From Eutreptiella sp. 'Long Island Sound 2002' (taxonomy: Eukaryota > Protista > Euglenida): DNA of 64,000 nucleotides. Within the stretch, counting starts at the first letter, position 1; the number at the start of each line of letters is the position of its first letter. The notes beneath the pieces are model-generated. The model ran no database searches. It was given only the letters and a program-made list of their open reading frames with translations, and was not told the origin of the DNA. Made by a program: the position numbers and the translations under genes. Below, one piece after another: positions 1-64,000 of this stretch. The DNA lies in NCBI GenBank assembly GCA_964036045.1, contig OZ038378.1:7068001-7132000 (forward strand), given 5' to 3'.

Positions 1-151
1 AGCCCAGACATTTCAAGTGCGGCAATCCACGGCAGTACAGCATCACAGCAATGAGCAAATGCTGTGTCTAGGTGATGTAACCTCTCGCGAAGAATTGATT
101 TCTCACCTCGGAAAACGTGAACGCCGTTCCGCGGTTTGAGGGAGGGATTCA

Positions 152-777
152 TCAGGATAAAAGACATCTTCGTCTGAACCAAACCCCCCCAAATGATTGT
201 GGTGCATTCTGGGGGTCAACTAGATAAATCGGCGACTGACGCCAAGAGAAGAGATGCCAACGTCCTATCGCATTGTTGTACATCTTCGCGATGATCGCGA
301 CTTGGGTGCACTGTACAGTCCGCATTTTCTGATGGAAAGTGTGGCTCTCCATGTACCAATGCCGGAATTCCACGCATCTGGCAACAGACTTATGTGGCTT
401 CAGAACCACAAGTACAGTTGGTCCTTAAAAGGTAAACACCCAACATTCACACCAGCATGCAAACCGACTCAACTGGAAGTCAGCAGCGAATTGCATGCAA
501 CACACAGCATCATCATGTCAGCCATATGACACGGAGGATCGAAAACCTTCCAGGTTTGCACCTGCTGTTCTGCTGTGCTCATAAAGCTGAAAAGGTCTCC
601 TACGCTTTTTGGGAGGCTTGGTAGGGACCACTACAGCGCCAGCGCCAAGCAGCTGCTGCATATTTGTCCAGCAAGGTGGGGCTTCAGCAACAATTGCCTC
701 ACTCTTTGGCTTGGGGTCGCGGCTTGGAGCCCTTGGTGCGCTTTTTTGGGCCCGTCTTGGAATTGGTAGAGGGGTTG
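152..777 (-). CDS. Candidate last two exons (547-777 and 152-423) ending at TGA
   Basis: 547-777 (phase 1-1, TPLPIPRRAQKSAP...KKRRRPFQL...) joins in phase to 423 (acceptor cttttaAG) and reads to a stop at 152. Confidence 0.6.
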
Positions 778-3700
778 CTGAGCAACAGAGTTGCTGTATG
801 CCATGGTGGCAGACTAGGATGGTTGTTCCAACACAGGCGCCCAAATTTGCAGGATCCAGTCAGCAGCCACACTTCACAGACCTACGAGACGAGACGCAGG
901 GCTTTCAGTTCAGGCAATTTTCTTGCACAGGATTCTGCTGTACACCAAAATGCCAATGTTTGCAAATGGGTCTGTTTGTGCTGTATGAAGGCACACGAGC
1001 AGGTGCCATACCAGAGCACCAACTACACAGCCACCACCATTGCAGCAAGCAGCGGACTCAACTTGAACAACGCAGAGTGTGGGCTAAAGGCAGTGTGCCA
1101 GTTAGGTTTACACAGTGGTTTGGTTTTTGGGAGGGAACTTGTCTCCAGTGTTGGTCCACACCGGGTGGGAAAATGTTTTGGTAGAACCCACTCTCAACGT
1201 CAGCCCTCTATACACAACTGCTGCTTCAGCCCCTCCCAGGCGTCAGTGCCATGCACGGGGGCTGCCGCCAGCCAATGTGTGACCCCCGTCTCTTAGGCTG
1301 GCTTGGGTCAACTCTCTCTCCCTCGGTGGCAACGGGGCCCGGAAATTGTTGAAGGCTTCCAACACTTTTGTTTTCTGCTCTTTGCTGCACCCGGGATAGT
1401 CATGGGATACATTGGGGTGCGTATCCCTAACTTGAGGGGCCATGCCAAGCGTAAGAGTCCGTATCCCGAACTCGAGAGGCCACGCCAAAAGTGTGGGAGT
1501 CCGTATCCCCAACTCAAGGGGCCACACCAAAGGCGTAGGAGTCTGTATCCCCAACTCGAGGGGCCACGCCAAGGCGTGGGAGTCCAAAAAAAAAAAAAAG
1601 AAGGAAAAAATGGGAGACAAAATTGTTCACCTTGTCACACAAAGGGGCCCCAACAAAAGCAGGAACTGGCTTTGTGCGTTTTTGAATCCCCCTGAAAATC
1701 TGAGCACGGTTCGCCCCGTACCGGGTGCCTAAAACAAAATCTCCGGCGCCTTGGGCGCCGACAAGGCACATTGTGTGCCGTGCAACCATTTTGGGGTCCG
1801 TAGAGCCCCCCCCTAGGGTCGGCCGTGCTGCCATGTCAGCCGGCAGACTGCACACAAAGTCTTCACCAAGACTGTGAACTTTGGATGGTGTTCACCACTA
1901 CAAGTGCGGGAAATGTAACACCAGACCAAGGGGGTCCAAAGCACAAAATTCCACCATCCAGCCAAGAATGGACCCCCTCTATGGGGCAGATGGCCCAAAA
2001 CACCCAATCCACTACACTTTGTGCCTGTTTGCATGTGAGGGGCATAACTTCAATTCGAACCCAAATACACTGTCCTATGGGTGAACTCAAGGCAACATTC
2101 AGTATTGGTTCAGAAGTGCTGCATTGCATTGCATTGCAGGAGAACAATCACGAGCTATGACCGATCACAGTGCATCTTGTTAGCTTTGTCTGTTTGTGCG
2201 TTCGGAGGTGCGCGACGAAAAGGTGCTGGGTTGGGTTCAATGGGGGGGGGGGTCCCCCTACAGCCCCCAAAACGGTGTAGCACCGCCTATGGGGCTAGTG
2301 GGGGCATGAGGAGCCTTCCAGCATGGGGGCAAGAGAAAACCAACCATTCACCTAGCCACTTGGTTTCACATTGCATGCACAACGCTCTCGCCATTGATCA
2401 CCCCCTCCAAAAAACACCTTCCATTTGGGTACAGGGGGCGCAGGGATCAAAATAAAAAAATTCATTGAGGGATCATTAGGTCTCCCAAAATGATGATTTT
2501 ACAAGGGGTTGGACATCCGATATCATACCTTGCGGTATGCTACACGAGAATGCTACGCAAATGCCCAAAATAGGGCTCTAACACCATGTCTTCAGGGTGA
2601 TTTCAGGCGCCTTCCACGCCAAATTGAGACCAAACGTGGACGAACATTTTGGCCATTCACACGGGGGGGGGGGGGGGGTGCTGGTGTCAAGGGCTGCAAC
2701 TGGGCGCCCCTCCTGTGCAGGGGGCCATGGGAGACGCGGATCCACATGCTGTGGGAGTGTCCAAAGTGGCAGGGGCAGCCGGGTGATGTGGCACCTGCTC
2801 AAACAGGTAGAGGCCTTCCCCCGTTTGGCACTGGCCATGCCCACAGCCTTTCCGGTGTGCCTGCAGGCCATGAGTCTCCGGCCAGTAGACACTTGTTCCC
2901 CAAGAGGATTAGGACCAAGCTACTGTATCGCCATGTACAGCATGTACTTGGCAGTATTGGCAACGCAAATGGCAGCCAAAGAGGCCAAATAGTAACCATT
3001 TCCCCGGACCATTCTACCTCCTCACTCGCGCAAGAGCATCTTAGACCTTAAAAGACGTTTGCCGGCAACCCTACTCTAGCACACACACACACTCTCTCTC
3101 TCTGTGCCATTGCCTAGTGCAGCCTATTGAAGCATGTTTGTAGTGTGGAAGAGGTTTGCAACCATTCTGACCACCCTTCAAAGCAATCCATGGCCCACAG
3201 GGCCCGCCACCACAGCTTAGAGCCTCCAAATGAGCACCAACAATGCGTACAACAGCCGCAACTTTCAAGAGCACCAGCACACCATACCTATCTACAGTCC
3301 CGACTCTGACATCTGTGTTGAACCCACCAGCTCCCCAAATCCTTATCATTGTTCCCTCTACCCGTTTCTTACCCCTCAAACTCTGAGACAGAACTCGGAG
3401 ATGGGACTGCGACCCTGTCAATAGTCCTTACCATGGCTCAGTGTCCATTGGGACCAGACTCAACAAGCCCCACATCACCTGTGGGGTATCACTATCCCCC
3501 CCTGCCCTTGCATCCCCAGAGCCAGAATCCTAGACGTCTGGGTCGGACGCACTCAAGTCTATCTCTAGCCTACGCGCCCACAATGCACATACTACCCATC
3601 CCCAACGTGTTGGCAGGTTCATTCCCCTACCTGCATGTGTACCGATCCATGCACCCACTTGACCTCCCCAACTAACTAGCTTTTCCAACTCAACAATGAG

Positions 3701-6700
3701 CCTTTTCCACAAGTCAATTTTGACCTCAAGCTTCCCTACTAACATCACCCAGCCTTGCTCTCTCCTACAGAAAACCCCACCCTCCCCACACGACATTGAT
3801 TACTTGGAGTCCATACACATAGCGAACCTTGAATCCCTAGAGAGCCTCGATGGCCACCCACAACTCCACTGTGTAATTTTTCTGTGTGACTTGTCTGACT
3901 AGTCACAAAGGCACAAAATGGGTCCACAACCAACTCTGCTGGTTTTCATTGCTGGCCACAGACAGATCCATGGTCTTATGGTGTTGCTAAGGGGTTCAGC
4001 TCTTACTGCACTGAACAGGATTGAACTGAGGAAGCATGTTAAGGTTGGCGCTGAAAAAAAAACCGGACACTCAAAAAAATATTCGGCACCCAGCGCCCGG
4101 CACCAATGCAGCCATTTCTGTCTCAATTCCCATGCAAATCACAAGCAGCGCTCAGCTTTGACATGGCAGAGCAAATGGTATTGGGCAAAGAGAGGAGCCG
4201 ACGGCAGCCTTTGGCTCATCCCTGACTGCATGACACACTAGACAATGCAAAAAAGAAATGCACCAAAAGCAAGCAGTTGTGAAGGGAATACCTTTGCTCC
4301 TTCTTCGGGGACAATGCCGTACATGGACATCAGAGTTTCTATGATGGTGTGCCCAGGCAGCACATCAAATGGTAATGTTGGGTGGGCAAATTTGCACTTC
4401 CATCGACTCTCATCACAGGTTCCCTGTGTCACAGTGTGTTGAGTTTAGAGGTTGAATAAAAAGGCCAAAAAAAATGCACTTACAATTAAACTTGCAGTGG
4501 AGTGGCATCCGGCTACAATGACTCAGCCATGGAAGCTGCACATGAGACGGATTATCAGAACCACCATGACAGTGACACAAGGTGTGCAGAGCGAGGGCGG
4601 CATCAAGGTTGAGTGAGTATGCCGGCTGGTACTTCCAGGTGTGTGTACTTGTTCACCTTTTTTTCGCGGGGGGGGGGGGGGGGGCGGGTTGAAAAATGGG
4701 CTGGAGTCACGCTTCACAGGGCACTTTCCATCCACATTCTTCATGTTTGCTTAATCTCATGGGGAAAACATTCCTTCCTTGGATTGGACTCTTGCAGCTC
4801 CAGGTTGCGAGCTGCTGATGTGTGCAGTCTGGTTCATGGAATTGCCAGTCGGCAATCTCTGCTTGGTCTTGCACAGCCTCTTGTGCACCGGCATTGGGGA
4901 GCTGAACACACATCATTTTCTCCAGCCACGACCAGATGGATCAAGTTGACACGTTGACAAGTCTGCCTGGGCCTCTGAGAGGCAGAATTGCGGTTGATGA
5001 TTAACTGCAGCTGTTGCTGCTCACTGATGGGGCACCTGGGAAAGCTTTGTTGTTAAGTATAGAGCCCCACATCAGCTGCCAAACGCAGGGCTTGCTTGTG
5101 GTGACATTGAGGATTGTAGGACAGAACCTGGTATCCCCGGTCCAAGTGAGTAGTGGGATCAGGGCAGGGGCTTGATGGCACGCATTGACACCACAGTCGG
5201 GACTGTCAAGGCACCCAAGACTGTACTGTCAGTTCTGTCTACTTCAGTCAAGGGGCTGCTCAAGGTCAAACAGGGGTAAGCAAATGTGCATCAGCGGAAC
5301 ACAGTGGAAAATAAGGGGATGCTGGGAGCTCAAAAACACAAAGTTGGGGGGATCAGAGCTAGTTGGTTACCATGGAGTACAAGCAGTGAGCAGTGCATCT
5401 TGGGTGTAGCGGTCTGAGCAGTTGGACAAATAATGCTCTCACCAAATAAACCCTCAGGGGCACTTGTTCTCCCCGCTGTTGAGGGACACACATGACCTTA
5501 ATCAATAAGCAGGTCATGTGCATGCATTTGATGTAGTATACAATCTACTGCATTCACCTACCAAAAAATGTTCCATTGGGTGCAGACAAACAATGTAAAC
5601 TATTTCTTCCCTAAACCACTGGATACACACAAAAGTACTGTCCCACCTGCCCTGTTCACATGCCCTATGCCACAGCCAACTTCTGTGTGGCTTCAAGACG
5701 GAAGATTGCCCAAAGAACCCTAGGTGTGCAACAAAGTGTAAGTGCCAAATGGGACCCCACCGAATCAAAAAAAACATGAAATGGCCAACCTGCGCGCCTC
5801 ACTTCAGCTGCTTTTGTGCAAACACTACGAATTAGGTGCATGCAAGGGTGGCCAATGGCAGTGGCTGCGATAATTTGTTTAAATGTACCAAACCCAAAAA
5901 GTAGCAATGTAATCATAGATAAAATCATAAATCCGCACATGGCAACCAGTGGTTGATGCAGCTATGCAAATAATGTCATAGCAACACAAATAATCTTCCT
6001 AGGCATCAGTTTCGAGGCTCTCATGGAGCAAGTGTAGCGCCTGACTGCTCTTCTGTGCTGGTCTGCTCTGCTCTGTTCTGTTCCCCCTGGTATGTCAGCA
6101 TAAGATCTTTTACAGATTGTGAGTCTCTGTGCTTCCCTACGTCAGAACAACACCATTGCTGAAGACGATGGGCTTTCAATAGTAGTAGCACAGGTGCAAT
6201 GGGTCTCTGTTTGGCCCATTGATGCTCCAACACCCATGCCGGCCAATATCACAGTGCCCCCAGAAGGCAGGATGTGAGGCAAGCCCTCCCATAGCGGAAT
6301 CTCCCCACATTCCAGCCTTCAATGGCTACAATATCATCCATGCACCCTGCTGGAAATGCCGTGCACCCCCGTGGCCCTGAGCTACAATGATTTGTGCTGG
6401 AGAGCACTCTCTGAACTTCATGTCGGAAATGACGGCATGTGAAGCCTCTGCTAGTTCCTTACTGTGCTCATAAATGCTGCCTCAACGCCTTGGTATCCCA
6501 CCCACACCTGTACCACCATTTACCCACAAATATCCAGTGGAACTTTGCAGTGGGGCAGGGGGCCATGAATCATTTCATCATGCTCCAAAATACCAACGAC
6601 AATGCAAGCACTGCCCGGGGGGGGGGGGGGGGGTCCTCGCGGTTCTGGATGCCAACACCCCCCCCAACTAACCGTTGGCTGGAGGCCCCCTGCCGGGGAT

Positions 6701-9700
6701 CAATGGTCGGTGCTGATCGACTGAATGTCCCCGCCATAGACACTTTCAGCCATTAGTCCAGAGGTTCTCTAACAGATGCATGTGTCCCCTTCTTGGTTGG
6801 GGTGCTCCACTGCCGGGGGGGGGGGGGGTGGGGGGATTTGGGGTGGGCCCGGGGGGGGGGGGGGGAGGGGTCCCCTTACCTCCCCTTGCCCTCCCTCTAA
6901 CCATACCATCACCTAACCCTAACCTTTGCAGCAAGCTAGTTTGGCCATGCCAGCCATGTTGATTGGGATGAAAAAGATCCTCCAAACTTCATTCGTGGCT
7001 GCTTTTGCCACATCATTGCTCTCCATTTTGGACCCCAACACTAACTCTTGACCCTGGCCTAGGGTTAGAGCTAGGGCTAGGGCTAGGGCTAGGGGTAGGG
7101 GTAGGGTCAAGACTAGGCTAAGGGTTGGGGCATTGGGGGGGAGTCCCATTTTGATAAGCCGCATTTGCAAAACCCACACACTACAACGACCAATTTTTGT
7201 TGCCGTCGAATCAACGCATGAATCTGTTGTTATGCATGCCGTCGAGGCAATAAAGCGGGGGGAGGGGCATCACTCCACGGATCAAGCTGAGCTAGGCTCC
7301 TCAGTCCACACTAGCACCCTTCTTTTTCCGAATCCAAAAACCTGTACTGATGGTCAAAATGCCAAAGACGGATAGGTCTCCGAGTAATGTACCTCCAAGC
7401 CATACCACCACACAATTTAAGTTCAAGGGAGGCATGTCACCGGCCGGTTTATGCAAGGGCTGAACATGCCCCATCTAGAAGCGGAGAGGAACGAATACGG
7501 TTGCCATCCTGGGGTCAACATGGCCTCAACACCTCAACAAAATAGCCCAAGGGGGTGGGATTAAGGGGGGGGGGGGGGGTCCTTGAGTTGACTGAGCCCG
7601 GACTCTTGTGGAGCACAGAAAAGAAGCAGGAAAATTTGCAACAAATTCCACAGGAAGATCAGTGAAAGAAGGAACAATAATTTGTGTAAAGGAATGCAAA
7701 GCTTGGGAAAAAACAACAAAGCAAAACAGACCTGTTCTGAAAAACGCTCTAACAAATATCCACATTTGAAATGCAGTATAGAGATGGTCAACGATGTACC
7801 TGCCTTTGACACTTCCCCTTTGCTCAACAACTTTGTGACAAGCCCTTGCTCCTATTGAGCAAGAATGCTTGTTACAAATGCTTGTTCAGCTGAATGACCA
7901 AGCTGTAAACCATTTATGCAACGTGTTCTACAACATGAGCAGCTGGCGTCTAAACCACCCCCCCTATTAATATCACATGCGTGATATTATTTCAGTGCGT
8001 GATATTATTTCGTGTGTGATATTATTTTGACCCCGCCCTTGCCCCCCTACTGCAGGTCTTTTTCTTGTAATGACTGATTGTGCTGACATTCCCTTTCTTG
8101 CTGATGGGATTGAGGCGCGGCAGTATGATGAACTTGCTGTCGAACATGCCTTTGAGGCCATGATTGATGAAGACGTGTCTGACGGTGAGGAGTACTCTAC
8201 TAGGGATGATTGGGACAGTGATGATGACAGTGCTGCCGCTACCATACAGCACACCATAGCATGTATGTGCGTCACATGGAGCACAAGGGCAAGCTAACTG
8301 CTGCACAACAGCGGAATTTGTTTGTGGAGTTGTGCTACAGTGGCCTTGAGTCTGCAACTTCCCACCACGATGTGCCCAAAGTATTCCAGGAACTGGGGTA
8401 TATTGATCCCAAAAAGGCACGGCTTCGCATCCCCTATGTGTTTGTTTCCCCAAATATTCAACCGCAAGCTGTTGCAGCTACAAAGCCTAAGCCCAGACCA
8501 AAGCACGGCAGTTGTCCATGAATGCATTTTTGGCACAAAAATAACTGCATGGCAAGCGCATCAATGATTTCCCATAGTGTTGTGGTTATTATTGTTATTG
8601 GTGGGACTGTCAAACGGACAACATGCGTGCGTGACATGATTTCAGCAGTCCAAAATGTTATCATGCGTGCGTGATGCTATTTCGGTATTATTTCGGTGCG
8701 TGATGATAATAGGGGGGGGGTTTATTGGCACAATGCCCAGTGCTTTGGGGATTGTGTTCAAATCAGCAAGAGACAAATTCACCAAAAGTAAACCCCTTCA
8801 GGCATTCATGAAAAATTGGTTGTGTGTGGGAACAAACAGGTCAGCGAAATTAACATACATGGCCCCAGCATCGCCATCAAGACCATGTGTCAAGCAAAGT
8901 GCACACAGGTCACGAACTAGTGTTTTGGCCATCGGAGGCCAAACACTTGTAGGTATGAAAACCACTCCCTTTTTTGATGCACCAGGGAGGACGGGGGGGG
9001 GGGGGGGGGTTGCACTTCCTGACTGGATGGCTGCAAAATATACGTTGACAAAGGATTGGTGAAGGACCTCCATGCCAAGGTGGGTGGTGTAACACAAAAG
9101 AGCTGAAGCAAAAGACTACAGGACCAAACCACCAAATGTTCATGTAGGGCAGGGTACGTGGTCAGTTCGGGGATGCTTCAGCAATGGCAGGGGCATAAAG
9201 CAAGAGAGATGCAGAGATTCAGAGACCTTAACCCAATCCAGGCAAATAGTGGAGTCCCAGTCTGGGGCATCTCGAAAATGCTTCTGCCCATTGTCATCTT
9301 GATTCTTTGGGGATTGTCCATTCACAGGTGCAGTTGGACATGGGATGCACTTGGACGGCAGCAGTGATTTGGCCTTTGCCCTGGGGTTGGGCCTTGGCTT
9401 TGGGGACTGCACAGGAGAATCACTCATCATGTGCTTAGGTGACTGCATGGGTGAATTGTATGCCACAGGAGTAACTGGGGTTGCCCTCTCAGGAGGGCCC
9501 TGGGCCCATTTGGGGATGAATGGAGGTGCAGATGCCCTGAGGTCTGACTTGATCTCGATGCGCTGTTGCTGTGAACAGAGAAAACAAAGACACATGGATC
9601 AGTGAAACAACGCAGCCTACCCAGCAACCTGCAACCTGGCTTCACCTCAGTTGGATAAGATCTGCTCAGGCTTCTTTCAGAAGCACCTTCTCAAATAGAG

Positions 9701-12700
9701 TTGTCAAAAGCTGCAGGCAATTGAAATGAGGGTGCCTCAACGCACCGCGCACCCGCACTGCGCGCTTTAGTAGACATATCACTTACCGATGTACTGCACA
9801 ACTTTTTCAGACAGGGACGCGGTGGCCCAAGGGGTTTTGTGAAATGATCAGTGCAACTTGAAAATGTTTGGTGTCATCCTGCAGCGCAACGTTGAGGCTC
9901 TCAGTTTCAGGACAATCCTGAACGTCAGCTGCGGTAGGCTCTCCCCACGCACAATGGGGAAGGTGAGCCGCTCCACAGGGCAATCACAGTAAAGCTGCGT
10001 ATGGCCTCAGCGCTCGCAGCTGATGGCGACACACTTTGGGAAGGATAAGAGGCCCACAACAGTGGCAGGCACACGTTCCCCTGTGGTGCCTCTCAGGTAA
10101 AAGACATTACTGCCCAGCGCCAAAGGTCAGCATTCATTGCCATGTGTTCTGTGGAAAGCAAAGGAGGCAAAACACAGTCACACTGATATTTTCGAATGCA
10201 CAAGGTGCCCTGCTGCCCACTCTTACACCCAACATTGATAATCCCACCCAAACACAACAATTGGCCACCCATTTGTGATGCTAAGGCTCCTATGACTGCT
10301 TTTGGGCAACATTCCATGGTACCGCCATTCAACACCAACCGGGCTAAAGTTGCACCGCACGCCTGCACCGCGCGCACTGCATGTGCACCGCGCGCGGGGC
10401 ACCCTCAATGGCAGGGAAATGTTCTGCTGCAGGCAAAGATCGGCATGCTTTTCAGAATATGACAACAGCGGCCAGACCTTCAGAAAGCAGGGACTCAACT
10501 TGCTCTACAGAGGCATCATGTTAGTTCCACTGTATGAGGGTCTCTCCATTGTGTGCACGGGTTCATTTTGACTATCGCAGTCAATGTTGAGATGCTGTGC
10601 ATGGCCCCACACCATGATAAGTGCGCACTCTACTCTGGAAACATCAGCTGCAGTTCTCAGTACATATGAGGTTGGGACAGGGGGGGGGGGGGGATAAAGA
10701 GCTCAGTGAGTGTGGCTGTTTGACTTCGGGTGTATGCACTGTCTTGAGTTTGTGAGACATAAATTGTTTACATTGCTTGCCCCAAGCCACCGAGAAAAAG
10801 TATTTTATGATAGGTGTGAGTGGAACCGCTGTCCCTCTGCTCATAAGGGCCTCTTCTGCCCCTTGGCCTACCTCCCACGACGGCACTGGCATGGTTCAGT
10901 GTGCCAACAGCAATGGAGATGTAGATGAGGGAAGGAGGAGAGAGAGCGAGAGACAGAGAGCGATGGTCAGTTCTCATTGACTGAATGCCCCTGCCATAGG
11001 CACTTTCAGCCTTTCAGTCCAATGATGTGTGTTCTTCAATAAAGCTGCATTCCACTGTACAAAGTGGGCTTGTTGAAGTTTCACCCATAATTACAGACTA
11101 AAGCCATCCATGCATAGTATAGGACATAGTCACGTGAACCATCACACCAGCAGCAAAGACGGGGAAGGGGGGGGGGGGGCTAATTAAGGTGAGCTAAGCA
11201 TAGTACGCATGGGGGGTACTATCCAGGTACGCACTTGGTGTCCATGTGCAGCTGTTGCCGACTGCCTCCCTCCACAGACCACAGCAAAATTAGTGCTACT
11301 GTGTGTACTACAGCAGAGACAGCAGAGACGTGGACAACTTTCCAGCCCCAGCCCCACAAACCTGTGGAGAGTGCTGCTGAGGGAGAGCACACGTGATTTC
11401 CAAACTGACAGGGGTGGCTGCAAAAGTCGTGCGAGGCTCTGGCCCAGGAGGGGCTGCCTTGGTCTTCGGAGACTCTGTACCAAAATCTGGCTCGAAAATT
11501 GGTGCGTCGATCAGTGGGCTTATCATGGAGTCCAAATCCGCAATACACTCCAAAACATTCTCTTGGCTTGGTTTGGGTGGCCACTCTTTGGCAGAGTTGA
11601 GGTCACTTTTGCTCCGAGCAAGGTCAGCACTCCAGATGTTGGCCCCTTCAGCCTGCAAATGAATCGAACGCATTGCAGTACCCACAATTACAGTGAATGG
11701 CCCTAGTGGCCCTCCCATTTGCTGTGATAGGGAGCAGCATTTTGCCAAATTACCAAAAAAGCCATAGGTCTTCCCAAGTCCCTTGATGCCTAAAACCCTT
11801 TTTTCGCCCCAATTACTGTGAAAGGCTGTAGATTCTCCCCAAAAGGTTAGTGCTACTGGTTCGTTCAGTGCTACCCATCAGCGGTACAATACATGAGAGG
11901 GGGCTTCAGCAGTGTTGACCTGTCAACTTGAGAAATGAGCGGCATTTCATGCTTGCCTTCCAGATACCCCTGCTGTTCAACTGCCACCATCAGCACTCCC
12001 TCCTTCCCTGGGTGGACAAGGGGTCAACCAGGCACACAGAATCACACCCAAGGCCCCTGCACCATGGTTCTGGCAAAAGGTACCAAAGCACAGCCCTAGG
12101 AGTGTTTCCGAGGTTTCACAGGTTTGTAACCAAGGGACCAGGTGCCCTACCCGGACAGCCAAACCACCCTTAATTTTGACCAAAATTCTGCTGGGCTTGA
12201 TCCTGTCCACATCACCAGATGTGCACAGCTACAGAAGAAAATGAGCCCAAAGAATGGTGTAAGAAAGATTGGGCTGTGTGTGCCCCATGGGGTTGAAAAA
12301 ATTACCTGAAGAGGGCCCAAAATACGCTTTACATGGGACATTGGATCATTGTGAGTGGTCACAATATCAAAAAAAACACGATTTTGGAAGTTCCAAATTG
12401 CCTCGAAGGGAGACGACCAACTGTTGGCTGGAGGCATCCCCTGGGGGGCCACAATGGGTCAGGTTTGCTTCACTGCAATTAGCTCCCCTGGGGGGGGGGG
12501 GGGGCTACGGGGCTACGGGGCTTCCGGGGGCCCATGGGCCTAGCAGCCACTGCGTAGGTCCGCATGGGTGCAAGAGTACCCGTATTGTCACCAATTGGCC
12601 ACCCAAATCCATACAAAAGAGTTTCGGAAAAGGACAAATTTCGAAAATTCTATTGCCTTCGGCAAAGCACCTCAAAGAGAGACAACCAACTGTTGGTTGA

Positions 12701-15700
12701 AGGCATCCATCGGGGCAGTGAGGGGGCTGCAAAGGTCAGGTGTGGACCCGCCACTGTGCTCCACCCGCACCTGCCTTCACACGGCCTTCGTCGCCATCTC
12801 AGTTCCATTGCAGTGCGACAGTCCATTGTTGGCTTAACTTCCATTGTGCCGCTCCCTGTCCTCCCTGAATGGGGTAAGAGTGCTGGGCTCTTTGGTTCTA
12901 GGCATCAACGCCAGGTCATGGAGTTTGGTGGACTGAGCCTGGGGCGTGGTGTACATGTTGTGTTCCATTGTGGCTCCTCCTGCAATCTGGGTGGGCGTGC
13001 TTTTGCTGGCGACACTCGGCCACTCGCCGTTCTCACACTTGTCACCAAGGAATGTTGGCTGCAGGTTTCGGTGCAGGTTTAGCAACTGTTGGAGCTTCCA
13101 GCTTTTTGGGGATCCACTTTGCCTCCGGGATGTTCCGGGTGAAATACAACTTGTCCCCAAAGGTGTGCCCCAACCTACTAGGCAGGACTGGTACTGGAAC
13201 TAGGCAGTGACGGTGATGGACAAGGGGGGGGGGGGGGGCTGGACATGGGGGGGGGCGAGGGTATGTTCATGCCTGTCTGTCTCCCGTATCCCTACACCCC
13301 CCTTAGCTTGGACAACGCATACTGTGGCCATATATCCAATGATGGTTGTCGAACATCATGTTCACATTGTCTGCAAGGCATAGCTTGGACAGGGAGGGGG
13401 GATATTGGCCCCACTGTCACCGCAATAACCCAAAAAAAAAAAAGAGAAAAAAGAAAATTGCAAGAAGCACAAAAACAAAATCTGGTGCTGCTACTTGTGA
13501 AGCAAATCAGGCCACAGCCATTGACAGACCTGCCAAAACGAGGATTTGCTTGTCAACCATGGGTCGACTGGCTTTTGCATGGTCTGCTGTTTCCCATTGC
13601 CGCTGAGGTCTGATGAACCAGACAAGGTCCACAACGAAGGTGGGGGATCATCTCGGATCACCAGGTACTGGGCAATATCATCCAGCAGTGCACCCTCCTT
13701 AATGAAAGGATGCCTGGCGGCAGCATTTGTCTCAGGTGCACCTTTGGCGTTCTCTTCATTGGACTTACCTCGGGTGTGTGAATCTGGGCTCTGTTTTGCC
13801 CAGGGACCACCCTGAGGCAAAAGACCAAGGTGAGATGTAGTATTCCAGAAAGGAGGAGCCATCGTTCTGTGGGTAAGACAGAGCAAAATGCAGAAAAATT
13901 AGCTGATGCAAACAAAAGTGCACATGCATGCAGCACTAAGCAAACAACCACCAATCCAAGTGGCTGAGGGGATACATAAGCACATGCACACACAAATGCA
14001 TGCAGACACGCATGCACATGCACACAACCATGTACTACTGACCAGCTCCCCGAGCAAAGGCTGGTACTCACCAATCCAAACAGTACACGCAAATCGAATT
14101 GCTAGCAGTACACATAAATGTGTTGCTTCCATTATGCAAAAATAATGGGGCAAAATGAAAAAATAAACATGAAAGATAAAATATGTCCATGAACGTAATT
14201 TTCGAGAACTGCCCAAAAAAATCTTGTGCCGGTGGTGCCATTGCTTGTGTCTTGATGATCTTTGGCTGCAGAAATAGGAATGGCACATGGACTGCACCAT
14301 CCTGTGTCTCTTGCCCAGTTTGTTGCTGGTAAGGTGCAATTGTCTTCTTTTTTGGAACTTTCTGGTACCATCAACAATTGTTCGAGATTGTTCCGGATCT
14401 TCAAACTCATTGTCTGAGATAGTGCACTGTCCGCCCTACCACCTACCCACAATCCTCACATAGGGGGCAGAGGGTTACAGGGTTAATCGTCTATGCATAT
14501 AATGCCCCCCACAAAAGGCCACTCCTGCCCAGTGGCTGGATGATACTGGGGAACCGTGTTTGCTGTGAAACATGACTCTTTGGGTTGCACCTTATTTCTG
14601 GGTTCAACGAGGCGCCGCAGGTGCCTCTGCACTCACAGCGCTGTCCATGTCCCTTGCACTCCCGCTCGTGGGGCCTCGTTCATTTGCATCTGGTAGCCTG
14701 CAAACACAGGTGTTCAGTGCATGCCGTTGGTCAGTGTTACCAGTCTGACACCTCCCTCTCTTACTCTGCTTTGTGTTGCGCCTTATGTTTTGTCCGCCCG
14801 GAGGGCGTGCATGCACTTACTGGGGAAGGCACCTGGACTTCTCTTGTGGTCGTGCGTCATGACACCCTGACCCAGGGAGGGATGGGTACGGACAGGTTTA
14901 GCAGCGACACCAGGTACAGATACTTGAGGTTTGGCCAAAAGGGTGCCAGCATAACACGACATGTTGGAAAGGGAGGGGGGGGTATGAAAAAAAATTCGCG
15001 CAAAATTTTTTCCAGGCCCCAAAACCTGAAATTTCCTCAACTCTACCCCACCTCTTTGGGTTTGGAAGGTGCAAGGAGGATATTTTTCAATGTAACCATT
15101 GATGTTTCAGCCAATATGGGTGGTAGTTGTGTTTCAGGGCACAAAAGACCCCTGGTCTGTTCCGGCTGCTGTGCAACACCCATCCTGGCCTCTTATGTGT
15201 AGGCCCAAAAGTGGGCGGAAATGCTACATAACCCTTGCATTCTAGGGGGTCCCCAACAAAGGGGACAAGATCAAAGCACGGAAAAGCAACAAAAAGCAAA
15301 AAAAACTTCCATTGTGTCCCACATCCTACCCGCAAACATGGAGATTGCCAGCCCTAGGAAATGAACCAGAGACCTTCCCATCATAGAGGCACGGTTTACC
15401 CACTAGGGTACAGGCCGATTCTGAAAGATGTCTGCCCAGAGATGGCTTCCCATGCCGGCAACACAAGCACAAAGGAGTCTGCGGGATCAGCCAGCTGAAA
15501 GATGTCTGCCCAGAGATGGTATTGATATTTGGTCCAATATGGTTTTCATCCATTATTGAGTTCTCCTGAAAAATCTGAGTATTTTGAGTATAGACACATA
15601 GGGTGAAAACCCAATTTTTCACCCTGCGCCAGATGAAGCAAATTCTCCTTATGGCGCACAATGTAGCAAAGTGGAGGTTACACACAAATTCTCCTTGCGA

Positions 15701-18700
15701 AAAAAAATTCCTACAAGGGGTGCTAGTTTTTTTTTCGGAGGGTACCCCCGGAGGAGGGGGTTGGGGGGGGGGGGGGGGAAGGAAAAAAAATATTGCAAAT
15801 TTTTTCTACGTCTCCCCCTTGGCCTAGGTAGGTACTTGCTCCCAGCATGTGCAAACCCAAGGTCTTTTGGTGGGGCTTTGGTCATTATACGTTGTGTGTT
15901 GTGTGCATTGTGCTTTTGAATGGGACGGGTAACTTGTGCCTAGGGATGTGTTACCGCCGTTTCACAATATTGTCGCGTGCACCGAACAGTCTGTCCAATG
16001 AACACTCCTATTCGGGCCATATTTTTTGAGGACAAAATTGTTCGTTGGACATGGGGGGGGGGGACTACCCACAGCACATTTCAAAGTAGAATCCCTCGTT
16101 GCGGTCGTGCTTCGTGTGGAAAAATTGAACATGCTCCCCTGGCCTGGGCCCTTCTTGTTCTTGGCATGTGCAGAAATGGTGGTACCGCTTGTTTAGCACC
16201 TCCCGGCCACGTGCAAGCAGAGAATCAGTCATGGTCGGCAATAGAGGTCCTTTAGTTGAGGGACACCATTCCCTCACAACGTGCTTCACAAACTCTTATG
16301 CTTTCGGCAGTGCACCTCGAAGAGAGGCTAACTGACAGTCAGCCAATCAAACAGTTAGGCAAGCATTCAATTAGACAGTCATTCGGGCAAGCAAGCAGGC
16401 AGAAGGCAGACGGAAACACACAAGAAACACACATAGTTTGGGTTTTTTCAGTGGCAGACTTGGCTTCAAGCATTGGGGAGCACAGATACTGCCAGATCAA
16501 GCAACCGTCGAACGGTAATGCACCCGACCGCAGACGTGTAGGTCGGCGGTTCGAATCCCAATCGGCCAACCGCTGGCGGCGCCGGCCGACCGGTCATCGC
16601 TGCCCAATCTCACCCTCGTTCAAACCCCGCTGTGCACAAACTTCTGAGTACAAACTTTTGACCCCTCCTCCCCCCAAATAAAGTGATATCCAGTTTCAGG
16701 GGATAGAGGCCTCAGAATCAAAAAATCCATTGGGGGATTGTCTTATTGGGCAAAATAATGATTGTACAAGGGGTTGGACATCAAATACGCGAATGACCCC
16801 CAACAAGGGGGGGTATACGACGCCCGCGCCTGCGCTTGATCTAACAACCTCTCTTCGAGGTGATTTGCCCACCATTACTGCAGGATATATCACAACAGCC
16901 CCTCATTTCCCCAAACCTTTAGCCTGAAACCGCTGTTTTGGAGCCCGGTACCTAGTTAAGCACCTAATTGATGAGGTCCTCGAAAAATACGGCCCGAACG
17001 GAAGTGTTCATTGGACACGGGGGGGGGGGGGCGCAATGCCTCAAGCTAAGCTGTAGCCACCTCAGTGCTACTCTTATACCCGAACAAGTGGGAGGGGAGG
17101 GGGGGTTGAGACCTAATCAAGGTGAAGGGGGGGGGGGCTTCGTGTGGGCGGGTTGGTTGGGTGGGCACAGGACCAGTTCATCCATCCTTCGTCGTCATTG
17201 TCCCAGGGGGAATGGGGAACTGCATCTAGGGCCCCTTTTTGCGTACTGCTTTGAAAAAACGATTGAAAATAGGGGCTCAGGTTACTCTACCCCTGTAACA
17301 CGCGGGAGGCCCCCCCCCCCCAAGTGTCAACTGTATTTTAATTGCCACGCCACGGGCACACTGTGTCCCAATGCACCCCTACATTAAAAACACAATTCTT
17401 GAAAACACTAAAAATACACCTAAAACCATAGGGGGTGGGTCTGCATAGCGTGTGTGCTGCACCCAATAATAAATTAGCCTTCCTGTGACCACCCTGAAAA
17501 CCACCCACCACCAGGGAAGCATACATCCATGGGGGAAAAAACAGCAGAATTGGATAGAAAACTGACAGCATTGTGGCATTTTCAGTGGCATCTTCGGAAA
17601 TATTTTTTGTTTTGGCTGATAATCTGAGTTTTTGGACAGAGGAAGATTCTGGGCAGTCGTGTGTGTCAGAACACAGTGGTTACCGCGCTCAGCTTGGCGA
17701 CGGCCCCAGGTGGGGCAACTACAACCGGTCCTGATGCGACCCACCCCCCAGCTATCTGTCAAAACCTGGGGGGGGGGGGGGATTGGCGGTTCGGCGGGGG
17801 AGGGGGGGTTCCCAAGGTGGGGGGGGCCTGCACGCGACCCACTACTACCAAATGCATACCTCCAAGGGGAATGTGTGTCTGGGGCTTTGGGGGTATGGAG
17901 CTATGTATGTAATAATAGAGCTTTCTCGTCTTTGCCGGGATGTATCTTGCTAATCTGGGGCTCAAAGCATGGATGGTTTGATGAAAAGGAAGCATGCACA
18001 AGAAAAATTGAGCGCCATTGGTGCCATGCCCCCCAACCCACTATCTCTCAAAAACCGGGAGTGGGGGGGTTGGGGGGGTCGTGTACAATGACCGGGCCCG
18101 GCCGCCCCCCCCCCCCCCCCCCCCGGGGCGACGGCCAAATTAGCCTACTTTTCAGTGCACCCCCATCGCAGGAGGAAGGAGATGTTGCCAATCTTGGCTG
18201 ACACTCAACCACCCCCAACGGCCCCCACTAGCAGGGTGATACATGCATGTGAGGTGACCCCGAGGGCCTGCCCCATTGAAGCATCATGGCAGTGTCTCTC
18301 TCCTCCTAACCTCCTCCACATGGAGACCAGTCCCTCCATGGAACCTGGACTCAATATCCAGCCATGCGTAGCGCGGCCAGCAGAAGGTCACGCAGACAAT
18401 CTACAACCCAGTGGTCATGCCAGCCACGAGGCTCGAAAAGCCCCATGTCAAACCCACTGCGGGCCTGTGCAACCGCACCAGCTGGGGCCCACGCAACCGC
18501 AACCTCCTCCAAGGGTGGGGCGCGGGGGACAACATCTGGGGCCCTTTTTTCTTCTTGCAATGAAAATAGGGGCTCAGTGGTTTCTAGCAGTACAAAACCT
18601 TTGCACTGTATGCACACTGTGCAATAGAGGTCCCCCCAAATGTGAACTGTGCTTTATTTATATTTGTACATTGTGTCCAGTGTGGCACTTATATCAAAAA

Positions 18701-19303
18701 TCAATGAGGGAAGTGGCGGATTTGCGTACTGAAGAGCAATAAAGATGCATGACACCAAAGTGTGGGAATGTGGCAACATCACAACATTCTGCGCAGAAAG
18801 GAGAAACAATACAAAAGCAATATTGCCAAGGTGACAGCAAAGGATTGTGTCCCGTCCTTGACTAGTTTCCTGATAAGCTGTGGCCCAGATACAAGGCATC
18901 AAGGCACACAACTTCAGATATTAACATGTGAGAAAACTAACGAGGACATAGAACAGCACCCATGTGAATGAATCATACAAAATCCGAAAATGGTGTGCCA
19001 TGGTGTGGAATAATGGACAAATCAACATTCTACGGAGCACTGAAGACTGCGTCAAAATTGCAGAATTGCGCAGATACTTGAAGCTGCTGACTGTTTAAGG
19101 GTTAGAGAAACTGGGCTTCAAAGAGGAATGAGAAATGCATGCACAGCACAGACACACAAGATATCAGGATTCCACATCTGCATGACATCATATCATCACA
19201 TTAATTACACAACAGCAAAATTCTTCATTCATTCAAAGCTTCAGCATCACAGAGAATTACGTTGTTTTCCGAGACAAATTACGTACCCCACAAGACTATA
19301 TAG

Positions 19304-19361
<58 letters not shown>

Positions 19362-22300
19362 TGCACACATGCACTAATACAGCCTGAAGCAGAAGTATAA
19401 ATAAACACAGAATCAGAGGCCCATAAAAAAGTGCAATCAAGGTTAAAATAAAAGGACAAAGTAGAAGACTACAGTGGAATAATTCAGCTTGGGGTGTTGA
19501 CTGAGGGTTACACTCAGTCAAGGGTTATTCCCAAATGCTTCTTCTAACCCATCACTAAGACCATTCCAAGGGAGCTTGCATTGCAACTCAGGGCCATGCT
19601 GCTGTAGCCACATATTGAATACAGTTTCACTACCCAAAATCCTTCCAAAGCCTGCCATGAGCCAACAAGATCTGATGAGCTCTGGTTTGGATATACAAGA
19701 TGGTGTAGATGCACAAGCAAAACCCTCATTTTTATCAGCAGCTGTATGAAAAAATATTCAGCAGCGTCCGCTCACAACATTTGCATCAGGGTGTGAAATC
19801 CAACAATTATTGAGGCAACGCACCACACACTTTCCAGAGAAAGCACCTTTATTGCCCAGATACAACTCACATCCCAGTCACCACTATTTGCAATGCCAAT
19901 GCACGGACTGATGGAGTTTTTCAATCATGCAAGAGGGGTTTGCCATGAAGGCTGAGCAAGGGGGGCGGGGGGATCAATGGGGATCAAGGGGGGGGGGGGG
20001 GGGCTGTGACCTAATTAAAAAACAGACAAATGCAAACCAGAGGTAATGCACTCCACAGTCAGGCATAAATGCATCTTTATTCTCTATGCCAAACCTGGTT
20101 AAACCTCAAGACACACACTGTGTCTGAACATCATGTCAGACTACATTGGTCAGACAATCACAGTCAGTAGCTGCCAGTCAGACATCAGCGATCAGTGTCG
20201 GATAAAGACGCCATGCATTACCGGCATGGCCGAAAAGAGCAACCTGTTGCCTGCTGGAGAAGACTCCTGGGGGATGTGACCGGATTAAAAAAACAGACAA
20301 ATGCGCGGGGGGGGGAGGGGATCAATAGATCCTTGGGAGAACCCCGTAAGGGGTTCAATTGACAACACACCCCAACAGTCAACCTGGACAACCCAGAGGG
20401 TGGGATGAGACCTGGTTTAAAGAGACAACTACCCCAAGGCAGGGAGGGTATGTATGGGGGGGGGGGGGGGGCTGGGGGACAATTACTTTGGGTTAGGGTC
20501 ACTGAGATGATGAAACCAGTAAGGTTTTTAGGATGTAAGGTGGAGCCACCCCTTGACTCAACCGTGGGTCACCACTAGGGTCCCCAATGCAATACATGGC
20601 AACACAATCCAAGTAGGTGAAAACGCGCAGCTAAAAAATTGGGCATTGCAACTAACTTTCCTGGCTCTTTTTGGCCATTTTTGACCTAAAACACTTGTGC
20701 ACGCGCAACACCCTTCAATCACCCCTTGGCACTAGAATGCTGCAACCTGCATACGATACGGTAGGGTAACTAGGGGATACCCTGTGGGACGAAAATGGGG
20801 CAAAAAATGGGGACTCACGTAATCTTGGTTAGCTGTCCCATGCCCCGTCATGCAAGCCGACGGGGAAAAATACCTTCCCCTTCCTTATCCTCCTCCAGCC
20901 CTTGTGGGACAGGGGCTGGAGGTGAGGCGGGTTGTGGTGTCTTGGGTCTCCACTGCTTCGGTGCTACTGGAATCGGGGATTGATGCGGGGATCTGTGTAA
21001 GATAGCTGTGTGTGTGAAAAGCCCAAGAAATTTAAATCATGCTCAAACTGCATGGGTTGTTGTACTTGGTAAAGTTGTGGGTAATGTCTATGAAAATGGA
21101 AAACCATCCACAATAATCCTGTCCCATGCAGAGGAAGGTCCCCCATTTTATTTTTGGGAGAGCACAGGGACATCAGAGTTGGGCTGCGGGGGAGGGGGGG
21201 GGACCTGAATGCCCAGGGAGCCGAGGATCAGAGGAAAGGAAGCTATGGATCAGTGTGGATTGAAAACAAAATGAGGAAGCTGTGTGTCAGTGTGCTAATC
21301 TGCCTGCCGGCGTGGCGCAAGAACTTCAAAGTCATGGTTTCGCTGTGCGTGCACGTGTGTGTGTGTGTGCACCTGCGGAGGGCAAGAGGGGTCATATCTC
21401 ATGTGGCACAAGGTGATGAAAGTTCAGATTACTGGTGCTTGGAATTAGCTGCAGAGTCAGGGGGTCAGGAGGGAATTAGTGCCATTTGTACAGAGCTAGT
21501 TGGGAGGATATCATTTCACCGGGGCAGAGAGACCAGTGTTGGAAGGTCCGTGGGAAGGTTAAGTTTCCAGGATACTCAGCCATGCCACAAGCAAACCATG
21601 CCGAACTCTGGGCAGCCCAAGAATCTCTTCCTTTGGAAACAAACTAGCAGCCAATACGCAACATATACCAAGCTTGCATAACCAATGTTTCATATCCCCT
21701 TCTGGGCCAGAAAGTAGCAGTAGCAGTAGCACGACCACCATGTGTGAGATAGCAGAAAACCAGAACTTCAACCTGGTACTTTGGTTTCCAGCAAACTTGC
21801 AGAATGGGCTCTTTTTCAAGGCATTTTGGGGTAGCGGAAATAAATAGGTGGGCGGCCATGGCCTAAGACCAGGGCTTCTGGTAGCCTCTGTGAATGCACC
21901 CCAGGACAGGCAAAGCATATCAATATTGTATGCAAACAGGCTGTACAGATCCTATTCATCTGTGTCCTAGAGGCCAAATTCAGTAGTTTGGATCAATGGG
22001 ACTTTGAAAAAACAAAGCATTTCTGGCTTTTCTTTTTATCCACCCTGAATCACAGCTCCCAAGCATGCCAAAAGGTAAAAAAAAATTAAGCATTCAGGGT
22101 CATTCCAGGGCGTAGCTGTATGGCGCTCAACCCCAAATCAAATCCGAAACCATCAAAAAAAACCACTGTTTACGATAGTCAGCCAACCTCTGAAACCTCT
22201 GAAACTGCCAAAAAATGTGCACCTGGCTCCAAGCCATGAGGTTTTGGTTGGACCTTCTAGCACTCAATTTCACATGTCAACCTCATTTTGGCATTAAGAT

Positions 22301-25300
22301 CGGGTTCAACAACAGGCGAAATGCAAGTTTTCCTGGAACTTTGGCACCATTCAATATGCCAAAAATGGCATTCTCAAACCATTAAAACCTGCCACCATTC
22401 AGCACGCTGGAAATGGTCTGAAACCATAAAAACTCATGACGCTGCCCTCTTCGTCCCACAAAGGGCCCAAAATGCCTTGAAGGTGCAAAATGCACAGGGC
22501 AATGTAGACTGAATGTAGATTGCCGTGTTTGGAGCACAGGTGCAAAGTGCACAGTGCAATTTGCAACTTGTAAAAATTTGCAAAATTCTGTTGCACTTTG
22601 CGCTGTGCACATTGCTACATTTGCCCATATTGGAGTGCAAGTGATCCATGGCTTTCAACGGCTCAAGGCAGGGCTGGTGGCTGCAACACACGTACTTTTG
22701 CATCCTACAATTGGTCTACTGTCACCATATCCCCAATTCCACCATTCTAGGGGTCCCTGAAGCCATAAAATGTGTTTTTCATGCTTGCCTTCAGATGAAT
22801 GGCCATAAACTGCATGAGCGCCCATCCATGCAGCCTAAACAGATCCCACACACTTGGGACCAAAAATTTTCTCTTGCTCATCCAAACGTGTTCTCAGGGC
22901 TCAAAAATGTTTCTTTCAGCCCCCCCCCCCCCCCCCCCCATTTAGCCACATCTCACAAATTGGGCCTACCAGCCAGTTTTTGGTCCAAAACTTGAGCTAC
23001 CAAGGCCAACCAAAAAGGAAATGTCCCAAATCCTAAAAAAAAAGTGGCATATCCCAACCAATACAATCCAAAAGACACTAGGTCCTTTCTCGCGGCCATT
23101 CCACAATGTGCATGCTGCACATTGCACTGCACACTGCACGCAACCCAGTATGAGATCTTGATGGGTTGAATCTAGGAAAACTTGAGAGATGGGTGGCACG
23201 TCCATATAAAATGAAACGTTGATGGCTACCCCAGAAAGCAGTAGGGCAAGCGACAGGGGCCAAGAGTGAAGGAAAATTGTGAGGCACAGGCAGCACCTCC
23301 GATACAATGACCAGGTGCACAGCCTGGCTTTCAGCACCCACATACTGTAAATGTTACACTGCTTCCCAATTTACATGGCTTCTCCGGATCCATCACCAGG
23401 GGGTGCATCATCACGGGGTACTGGCAAACTCCCTGACTGGTTCACCCATGCAGCTACAGAAGAAAGAAAGAAGCAGAAAGATGAGGTGAGAAAGATGCTG
23501 ACGGGCAACCAGAGCACAAGCGTCTGTTCCTGCTGGCACAAATGACGATGCAAACACAGCCTGTAAGGCAACTTCAGACACACCGCACCCAACATAGCAC
23601 AGACACCCTGAAACTGGGGGGCGTGTTCAGGTAACCCCATGCAACAGATGCAACAACAGTGCAACAACGAAGAGATGAAAAGATGATCCAAGCAGTTGCA
23701 GCATCAACTTGGGGTGCACTATGCACAAAGATGCCCTGCAACTCACCCAAACAAGGGCCTGTCCCCAAAATGATAACAAACGCGTAGGTTTGCACACACC
23801 ATGCCTGTTAGCCGTTGGGACAGCGTTTCGAATTTTTACAGGGCTGGCCCTGTGAAAAAAAAAAGCCGAAAACTGAAAAAAGAAAGTGAACAACTACCAT
23901 CACCGCCTCAAAATTCTATTGCCTTCGGCAGTGCACCTTGAAGAGAGGCTGACAGTCAGCCAATCAGTCAGTTAGCCAGGCCAGCAGTCAGTCAGACAGA
24001 AACACACAGTTTGGGTTTTTTAGTGGCAGACGCGGCTCCAAGCAGTGGGGAGGACCACTGTTCTCAGGGCAATCAGTGGCTGAACGGTAATGCAGCCGGC
24101 CACAGACTGTTTCGTCGGCGGTTCGAACCCGGGTCGGGCGAAGATGGCGGCAGCGAGGCCGACAACAGTCCACCGACCAGGATTGGAAACGCTGACCTAA
24201 AACTCTGCAGTCGGCTGCGTTACCATTCGACCGTGGTTTGGTGTGACAGTAATGTGCCTCCCCACCGCTTGGAGCCTTCTGAGCGAAAACTTTTGACCCC
24301 CCCCCCTCAAAAAAGTGATATCCAGTCTTAGGGGATAGAGGCCTCAGAATCAAAAAATCCATTGGGGGATTGTCTGATTGGGCAAAATAATGATTGGACA
24401 TCAAATATCATGCCTTGGGGTATGCTACGCGAATGACCCCAAAAAAGGGGTGTATACGACGTACATGCCTGCGCTTGATCTAACCACCTCTCTGCGAGGT
24501 GATTTGGACAAACCTTTGCTTCAGGCCTATTACCCTCCACTGCCAAAGATTCTCTTTTTTTGGGCAGCAAAATGTAGGCAAGAAAATGTGGAAACTTTAG
24601 TTGACCTACCACCCATGTTTTCAGAGCAACCATAAGAAAACACCAATAACAAAATACCAAAGGAGGGGGTGTGGGGGCACATTTCTCAGCAACTGTTGCA
24701 GTCAAGCACCCTCTCCGCTTGCAACACCAAAATGAAGGAAGCTTCGCCTACCTGGTCAAATCCACTGCTGGAAAATGTGATGACACAACAAATCACCTCT
24801 TTTAAGGCACTGGTGCTGTAAAAATTAAGACAGGACTTGCTCAGGTAAACAAGGTAGGTAACGAAAATGGTGGTGTCAATGTGTTGAAGACTGCCCTCAG
24901 AGCGATCTTTTAAAATTTGAAAAAAACAGGAGCTCCAGTACAACAACACTGGGCTCCAATTCCAATAGTATACATAATAGTATTGGTATGTACACTACAT
25001 ACCGGAGTCATTGAACAGCTGCATGCGTTGGCTGAAAATCACCCCCCAAAAGTTGTCGGATCAAAACCAGGCAGACCCGCATATATGGGAAAAACCACAC
25101 AAACCCCTTCTTGGGGCCTTTTGGCCTACCCAACCCCAACAGGTTGAAAGGCTGGTTTAACCTCTTGTAAAATCATGAGTTTGTCCACTAAACGCATCCC
25201 CCAATGCGTTTTTGGGCGGGACCCCCCTAGACCCCCCCATAAAACGCACTTTTTTTTGAGGGGGGGTTTGGCACGAGGCCATGGTGTTGGTTTGCTTGCC

Positions 25301-28300
25301 TTTGGCGGCGCCTGTTAGCCTCTCGCCATTGTACATTCCGACCCTCTGTGAGTCCGAACGTGTTTTGGTCGTGTCAACGGAGCCCCTGGATGGCTTGTCA
25401 GGTTTGACTACTCTGGGGTTGGCTGTCCCAGAGATGGGCTGTTGCCCATGCCGATGACCTGGTGCATCCAGATGCACACTCCGAGTCAATGCTGGGTTGA
25501 GCGGGGTGGGGGTGGGGGGGGGCAAAAATTGCAAATGTTTTGGTTTTCTTTCCCGATTTTGAGCCCAAAAAGTGTTTTTGGTTCCGACTCCACTAAAAAT
25601 GGCCTACACATGTTGGGTGAAGAATGATTTTTTTCCAGCAGCCCAAGGCACGTAGGGGTTGTTGGAGGTCACCCAGGAATCTCCATTTTGCAGCCAACCC
25701 ATGCCCGCCTGACCTGAAAATGGCTAAGTCCTCACCCATGGGGCCCTACAGGGGGGTGGATCTAACAAATTTGAAGATAGCACCCGGGATCCCGTCATTG
25801 GTTAGAGGGTCCATATGGCCCACTTGGCCCAACCACGCCTCAGGGTGCGGCTTGGATGTACTTCCGTAGCATCACTCACTGCAGCACCTCAAGCACGCCC
25901 AAATATCTCGGGCTGCCAAAGCCAATGCCACCCATGACAGATGGGCGTTCACGTGTAAGCATTTGCAGGCATAAGAAAAAATAAAAAAAGCACTCAATTC
26001 AGCAATGGGGTGTAACCAAGAGATGGGTCTAGGCCAATGGACCCAGGTAGGTCTACACACTTTGCAACTCACCACTTCGTTGCACGTCTTCAGAGCAAAA
26101 TGGGTGGAGGCTGCAGTGGTCCAGCGTCACATAGGAACACCAAGAGCCTGTCCCACATGGTCAGGAAAAATTGCATCCCTATTCTCCTAGTGAGAATTAG
26201 TTGGATGTAAGTCGAAAGCAACCCAAATGCATGCAGAGGTCAGGGTCACAGGAGATAAGAAAGAAAGACAAAGCATATCAGGAATCAGAGACACGTCGAA
26301 AGCAACCCAAATGCATGCAGAGGTCAGGGTCACAGGAGATAAGAAAGAAAGACAAAGCATATCAGGAATCAGAGACACCTATGACAAAGAAGGATTAGAG
26401 GATAGCCACCAAACATCTGTCCCACCCTGGCATCTACACACCAAGACACAGAACAAGCAAAACCACACCGGTGCGCTGTGCTTTGAACAAATCCATTTCC
26501 TGGCCATGATGAAGAACAGTTCCACTGGTAGTGGCCAGCCCAGTCTCAGGCAAATCGTGGCTGGGCTTGTGGTGAACAGTTGTCATCTGATCTACAAATC
26601 AGATGTCCGGAATGTAAGGCATAAGCACTAGCAACAATGTTGCCCTAGTTTGTATGCTCTAGTAAACGAAAATTGATTGTTGCTTTTTACTTGCGTTCAC
26701 ATAGTGATGAAGCAGCTAAGAAATTGGCGGTTTGTCCTAAGAAATGTCAGCAAATAGTACTTGCGAGCTTTTGTTAAACAAATCTGCACATCCATTTGCT
26801 GCCTTCAAACTTAGTGAGAAGAATTTTGAAAAGTTCAGTTTTGGCCTTTGAATACCACAAGTTGTTATTGATTCATCAATCGAAGTCACCAAATTTGTGC
26901 CCGTAAAGCACCGCATCTGGAAATTGCAAAATGTGGGTTTCAACATCGCATTTCACAAAACTTTAGTTTGGGCTGCCTAAGACTAATGGCAAATTGTTTC
27001 GGTTCAAGCTACTACGCTGTGGTACTGTTCGAGTTGTTAAGAGGACGTACGTCAAAAGAGCATTTGGAAACACATTTACTAGCCCTGCAACAAAAGGCCA
27101 TCACAGTGCCACAGTTTCCAAACCTCTATCACAGGGGAGGGCAAACAAAAATGATAAAAGCTTCCAAGATGAACCGCCACCAGATTTAGCAAGGCTGTTG
27201 TATGCCAACCACTTGGGGGATGACACATAAAGTGCAAAGCATTGTAAACAGAAAAACATCTGCACAAAAGGCCTTACCATCCTCCACCCCCACCCATGTC
27301 ATGTTTCTTCTTTCAATGGGGGTGGGTCCATTGACAAGGGCACCTATGTTTCTTCTTTCAGGGGGGGGGGGGGGGGGAGTTCCATTAAAATAAAAAAAAA
27401 TCTTTGTGTAAGCATTTTCTAACCTGTGCCATCACTTCAAACCTGGGTTGATATATGCTTTGTGCCTCTTGCATCTTTGAGATGGCTGTAGAGCTCACGT
27501 TGGCCACTGCTTTTGCACTTTTTTGACCTTTTGTCGTCTTGCACATGCAGTGCTTGCATTTCAATGTGTGTCACGGTAACCCAGACAGCCACAACATTCC
27601 TTGACAGCTGCAACACGAAATAGTTAGGGACACCTCCAGACCTCAAGTCATACCTCAGTATGAACACAAAATGTTGTCCATCACATGCCACCGTAGAATC
27701 AAGAAACGTGGCAAAAAAAGGCAATTTTTGTATTACTTGGTGAAAAATGCTTGGGGGGGGTGGATTCTTCTTTCCAAGGGGGGCCCATTGACTAAGGGGG
27801 CCATGTTTCCTCTTTCAAAGGGGGGGGGGTCCATTGGCATGGGGGGTCTATCAACATCGGGGGAGGGTGGTGAGTACTGAATGCGACTGCCCCATGCATT
27901 GGGGGGGATTCAGACTCAGACCCTGACCCCAACTTCAGGGAGCTCATGGCGCGGGCAACACGGGCGTGGTGGCCACTGCGTGGGTCGCCATGGGTGCTTG
28001 AGTACCCGTATTGTCCCCAAATGATCACCCAAACCCATCCCAGGGGCAACAGGAGGGTTTCAGGAATTTGTGCTCAGCTGGCGGTCTGTAGGTCGGAGGT
28101 TTGAATCCCGCCGGCCGCGCGGGCTGATTCCTTTTGCTTACCTGGCCCTCGTTCAAATCCCTCTGAGCACAAGCTTTTGATCACCCCCCACCCCTAAAAA
28201 AGTGATATCCAGTCTTAGGGGATAGAGGCCTCAGAATCAAAAAATCCATTGGGGGATTGTCTGATTGGGCAAAATAATGATTTTACAAAGGGTTGGACAT

Positions 28301-31300
28301 CCAATATCATGCCTTGGGGTATGCTACGCGAATGACCCCCAAAAAAGGGGGGTATACGACGTACGTTTTTGCGCTTGATCTAACCACCTCTCTTCGGGGT
28401 GATTTTCAGCCGACACATGCCGGCCCAAAAACGGCTGAAAACGTCCTTAGTGGCAAGGCCCGGGGGAGGGGGGGGGGGGGGGGGCAGGGGTACCAAGAGT
28501 TTGGGACCCTGGACCCGCCATTGATGAGGGGGTCCATGTGCAAGAAAAAAAATCTTCAGGACCTGGGTCTAAATCCACACATGGCGGCCACAGTACACAA
28601 AGAAATTCTATTGCCTTCGGCAGTGCACCTCGAAGAGAGGTTGACAGTCAGCCAATCAGTCCCCGAGCCAGCAAGCAGGCAGTCAGACAGATACACACAG
28701 TTTGGGTTTTTTGTCAGTGGCAGATGCGGCACCAAGCAGCAGGGAGGCCTTTCGTCGTAATATAAGTAGCGGCCGAGTGGAAACACAGCCGACCGGCATC
28801 TGTGTGGTCGGCGGTTCGAATCCCAGTCTGCCCACTTTGGCGCCGCCGCCGGCAACAGCGCTAAAAGGCAGCAGATATGGATTCGAACCGACGCCTGCAC
28901 ATCTGGCATCGGCTGCGTTACCATTGGACCGCCGGCCGTGTTACCAGCACCGTGCGTCCCCACTGCTTGTAGCCTATTAAGCAAAAACTTTTGACCCCCC
29001 CACCCAACCCCCCCCTCAAAAAAGTGATATCCAGTTTTAGGGGGTAGAGGCCTCAAAATCAAAAAATCCATTGGGGGATGCTCTTATTGGGCAAAATAAT
29101 GATTTTACAAGGGGTTGGACATCCAATATCATGCCTTGGGGTATGCTACGCGAATGACCCCAAAAAAGGGGGGTATATGACGCCCGCGCCTGCGCTTGAT
29201 CTAACAACCTCTCTTCGAGGTGATTTTGACCCCATGCCCACCCCCGCCTCAAAAATGGTGATTTCGCAAATGAGATGTACAAGCTGTTGTCAGATGACCC
29301 CTTCAGGGAGAAAGCACCTACAGCATTTGGGGGCTATGTTAGTTTAGGTATAGCACTTTTTTGGGGGGGAGGGTTTGGCACAAGGCCTCGGTATCTGATT
29401 GTTTGCTTTTTTTTTGTTTTTTTTTGGGGGGGGGGTCTTGATCAGCACCTTCAAAAAAATAGATTTTTATGCCGGTATGCCTGGCCTCCCAACTATGGAC
29501 AGGAGGGGGACCTTGTTGTTGTCGTTTGGGGGGGGGGGGGGCGCGAAAAAATGACCCCCCTCTTTTTCAACCTGGAAATCTTCAACCTTTCGACCCTTCG
29601 ACTTTTTCGACCTGGTGTGATTTTTAGCAATGAGGTGATTTTGGCAATGAGGGCTGGAAAATCAACGTTTCATGGGTGCTTCTCAGTTTACCCAGTTCAG
29701 GTGTGCATGTGGCAGTGTGCAATTCAATGGATGCATTCCCATTTCGCAGTGTGGAGTCAAAAAATATCCACATTGGTAGCTATCAGTGTACAAAAACTTG
29801 CTGGTCGTTTTCATGTGACAGGCTTCTTGATGCGGGGATGACATTGGAGAAACACACAATTCACCTCATGCACTTCTGGGCACAACCAACCAATACCTCT
29901 ACACTGCTAATCAAAGCCCTGCTTGCAGATGTCCAATTCCCCAACAGCAGCAAGAGAGACAATGCACCTCTCATGCAGTCTGCCTTCACAGCTTTGGCTT
30001 TTTGACGACCCCTTCGACCACGTTCGAAAGCTTGTATCTTTGTGGCTGCAATACCCTCTCTGTTCTGCTGCAGCCTGGTGTTGAAATTCTGGCGCACCTT
30101 TCTCCTGCGCTGCATGGCTTGAATTCTGGTAGCCGCTGCTTCCTGATCTGTCCCATGGAAAAAGGGCAGTTGCACTGGTTGAGCAATCAGGGCAAAGAAA
30201 CCGGACCAATACGCACTGCTGGGTGTTGGCAGAAGCAGCACAACATGCCTCATCGTAAACTCATCATGCTTGGTTTTCAAGACTACAGAATTAGCAAAAA
30301 CCACGGAGACTATTCGTGCCTTCAGGCAACATGATAAAGTACTCACATGCAAACCAAGGTTGCTTATTCTATCATACTAAACGGCTGCTCACCCATCCCG
30401 TTGGGGTGAACTATGCACAAAGATTCCCTGCAACAGCCCAAACAAAGGGGTACCCCAAAATGGGGGGAGTGGGGTGTGGAGGGTCATGGGCCTGAAGCAG
30501 GGTTTTTGTCACCTCAAACAGCTTTGTCTAAACTCGAGTAGGTGATGGTAGTCGTTAACTTTTTCTTTTCATTTTTTTGGGCCCATTTTCTAATGGGGCC
30601 AGCACCATTAAAATTGGAAATGGTGCCCCACCGCCAAACAGGTGTGGCGGGGAAAAATGCACAGAGGGTGGGAACAGCACGCACAGCACTACCGCGACAC
30701 CTGTGCACAGTGCACCCCAGTATCCCCCGTCCTGCAATACAAACAATATTGTGGGCACAACTGTTGAAGAGCACATGATGCGAACACAACACAATTTACC
30801 TGACTTGCCTTGCATTTTGTCCTCTGATTGCTGTGGAAGAATGAGATGCAAAACCATACAAAGCACAACAGAATGGTTACATGCAGCACATTGCGCCAAA
30901 CTAGACATTCCAGGCTGATCAGAAAGTCAGTACACACAAGCAGAATGGCACACCTTCACAGCCACCAGCATATCCAAAGCATGGTCGTCCTCAACCCTTC
31001 CTCGCAACAAGGTGCGCATCATAAGCACATTGGACATGGAAAGCGCCTGGGGAGAGCAAAAGATACAATGCAACCTGAAAGAAAACACCATACATGCACA
31101 TCCAGATGTGTAGGTGAGTTGGCACAAATGAGCAAACACAGAAGCCGCGAACATTGGGGTCAAAGGTGGCTTTGGCTGTTGCAGATTTGAACAGCTCCAA
31201 AAATTGTTCAACAGAATCTTAGGTGCCTTACAGCTGACAATCGGGCAATCTGTTTGTTCCAAGATGCTGGGGGAGCAGCCTCTTGCCACTGGCTGCAGTG

Positions 31301-34300
31301 ATGCAAGTTTGGCAGCTCGGGAGGCGCAAATTCTTTTCAATTTGGGAGGAGGATGGGGGAATTTGTTGTTGCTCCTCCCTTCCAAAAGGACTAGTGTGAT
31401 AGCCTCAATTTCCATCACATGGGGGTGGCCAGGGGGGTTGGGGGATACAAATCTCTCAAGAATTCCTTGACATCACTTGCAGAGGCAATCACAACATGCA
31501 GATGTGAATGAACCAGCATGATGGCACAGTATTGCACTGAAGGTAGGAACACTGGGAAAAGCGCACCGTGTCTTCAGGGAGCGACTGCTCCGCAATGAGG
31601 GCAGTGGCAATGAAATCGTCTGGGTCATTTCCATAGATTGCAGGACCTTGTATCGATTGGTGCCCCAGCTTTGCATCCTGCATTCAACAACAAACAAACA
31701 TCTCAAAACTGCCTTTGTTTTGCAAACTTGCTTTTACTCTTGAGCACATTGATCCCCACAACTCCAAGAAGTGAACAGACGAAGGTGATTTGTCTAAACA
31801 GGCAAATTTCTGAAGAAATAATCCATGGCTACTGAAAGTGGACCTTGCGTAACATTAGCAGTATTATGTGTGCAGCAGGCCTTTGCCATACTGTATGAGG
31901 CAGAGTACTGATTCATCAAAATTGAACAATGTGAAACCAAAATACCAAAATACGGGGGCATGTTCTTCGCTAGTGTTCTTTGCAACAATCTCAGTGTCTC
32001 AGAAACGTTGTGCAAAACATACTCTCAGGTCAGTAAGCGACGGCTTTCTCTCATTCACCTCTGGTTCCACTGGTAGCAAAGGCCCCTGTAGATGCACGTG
32101 GTGGAAATGTGACATGGGCTTAAACACAGAGCATGCAACACGGTGCTCAAAGGCAGCATGTAAAGCATACTTCTGAATCAAGAACTGTGGGCTTGTTCTC
32201 TCTCATGGCTGGTTCCTTGGGTGATGGCACCTGCACATAGTAGAATAACAAACATGGGCACAAGGACCAAAGAAATGAAAAAAAGGGAAAGGGGCATCAC
32301 ACAGCCTGGGGAAAGGGCTTGCAAGCCCGATGTAGAGCGACAGTGCACAGAAAAGAAAATATGCAAAACATACATCTGCATCAGCAAGTGAGGGCCTTCT
32401 CTCATTCACCACTGGTTTCTCCACTGGCAAAGATGTCTGTGGATGCAAGTGGTGGAAGCAGAATGGGTTCGAGTGAGTGTGAATCAGCTTGGAAATGCAG
32501 GGTGTCAGCAGAAGGGATCACAGTATGCCTCAAACAGCGACAGTTGTCCACAAGTTTAAACACTATGCATGTGCTTGAAGCATTAGCAGTTGTAAGGTTT
32601 GTCAGGCTGCTGAAATGCCGCCTTGATATCTGGTCCTACGAACAATAACAACAAACCAAAGCAAAGCTTGCATGCAGCGTTCCAGTTCCCATCAAGGAAT
32701 AAGAGGAATATCGATGAATGCAGTAGAAAGCAAAAAAAAAGCAAGATCATTACGGGATTATCACATCACACATCACACAGGAACGCAACAATAGCAGGGA
32801 AACATACCAACACATCAGTCTCATCCTCCTTCTCCTTCCTCTGCTCCTGCCCAACGACACGGCCACCATTGTCCTGGTCAGGCATCTGACCACTGTCTTG
32901 GCCAGGGCCAGTCACAACATCATCTGCACTTCTATGGCTGTGCTTGGTCTGTTTCCGATGAGGGCTGCTTGCAGGGCTGCCGAGCTCTCGTCTCTCTTCT
33001 TCTTTGTTGCGCCTTGCAGCTCCTTTGTCCCTGCAACATCAAGAAAATAATAAAACCGATCACAAGATCATTGCAAAGAGCCAAATGATAGGCCCTCACA
33101 CAATCAGTCCTGCTTCTCTGGTGACATTCAGGCATAGAAATAAAATTCAACCAACTCATGTCCAAAAAAAGCAGAAATGTACTTGACAAAACGTATGAGC
33201 ACACACCAATCATAACACTGCACATTTGTGCTCCAGAGTGCCAATGGTCAGTACCTCAGTGGTGGATGGATCCCTGGGATGGCTCCCCAGTGACACCAAA
33301 CCAGCAGTGGGGAGGACCCAAGAAGGCACTGTGGATGTGCACTATGCGTGATGACTGACCTTGGAATCCTTGGAGATCCCATTAGACATAAACATTCATG
33401 CCACAATGAAGGATGGCGCATTTCTTCTGTAGGCAGGTGCTCAGACCCATTGGGCGGTGCTCCTCTTCTTCCTGTAGTGCTCGAGGTATCAACCTCCACC
33501 ATTAACTATTTTTGTTGCATTGTGAGTGCCACTGATATGAAAAAAGGTAACAAGAAAAACAGGACGCCCCTTCTGCATTTCGACAGCATTCCTTGTCTTC
33601 CAGTCCCATTCTGTCACAGTGGGATACCTAAAACTGGAGAATGCGGGTGAGTAGAGCGGACATCAACATTGCTCACATCCGCTTCCAACTCTCCTGCAAA
33701 ATGTTGCAGACTGTCACTGTTTGTCAAAAAATAACTGTATCCCCCAAGCATGCTGGACAGAAGTCGGTGCCTCATCTTCGATCATGTAGAGCTTGGGGTT
33801 CACACAGCGTGTCACAGAGAGAGACAGGAGGAGTGCCTCCCGCTGCAGCATTGTCAAATGCCCACGCCACCAGGCTGGTCTGGCTTTGGTGTCATCCTGT
33901 TGACTGCCATCACTGTTGCAGTGACCTAACACCCCAGTACCCTGCAGCGAAACCTAGAATGGCACCCGTAGGGGGAATCCTGGCACTGCACGTGCACTGC
34001 GCGCTAGATCCCCTCAGAAGAACTCCCAAGCATGTCCCTTCCAAACGCCCTCAAAATTGGGCGACCCCCTACTACCCTAGCCTTCTTGGGAGTGCAAAAT
34101 AGCCAATGGGTATAAAAATTGCAATCCGGCATGGAAAATCTTTCTTTCATTTTTTTTCACTGAAAAATGTTGCATCCAAAATTGATGGTTTTTACTCTAC
34201 TAAAACTTGCGTGTGTTGGAATGCCTTGCACCTTACCATTGTGTAGCAACACAATATCACACAATCATGTTAGACATCTGACATCAACATCACACGTAAG

Positions 34301-37300
34301 ATGTCAAACATGCCACACACTCTTCTCTTCAGAATCCCTGTTTGATGATCAGTGAAGGGACCAACAGAATATGTGTCAATATGGCTACATAACCCCTGCC
34401 TTCTCGGCGTCCCCATGGTGGGGAGAAATCAACCTAGAAAGGAGGGGATGTGGTGGAAATGAGCACGAAGTGTGTGAAAAGAGGTGGAAATGGGTGCAAC
34501 TGGGTGAAAATGCCCTATCCCCAATGTGGAAGAAGCATCAAAACCTGCTTTCAAACAACAATGATGCCCAGAGTGTCACAAAGTATGGGTTTTTAATACA
34601 GCCACACGCCGAAATAGTCGCACTGTGCGCGCACTGCGCTTCAGCCCCCCCCCCCCACCCCTTCCACAACAGTGCCCAAACTGCATGCACCACTGTTCCT
34701 GTCTCCAATGCAAAATTGATGTGCATCTGCAAGAGCTCAGTGGCACATACCGCTCCATTTCTGCTTGCTTTCGCAATTGTCGTAGAGTAGGCTGTGGATT
34801 TGATAAACTGGCCATCAACTCACGCTGACAGGGAAAAAAACATGCCATAGGAACTAACAAAGCTCAGAAAGAGTATGCCATATGTAATGAGGAGTGGTCT
34901 GTGTCAAAGATGTTCAGCTTAATGACGCCTCCTTGAGTGTGGAGGGTCTTGCCGAAAGCAGCAGAGTTTCAGCCAGCTTTGGATTTTCTTGCTTTGTACG
35001 CATCCACTTTTGGGAGTTACATCCTTCTGGCCATTCTTGAAAAGCTGGACTGAAATTTTGCCAGCTTCCAAATTTTCAACTTTATTGGGGTGATATCCTG
35101 CTATTGAAACTCCACTAAATTTTTTGCCAACTCGAAAAATTTCTTTACATTCACAATACTATTTTGAAGTGCTGAAGTAGTTGCTATAATGGTGAATTTT
35201 GTGGGAACTCAAGAGCTTTTCTAAAATTTCTGAGGCCATCTTTTCCAGGAAAAGCACACGTTAAATTCCCTTTGCCCCCACCATTTTCCTGAAGCCAAAA
35301 AGGGTGCACAACATGCAATGGGAGGTGTGCAACAAGCTTTACAAAGGTTTTTTTGATTATTTTTGGTTGTCAAGGGATCAAGAAAATTTGATTGTGGGAA
35401 ACACCATTTTTACCACCCGGAAGGCTAGGAGGAACATTGGGGTTTGAGCCTGCATTTTCATTTTCATGATGTGAAACAACCAATCCTCTGAATTACGGGT
35501 TTGTTTGATGGCTGACCATTAAGAATGGCCAAAATGGACGAACGACGTGCAATACTTGTTTTGCACACTGGCACTTGCATGGCACATGGCACTCGTCCAT
35601 TCAGCATGCCCTTGGCCAAAAGCTCAAATCTGCTTGGGATAACAGTGACGGGGCACAAAACAGGCTTTTCAACGGGTGTCATAGTATCAAGGGCTGTCAC
35701 AGTATCAAACTAATCCATCTCACAGTGTTTGACAATTCAGCCCTGGGTACAGAAAGCTGCACTGGTTGCAGTTTCCGTTATTTGGATACTATCAAACGAG
35801 CCACGAGTGAGGGTGATAGGCTGCAAAACACATCCATTTACTACCATGGCCAAACTGTCACAATTTCATCAATATCATCCAACCCCTTGGGGGGAATGTT
35901 AGGGGTGACACACAGAGACAACCAAAATCATTCCAATGATTTTGGCCATGATTTTCTCAAGGGGAAAAAAAAGCAAATGGTGAATGTGTGCTTTTTAAAA
36001 GGGCCAGAGCTGTGCCTGGCCCCGGGCGGTCCGAGGATCATCAAAAGTCACCCATGTGCACCTGAAAACAGCAAAGCACTCCCCATTGGGGCCCAGGGAG
36101 CAATCAAGGGTACCCCGAGAGGAGGGTGTTGAAATCTTGGGGTTGCTTCGGGATCCAGTCTAAAGCCAAGAATTGAATGGGGCACACGCCTGGATCACCG
36201 CAAAATAACAAAATAGGCCAACCAACCTTTGCCAACCATGGTGCAAATGGTCAATGGGCACCACTCAATGGGCTTGAATGGTGCACAAAGGATCCCCATG
36301 GGTTTGCATGTGCTCGCAAATGTCAAATGATGAGTCAAGCCTGGCCTAATGCCCAGGCCAGAAAAACTTGCAAAATAACGAACATTTAACCTTAGGCTAT
36401 GCTCTATGAATCTCCCTCAGTTGGGGTAAATGTTGCACCTCCTGCCTTTACTTTAATTTCCCAGACAAACAGGGGTGAGGCAGTCTATGTACATTTCAAA
36501 CGGGAATCCAGAAGAAAGCATGGGTGGAGTTGTACTTCAGGGGTACTGTGTGTGCTGACTCGCATCTAGCATATCATGAATGTGCGTGGCCTGTCCTAGA
36601 AATAGGGGGAAGCCCCGAGGGCGTTTTTGTCAGGGGCTGGGGGTGGCAACAGTAGCCCACAAAAAACATGGACCTCTGAATCTGAGCCATCTCATTGCTC
36701 GGGCTGGAGGGGGGGAGGGGTGACACACAGCATGTGCTTGCTTGCTGTGTGTTGCAGGCACTCAAACCTGCAGGGATGAGCTGGATGCATCTGTGACCCA
36801 TGCAAGGCCAGGGAGCCTTTGCCACCACAGTACTGACAGCAGCAGGGTGCAACCTGTTTCCTCACAAACGAACTTTTGCGCCGAATCTCTGGGCTCTTGG
36901 CAGAAGCAGCAATAACGTTGGTCTTTGTCATATACTCTGAGATGACATGATCTAGCAATTTGTCATACGCCAGCACTTCTTCCTGTGAAGCAGCTGCACT
37001 TGCTGTCAAGGCTGCCTAGAAAACAACACAATCATTTGATGCATTTTGCAAACACATGGGTTACTACATCTCTTCTCTAGTATTTGCAACCGACTTTTGC
37101 AGTTGGCCCATGGAGACAACAATCGCTTCCACGCAATGGTGTGCCGTGGTATTGTTGGAACTACTTTCCCCAAGCACGTCTCGAACGTCCATTTCGTGCA
37201 TCAACTCTAGGCAATTTTCAAGCACCAATCCCAGCCCAGACGACCCAGCAATCTCGCATGCAACTTTGCAAGCACCCCCGCCCATCAAAATTTCCAAGCA

Positions 37301-40300
37301 CTTTTCCCAACCTCCCCGCCCACCCCCTTTTCCAAGCACCAATCCCAGCCCAGCCCACCTCGCAACCTCGCATGCAACCTTGCAAACACTTTCCCAAAGC
37401 ACCCCGCCCATCAAAATTTCCAAGCACTTTTTCCAAACGGCGGACGCCTCCAGTTTTCCAAGCGGTGCGCCAAACCAAATATCTGAGAACTTTTTTTCGG
37501 CCCATGCGACTTTCCGGCCCTCGCTTGGCATTGCACCTTGCGATTTACAACCGACACTCAAAAAAGTTCTCATGTATTGTCAAGGTACAAAAATATTTCA
37601 TGCTGAGGGGATTTGCAAAATGTGAAGCAGATCAGGAAGCATGGCAATCGCATGGGAATTTCCAGCCCAACCAGCTTTTCCACCCCTCCTCATCTTCAAT
37701 GCCAGCAGCTGCCCTTCGCTATGGAGAGAGCTGATAAATCATTCTGTCCTGGTTCCACAAATCGCGTAACACCGAGCCAACCATCTGACTCTTGTTTGTA
37801 ACCTTCTGACCCCCTACCATTAACCTGCAGGAGGTTGGTGAACAAGCTCATTGAGGTGTAGGCTGCATGTCCCATGCCTTCTGCCAGCACTGCTCCTTGG
37901 GCATAGACTGAACGATCTGTCAATACTATGACCACCTCATTATCAGGTTGAGGTGGCCCTTGCAGTCTGACGGTGGAGTCAAGGGGGGGGAGGGTGTTGC
38001 CTGAGCAGGGGGCAAGGGAGGGGGGAAACCCCCCCGCCGCCCCTTGGATGTCAAGAAACTGCAAAATTGCAGAGTACACTGAACGACGTGATACAACTAC
38101 TTCTGGGTGTGTGCCTGTGAAGAGAGAGCAAAATGACACTGCCGAATGTATACACAAACACGTGCGTGCATGCCTGTACACGCAGTTATGTGATAGGCAA
38201 GACCAATTGAGCTGCGGCACTGGTGAAGCGGGGCAGTGTTCCTTCCAGGAGGGTAGGCGCTCGTACAGCAGCAAATCCTAGCAAATTCCTGGTAAATTCC
38301 AACTGAAATGGCGGAGCCCCCCAGTATATCAAAGACACCAGAGAGAGAGGGTGGGACCTTTTCCTTATCAAATTGATACTTCTCGTGCAACAGGCTGTGC
38401 AAGATATTCGTTGGAGTAGCTCCTTCAAGAAGGTCTCCCAACGTTTCAGGGTTCAATGCTCGACTTTTCTTGTGTGTGCTCCTGGGTTTCTGCCGTGCAG
38501 CAGCCTCCTCATGCTGGAGGTGCAGCATCTGATGCAGTTGGCGAGCAGCTCGTTTAGACTCATCCTGTGGTGCAGAAATACAGAGGAGCAACAGGCGAAC
38601 CAGAGGGGGGGAAATTTGGTATGTCCGAAATTTGGAATGGAGAAATTTGGTGCAGGAAAAATCCTTAATACCTGGAAAATGTGGTACAAAATTCCCAGAT
38701 TGTGGTACAACAAGCATATAAAGTGAATAGTGGCTGTTATTTCCTATGAGCCTTTGGATGGTTGCTTTTATTTCTTGGAGGCTTCTGCATGGTTGTTGTA
38801 TTTCCTGGTGGTTTATGGAGCGCTGCTACTATTTTATGGTGGCTGCTGGATGGTTGCTGTACTGCGACTCCCATCGCCCAAGAAACCCCAGCATGAGCTC
38901 CAGGCAATAACAAGACATAGGGCACTGGCTGAAGCAAAGCGATCAAACATTTCAAAATGGCAACATAGATCACGCCCCTGGCACTGTACAGGACAAAATG
39001 TGGCGCTCCATTCCCTTGGAGACATGGACTAACCAACTGCTCATCTCATACTGCGACAAGATGCAGGCCACAGCAAAACCCTGGTAACCCCTGCCCCCTG
39101 CACCCCCTTCGAGCAAAATGTGGCGTACCCAAGGAACGCAGTGGCTCCAACTAGCCTTCCAAATGACCCTGTAGAGCAAACTGCGCAGATGTAGCATCCA
39201 TTAGCACCTGCAACTGCGACAGTCCACTACTGTCAGTATCAGCGCAGACAGAGGTCCCACGTGCGATAGCCAAATGGTATGCAAACCTGCACACCTTTAC
39301 TTTCCTTCTGCTCTCGGTGCCAGCACGACTCTGCTCTCGGGGTCCCGGCTTCGTTTCATAATACATATCATAATCCGGTGCCTTGTCTGGTTTTTGTGGC
39401 CTTGTTTCCCGCTTCCAAATTGGAACGTGGCTGCCATGCAACATGGATAAGCAAGCATGATGTTGCACTTTGTGTTCATTCGTTCATGTGTGAAGCCAAG
39501 TGTTAACAGCTATGTGCCACGGTGCATACCAGAACCCTGCATTCCCCCCATGGCTGGTTCTGCAATGTGCACTCTGGCTGTTTTTGGGCAGTGATTGGGG
39601 GCTGATAGGTTCGACCCCATAAGCGTGGGTGGAACCTCTGGCAGGCTCCCACATCAGAAATGGTGTCTACAGTCAGCAAACTGCATTTACTCGCAGGCAG
39701 TGCCGACAGACTCCAAAAAGGGACATTTCAGCATCATTGTTGTTGGAAAAATATGCAATAAGCACCTCCAATTGCAAGCTGCAGCATGCCTGACATAAAT
39801 GAAAGCAACTTCTGATACCCTCCAACTGCTAGTGAAAAGAGGGTAGGAATCACACCTGGAATTGTCAGTTACTGTCTTTTCAACTCCTGTTGGGGCCAAC
39901 AGGGCTCGCTTTATTGGAGATTTGAATTTCTGCCTCTTGAATTCAACTGCATCCCAAGGTTCAGGTTGATCAGTGTTGATCATTGTAGATGGACTCGTCT
40001 GTCCTGGATCCTGCAGAAAGCAGATGCCCCATCTGTGCTTACACTTCACATTCATGATGAGCAATGATGAGCAATACCAAATGCCACAACAATTTCTGAT
40101 CTTCTGAAATTGATTGTTGGACCAGCAGAGCATCGGTGATGCGGAAATACTGTTTAATGGAGTAGACACTACAATATCATCATGCGTTGATTTTAAGATT
40201 GTGTAGAGGAACCCCCCATGCAAACCAATACAGCATGTGGGCTGCTTGCTGTGGCAACTGCTGAAATGGCAAAAATTCTGCACAAACCATCGAAACCAAC

Positions 40301-43300
40301 CAAATCACATCAAAGTGTTTGATAGACATTTGGCTCCCTTGACATGGAACATCTGCATCTGGTTTATGGGAGTGAGCATAAAACTAAGTAAATTGTGGTA
40401 AATTTGAGTAAAACCCCATGGAACATTTGGCAGCTTCATTGAAGAACATATCCACATTGAGATCACAATGGACTCATGCATTGCGACTTCAGCAAAGATG
40501 AAAATTGCAAGTGTCACGATCAAATATGTTATCATAGACACGCAATTGATAGCTTTGTCATCCTTCCATACAAATGATGTATTGTCATTCAGATGCACAA
40601 TGCACACTCCAGCAGACAATTTGTCAGCAAGAACCGAGTGTGTCCTGTGCAAACTGGTCCAGATGTTAGTTAAAATTTCTTTTGCCTTTGGCAACGCACC
40701 TCAAAGAGAGACTGATGGGCAGGATCGACGCACAAGGGGGGGTCAACCCCTCAGTTTGGGTGCTGCCCAACTAACTACAGTGGTCTCCATGAGATGTCGT
40801 CACCAAATGATCATCCAAACCAATCTCAGAAGCGATAGAAGAGTTTTGGAAAAGTCAAAATTTTCAAAAAAATCCTAAACAACCTCAAAAACAGCAATTT
40901 TGGGCATGGCCTGGGCTACATGGGGCTAGCGGCCACCATGTGGGTGCTGATGGGTGCTAGAGTACCCGTATGGTCACTAAATGATAACCCAAACCCATCG
41001 CAGGGGCGACAGGAGGGTTTCGGAAAAAATCAAAAAATGAAAATTTGCAGGTGCCAAACGGCCTAAACAACAGCCATTTTGAAAGGGACCATGGCCCAGG
41101 CTGCCAAAAAAATTGCACGTGCCCCTAAACACCCTAAACAATGGCCATTTTGAGAGGGACCATGGCCCAGGCTACAGGCTTCGGCAAGGCACCTCGAAGA
41201 GAGGCTGAAAGTCAGCCAATCAGTCAGTCGCCAAGCAAGCAGTCGGGCAGTCAGCCAGGCAGACAGGCAGGCAGAAACACACAGTTAAGCTTCTTTTAGT
41301 GGGGGGGGGGGGGGGCACAGCTACAAAAAAAGGGGAATCACATTTTCGGAAGAACAATCGGTGGTTGAATGGCAAACACTCAGACCGCGGTCACCATGTC
41401 GCCGGTTCGAATCCCCGCCGCTCCACGCCAGCACTCACCAGCCGGTTGCAGCTTTTTTTTTTACTCGACCTTGGTTCAAATCCTTCTAAGCACAAACTTT
41501 TCACCCCACCCCCACCCCCCACCCCCCACCCCACCCCTGCCAAAAGATGTCATCCAGTTTCAGGGGGATAGAGGCCTCAAAATCAAAAAATCCATTGGGG
41601 TATTGTTTTGTCACGCAAAATAATGATTTTACAAGGGATTGGACATCCAATATCATGCCTTGGGGTATGCTACGCGAATGACCCCCAAAAAAGGGGTTGT
41701 ATGGCATCCGCGCCTCCACTTGACCTAACAACCTGTCTTCGAGGTGATTTTGAAAATTTGCGAAGTTGAAGAGGCTCCACTAAACAACCTTACAGCAGCA
41801 ACTTTGGTGCTTTTGGGGGCCCCATGGCCTACGCTACATGGGCCTAGCGCGCACCACGTCGGTCCCCATGAGTGCTCAAGTACCCATATTATCACGAAAT
41901 GATCACCCAAACCCATCCCAGAGGCAAAACGGTTTGGAAAAGACCAAAATTCGCAAATTAAAAAATGTCACTAAACAGCCCATACAACATCCACCTCGCA
42001 GAGAATCTGCCCCGAGCAATGAACCCCCAAGAGGCTGATTCTCCAATCATCCATCCGGATCCATCAATATCATGGCTCCCCATGGCTTTCTCCGTACTCA
42101 TAGTGCCCCCCCCGCCCCACAAACCCCTCCCAAAAAAGTGGCACCCGGGTACAGCGCGTAGAGGGGTCAACATTGAAAAATTTATTGGGGGATCACTTTG
42201 TCTCCCAAAATGATGATTTTACAAAATGTGGGACATCTGATATCATCCACTGGGGTATGCTGTGCGAATGCCCCCAAAAATGGTGGTATCCAACATGAAC
42301 ACCTGTGCTTGATCCAACAACGTCTCTTCAAGGTCACTTGACTGACCCAGAGATTGACTGTTCACTGTAAATACTTGTAAATACGTAAGCACCAGGTAAT
42401 TCCCAGTAACCGAAATGGTGACTGAATAAGGGCTGGACTAACAACACAAGTACAAGCTGTTGTAGCACTGTGTGTCTATTTACGCATTTTGCTGGATATG
42501 AAGGCAAGGTATCAAAGAGGGCATTGCAGGTCATCTTATGTCTGCAGCTGTGTCACTTCTAGTAGGCGGAATTTGGAAACAGAGAAAACAAGAGTGGAAG
42601 TTGCAGCAGGCTTATGCTTGCACTCTCTGTCTCTATCAGTGGTGGTAGGTGATCTTCTTGCGCTTGTGCGGTGCACATCACCACTACCTTTGTTCATATG
42701 TGGACAGCAAGCGGGGAGAAAAAAAACATCTACCTTCCAATTGCTCCCCCTCCTTCACTGCGACGCAAAACAACAAATAAGGTTGAGTGAAACAGTGAGC
42801 AAGTGGTGTTGAAGCAAAACAGCTTTCAGAATATTTTGTTGGATGAGTCCTTTTTGATGTTTGTAATTGATCACAATATCACAAAAATCGCGTTTGAATT
42901 TTTCGGTGTTTCAGCCTTTGAGGGCTCCGTGTTTGATTTCCTGACATTGAAATTCTGCAATAGCCTAAGCTCTGCATGGACCTGTGATGGAAATGTGCAG
43001 AGGAAAAACTGCACTGCATCAAACTAGGTTTCACTGGGTTTAAACATGCCATAATTCTTGGCAGCACAACAGTGGCCAGCCATTTCCGTGGCTAAGCCAG
43101 GCTTTGTAAAAAGCTCTAAGAAACGGAAAAAACTGTAAAAAACAACAACTTGTAAACCACTGTGCAAAGGGCTTTTTGATCCATCGTGCCATCTACTTAA
43201 AAGTGTCATGATATTTGTCTTCGGTTTTTGTCCATACCTGTGAGGTTTTTCGATTGTCAATACACCAATTCAGCAAGAAACCACCATCCACAAACAATGC

Positions 43301-46300
43301 TAAAATGAATTGGCATAAATCAGGGCAGGTGGTTGGGTTTTGTCATGCACCTGCCCAGAAACATCTTCCTTTTGGATGTTCTGCACTTGTAGTCCTGTGG
43401 AAACCCAAATTATGTCACATCTATTGGAAAGAAAATTCTCCTTGCACTGTGTGCCACCCATGAGCAGGTGTGCAGTAGATTGGTGCAGTGTCCCAGTGGT
43501 ATATGCACTTGCCTGCAGAAGAAAAGAGGCTGGTTCAAATTCCGCCATTGCAAGCTGCCGAGGCGCTTTTTTTGGACATCAGCCCAGTGATAAAATTGTT
43601 GTCTCGGTTCCGAACTAAACCTGAGCACATCAGCAGGACACTGGAAACAAAGAAAACATTGGTGGAAATGGAAACCAAGGCCTACAGCCACTCCTCTGGT
43701 CGTTTGCTGGGGCGCAGGCACTACCCAACTCCTCCTATTGTAAATTGATGGTCACCGAAGTCACCGAATGTAAAAAACTACCATACCACCGGTCACCGAA
43801 ATCCCGGCTACTTAGGAGGCCTGCAACTGCAGCACAATTTTTGGCTGGAGAAATGGAAGCGGCCTGAAAACACCAAGATTCATGCATGTATGGCAGCATC
43901 CTTGCTCCGATGTGCTTCCCAAAAGGCTGGCGCCACTCCCGAATAACCAACTGTAAGCCCTGCAATCCAGCACAGCCCTGCACCTGGCCTGTTGCATAAT
44001 ACTGCAAATTGTCCATCTGAGACAGAGCATTGAAGATGGTTGAAGGCCGATCTGTGGATGGATCACAAGGGCCCTCTGATATGTTGTGACAGCTCCAACA
44101 CTGTGTATCAAAATTGAAGGACAACAGGTCGCTGAAAAAGGCTTGTGGCTGAGAAAAGATGGCAACAGATGGACTCAAATACTTGCTGAGCATGCCATGC
44201 CATGCTAGGCAGTGGTGCAGTAAGCAACCATTGATGCAGCAAGACAAACGTCCCCTAGAAAGCCATATTTGCAGGAGTTGTTGCGGTGTGGAGAGCTTAC
44301 ATGGGTATCCCAGCTCAGGTGGAGAGTCAAAAATTGCAGACCCTTCCTTCGGCCGATTCTGTGCAATGCCCTCCTCAATGCAAATCTGGCGAATCCCAAG
44401 GAAAACTGCCGAGGCAGCCTGTGCCCTAAATACCCAATGGCCAAATGGGGCGAAACAGCACATACAGAGAGTGCAAAACCTGCTTTACAAGGGGCTTTCA
44501 ACAATTGTGATTGGTCACAACATGAAAAGGTACATCTGGAATTTTCGGTGTCCCGGCCATTTTAAACATGTCCATGCATCTATGTACAGGGGTCAGAGAG
44601 CGAGGAGTGGGCCACAACTCAGTCCTGGCACCTGCCCCCTGCCATGAACAACACATACAGACAGCATGCTTTACAGGTGGGTTTTGATAATTGCGATTGG
44701 CTACCGTACCAAAAAAATAGGTGTTGGAATTTTCCGTGTTTGGGCCGTTGAGGCTGAAAACTGACATTGTGCATTGGCCCCCACCCCCCGCCCAACCCCC
44801 CAATCGGCAAACAAATCCCACAAAATCTGCGGAACAACTTGGCATTTTTGCCCAAAAAAACGTGCCATGGACCACACGCCATGTGGAAAAAAAATGCACT
44901 TCCTGGTTTGTATGTCATGGTTGAGCAGGTGCATGTCAAAGATTGGTGGTACCTCAGTGGTATATGCCCTGCACCCATGTCAGGGCCAAATGTACCAGTA
45001 CTGGTGCCCTATGTTGAGGAGGGGGGGTGTCTTTGTTGAGTGGTCCTATTGGTGGAATTGCTAGCAGAGCCCACACAAAGAACAAACAGAGCAAAAGAAA
45101 GACAAAGTTGCGTGGCAGGGTTCTTGGCAAGGGTGATCGAGAGAGCCTGGTCACCGACTCGGCACGTTGTCTTCTTGACCACGCCAAAAAAAGCATTTCT
45201 GGAGGCATAGAGTCCCGCTGACAGTGTCAAGAACATGCAACTCGTCAAAAAATGTGCTTGTACAACCCAATATTTCCAGGGTTCTGATCAAAGAAAAAAT
45301 CCTCCAAACAGGTGGCATATTCCAACCAAAAAACCCCTCAAATACCCTTGGTGCTTTCTCATGGCCAGGTTGGTCAAACAACATTGCTGGAAACATGATT
45401 TCATTCAAAAAAACAAACAAGGAGAAAACCTTTTCTTCTACCCTTACTGCACAGTGTAGACACTGATACACCCAGCAGAAAAAGAGTATGGTGCCTAGTT
45501 AAATTGGGGAAATAGGGCTGGAACCTGTAAATAGGCAAAACTTTGCCCAACATGGAGTTCCCTACAACACCAGACTCAAAATGGTATTGTAGAATGTGAC
45601 ACAGTTCACAAATACAGATTTGTCACCAGGACCAATGCTATTTTCACAAGCCAAATCAAGACTTACAATTAGGGCCGAACTGGGTCCTAATCTTGCTCAA
45701 TCTTGCACAAAATTGCCATGGAAGAAAAACGGCCCTCGTTGGAGACGCGTACATGACACACTGGCCATTGTCCTGAATGTTCAGGATGGTGTTGCTGAAA
45801 ACTGGCTGAAAACCCCTCATTTTCACTTCAGAATGGACTGCCACATAGCACCATGGGGTTAGCAATGCCTCATTGAACACCCATTTGCAATCATTTGATG
45901 CTCCAATCAATGTGAAAAAAGAACGGCCCTAATTGGAGACATGTACTTGACAAACCGGCGATTGCCCTGAACTTTCAGGACGATCTACCTGAAAATAGGC
46001 TGAAAACGGTCATTTTTGAACACCAACTTGGCCATATAACAGACTCGGCAGCTCAAAATTACACAAAACTTGTTTCAGATGGTGCAAATTCACTGTGCCG
46101 TCACTTTGAGCTTCTTGGATGCCTTGAGCCATTTTTTGGTGCCTGCTTGCTGCTGTTGCTGCTGCTGGGAAACCCAGCTGGGTAAACGGGATTGCATATG
46201 GTCAATTTTTTTGTGATGCCACGTAGAGTCGCCTAAGATCACAGGTTGGGTAGAATGAAATACTGAATGACAAACACTGAACGATGCATCATCAGCATTG

Positions 46301-49300
46301 CAGACAACCCCGCAGAGGGGTGAAAACCATCCCTCCAAACGCTCAAAAATCTACGTCCTGCACAATGCTAGGGACAAGACCTGCAGGTCTGCAATATTGA
46401 GGTCTGGGCGTGTAATATCTGTGCTCAGATCCAATCCCAGAGGAGTATGAGCAGCAGCATTGTTTCTCTCTCCCCCGAAAAGAAACACCCAATGGTCACA
46501 TGTAACAGTAGCTGGGAAGTCTCTGAGCACGGGAACGTAGGCCTGTAAGGATGTGAACACACAATTCTGGATCAAGCAAGGAACATGTGAATGACAAACT
46601 GCGCTGGCACAGGCACAAACCAATGCAGAGGCATGTCACTGGCCAGCCGTTTTGCACAGTAGAGCATTGCAAATTGTAAAGTGCAAGCAACCTAGAAACT
46701 AAACGTCTTGGTGTACTAGGGCAGTGTCCAACACAGACAGACATCTGCTGACCCAGCAGGCCTGCAAACATCTGTTTCCTCAAACGGAAGTGTTCTGCAT
46801 TGGGCTTGCTCTGCAATGTAAGAGTATCCTGTACTTTGCCTGCTTTGGGCACGGCGTCATTGGTGTGGCATCCATGGGGAACACCTTGCAACGGCCAAAT
46901 GCCAGACGTAGTCGGCCATTACTGGGACCAGGTCTTCAGCTGAGGCTCAAAAATGTGTGTAAAATGGGTTGTTGCTTCCTTAGGCTTTTGCACAGCTGGG
47001 TTTTGGCCAGAACCAGATCCACCAGTGCTTGCCACTATCCCTTGTCTCTAAACTGAATGGTGGCGACTTCTGTTCAGCTTCACCTGTGCAGTGCTGTACT
47101 CTACACTTCTTGCAGAACTGTGTTTGTGTGAAACTTCCTGCACCCTGCACTGCAAGTCTCCTGTTTCTGGCTGCATGAGGCCACAGCAAGGGGGCGGTGC
47201 ACCAGGAACATGGTGATGGAGGTGAGATGTAGTAGGGGCTAAGCAGGGGTGGTGGACACAGCTGATTGGCCGTAGCTTGTCCACTGCTTTGTTGCCCCCC
47301 CCCCCCCCCCCCCACCCAAATCGCCGAAAAAATCCCAACAAACATTGGCGGCAGAAATCGGTGGACCGATTATTTGGTCAAACAGCTTCCCAGTGACCTG
47401 GATCCCGGTTCCAGGCCCCAAACACACCTTCGTTTTGATTGCTGTGTACTTAAGAGTCATGTGGAATCGGAAAATATCACTCTATTTTCGAGAAAAAATT
47501 TGTTCCCTCAGTCCCTACATGGTCCCTAAGCAATAGTATGTCAATGTCGGTCGTTGGTCTAGTGGTAAATGCACTGGCTGACAATGGACATGTCGGTGGT
47601 TCATTTTCTGGTACAACACTTTTCGTCACCTGTCCTGCAGTCGTCAATCTGATGAGAAAATTGGTTTTTCATGCACAAAACTGCGTGAAGAAGACAGATG
47701 CACACAGGCTTCCCATTACAACATCACTGGCCTTGGAGTGGTCAATTTGGTGGGAAAAATGTTTTTTCGCGCACCAACAAAGGCTGCCAGAAGAAGACAA
47801 ATGGATTGCACAGGATTGCAGACAGAAATACCTTCTCACCATCCCCATCACTAATAGTGTTAAAGGTCTTCCACTCCACTTTTGAATTTTCTGGTACATT
47901 CAGTTGCAGATACGCAGAGGTTGCACCCAGACTCCATAGTTGCATACGCTCCGCATCAACAGCCATGCAAAATGAATCTTGTGGGACCACCGCCCTCGTC
48001 AATGCTGCTGGGTTGTAAACAGTGCGCCAAGACAGAATACTGCAAAGAGTGCACGCAAAAATCCTCCTTATCCAAAGATTGACACCAGCCGCGTTGAGCA
48101 GGCCTCACAGCAGGTGATCACATTCTACCCAATCAGAAGCCCTAGGTAAGCCTAGCGAGGCCTTGCGGGAAAAAAAGGCATCCACACCCGACGACTGTTG
48201 AGCCGTAACTGATGCACTGCCGTGCCACAGGTGACTGGATATGCAGACAACACCTATGCCTTCTGAGGAAGACCAAAACCTCACAAAGACTCAGAGCTTG
48301 CTAGGAAAACTACACAAAGTGCCCATGGTTCCAGGAGCCCTGTGACAAGCAAATCACCTGAAATTAAAGGCAAACACCATGGTATTCAAGGTTTGATGGT
48401 TCCCCTGATGGTAAGTATAACCCCCATATATGTACATCGTGTTGTTGATGATGGCTGCTGAGTGATTGTACAGTAGAGGCCCTGCATCAAAAGGAACAGA
48501 TTGCACTATGCCTGCTGTCATCAGCGTAACACCCTGGAGAAGGGGAAGAAAGGAAGAGTGTCATTAACCCATCCAACCAGGAGCGAGATATCTGCCAACG
48601 ACCGGCGAAAACAATGCCACGCAGACAGAGAGCAGCAACCACCAGACATGAAATAACACACCCTCTGTTGGAGCCACTGGGTCAATTGCCTGCAACCTTG
48701 CTGAAGGTGAGAGTGGTTGGGCTGCAGAGCCGAGCCGAGACCATTCTTGTGTTGCAAAAGAGAATTCAAAGAGATGGGGAGAGATCAATCCCCCGCCGAT
48801 CTTCCCACCAAAGACCACCATAGAATTCCGCGTTGGATGTACAGCTGCAGAAATAAACAAAATCCATCTGCTGACTGGTCACCAAGCAATCAGACAGCAA
48901 TGCACAGGCACATGAGACCCAAACATGAAGAAATTTCAATACAATCGTATCAACCAACCAACCAACTTGCCGCATTACACAAATAGCGGAAGCACAGGCA
49001 GCGCTGGCGCCTGTGCCCACATGGCACGTTTCAGCTCCATATCAACAGGGTGATACCAATTGCTGGTTTGGACGAACCAGAACGTATGGTTGCTCGCAAC
49101 TTCAACCATTTACACAGTGTACCCAAGGCGCCAAAGAAAACTTGTGCTCTAAACAAATTGGCGCCAGAGAAATTTTTTGATTGGCCAAACCCGGAAGAAA
49201 ATTTGGCCCAATCTTTTGCGGTGGGCGGGTGGGTGTAGGACCCCCCACTTCAGCCCCCCACCCCCCAGTGGTGCCGAGTTGTTAAAAGGAGCCCTGCCCT

Positions 49301-52300
49301 CACCCCCACCCCATGAAAATTGTCTGAAATTGCCTGGCACAGTCCCTCCTTGCAGAGCATGCATGGAGCATGGCAAGATGACAGCTGTAAAAAGCAATTG
49401 GTTGGGGACCAGCCTTCAAGCATTGTGCCAAAATCCATTGAACCTCTCGGTTGCCAGAAGACTCTGTTAGTACTGTCACTGCTGCTGCTGGAGATGAGCG
49501 ACGCTTTACCACACAAGTCAGGCATTGTTGAACATTTGCATTGTTTAACAGCAGTATGGTCTTTAAAAAAAGGTGGGGAAGAGTCGAGAGCAGGAGAGGG
49601 GAGGAAGGAGGTGCAGAGTCCCCCCAATGAAAAGGGGGACCCACATTGACAAGGCACCGTTTACTGTGTTCGGTTACACATTAGAAGGGGAGAATGGGGG
49701 GGGGGGGGACAGGGGGGGGCTACTGTAGTACGGAGGAGGGGCGCCACGCAACTTGGGACAAGTGGCTGCCCCCTGTAACCCAAGTTGATCAAGGTGAGCA
49801 AATGCACTGATTCCACAACTTACTCATCATCCATTTCCGGGCACTCGGATGAAGATGGGCGTGATGATGAGTCCCTTTCTCCTTCATGGTGCCTCAGCCC
49901 ATAACATGGCGGTCTACCAAGCTCAGCAACCGACCCACCCAGAAGAGCTGACACCCCCACACACCCCTGGGAGGGTATCCCCTCCGAGAGGCACTTTCCC
50001 CAACATCGGGGGAAAACCAGGCAAACCCACCCACCCATCCTCAGACCCCCGCCCCCCGGGTATAGTATCAACAAGCCACTATGCAATGGCCTGTCCCCGA
50101 ACCACCTGAGTGCAGCATATTGTCGCAATACTATTCGGCATGAAACTGCTCTTTCTGCATCCTGGGCAATCCAACGGAATCACGACAAGCAAACACAAAC
50201 AACGAAAAAACAGGAGACTGCTGCAATACAGGCCCAAAAAGCGCTAAAACCTGGGGTTGTGCATGCAACCTCCTGTGCTTCCTTGCTGCTTGCAAAAAGA
50301 TAGGCTTTACCCTGAAATGATGCCATTCCCCCATGTGTGGATCTGTGACTATTGTTCTCCAGGGAATGGTGTGGCTTCTGATACTGGGGGTGTCTGCCGC
50401 TGCACCTTTGCTTGCTTCATCTGCTGAACCCTGTCTTTTTGTTTCTGACTGTTGCATGCAGTTCATGTTGAAAAGTGTTTGGCGAATGTGCACATTGGTC
50501 TGGTGTCCAACATTTGATACCATGGGCAAACCGTTCCACGTGCAACAAAACAACAAGCAACGAAACTCAACTCAGTAAGACCAGTGGTTGGCACAAACAA
50601 ACAGGGCTGGAAGAAGGAGACGATGGAAAACACACAACACTGATGCACACTGCTTGACCTTTCAGGGATCTTATCATTGTAACCTGAGCCTCAGACGCCT
50701 CACCCCACCCCAACCGCACCTCAATGATTACATCAATCCTGTACCCTGAATACACAAACACGTGGTGCTTGCTTTGCAAAGCACGCACCTGCAGAGTGGC
50801 AGCAAAGAAATGGTGCCGAAGGGTTGTTGATTTGGCTACTGCTCATATGATTGGTGCTGACTTGCATGGCCACCTTCTTCCAGGTTGGAGGGTTCTCTCG
50901 AAGCGACAAAGCAAACATGTCATTCAGAAACATGTTGTCCTCATTGATGCCACCTTGATACAGAGGACCACGGGGGGAGGGGGATGGGGTTGAGCATACC
51001 AACATATGGGGGGGGGGGGGGGGTTCTTCAGGGGCACATCCAGGTTCTGGTTCTGGTTGTGGTAAGACACCAGGCCCGTTGCCCTGCACCTCATGTGGCA
51101 CAGATGGCCTAATACCATAGGCGTTAGGTTTGAGGCGCCACCGCCACTCTTGGCCACGTACAGTGCCACAAGATCTCTCAGGGCCAGCTGGGGCCCTTGC
51201 CACCCATACGGGCGCCGCTGTCTCCTTTGGCTCCCTCTGCTCTTATCATGGGCAACGTCTACTCGTCCCTTTTGACCTTGGCCCTGATCTGAGGGGCCTC
51301 ACTGACCCAACATCGTTGCTATAGGAGAGGTGGCGGCTCTAGCACCCATACCTGTCACCTTTCATCCATCGCCTCTTGCTCATCTCTGCGGCCTCCACCG
51401 CCCCAGAAAATTGCGGCTCCCGTGTGCACAGGGGTAGGTGTTGACCTTCACCGTTCACCTTCCGGGTTCCCCCTGAGCTTTTCCCGGCCACTACTGGGCG
51501 AGCCTCTCTCTCAGCTCACTTGCTCCTACACAGCCACCGACCGCTTAACTCCAACCGCCACGCTCTCTTTCTGGGCCACTGGTCTCTGGGTCAAGCCTCT
51601 CGCCGCTCACCTGCTCCAGTACCTGGGTTCGAAGCATAAACCTTGGACCACGGCTCTCCATCCACCACGTTCTCTGCCTGGGCCATTGGACTTTGGGCTA
51701 AGCCTCTCACTGCTCGCTCGCTCCAGTGTGTGTTAGGGCTCAAAGGTGCCATCTCCGACCATTGCTCTCCTGCAGCGATGCTTTCTCCCCTGGCAACTAG
51801 ACTCCAATTGAGCCTGCTCCAATGTGTACTAGGGCTCGAGCCAGCGACGTCTGACAGCTTCCATGTTCTCTCCCCTGCTGATTGGACTCTGGGATGAGCC
51901 TATTGCCGCTCGCCTGCTCTCGTGTGTACTGGGGTATTGAAGCAGCGACATTCGGCAGCATACATGGCATTAGCGTCCGTTTAAACGGACGCTTACGGAC
52001 GCACCCAAAAATCAAAACGGACGCAAACGGACGCACCCCAAAACTGAAACGGACGCAAACGGACGCACCCAATCTGGAAAAACATGTCACTGCTCACAAC
52101 ACACCACGTGCCCTCATAAATTCTACAATATGCAGGGAAAGTCAAAAAAAAAAAAGCAAAAAAAAATTTCCCATTGTGTTCCTGAACCTGCCTACAGTGC
52201 TGTAGAAGAACCCCGCTGGGGTGTGAACCCAGGATCTTCCAGTTGCAGGACGCTGCTTTACCATTAGGGTAGGGCCCATCTCTGGCATACTTCCGCACAG

Positions 52301-55300
52301 GGGTGGTATTCATATTTGGTCCAATTTAGTTTTCATCCACTATTGGGTTTTCTTAAAAAGCTGAGTATTTTGAGTATAGACACATGGTGTGAAAACCCAA
52401 TTTTTCACCCTCTACTCAGTCAAGCAAAATTTCCTTAGCGCCCGTGGTCCGGCACTTCCGGGGCAAAACCTGGCAGGGAGGGGGGGGAGGGAGTCGGCGT
52501 AAAGGGTCCGGTCCCGGCAGCCCCCCTGTGGGTGTCATGCTAGTCCAAAGCACTCTATGTGGCCGGCCATCATACCTGCACAAACACACCCAAAAAGGAA
52601 AAACGGACGCAAACGGACGCACCCACAAATCAAAACGGACGCGAACGGACGCACTCAGAACTCAAAACGGACGCAAACGGACGAGTACCCATATCAAAAC
52701 GGACGTTAATGCCATGTATGTTCGGCAGCACACCTGCGGTGTTACCACTAAGCTGTAGCACACACTTGCCCACCACCTCTCGCCATACGGGCGGGTCACT
52801 CGCCAGGCCATGCGACGCCCGCAATGCCCACACAAGTGTTGTCTCCTTGCTCAGAGGGCTACACGTAGCCTGTCCGCTACTCATACCAGGACTAGGCATA
52901 AGGATACTGTCGCATCCCTGCGGCCGTTTGTCGACGCAGTTGGTCTGCCGCTCGCCCCACCGGTTTGTCGTTGGCCGACGCATGGCACCGTGGGAGCTTG
53001 CCCTGGTGGCCCGGGGCACAGCGCCCCACTCCTTTTATTGCCACTGCGGCTCCTTTTTCTAGGTTAGTTTCATTCAATTGCAGGGCAGTGCATACATTAC
53101 AAGGGAGAGCTGGTAAATTTGGTACTCACGCTTTTGGTGGCTTCGCACTGCACATACAGTACCTCCACAAGGGAGAGCTCTTGCCATTTGGTACCCATGC
53201 CTCTGGTGGCAGCACAGTGCATACATTCATTGCCTCACACGATGCACTGTAGCTGCCCAGGGCTTTGGCGAGCTGAGGGTTTCATTCCACTACCAACAAA
53301 GCTCAAGGGCTTTAGCTTAGCCCAGAAATGTTCATCACAAAAGCACAGGGCAAGGGCATGGCGACCCACTGAAAGATATCATACTGCTGGTACCAATGCT
53401 TGTACACTGTCTGAAAGTAAAGCAAGGAGGACAACCAAGAAAAGGGATGCCCCATGGAGCACAAGCGTGTCAGAATGGGCAGGGGGCAAAAAATTAAGTT
53501 TTGCTTTTTTTCGGGAAGTGCAGGTAGCTCAGGCATCTCCCCAACACCCGTCACCAAAGCTTTTGATGAGCTGACAGGTTGGTCCAAGAAAGCTTGTTTT
53601 TTCCCGATTTGGGGGGTTTTTTTTTCATTGCTTCAGGCACTGTTGGCAAGGGCAAGGGCAGGCTTTGGCGCGCAACCCTCCCCTCGCCAAGCCCAATGTG
53701 TAGTGACAAATGCAAGATGGGGCAGTTGGCCACTAAGACAAAACATCAGAAAAAATGGGAAAAGAGTTGTTTGCAGCTGGCAACCCCCTGGAGGGGGTGG
53801 CTTTGTCCAATACACACAATCTCGCCTGGACAACAACAGGCTTGAGTGAGAGAATATCACAACGCAATGGGCAGAGAGGATGGATGCCCCAAAAACGCAA
53901 CTGCAAGGAAGGGTCATACCATAGATAACCATTTTATGGTCCTTGACAACTGCAGAATGATGGATTCTTGGTTTTGGGAAGTACCCCAGGCACTCTAGTC
54001 GAAACCACTGCTGTGATTCAAGGCTGCACAAACGAGAAATGTCTGTCTGCTGCTTGAAATTGCTGCACAAGATGCTGTCCACCGCAAGAAATGATGCACG
54101 AGCTGTGTTGGGGTTCAGCAACCAAACCACCAAATCACTACTCCAAAGAACCTTTCTTTCTTCAAATGATGGCGGTTGGAGGATAACCGACAGTTGTCTC
54201 AAATTAAAAAGGGGATGGAAGGTTAATCAACTGTTACAACAAGAAAACGAGACTGCCCTGGTGATTTCATACATTCTATTGCCTTTGGTATGGCACTTTG
54301 AGGAGAGAGGAGCGACGTTGTGGGGAGGTCGTAAACTACAGGTAGATGAACAATCCCCATCGCAGTGGAAAACTGCCGGAGAGGTGCTTTTGGGGGCCTG
54401 TAATCATTATTAGGAGGGCCTGGTTGGTGCTACATTGGTTTATACATACTCCCATTGTCACCAAATGATCACCCAACAGCAGCCCAAGGGCCCACAGAGG
54501 TTGTTGGAGGTCAGCCGAAAATTGTGGTTTTTCAGCCAACGCATGGCGGCCTGAAAACGGCTACGTCCTTATGTCGTGGTGGGGGTGGTGGTGGGGCCCA
54601 TTAAGGGGGGCCGATCTTGGAAAATGGAGATAGCACTGGGACCCCTGTGATTGGTCAGGGGGTCCATGTAGAAGAAAAAAATGGAATGGGAACTGGGTCC
54701 CAAGGGACGCACAGCGGCGGCCAACCAAAAGCCAACCAAATACAAAACCGAAAACAGCAAGTTGAGGGGTTTCAAGGGGGCCCATGGGCCCAGGCTACAT
54801 GGTCCTAGCGGCCACTATGTGGGTCCCCATGGGTGCTTGAGTACCTGTGTTGTTACCAAATGATCACCCAAGCCCATCTGGGGCCGACGAAAAGGTTTTG
54901 GAAAAAGGTGAATTTTCTGTTGCCTTCGGCGCCCACCTCGCAAAGAATCTCCCCCGAGCAATGCACACCCAAATGACACACACAGCCAATACCCGTAGAA
55001 AACAAATACGGCCTAAAACATGCTTCATATAGTGAGGATGCTCATTTGGCGTGGTCATGATATAAAAAAAAATATGTTTCAGAAACTTCAATTTTTGAGC
55101 TGCCCGGGTGAAAAATTGCACGAGCAGGTTGTGTGTACCAATCTCTTGGGAGACACCCCCCCCAACATCCAATACCCAAACCGGGTGAAAAACACATAAA
55201 TACTGCCTGAAACATGCTTAACATAGCACGAATGGTCACAGTATCAAAAAAATAAGTCTTGGAAACTTCGATTGCTGAGCTTCCCAGGGTGAACAACTAC

Positions 55301-58300
55301 ACCAGCCGGTTGTGTACAATCCCCCCCCACACCCAATATCCGTAAAAAACACAGAAATACAACCTAAACCATGCCTTACATGGCAGGTGTTTTGAGACTC
55401 AATAATCTTTTGGTTTTTTTCAATTTTGAGCCGAAAAAGTTTTTTGGGTCCCGCCTCCATAGGGTTTGCGTGGAGCGGAGTGGGATGCAGTTTTCACTAA
55501 GTCGGTGTTGTTGGCGATCTTAGTTACCTATGGTACCCACTCTAAGGGGTGCAAATGGGGATGTTGTGACAGCATATGCGTACTAGGATCCAAAAGGATG
55601 TTTTTGCAGTCTCTAGCCTTGCCTTGGGCCGGTCAAGGCCCGTGTGAAAGACGCGAAATCCCCAGTTCCACCAATAATGGTTTGCATTTGTGCATTGGCT
55701 GGTACACAACCTGCTTCTGCAATTTTTTGCGCTAGGCAGTTGTTTCGACCCCAAAAAGGGGGTTCATTTTTTCAGCATTTTTGCCCCCCCCCAAATTAGG
55801 GTTGGGGGGGGGGGTTTGAGGACCAAAAACTCAATAGGAGATGCGCTTATTGGACAAAACAATGATTTTACATGAGGTTAAACAAAAAATTCAACCCCTT
55901 GAGGTAGGTGCATGGATAGGCCCAAAAGGGGGGTATGTAGCGCTTTCCCCTCTTTGCGGGCCTGCCTTGGCTGAGATCTAACAACCTTTGCGAGGTGATT
56001 TCAAGTGCCACACATCTTAGCTTGAAAATAGCAAAGTCCTCACTTGCATGGGCCCATAGTGGGGGACAAATGGAGTTTGGACCCGGGACCCTGCCATTGG
56101 TTAGGGCTTGCACAAGATAAGAGTTGTTTAGGGCCTGGGTCCAAATCAACGCACAGCGGCCGCAGTACTCAAAGAAATTTTGACCCCCCCCCCCCCACCC
56201 TTGCCCTCCCACAAAAAAAAGCCAATATCCCCCTTGGTACCCCCCCCCCCCCCCGCAACACCCAAACAGGGTGAAAAACACGCAAAAAGGGTCTAAAACA
56301 TGCTTTACATAGCATATTTCATCATTGTAAGTGGTCACAATATCAAAAAAATGTTTACCAAGGCACACAAGCACCAGCGGCCGCGAAACACAGGACGATA
56401 GTGCTTCCGCAGTTCAGAGTAATGCCCATTCGGGTTAGGGGGTCCATATACATGGAAAAAATTGTGCAGGACCCGAGTCTAAATCAACGCAGCGGTAACA
56501 ATATGCAAAGAACTGACCCCCCCACTCCCCGCCCTAAAAATTTGTACCCAGGAAATTGGGGGGGGGGGGGTAGAGGGGTTAAAATCGAAAAATCCATTGG
56601 GGGGCAATTTGTCTCCCAAAATGATGATTTCACAAGGCCTTAGATATCCAATATCATGCTTGGGGGGTATGCTACGCAAATGACCCCCAAATTAGGGCGG
56701 TCTTTGGCACCTGCTTCTGCACTTGATCTCTTCGAGTTGATTTGTGTGCCTTTGTAACCAAAAACTGCCTATGCAATTGTTGAGTCAATATCATTCACTT
56801 GCATATCTGTTCCAATCTCCAATACATTGCAGCATTTGTTTAAAGAAACACATGCACACAAACACACACGCTTGCCACCTGAACATTCATCATTTGCACA
56901 CCAACTAACTGCCCTGGATGGGTCGTGTGCATGTTATGAATGCTGACCTGAAAATTTCATCAGATTCTTTCACAGATGATAACAGGAAGCAAAACGCACT
57001 TCACTGGAGAAAACACAACATCCACGGGCCAGAGTCCCTGCCTTGAGGTATGCCACGTACTATCAAAAACTCCATTTGGAACTTTCTTCAACAGCACTTT
57101 CGGGGATCCTTTTCCAACAAAAATCAAGAACCACAGCAACACACAGAGGGCAACGGCCGACACACCTGTATTGGAAAGTATCGTTGCGAAAGGAGTTGCC
57201 CGTGTATGTATTCATTGTACCATAACCACCAAAGAAATATAGGCTTCCATTGCATGCAACTGCTGAGGCACGACTACAAAGGGGAAAAATATAGGGCCAC
57301 GCCAGCATAACCAAACAGAGATGGAGTTGCGCACCCTGGTACCCACTGTGGGATTTGCATCATCTGCGTATCATCATGACAGTTTGTGTACAGTTCTTTT
57401 TCTTCAAACCCTTGCGACGTCTGGTGTTTGGTCACTGTTTCTAGCACGGCGGGCACGCAGTAACAAGAAAAAAGCGACACAAATGGATGTACATTAAACA
57501 ACAATCAGCATGGATGCAAATTGTTCCATGCTGCAACCTCGTTCTGCAGCAAACCGTTGGTTCTATTGTGCTGGGGAGGGTTTTTTGCAACTATTTTGTG
57601 TCCTCAGTTTTTTTTGCACATTTTGTTAATTTGCACTCAGCATAATTTTTTTTGGCTGACTTTTGAGGTGCGACTGGTGCGCCGGATTGGTGCGCCGGAT
57701 TACCCATACACACAGTCAGACAACAGGACTCAGGAACAACCCTGGGATTTGGTGCATCCATGAGCTTGCTTCCCACATTGTGAATGTGTTGCCAAATGAG
57801 AGGGGATGCCAATGATCCCTAGAAACCCATGTTAAAACCAATATTTTTAATTTTTGGCCAAAAATTAATACGCTGACCGAAAATTGACCCTTTTTGGGGG
57901 GGGGGGTTGACGGGTTTAAATGGGAAAAACTCTAACCCCATGGGGTGCTCTACGGGATTGGGTGCCATTTTCACCCGAGGGTGGGCCGGGGGGGGGGGGG
58001 GGTCCTCACCAATTTCTTTGCGAAACAATATTAAAATGGTCCTCGGGCAGAAAACAATCCTTTTGCACATTTCCAGCTGCAGCACGTATCGCGTGCAGTT
58101 TTGATGGGTCAACCTCTTCTCACACCCTGATATGTCATAACTGCCATAGCGCATAATGCGCACCATTGAAATCTCATCATCATAACTGCCATAGCACACT
58201 ATGCCCACCATTGAAATCTCATCATCATCTCACCTGTTACAAATTGCACACCATTTGCAACCCACAGACCTTCAACATATGCCATGGATAAGTTTTCATC

Positions 58301-61300
58301 GGCTGTTTCCAAATCAGACAATCGAACCAAAATGGAATCATGGCACTCTGGTGCTCACCAGTGAAATTGCATCATTGTCCTTTGTAACGCTTACCAACAA
58401 CAGATTGCCCAGAACTGCAAAGCATCCAGCACTTGCATGCTCTTGACATGAACAAATCAATGTTGGGTGCGAACAAAAATTCTACTCCTGTTTCCAAATC
58501 AGACAATCGAACCAAAATGGAATCATGGCACTCTGGTGCTCACCAGTGAAATTGCATCATTGTCCTTTGTAACGCTTACCAACAACAGATTGCCCAGAAC
58601 TGCAAAGCATCCAGCACTTGCATGCTCTTGACATGAACAAATCAATGTTGGGTGCGAACAAAAATTCTACTCCTGTTTCCAAATCAGACAATCGAACCAA
58701 AATGGAATCATGGCACTCTGGTGCTCACCAGTGAAATTGCATCATTGTCCTTTGTAACGCTTACCAACAACAGATTGCCCAGAACTGCAAAGCATCCAGC
58801 ACTTGCATGCTCTTGACATGAACAAATCAATGTTGGGTGCAAACAAAAATTCTACTCCTGTTTCCAAATCAGACAATCGAACCAAAATGGAATCATGGCA
58901 CTCTGGTGCTCACCAGTGAAATTGCATCATTGTCCTTTGTAACGCTCACCAACAACAGATTGCCCAGAACTGCAAAGCATCCAGCACTTGCATGCTCTTG
59001 ACATGAACAAATCAATGTTGGGTGCGAACAAAAATTCTACTCCTGTTTCCAAATCAGACAATCGAACCAAAATGGAATCATGGCACTCTGGTGCTCACCA
59101 GTGAAATTGCATCATTGTCCTTTGTAACGCTCACCAACAACAGATTGCCCAGAACTGCAAAGCATCCAGCACTTGCATGCTCTTGACATGAACAAATCAA
59201 TGTTGGGTGCAAACAAAAATTCTACTCCTGTTTCCAAATCAGACAATCGAACCAAAATGGAATCATGGCACTCTGGTGCTCACCAGTGAAATTGCATCAT
59301 TGTCCTTTGTAACGCTCACCAACAACAGATTGCCCAGAACTGCAAAGCATCCAGCACTTGCATGCTCTTGACATGAACAAATCAATGTTGGGTGCGAACA
59401 AAAATTCTACTCCTGTCTCCAAATCAGACAATCGAACCAAAATGGAATCATGGCACTCTGGTGCTCACCAGTGAAATTGCATCATTGTCCTTTGTAACGC
59501 TCACCAACAACAGATTGCCCAGAACTGCAAAGCATCCAGCACTTGCATGCTCTTGACATGAACAAATCAATGTTGGGTGCGAACAAAAATTCTACTCCTG
59601 TTTCCAAATCAGACAATCGAACCAAAATGGAATCATGGCACTCTGGTGCTCACCAGTGAAATTGCATCATTGTCCTTTGTAACGCTTACCAACAACAGAT
59701 TGCCCAGAACTGCAAAGCATCCAGCACTTGCATGCTCTTGACATGAACAAATCAATGTTGGGTGCAAACAAAAATTCTACTCCTGTTTCCAAATCAGACA
59801 ATTGAACCAAAATGGAATCATGGCACTCTGGTGCTCACCAGTGAAATTGCATCATTGTCCTTTGTAACGCTCACCAACAACAGATTGCCCAGAACTGCAA
59901 AGCATCCAGCACTTGCATGCTCTTGACATGAACAAATCAATGTTGGGTGCGAACAAAAATTCTACTCCTGTTTCCAAATCAGACAATCGAACCAAAATGG
60001 AATCATGGCACTCTGGTGCTCACCAGTGAAATTGCATCATTGTCCTTTGTAACGCTCACCAACAACAGATTGCCCAGAACTGCAAAGCATCCAGCACTTG
60101 CATGCTCTTGACATGAACAAATCAATGTTGGGTGCGAACAAAAATTCTACTCCTGTTTCCAAATCAGACAATCGAACCAAAATGGAATCATGGCACTCTG
60201 GTGCTCACCAGTGAAATTGCATCATTGTCCTTTGTAACGCTTACCAACAACAGATTGCCCAGAACTGCAAAGCATCCAGCACTTGCATGCTCTTGACATG
60301 AACAAATCAATGTTGGGTGCGAACAAAAATTCTACTCCTGTTTCCAAATCAGACAATCGAACCAAAATGGAATCATGGCACTCTGGTGCTCACCAGTGAA
60401 ATTGCATCATTGTCCTTTGTAACGCTCACCAACAACAGATTGCCCAGAACTGCAAAGCATCCAGCACTTGCATGCTCTTGACATGAACAAATCAATGTTG
60501 GGTGCGAACAAAAATTCTACTCCTGTTTCCAAATCAGACAATCGAACCAAAATGGAATCATGGCACTCTGGTGCTCACCAGTGAAATTGCATCATTGTCC
60601 TTTGTAACGCTTACCAACAACAGATTGCCCAGAACTGCAAAGCATCCAGCACTTGCATGCTCTTGACATGAACAAATCAATGTTGGGTGCGAACAAAAAT
60701 TCTACTCCTGTCTCCAAATCAGACAATCGAACCAAAATGGAATCATGGCACTCTGGTGCTCACCAGTGAAATTGCATCATTGTCCTTTGTAACGCTCACC
60801 AACAACAGATTGCCCAGAACTGCAAAGCATCCAGCACTTGCATGCTCTTGACATGAACAAATCAATGTTGGGTGCGAACAAAAATTCTACTCCTGTCTCC
60901 AAATCAGACAATCGAACCAAAATGGAATCATGGCACTCTGGTGCTCACCAGTGAAATTGCATCATTGTCCTTTGTAACGCTTACCAACAACAGATTGCCC
61001 AGAACTGCAAAGCATCCAGCACTTGCATGCTCTTGACATGAACAAATCAATGTTGAGTTGAGTGCGAAAATTCCAATACATAGGGCTTTGACAGTTTCCA
61101 TAGTCCTGTTTCGAAATCAGACAATCGAACCAAAAAGGAATCATGACACTCCGGTGCTCACCAGTGAAATTTCATCACCATGTTTGGCTGAAGTCATAGT
61201 CTGCGGCAGATGTGCACGTTGGCAGATTGGTACACAGGCCCTTCAGGAATGAGGTGGCTTGCAGGGTCAAACTATATTGTGCATCTGAACCCCGCATCCC

Positions 61301-63178
61301 AAATGGCTATGCGCAGGAATTTTCGCAAACACAGCGTGCAGGTCAATACGTGCGTTTTGAGAGCCCGTACGGTAGATGCTGTTGCTGTGAAGCCAGCCTC
61401 TGCTAGGAGAAGCTGGTGTGGTTGCGGGCGGTCTGTCCTTGGCCGATATGGCCCACTGCTGCAGTACCTTGCCCAACACAAATAACATTGCTGGTGCCTA
61501 TGCTTTTGTATGAACCATGCAACACTGCGACAAACCTTCTGCCTTCCATGCCATGAGAAGAAACTGTACTTGAGTTCAACTGGATACTTGCCAGAGGGGA
61601 GCCAAGATGTTGTGCCGAATTCTCAGTATACCTGGCATTGTTGGGCTTGACTGAATGAGAAAAATGGGAGGGAGCAACGAACCTCCAGCATGGCGTCACA
61701 CGCAACGAAATGAAACAACCTCAAACGGCGAAACAGCTGGTCCTCAGGCCTGTACTTGAAGGGGGTTGTGGGTCAGTGAGACCTTTTCCAGGTGAGCTAG
61801 GCGACGTTGTAGGTGGAACGTTTGGTAGACTAACCTTGTTGACAAAGAGCTACTTGATTGCAACCACTCAGAGGTACATAACCTCAAAAGGGAGAGGGAA
61901 TCACGATGGAAATTGGTGCGAGAAACGAAACGCACTGTCAGAGCGAGAACCTATTGCATTACACTGTTCGGAGCGTTGTCTGCATACAGAAAGAGTTGCG
62001 GGTGACCAACCCGCTCAATGTCCTTGATGAGGTCAAAGACACCATGCATTACCGGCAGGCCGCAAGAGCTTCTACCTGCTGGGAGAGGGCTGTTGTTGTT
62101 GTTGGGGAGATGTTGCGTTGGCCCGAAGAATTCAGTACATTTCAATTTTTTCACGCTAGACAACTTCATGTCGTTGCGTGTGCGGGCATCGAGATGCAAT
62201 TTATTCTGTTCAAGCTTGCTGGTCCTCCTGATCCTTTTGACTGGATCATGTCCGACAAATCCTACCCGCGAGTACCGGAATCAAGGAAAGCAATGCTTCC
62301 AATACGAAGGATGCCGGGCAGGCCAAAGATCCGAGAAAAGTCGCGCAGAACCCCGGAAGCGCCCTGCAGTGTGGAGCTCAGACAATGCTCCGGAAGCCAG
62401 TGTTGCACCTGTAGGCGCAGAAGTGCACCGCCGCACTCCTTCTATGGGATGCATAAAGCTGCGTGGTTCAATCCCCTTCTGAAACCTGGAAAGAAGGAAG
62501 TATGTTCTGGGAAGCAGTACGCACTGAGCATCACCAGTCAGGTGATTGGGCGAACAACAGTGCATTACCCACAGTCAGACTGCTCTTCGACGGGAGGTGC
62601 GAGTAGGCCGTGCAGTGCTGCAACGCGCTCCCCCAAAGGGCTGATTCCTTTTCTTTTTTGTTTTGACTTGAACAACGCCAACGACCAGCGACCAGCGTAA
62701 TAGCAAGAAGGGAGTCCAAAGCGACCCTGAAGAAGGGAGCACCCGTTGAGCGAGGGCTTGACTGTCATTGGTCTCTTGGTCTGTTTGACTGCGGGATGGT
62801 CTGTGGACAGCAGAAGTATGAAAGGGAACCTGAAAGACGAGTGTAATTGCACAAGTCACTTTGCGGCACACAGTCGCAGGTAGTACACCGATACGGCCAA
62901 TATTTTATTTATTTATGGCCTGGAACTGTCCAATGTAGCTAATATTCTCAAACAGCATATCCCTGTCTGTCGCGCCCCAGTCTGCAGACCTTTACGTACA
63001 CGCAAGGATTCTACCACGCACGTCCACCACGCACGTCACGAGGTGACCAATGTCCCCTCAAGAGCAAGTTGAGCGACTCTTCAAGTTTCTTTGTGGCAAA
63101 AGGGGCTAGGCTCGCAGAGTCTCTATTTGGTGGCAAAACACTGTCGGATGACGGCCGTCGACGCTGGTGTGCAAGCAT
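152..63178 (-). CDS. Large multi-exon minus-strand coding locus (Kelch-repeat N-terminal half, then IQ and PAM2-like motifs); one gene or several co-directional genes
   Basis: More than 20 GT-AG-bounded minus-strand segments with open frames from a candidate ATG at 63178 to TGA at 152-154. Many adjacent exons are phase-compatible, but the chain was not verified across about 43-14 kb. Confidence 0.45.
1414..1585. repeat. 42-bp minisatellite, about 4 units
   Basis: gtatccc recurs at 1421, 1461, 1503 and 1545. Confidence 0.9.
2390..2600 (-). mobile_element. Partial family A core and terminus
   Basis: atgattttacaaggggttggacatccgatatcataccttgcggtatgctac...cttcagggtga|tttc. Confidence 0.55.
2690..3060 (+). 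mobile_element. Non-LTR retrotransposon 3' remnant (CCHC zinc knuckle)
   Basis: LLCRGPWETRIHMLWECPKW (2710-2769) resembles the C-terminal C-x-E-T-x2-H-x4-C-P motif of LINE ORF2. Confidence 0.6.
3100..3900 (-). mobile_element. Degenerate retroelement RNase H remnant (pseudogenised)
   Basis: Across frameshifts and stops: QTSHTE..ELWVAIEAL..CMDSK..KIDLWKRL..WIGTHAG..N, which is RNase HI motif order. Ends at the (CA)n(CT)n tract at about 3079-3102. Confidence 0.65.
7059..7107 (+). repeat. Telomere-like hexamer tract (TAGGGY/TTAGGG variants)
   Basis: ctagggttagagctagggctagggctagggctaggggtaggggtaggg; opposite-strand cctaaccctaacc at 6913. Confidence 0.7.
7953..8722 (+). mobile_element. Tc1/mariner-pogo-like non-autonomous element with transposase C-terminal remnant
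   Basis: Imperfect TIR AACC(A)CCCCCCTATTA..ATCAC, flanked by TA at 7951 and 8723; subterminal GCGTGATATTATTT repeats. The internal frame LFVELCYSGLESATSHHDVPKVFQELGY resembles the DDE_1 tail (weak). Confidence 0.55.
9227..9568 (-). CDS. S/P-rich exon with PAM2-like motif SDLRASAPPFIP
   Basis: Acceptor tttctctgttcacAG, donor AAG|GTctct; 114 codons. The motif resembles PAM2 (xxLNxxAxEFxP). Confidence 0.7.
11362..11652 (-). CDS. Internal exon (AEGANIWSADLARSKSDL...QQHSPQ)
   Basis: 97 codons, phase 0-0, GT-AG. Confidence 0.7.
13530..13866 (-). CDS. Internal exon (...HPFIKEGALLDDIAQYLVIRDDPPPSLW...SSFWQ)
   Basis: Acceptor tcttacccacAG, donor CAG|GTctgt; 337 nt open frame within ORF 13491..13886. 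Confidence 0.7.
15290..15660 (-). repeat. Dispersed repeat family D with internal tRNA-like module (second copy at 52140-52440)
   Basis: atttggtccaat...ctgagtattttgagtatagacac...gtgaaaacccaatttttcaccct is shared with 52312-52410. tRNA-like segment at 15350-15418; local 25-bp direct repeat at 15421 and 15495. Confidence 0.7.
16293..16863 (-). mobile_element. Non-autonomous Helitron2/Helentron-like element (family A) with tRNA-derived module
   Basis: Sub-terminal inverted repeats CACCTCGAAGAGAGG (16313) and CCTCTCTTCGAGGTG (16848); CAGT/GCAA microsatellite; B-box GGTTCGAATCC at 16548; conserved ~200-bp core. Confidence 0.75.
19305..19358. repeat. (CA)n microsatellite, about 27 units
   Basis: Read directly from the sequence. 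Confidence 0.98.
23914..24502 (-). mobile_element. Family A element with two convergent tRNA-derived modules
   Basis: End hairpin TGCC-TTC-GGCA (23920-23930), subTIRs at 23934 and about 24487, tRNA-like modules 24071-24140 (+) and 24172-24243 (-). Confidence 0.8.
25039..25290 (+). mobile_element. Partial family A relative in the opposite orientation
   Basis: aaaa|TCACCccccaaaagttgtcggatc, then the reverse complement of the family core (cttgtaaaatcatgag...cattggggg equivalent). Confidence 0.5.
26211..26378. repeat. Perfect 84-bp tandem duplication
   Basis: gtcgaaagcaacccaaatgc starts at 26211 and 26295. Confidence 0.95.
26469..26591 (-). CDS. Internal exon (QMTTVHHKPSHDLPETG...DLFKAQRT)
   Basis: Acceptor gatttgtAG, donor G|GTgtgg; phase 1-1. 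Confidence 0.5.
27945..28605. repeat. Dispersed host repeat family B (also at 12520-12640, 25630-25820, 40900-41040, 41820-41960, 54440-54910, 56080-56190, 56430-56510)
   Basis: Shared motifs gggtgcttgagtacccgtattgtcaccaaatgatcacccaaacccatc and gggtccatgt..gaaaaaa..ggacctgggtctaaatc. Confidence 0.7.
28070..28402 (-). mobile_element. Family A element, hairpin end missing
   Basis: tRNA 3'-half at 28078-28120, family core, subTIR end ...CTTCGGGGTGA|tttt at 28402. Confidence 0.75.
28606..29223 (-). mobile_element. Family A element, complete, with two convergent tRNA-derived modules; empty site visible at about 56165
   Basis: 18-bp inverted repeat match (28626 and 29205-29222), hairpin at 28612-28622. 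Flanks caaagaaa|...|ttttgacccc match the uninterrupted caaagaaattttgacccc at 56170-56187. Confidence 0.85.
29968..30147 (-). CDS. Exon with two IQ calmodulin-binding motifs
   Basis: AAATRIQAMQRRRKVRQ and IAATKIQAFERGRRGRQ match IQxxxRGxxxR; 180 nt, phase 1-1, GT-AG. Confidence 0.85.
32808..33030 (-). CDS. Charged low-complexity exon (DKGAARRNKEEERRELGSP...EKEDETDVL)
   Basis: Acceptor gatgttgcAG, donor TTG|GTatgt; 223 nt open frame. Confidence 0.65.
36854..40010 (-). CDS. Non-Kelch internal exons 39856-40010, 39301-39430, 38358-38564, 36854-37015
   Basis: GT-AG-bounded open frames. The first three join in phase (0-2, 2-0, 0-0): DPGQTSPSTM...; HVPIWKRETRPQKP...; DESKRAARQLHQML.... No domain recognised. 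Confidence 0.7.
37215..37430. repeat. Degenerate ~113-bp tandem repeat, 2 units
   Basis: caagcaccaatcccagcccag...cgcatgcaac...cgcccatcaaaatttccaagcactttt occurs twice. Confidence 0.8.
41178..41747 (-). mobile_element. Family A element with tRNA-derived module and a second B-box
   Basis: subTIRs at 41190 and about 41732; (CAGT/CAGG)n tract; GGTTCGAATCC at 41404 and GGTTCAAATCC at 41473. Confidence 0.8.
41990..42335 (-). mobile_element. Older, shorter family A relative
   Basis: cacctcgcagaga at 41995; diverged core (ttgtctcccaaaatgatgattttac...ggggtatgctgtgcgaatg); end caacgtctcttcaaggtca. Confidence 0.55.
43984..57440 (-). CDS. Kelch-repeat (beta-propeller) coding region, about 10 exons
   Basis: Exons 57317-57440, 57166-57273, 53920-54023, 50789-50953, 48662-48844, 48358-48481, 47832-48039 and 46381-46542 join in phase; 45155-45283 joins 43984-44425, with the link from 46381 unresolved. 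Translation: ...PSLRASAVACNGSLYFFGG...NDTFQYSLESQQW...PKPRIHHSAVVKDHKMVIYGG...LNDMFALSLRENPPTW...HSAAVHPTRNSMVVFGG...LFEFSFATQEW...YNHSAAIINNTMYIYGG...FAFNFSILSW. This is the Kelch R-x-x-H / GG / D-x-x-x-W pattern. Confidence 0.9.
45155..45283 (-). CDS. Kelch exon (LGCTSTFFDELHVLDTVSG...WRGQEDNVPSR)
   Basis: Phase 2-2; joins 44425 to give PSRAQAASAVF. Confidence 0.75.
45720..46010. repeat. Two diverged ~190-bp tandem units
   Basis: aacggccct..ttggagac.cgtac.tgaca...ggc.attg.cctgaa..ttcagga...ctgaaaa..ggctgaaaac at about 45728 and 45921. Confidence 0.65.
46381..46542 (-). CDS. Kelch exon (AYVPVLRDFPATVTCDHWVFLFGGERN...)
   Basis: Acceptor ccttacAG, donor CAG|GTcttg; phase 0-0. Confidence 0.8.
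47832..48039 (-). CDS. Kelch exon (ILSWRTVYNP...VEWKTFNTISDGDGEK)
   Basis: Acceptor ctctttgcAG, donor AAG|GTattt; phase 2-0. Confidence 0.8.
48358..48481 (-). CDS. Kelch exon (PLLYNHSAAIINNTMYIYGGY...VFAFNF)
   Basis: GT-AG, phase 1-2. Absent from the supplied ORF track; found by manual translation. Confidence 0.9.
48662..48844 (-). CDS. Kelch exon (VHPTRNSMVVFGGKIGGG...FEFSFATQEW)
   Basis: Acceptor tttatttctgcAG, donor G|GTgtgt; phase 1-1. Confidence 0.9.
50789..50953 (-). CDS. Kelch exon (GINEDNMFLNDMFALSLRENPPTW...CHSA)
   Basis: Phase 1-1, GT-AG. The join to 48844 gives CHSAAVHPTRNSMVVFGG. Confidence 0.85.
51480..51945. repeat. Degenerate ~100-bp tandem repeat, 4-5 units, each with a B-box-like motif
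   Basis: Recurrent ctgggcca(c/t)tgg.ct.tggg..aagcctctc.c.gctc..ctgctccag..t..gggYtcRaa. Confidence 0.6.
51959..52720. mobile_element. Non-autonomous TIR DNA transposon with 8-bp TSD (hAT- or P-type), carrying a tRNA-like module
   Basis: TIR CATACATGGCATTAGCGTCCGTTT vs AAACGGACGTTAATGCCATGTATG (23/24); TSD TTCGGCAG at 51951-51958 and 52721-52728; many subterminal AAACGGACGC decamers. Confidence 0.85.
53920..54023 (-). CDS. Kelch exon (LESQQWFRLECLGYFPKPRIHHSAVVKDHKMVIYG)
   Basis: Acceptor tttgtgcAG, donor G|GTatga; phase 2-1; joins 57166 upstream and 50953 downstream. Confidence 0.9.
54913..55998 (-). mobile_element. Family A variant (~1.1 kb) with different cargo and co-varied subTIRs
   Basis: Hairpin tgccttcggc at 54921; CACCTCGCAAAG (54934) is a perfect inverted repeat of CTTTGCGAGGTG (55986); two ~190-bp internal tandem modules. 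Confidence 0.65.
56500..56740 (-). mobile_element. Partial family A core and terminus
   Basis: aaaaatccattgggggg...gatatccaatatcatgcttgggggg...cttgatctcttcgagttga. Confidence 0.55.
57166..57273 (-). CDS. Kelch exon (RASAVACNGSLYFFGG...NDTFQY)
   Basis: Acceptor tttcccctttgtAG, donor AG|GTgtgt; 108 nt, phase 2-2. Confidence 0.9.
58303..61055. repeat. 185-bp tandem array, 15 units (last one truncated), about 98-99% identical
   Basis: aaatcagacaatcgaacc recurs at 58311, 58496, 58681 ... 60901 (step 185). I saw only four variable sites. Confidence 0.98.
58310..60970 (-). ncRNA. Tandem array of 15 dual-guide box C/D snoRNA genes (core of unit 1 = 58314-58375, repeating every 185 bp)
   Basis: Minus strand: C box ATGATGc, guide ATTTCACTG, D' GTGA, C' ATGATT, guide TGGTTCGATTG, D box CTGA (62-nt core). 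The guides are complementary to conserved LSU rRNA motifs CCAGUGAAAU and AAUCGAACCA. Confidence 0.75.
61112..61182 (-). ncRNA. Diverged paralogous box C/D snoRNA flanking the array
   Basis: Perfect C box GTGATGA (61172-61178), D' GTGA (61158-61161), C' ATGATT (61139-61144), D CTGA (61117-61120). Both guides are unchanged while the internal spacer has substitutions. Confidence 0.75.
62300..63178 (-). CDS. Candidate 5' exons of the minus-strand gene (MLAHQRRRPSSDSVLPP...; FKSKQKRKGISPLGERVAALHGLL...; FQKGIEPRSFMHP...)
   Basis: Strong pyrimidine-rich acceptors at 63198, 62830/62801 and about 62486; donor GTaatg at 62568. Exact junctions are unresolved. Confidence 0.45.
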
Positions 63179-64000
63179 ACCTGTGTGGTCCCACGGTCTG
63201 AGGAGAAAAGGAAACCACAAGCCGAAATTCGACCACAGTGTCGAGCATAATTATCGCCCTCCTGTACTAAACTTGCACAGTCACGGACAGCATGCATATG
63301 AAGACAAAACACATACGCTCCGACTGGCCGCACTGTTCTCGCAGGCCTTTGTTCGCGGCGTAAGTAGACACCATAACCGCGGTCCTTGGGCACCATTGGG
63401 TGCCCAGTGCACGAGGTTTCTTAATAGACCATTTTCTAACAAGCAGCACAACATTTGAAGTGCTTGGAAAGTGTGTGAGTGCAACCGTGACATCCTGTGG
63501 GCTAACTTGGCTTTTCCAGTGATTTTGACGGGGTACACAGCTTCTGCCCCCTAGTATAATGGATGACATTTATGCTCAAAAATCCAGTACCAAAAGCCAG
63601 GTTGCCAGTAGCCGAAACCTAACTTTTTCTTGGAGCGAAAAATGTTGCCATAGGCACGTTGCATAGATGATAAAGGACCAGCAAATCAGGATGAGATATT
63701 CTAGAAACATGTGCAAAATATCTCTCATATATCTCACTGTGCGAAATACAACGACAAATCTGGTTCGGAAACCATTGACCTTTCCCTCGTTTTTTCTAGA
63801 GTTTTGTAAATTTCTTGAAAATTTTGGCAGATTGAATGGGAATGAAAATCTCGGCAATCGATAGGCCTACACGCGATGTGCGCCTCACGCGCACATTCTG
63901 GGGTTGTCGTGGGATAGCGGGATCTCAAAAAAAATTAGCTTGCCGCGGAGCTGGAAATATTTTATCAAGTGTTGATCAAAATGATGCACCATTTAGATTC

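Follow-up and report, generated by a model that had tools for sequence, protein, structure and literature searches.

A 185-bp tandem repeat in the DNA analysed here, a stretch of 64,000 nucleotides that we call the window, is most likely a tandemly amplified gene for a compact (~62–70 nt) box C/D snoRNA with two guides, each predicted to direct methylation of one residue of LSU rRNA. This reading is based on the architecture of the repeated module, the structure of the repeat, the complementarity of both guides to eukaryotic LSU rRNA, and the coincidence of the predicted targets with methylations mapped in Euglena gracilis. The positions of the features are given in Table 1.

The array has a period of 185 bp, with 14.9 copies and 99% matches as determined with Tandem Repeats Finder. 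A pattern search recovered 16 modules on the minus strand, 15 of them in the array and one in a flanking copy, which bears out the initial annotation of this DNA as an array of about 16 dual-guide modules with their boxes in the order C-D'-C'-D. The T of UGAUG is at 61177 in the flanking copy and then recurs through the array from 60964 to 58374 in exact 185-bp steps; the genes are arranged head-to-tail, all on one strand. The remaining array copies lie at multiples of 185 below 60904–60965, the last of them at 58314–58375, and homology, judged by aligning the flanking unit with the array units, stops 11 nt past the last box D. This alignment also showed that the spacer of the flanking unit carries a 27-nt insertion and further indels when compared with the array. 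The 14 full units are variable at only 4 of their 185 positions. Three of these are outside the snoRNA and one is in the D guide, and any change within the 62-nt core is limited to one of the 15 array copies.

We also estimated copy number from read depth, as had been proposed when the array was first described. In a DNA run from the same organism, words of the unit had a depth of 24–47 versus 3.2 for unique flank. This corresponds to roughly 8–15 copies and agrees with there being no large further array of the 185-bp unit in the genome. A run labelled as a second organism also contains the unit. About 75 nt downstream of the array end (58135–58228, minus strand) there are two 45-bp tandem repeats that are 91% alike. 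They read AUGAUGA-G-AUUUCAAUGG-UG.G-CA...GUGCUAUGG and resemble the snoRNA's 5' half (~70% alike), including box C, the D' guide with a C>A change, and the hairpin. Both are without the D guide and box D, and they look like decayed half copies of the snoRNA.

Table 1. Positions of the snoRNA array, its copies and the elements of the first array copy (numbered within the window)
Feature	Position	Strand	Details
Homogenised tandem array	58303..61055	-	14 full 185-bp units (snoRNA + spacer), then a snoRNA-only partial unit
Diverged first (flanking) unit	60970..61182	-	snoRNA copy + spacer; from alignment
Flanking snoRNA copy, box C to box D (CUGA)	61117..61178	-	box C GUGAUGA, full match to consensus
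First array snoRNA copy, box C to box D	60904..60965	-	62 nt; from pattern search
Box C, AUGAUGC	60959..60965	-	6/7 match to consensus (RUGAUGA); every array copy has C at position 7
D' guide, AUUUCACUG	60949..60957	-	pairs with LSU CAGUGAAAU; position 5 opposite the G before AAAUACC
Box D', GUGA	60945..60948	-	degenerate (consensus CUGA)
D'-C' spacer	60932..60944	-	13 nt; 4-bp hairpin GCAC-CAGA-GUGC
Box C', AUGAUUC	60925..60931	-	degenerate
D guide, UGGUUCGAUUG	60909..60919	-	pairs with LSU UAAUCGAACCA; position 5 (A) opposite the U of AAUCG
Box D, CUGA	60904..60907	-	canonical
Inter-snoRNA spacer	60785..60903	-	119 nt, downstream of box D; no second RNA gene recognised
Singleton G>A at position 6 of the D guide	59803	-	one array copy (GGUUCAAUUG); adjoins the methylation position

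Each array module reads AUGAUGC-A-AUUUCACUG-GUGA-13 nt-AUGAUUC-CAUUU-UGGUUCGAUUG-U-CUGA and spans 62 nt from box C to box D. As expected of a box C/D snoRNA, box C is near the 5' end and box D near the 3' end. The internal boxes D' and C' are present in the order C-D'-C'-D and are both degenerate, with the 13-nt hairpin between them. The flanking copy, in which a perfect box C had been noted and is indeed seen, differs from the array core at five positions: the first and the seventh of box C, two bases within the D'-C' loop and a single base immediately 5' to the D guide. The alignment shows no change in either guide or in boxes D', C' and D, consistent with the initial description, which put the differences in the spacers and at both ends of box C; the D'-C' hairpin is preserved in the flanking copy via a G-U pair. 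A contig of the DNA run used for the depth estimate (X2) matches positions 60893–60968 only, the snoRNA, and then continues into unrelated sequence; this is a third snoRNA copy, elsewhere in the genome and with unrelated flanks. The differences listed for this copy are in the loop (60938) and box C' (60931 and 60926), and both of its guides are intact. Some features of the module count against the snoRNA reading. At position 7 of the array box C, a C faces a U and is unpaired, boxes D' and C' are degenerate, and the terminal stems are weak.

In box C/D snoRNAs, the rRNA residue opposite the fifth nucleotide upstream of box D or D' is 2'-O-methylated. Because the window contains no rRNA and gave no Rfam matches, we fetched LSU loci from metagenomes for comparison, a set of 120 loci carrying GACUAAUCGAACCAUCUAG. 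None of the 120 fits the E. gracilis-specific bases, so there is no euglenid LSU among them. One locus, L068, is eukaryotic LSU rRNA by Rfam at both target regions, and duplexes were scored against it. The D guide forms 10 Watson-Crick pairs and one G-U pair with UAAUCGAACCA, with the fifth nucleotide upstream of box D opposite the U of AAUCG, that is, the U of AAUCGAACC. UAAUCGAACCA is present in 120 of the 120 fetched loci, which were themselves selected by that motif, and AAUCGAACC is written in capitals, denoting conservation, in the Rfam eukaryotic LSU consensus.

The position of this U was determined by placing yeast G908 on the fetched LSU sequences with ten known yeast and human sites. 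A single register fits nearly all loci and sites, and in this register the target U is yeast position 922. Given a constant offset of 300 between the two numberings (Gm1208 = Gm908, psi1260 = psi960), the target U is E. gracilis position 1222. All E. gracilis modifications have been tabulated with their yeast, Leishmania and human equivalents (Table S6 of PMC7672448), and position 1222 is listed there as Um1222 with no equivalent in any of these three. As a check on the register, Cm1218 falls on a C and psi1235 on a U in 91 of 91 loci. By this placement, the predicted D target can be firmly assigned as the equivalent of E. gracilis Um1222. In this alga's own LSU the expected target segment of the D guide would be AAUCGAACCA. 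In a machine-read version of Table S5 of PMC7672448, the sites of one LSU piece end with 1217 and those of 'LSU 5' start with 1218, so in E. gracilis Um1222 appears to be ~5 nt away from a fragment's 5' end. The D-guide pairing would then begin at the second nucleotide of E. gracilis LSU fragment 5, and the location of Um1222 near a fragment 5' end fits the published theme of Euglena snoRNAs being aimed at rRNA extremities.

The D' guide forms a 9-bp duplex with CAGUGAAAU in the L068 LSU, with the fifth nucleotide upstream of box D' facing the G before AAAUACC. This duplex is short, which counts against the snoRNA reading. Six of its pairs are to invariant bases and three are to a variable stretch, and CAGUGAAAU occurs in about 8 of the 20 LSU loci that reach that far. 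The Rfam consensus at this second site is acagUGAAAUACCAC, in which lower case marks the 5' part as variable. The second motif that had been called conserved is therefore conserved in part, in that the GAAAUACCAC portion is conserved whereas the CCAG portion varies among eukaryotes. Because of this variation, D' pairing depends on this alga's own rRNA, and the D' reading would presuppose CAGUGAAAUACC in its LSU.

The register in the D' region was anchored on GCUUGACUCUAG, the last U of which is yeast U2421 and E. gracilis Um2909. With this anchor, Gm2879, Gm2883, Am2887, Gm2897, psi2899 and psi2904 fall on matching bases in 25 of 25 loci, and yeast C2392 (a site taken from PMC8536666) also falls on a C. 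The D' target G is 61–65 nt (up to 78) 3' of the yeast U2421 equivalent. In E. gracilis, psi2970 and Gm2971 are at +61 and +62 from Um2909 and fit the U-G before AAAUACC if the spacing is 62. A spacing of 62 was seen in three loci, and a spacing of 63 or 64 puts a listed Gm or Am on a conserved U or C. Of the 25 loci, 21–24 also agree at the sites in between, psi2914, Gm2925, psi2943 and Gm2953. The D' target is probably the equivalent of Gm2971, an assignment that requires the E. gracilis spacing to be 62 nt; this residue is marked as seen by cryo-EM and has no equivalent listed in other species (PMC7672448). The prediction that both guides aim at LSU rRNA by the fifth-nucleotide rule therefore holds, since both pair with eukaryotic LSU and land on residues that are methylated in E. 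gracilis, Um1222 firmly and Gm2971 probably.

The initial annotation had also equated the D' site with the site of yeast snR190 and human SNORD12. The SNORD12B/C site in human is Gm3899 (PMC8677010). The same residue is G2395 in yeast and Gm2883 in E. gracilis, and it is the third G of CAGCGGGGAAAG, within GCGGGGAAAG. Its equivalent in the fetched loci lies 87–91 nt (up to 104) 5' of the predicted D' target G. An early register for yeast G2395, which used three U positions, favoured snR190/SNORD12 and was overturned by the GCUUGACUCUAG anchor. Because this anchor places G2395 upstream, by ~90 nt, the equation is wrong. The Rfam covariance models for SNORD12 and snR190 gave no match in 57900–61500 at E-values up to 10. 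Both of these RNAs resemble the array snoRNA in that they are box C/D RNAs with a D' element that pairs with LSU domain V. They differ from it in their target, which is G2395/Gm3899 rather than the G before AAAUACC.

To gauge chance pairing, shuffled spacers were compared with a 3.43-kb LSU. A 10-bp duplex over position 5, as formed by the D guide, was reached in 1.6% of trials and a 9-bp duplex over position 5, as formed by the D' guide, in 2.8% of trials, so that the joint chance for both guide matches is ~4 in 10,000. When the D criterion was applied to the 553 other CTGA sites in the window, 7 passed, which equals the chance rate, and none of the 7 has a box C upstream. Chance becomes negligible once both targets must also be mapped methylations. 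There was no other recurrent or conserved rDNA match for either guide in the fetched loci, including 26 that extend more than 3.5 kb upstream. A scan of viral contigs with the LSU motif returned 6 matches; none of these is rRNA by Rfam, so we regard them as chance matches.

Several other searches gave no result. No Rfam family matched anywhere in the window at gathering scores, and none matched in 57900–61500 at E-values up to 10. Folding of the unit is energetically no more favourable than that of shuffled sequences. A Euglena spliced-leader sequence had no match in the window, and full-text literature searches with the guide sequences and site names returned noise only. In each unit, the spacer (60785–60899, minus strand) folds into a long, imperfect hairpin, and UU-ACA-AAG stands between this and the next box C, a layout that recalls single-hairpin pseudouridine guides. 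A pseudouridine-guide (hairpin-ACA) RNA in the spacer was considered and rejected, with a fold z-score of -1.2 and no bipartite match to conserved rDNA. A tRNA gene was suspected from the T-arm-like GGUUCGAUU, and a tRNA scan found none.

In two estuary metatranscriptome assemblies, a self-closing contig of 215 nt spans the entire unit, at depths of 9.6 and 4.3. Neither assembly has any coverage of the unique flank. A DNA origin of the contigs is conceivable, because a 15-copy repeat could assemble where a single-copy flank does not. As unstranded, assembled sequences, the contigs give weak support for transcription of the unit and are not proof of it.

The main alternative is that the array is a satellite derived from a snoRNA gene, with inert or poorly functional copies, and that the flanking copy, the third copy or both are the working genes. 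All 15 array copies have AUGAUGC where the flanking copy has GUGAUGA, with the C-U mismatch at position 7, and the 99% identity reflects homogenisation rather than selection; the copy with a guide mutation and the decayed half copies that adjoin the array point in the same direction. We nonetheless consider this unlikely. The kink-turn of box C/D RNAs is formed by the GA dinucleotides of boxes C and D, and these are intact in all copies. Moreover, the core is altered in only 1 of the 15 array copies, and the unit occurs in RNA libraries.

It is also conceivable that the RNA binds pre-rRNA at both sites as a folding or processing chaperone and not as a methylation guide. The precedent for this is yeast snR190, which carries a C'/D' guide yet has a predicted site that is unmethylated (PMC8536666). 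The degenerate boxes C' and D' would agree with such a role, as would the apparent position of the E. gracilis D target ~5 nt from an LSU fragment 5' end, where help with processing is conceivable. This alternative is very unlikely given that the homologous E. gracilis residues are methylated and that both guides place their position 5 precisely opposite these residues. The joint chance of the guide matches, which is calculated before the mapped sites and the four ordered boxes are taken into account, also makes it extremely improbable that we are dealing with an ordinary satellite in which the boxes and the rRNA complementarity arose by chance, even though there is no Rfam match and the fold energy is not above shuffles. 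Both guides have in addition been kept in the separately evolving flanking copy and in the third copy. We thus favour a tandemly amplified gene for a double-guide snoRNA.

No host gene was recognised around the array; a Pfam search of 15 neighbouring ORFs yielded one sub-threshold Kelch-repeat match, ~4 kb from the array. An ORF of 264 aa that adjoins the array (61906–62700, plus strand) has no Pfam match and gave weak zinc-knuckle/gag-like leads in a protein atlas (score 0.79). Because of these leads, it may be a retroelement remnant. Elsewhere in the window, on the plus strand, there are two short arrays with a 32-bp unit of AAACGGACGC decamers (51983–52072 and 52600–52705), ~500 bp apart, and an exact 84-bp tandem duplication (26211–26378).

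If the array encodes a double-guide snoRNA, we suggest that it would be transcribed as a multi-unit precursor from which single snoRNAs are trimmed out. The C/D and C'/D' motifs of each snoRNA would be the sites of assembly with Snu13, Nop56/Nop58 and fibrillarin. In this alga, pairing of the D element with LSU UAAUCGAACCA would then direct 2'-O-methylation of the U of AAUCG, the Um1222 equivalent, and pairing of the D' element with LSU CAGUGAAAU would direct methylation of the G before AAAUACC, probably the Gm2971 equivalent.

The ribosome of E. gracilis is the most heavily modified known, with 349 modifications (PMC7672448), and this species has over 200 snoRNAs (PMC6366073). Our results suggest that two rRNA methylations so far listed only for Euglena may be common to a distant euglenid. 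If the alga studied here is a marine euglenid and both sites are methylated, part of the record-high LSU methylation of Euglena would be older than the divergence of marine from freshwater photosynthetic euglenids, an idea for which we see about an even chance. Were it true, one of the ancient sites would be located where an rRNA fragment ends, and the guide for this ancient part would be a conserved double-guide snoRNA encoded in multi-copy arrays. The analysis also adds an annotated snoRNA gene with two testable target residues, of a kind that repeat masking would hide.

Tandem snoRNA arrays as such are already known in Euglena, and what we describe is no new kind of system. What is added is modest and consists of two specific predicted sites, both so far found in Euglena only, together with the correction regarding SNORD12/snR190. 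Both Euglena and trypanosomatids have documented clusters of genes for modification-guide snoRNAs (PMC2784804), in agreement with what the initial annotation stated about Euglena; the arrangement is not unusual for this lineage. Like the clusters of E. gracilis, the array consists of compact two-guide box C/D snoRNAs arranged head-to-tail on one strand in reiterated units, and like the E. gracilis system as a whole its targets are Euglena-type extra LSU methylations. By contrast, the array unit has a single recognisable gene, whereas the clusters of Euglena are mixed.
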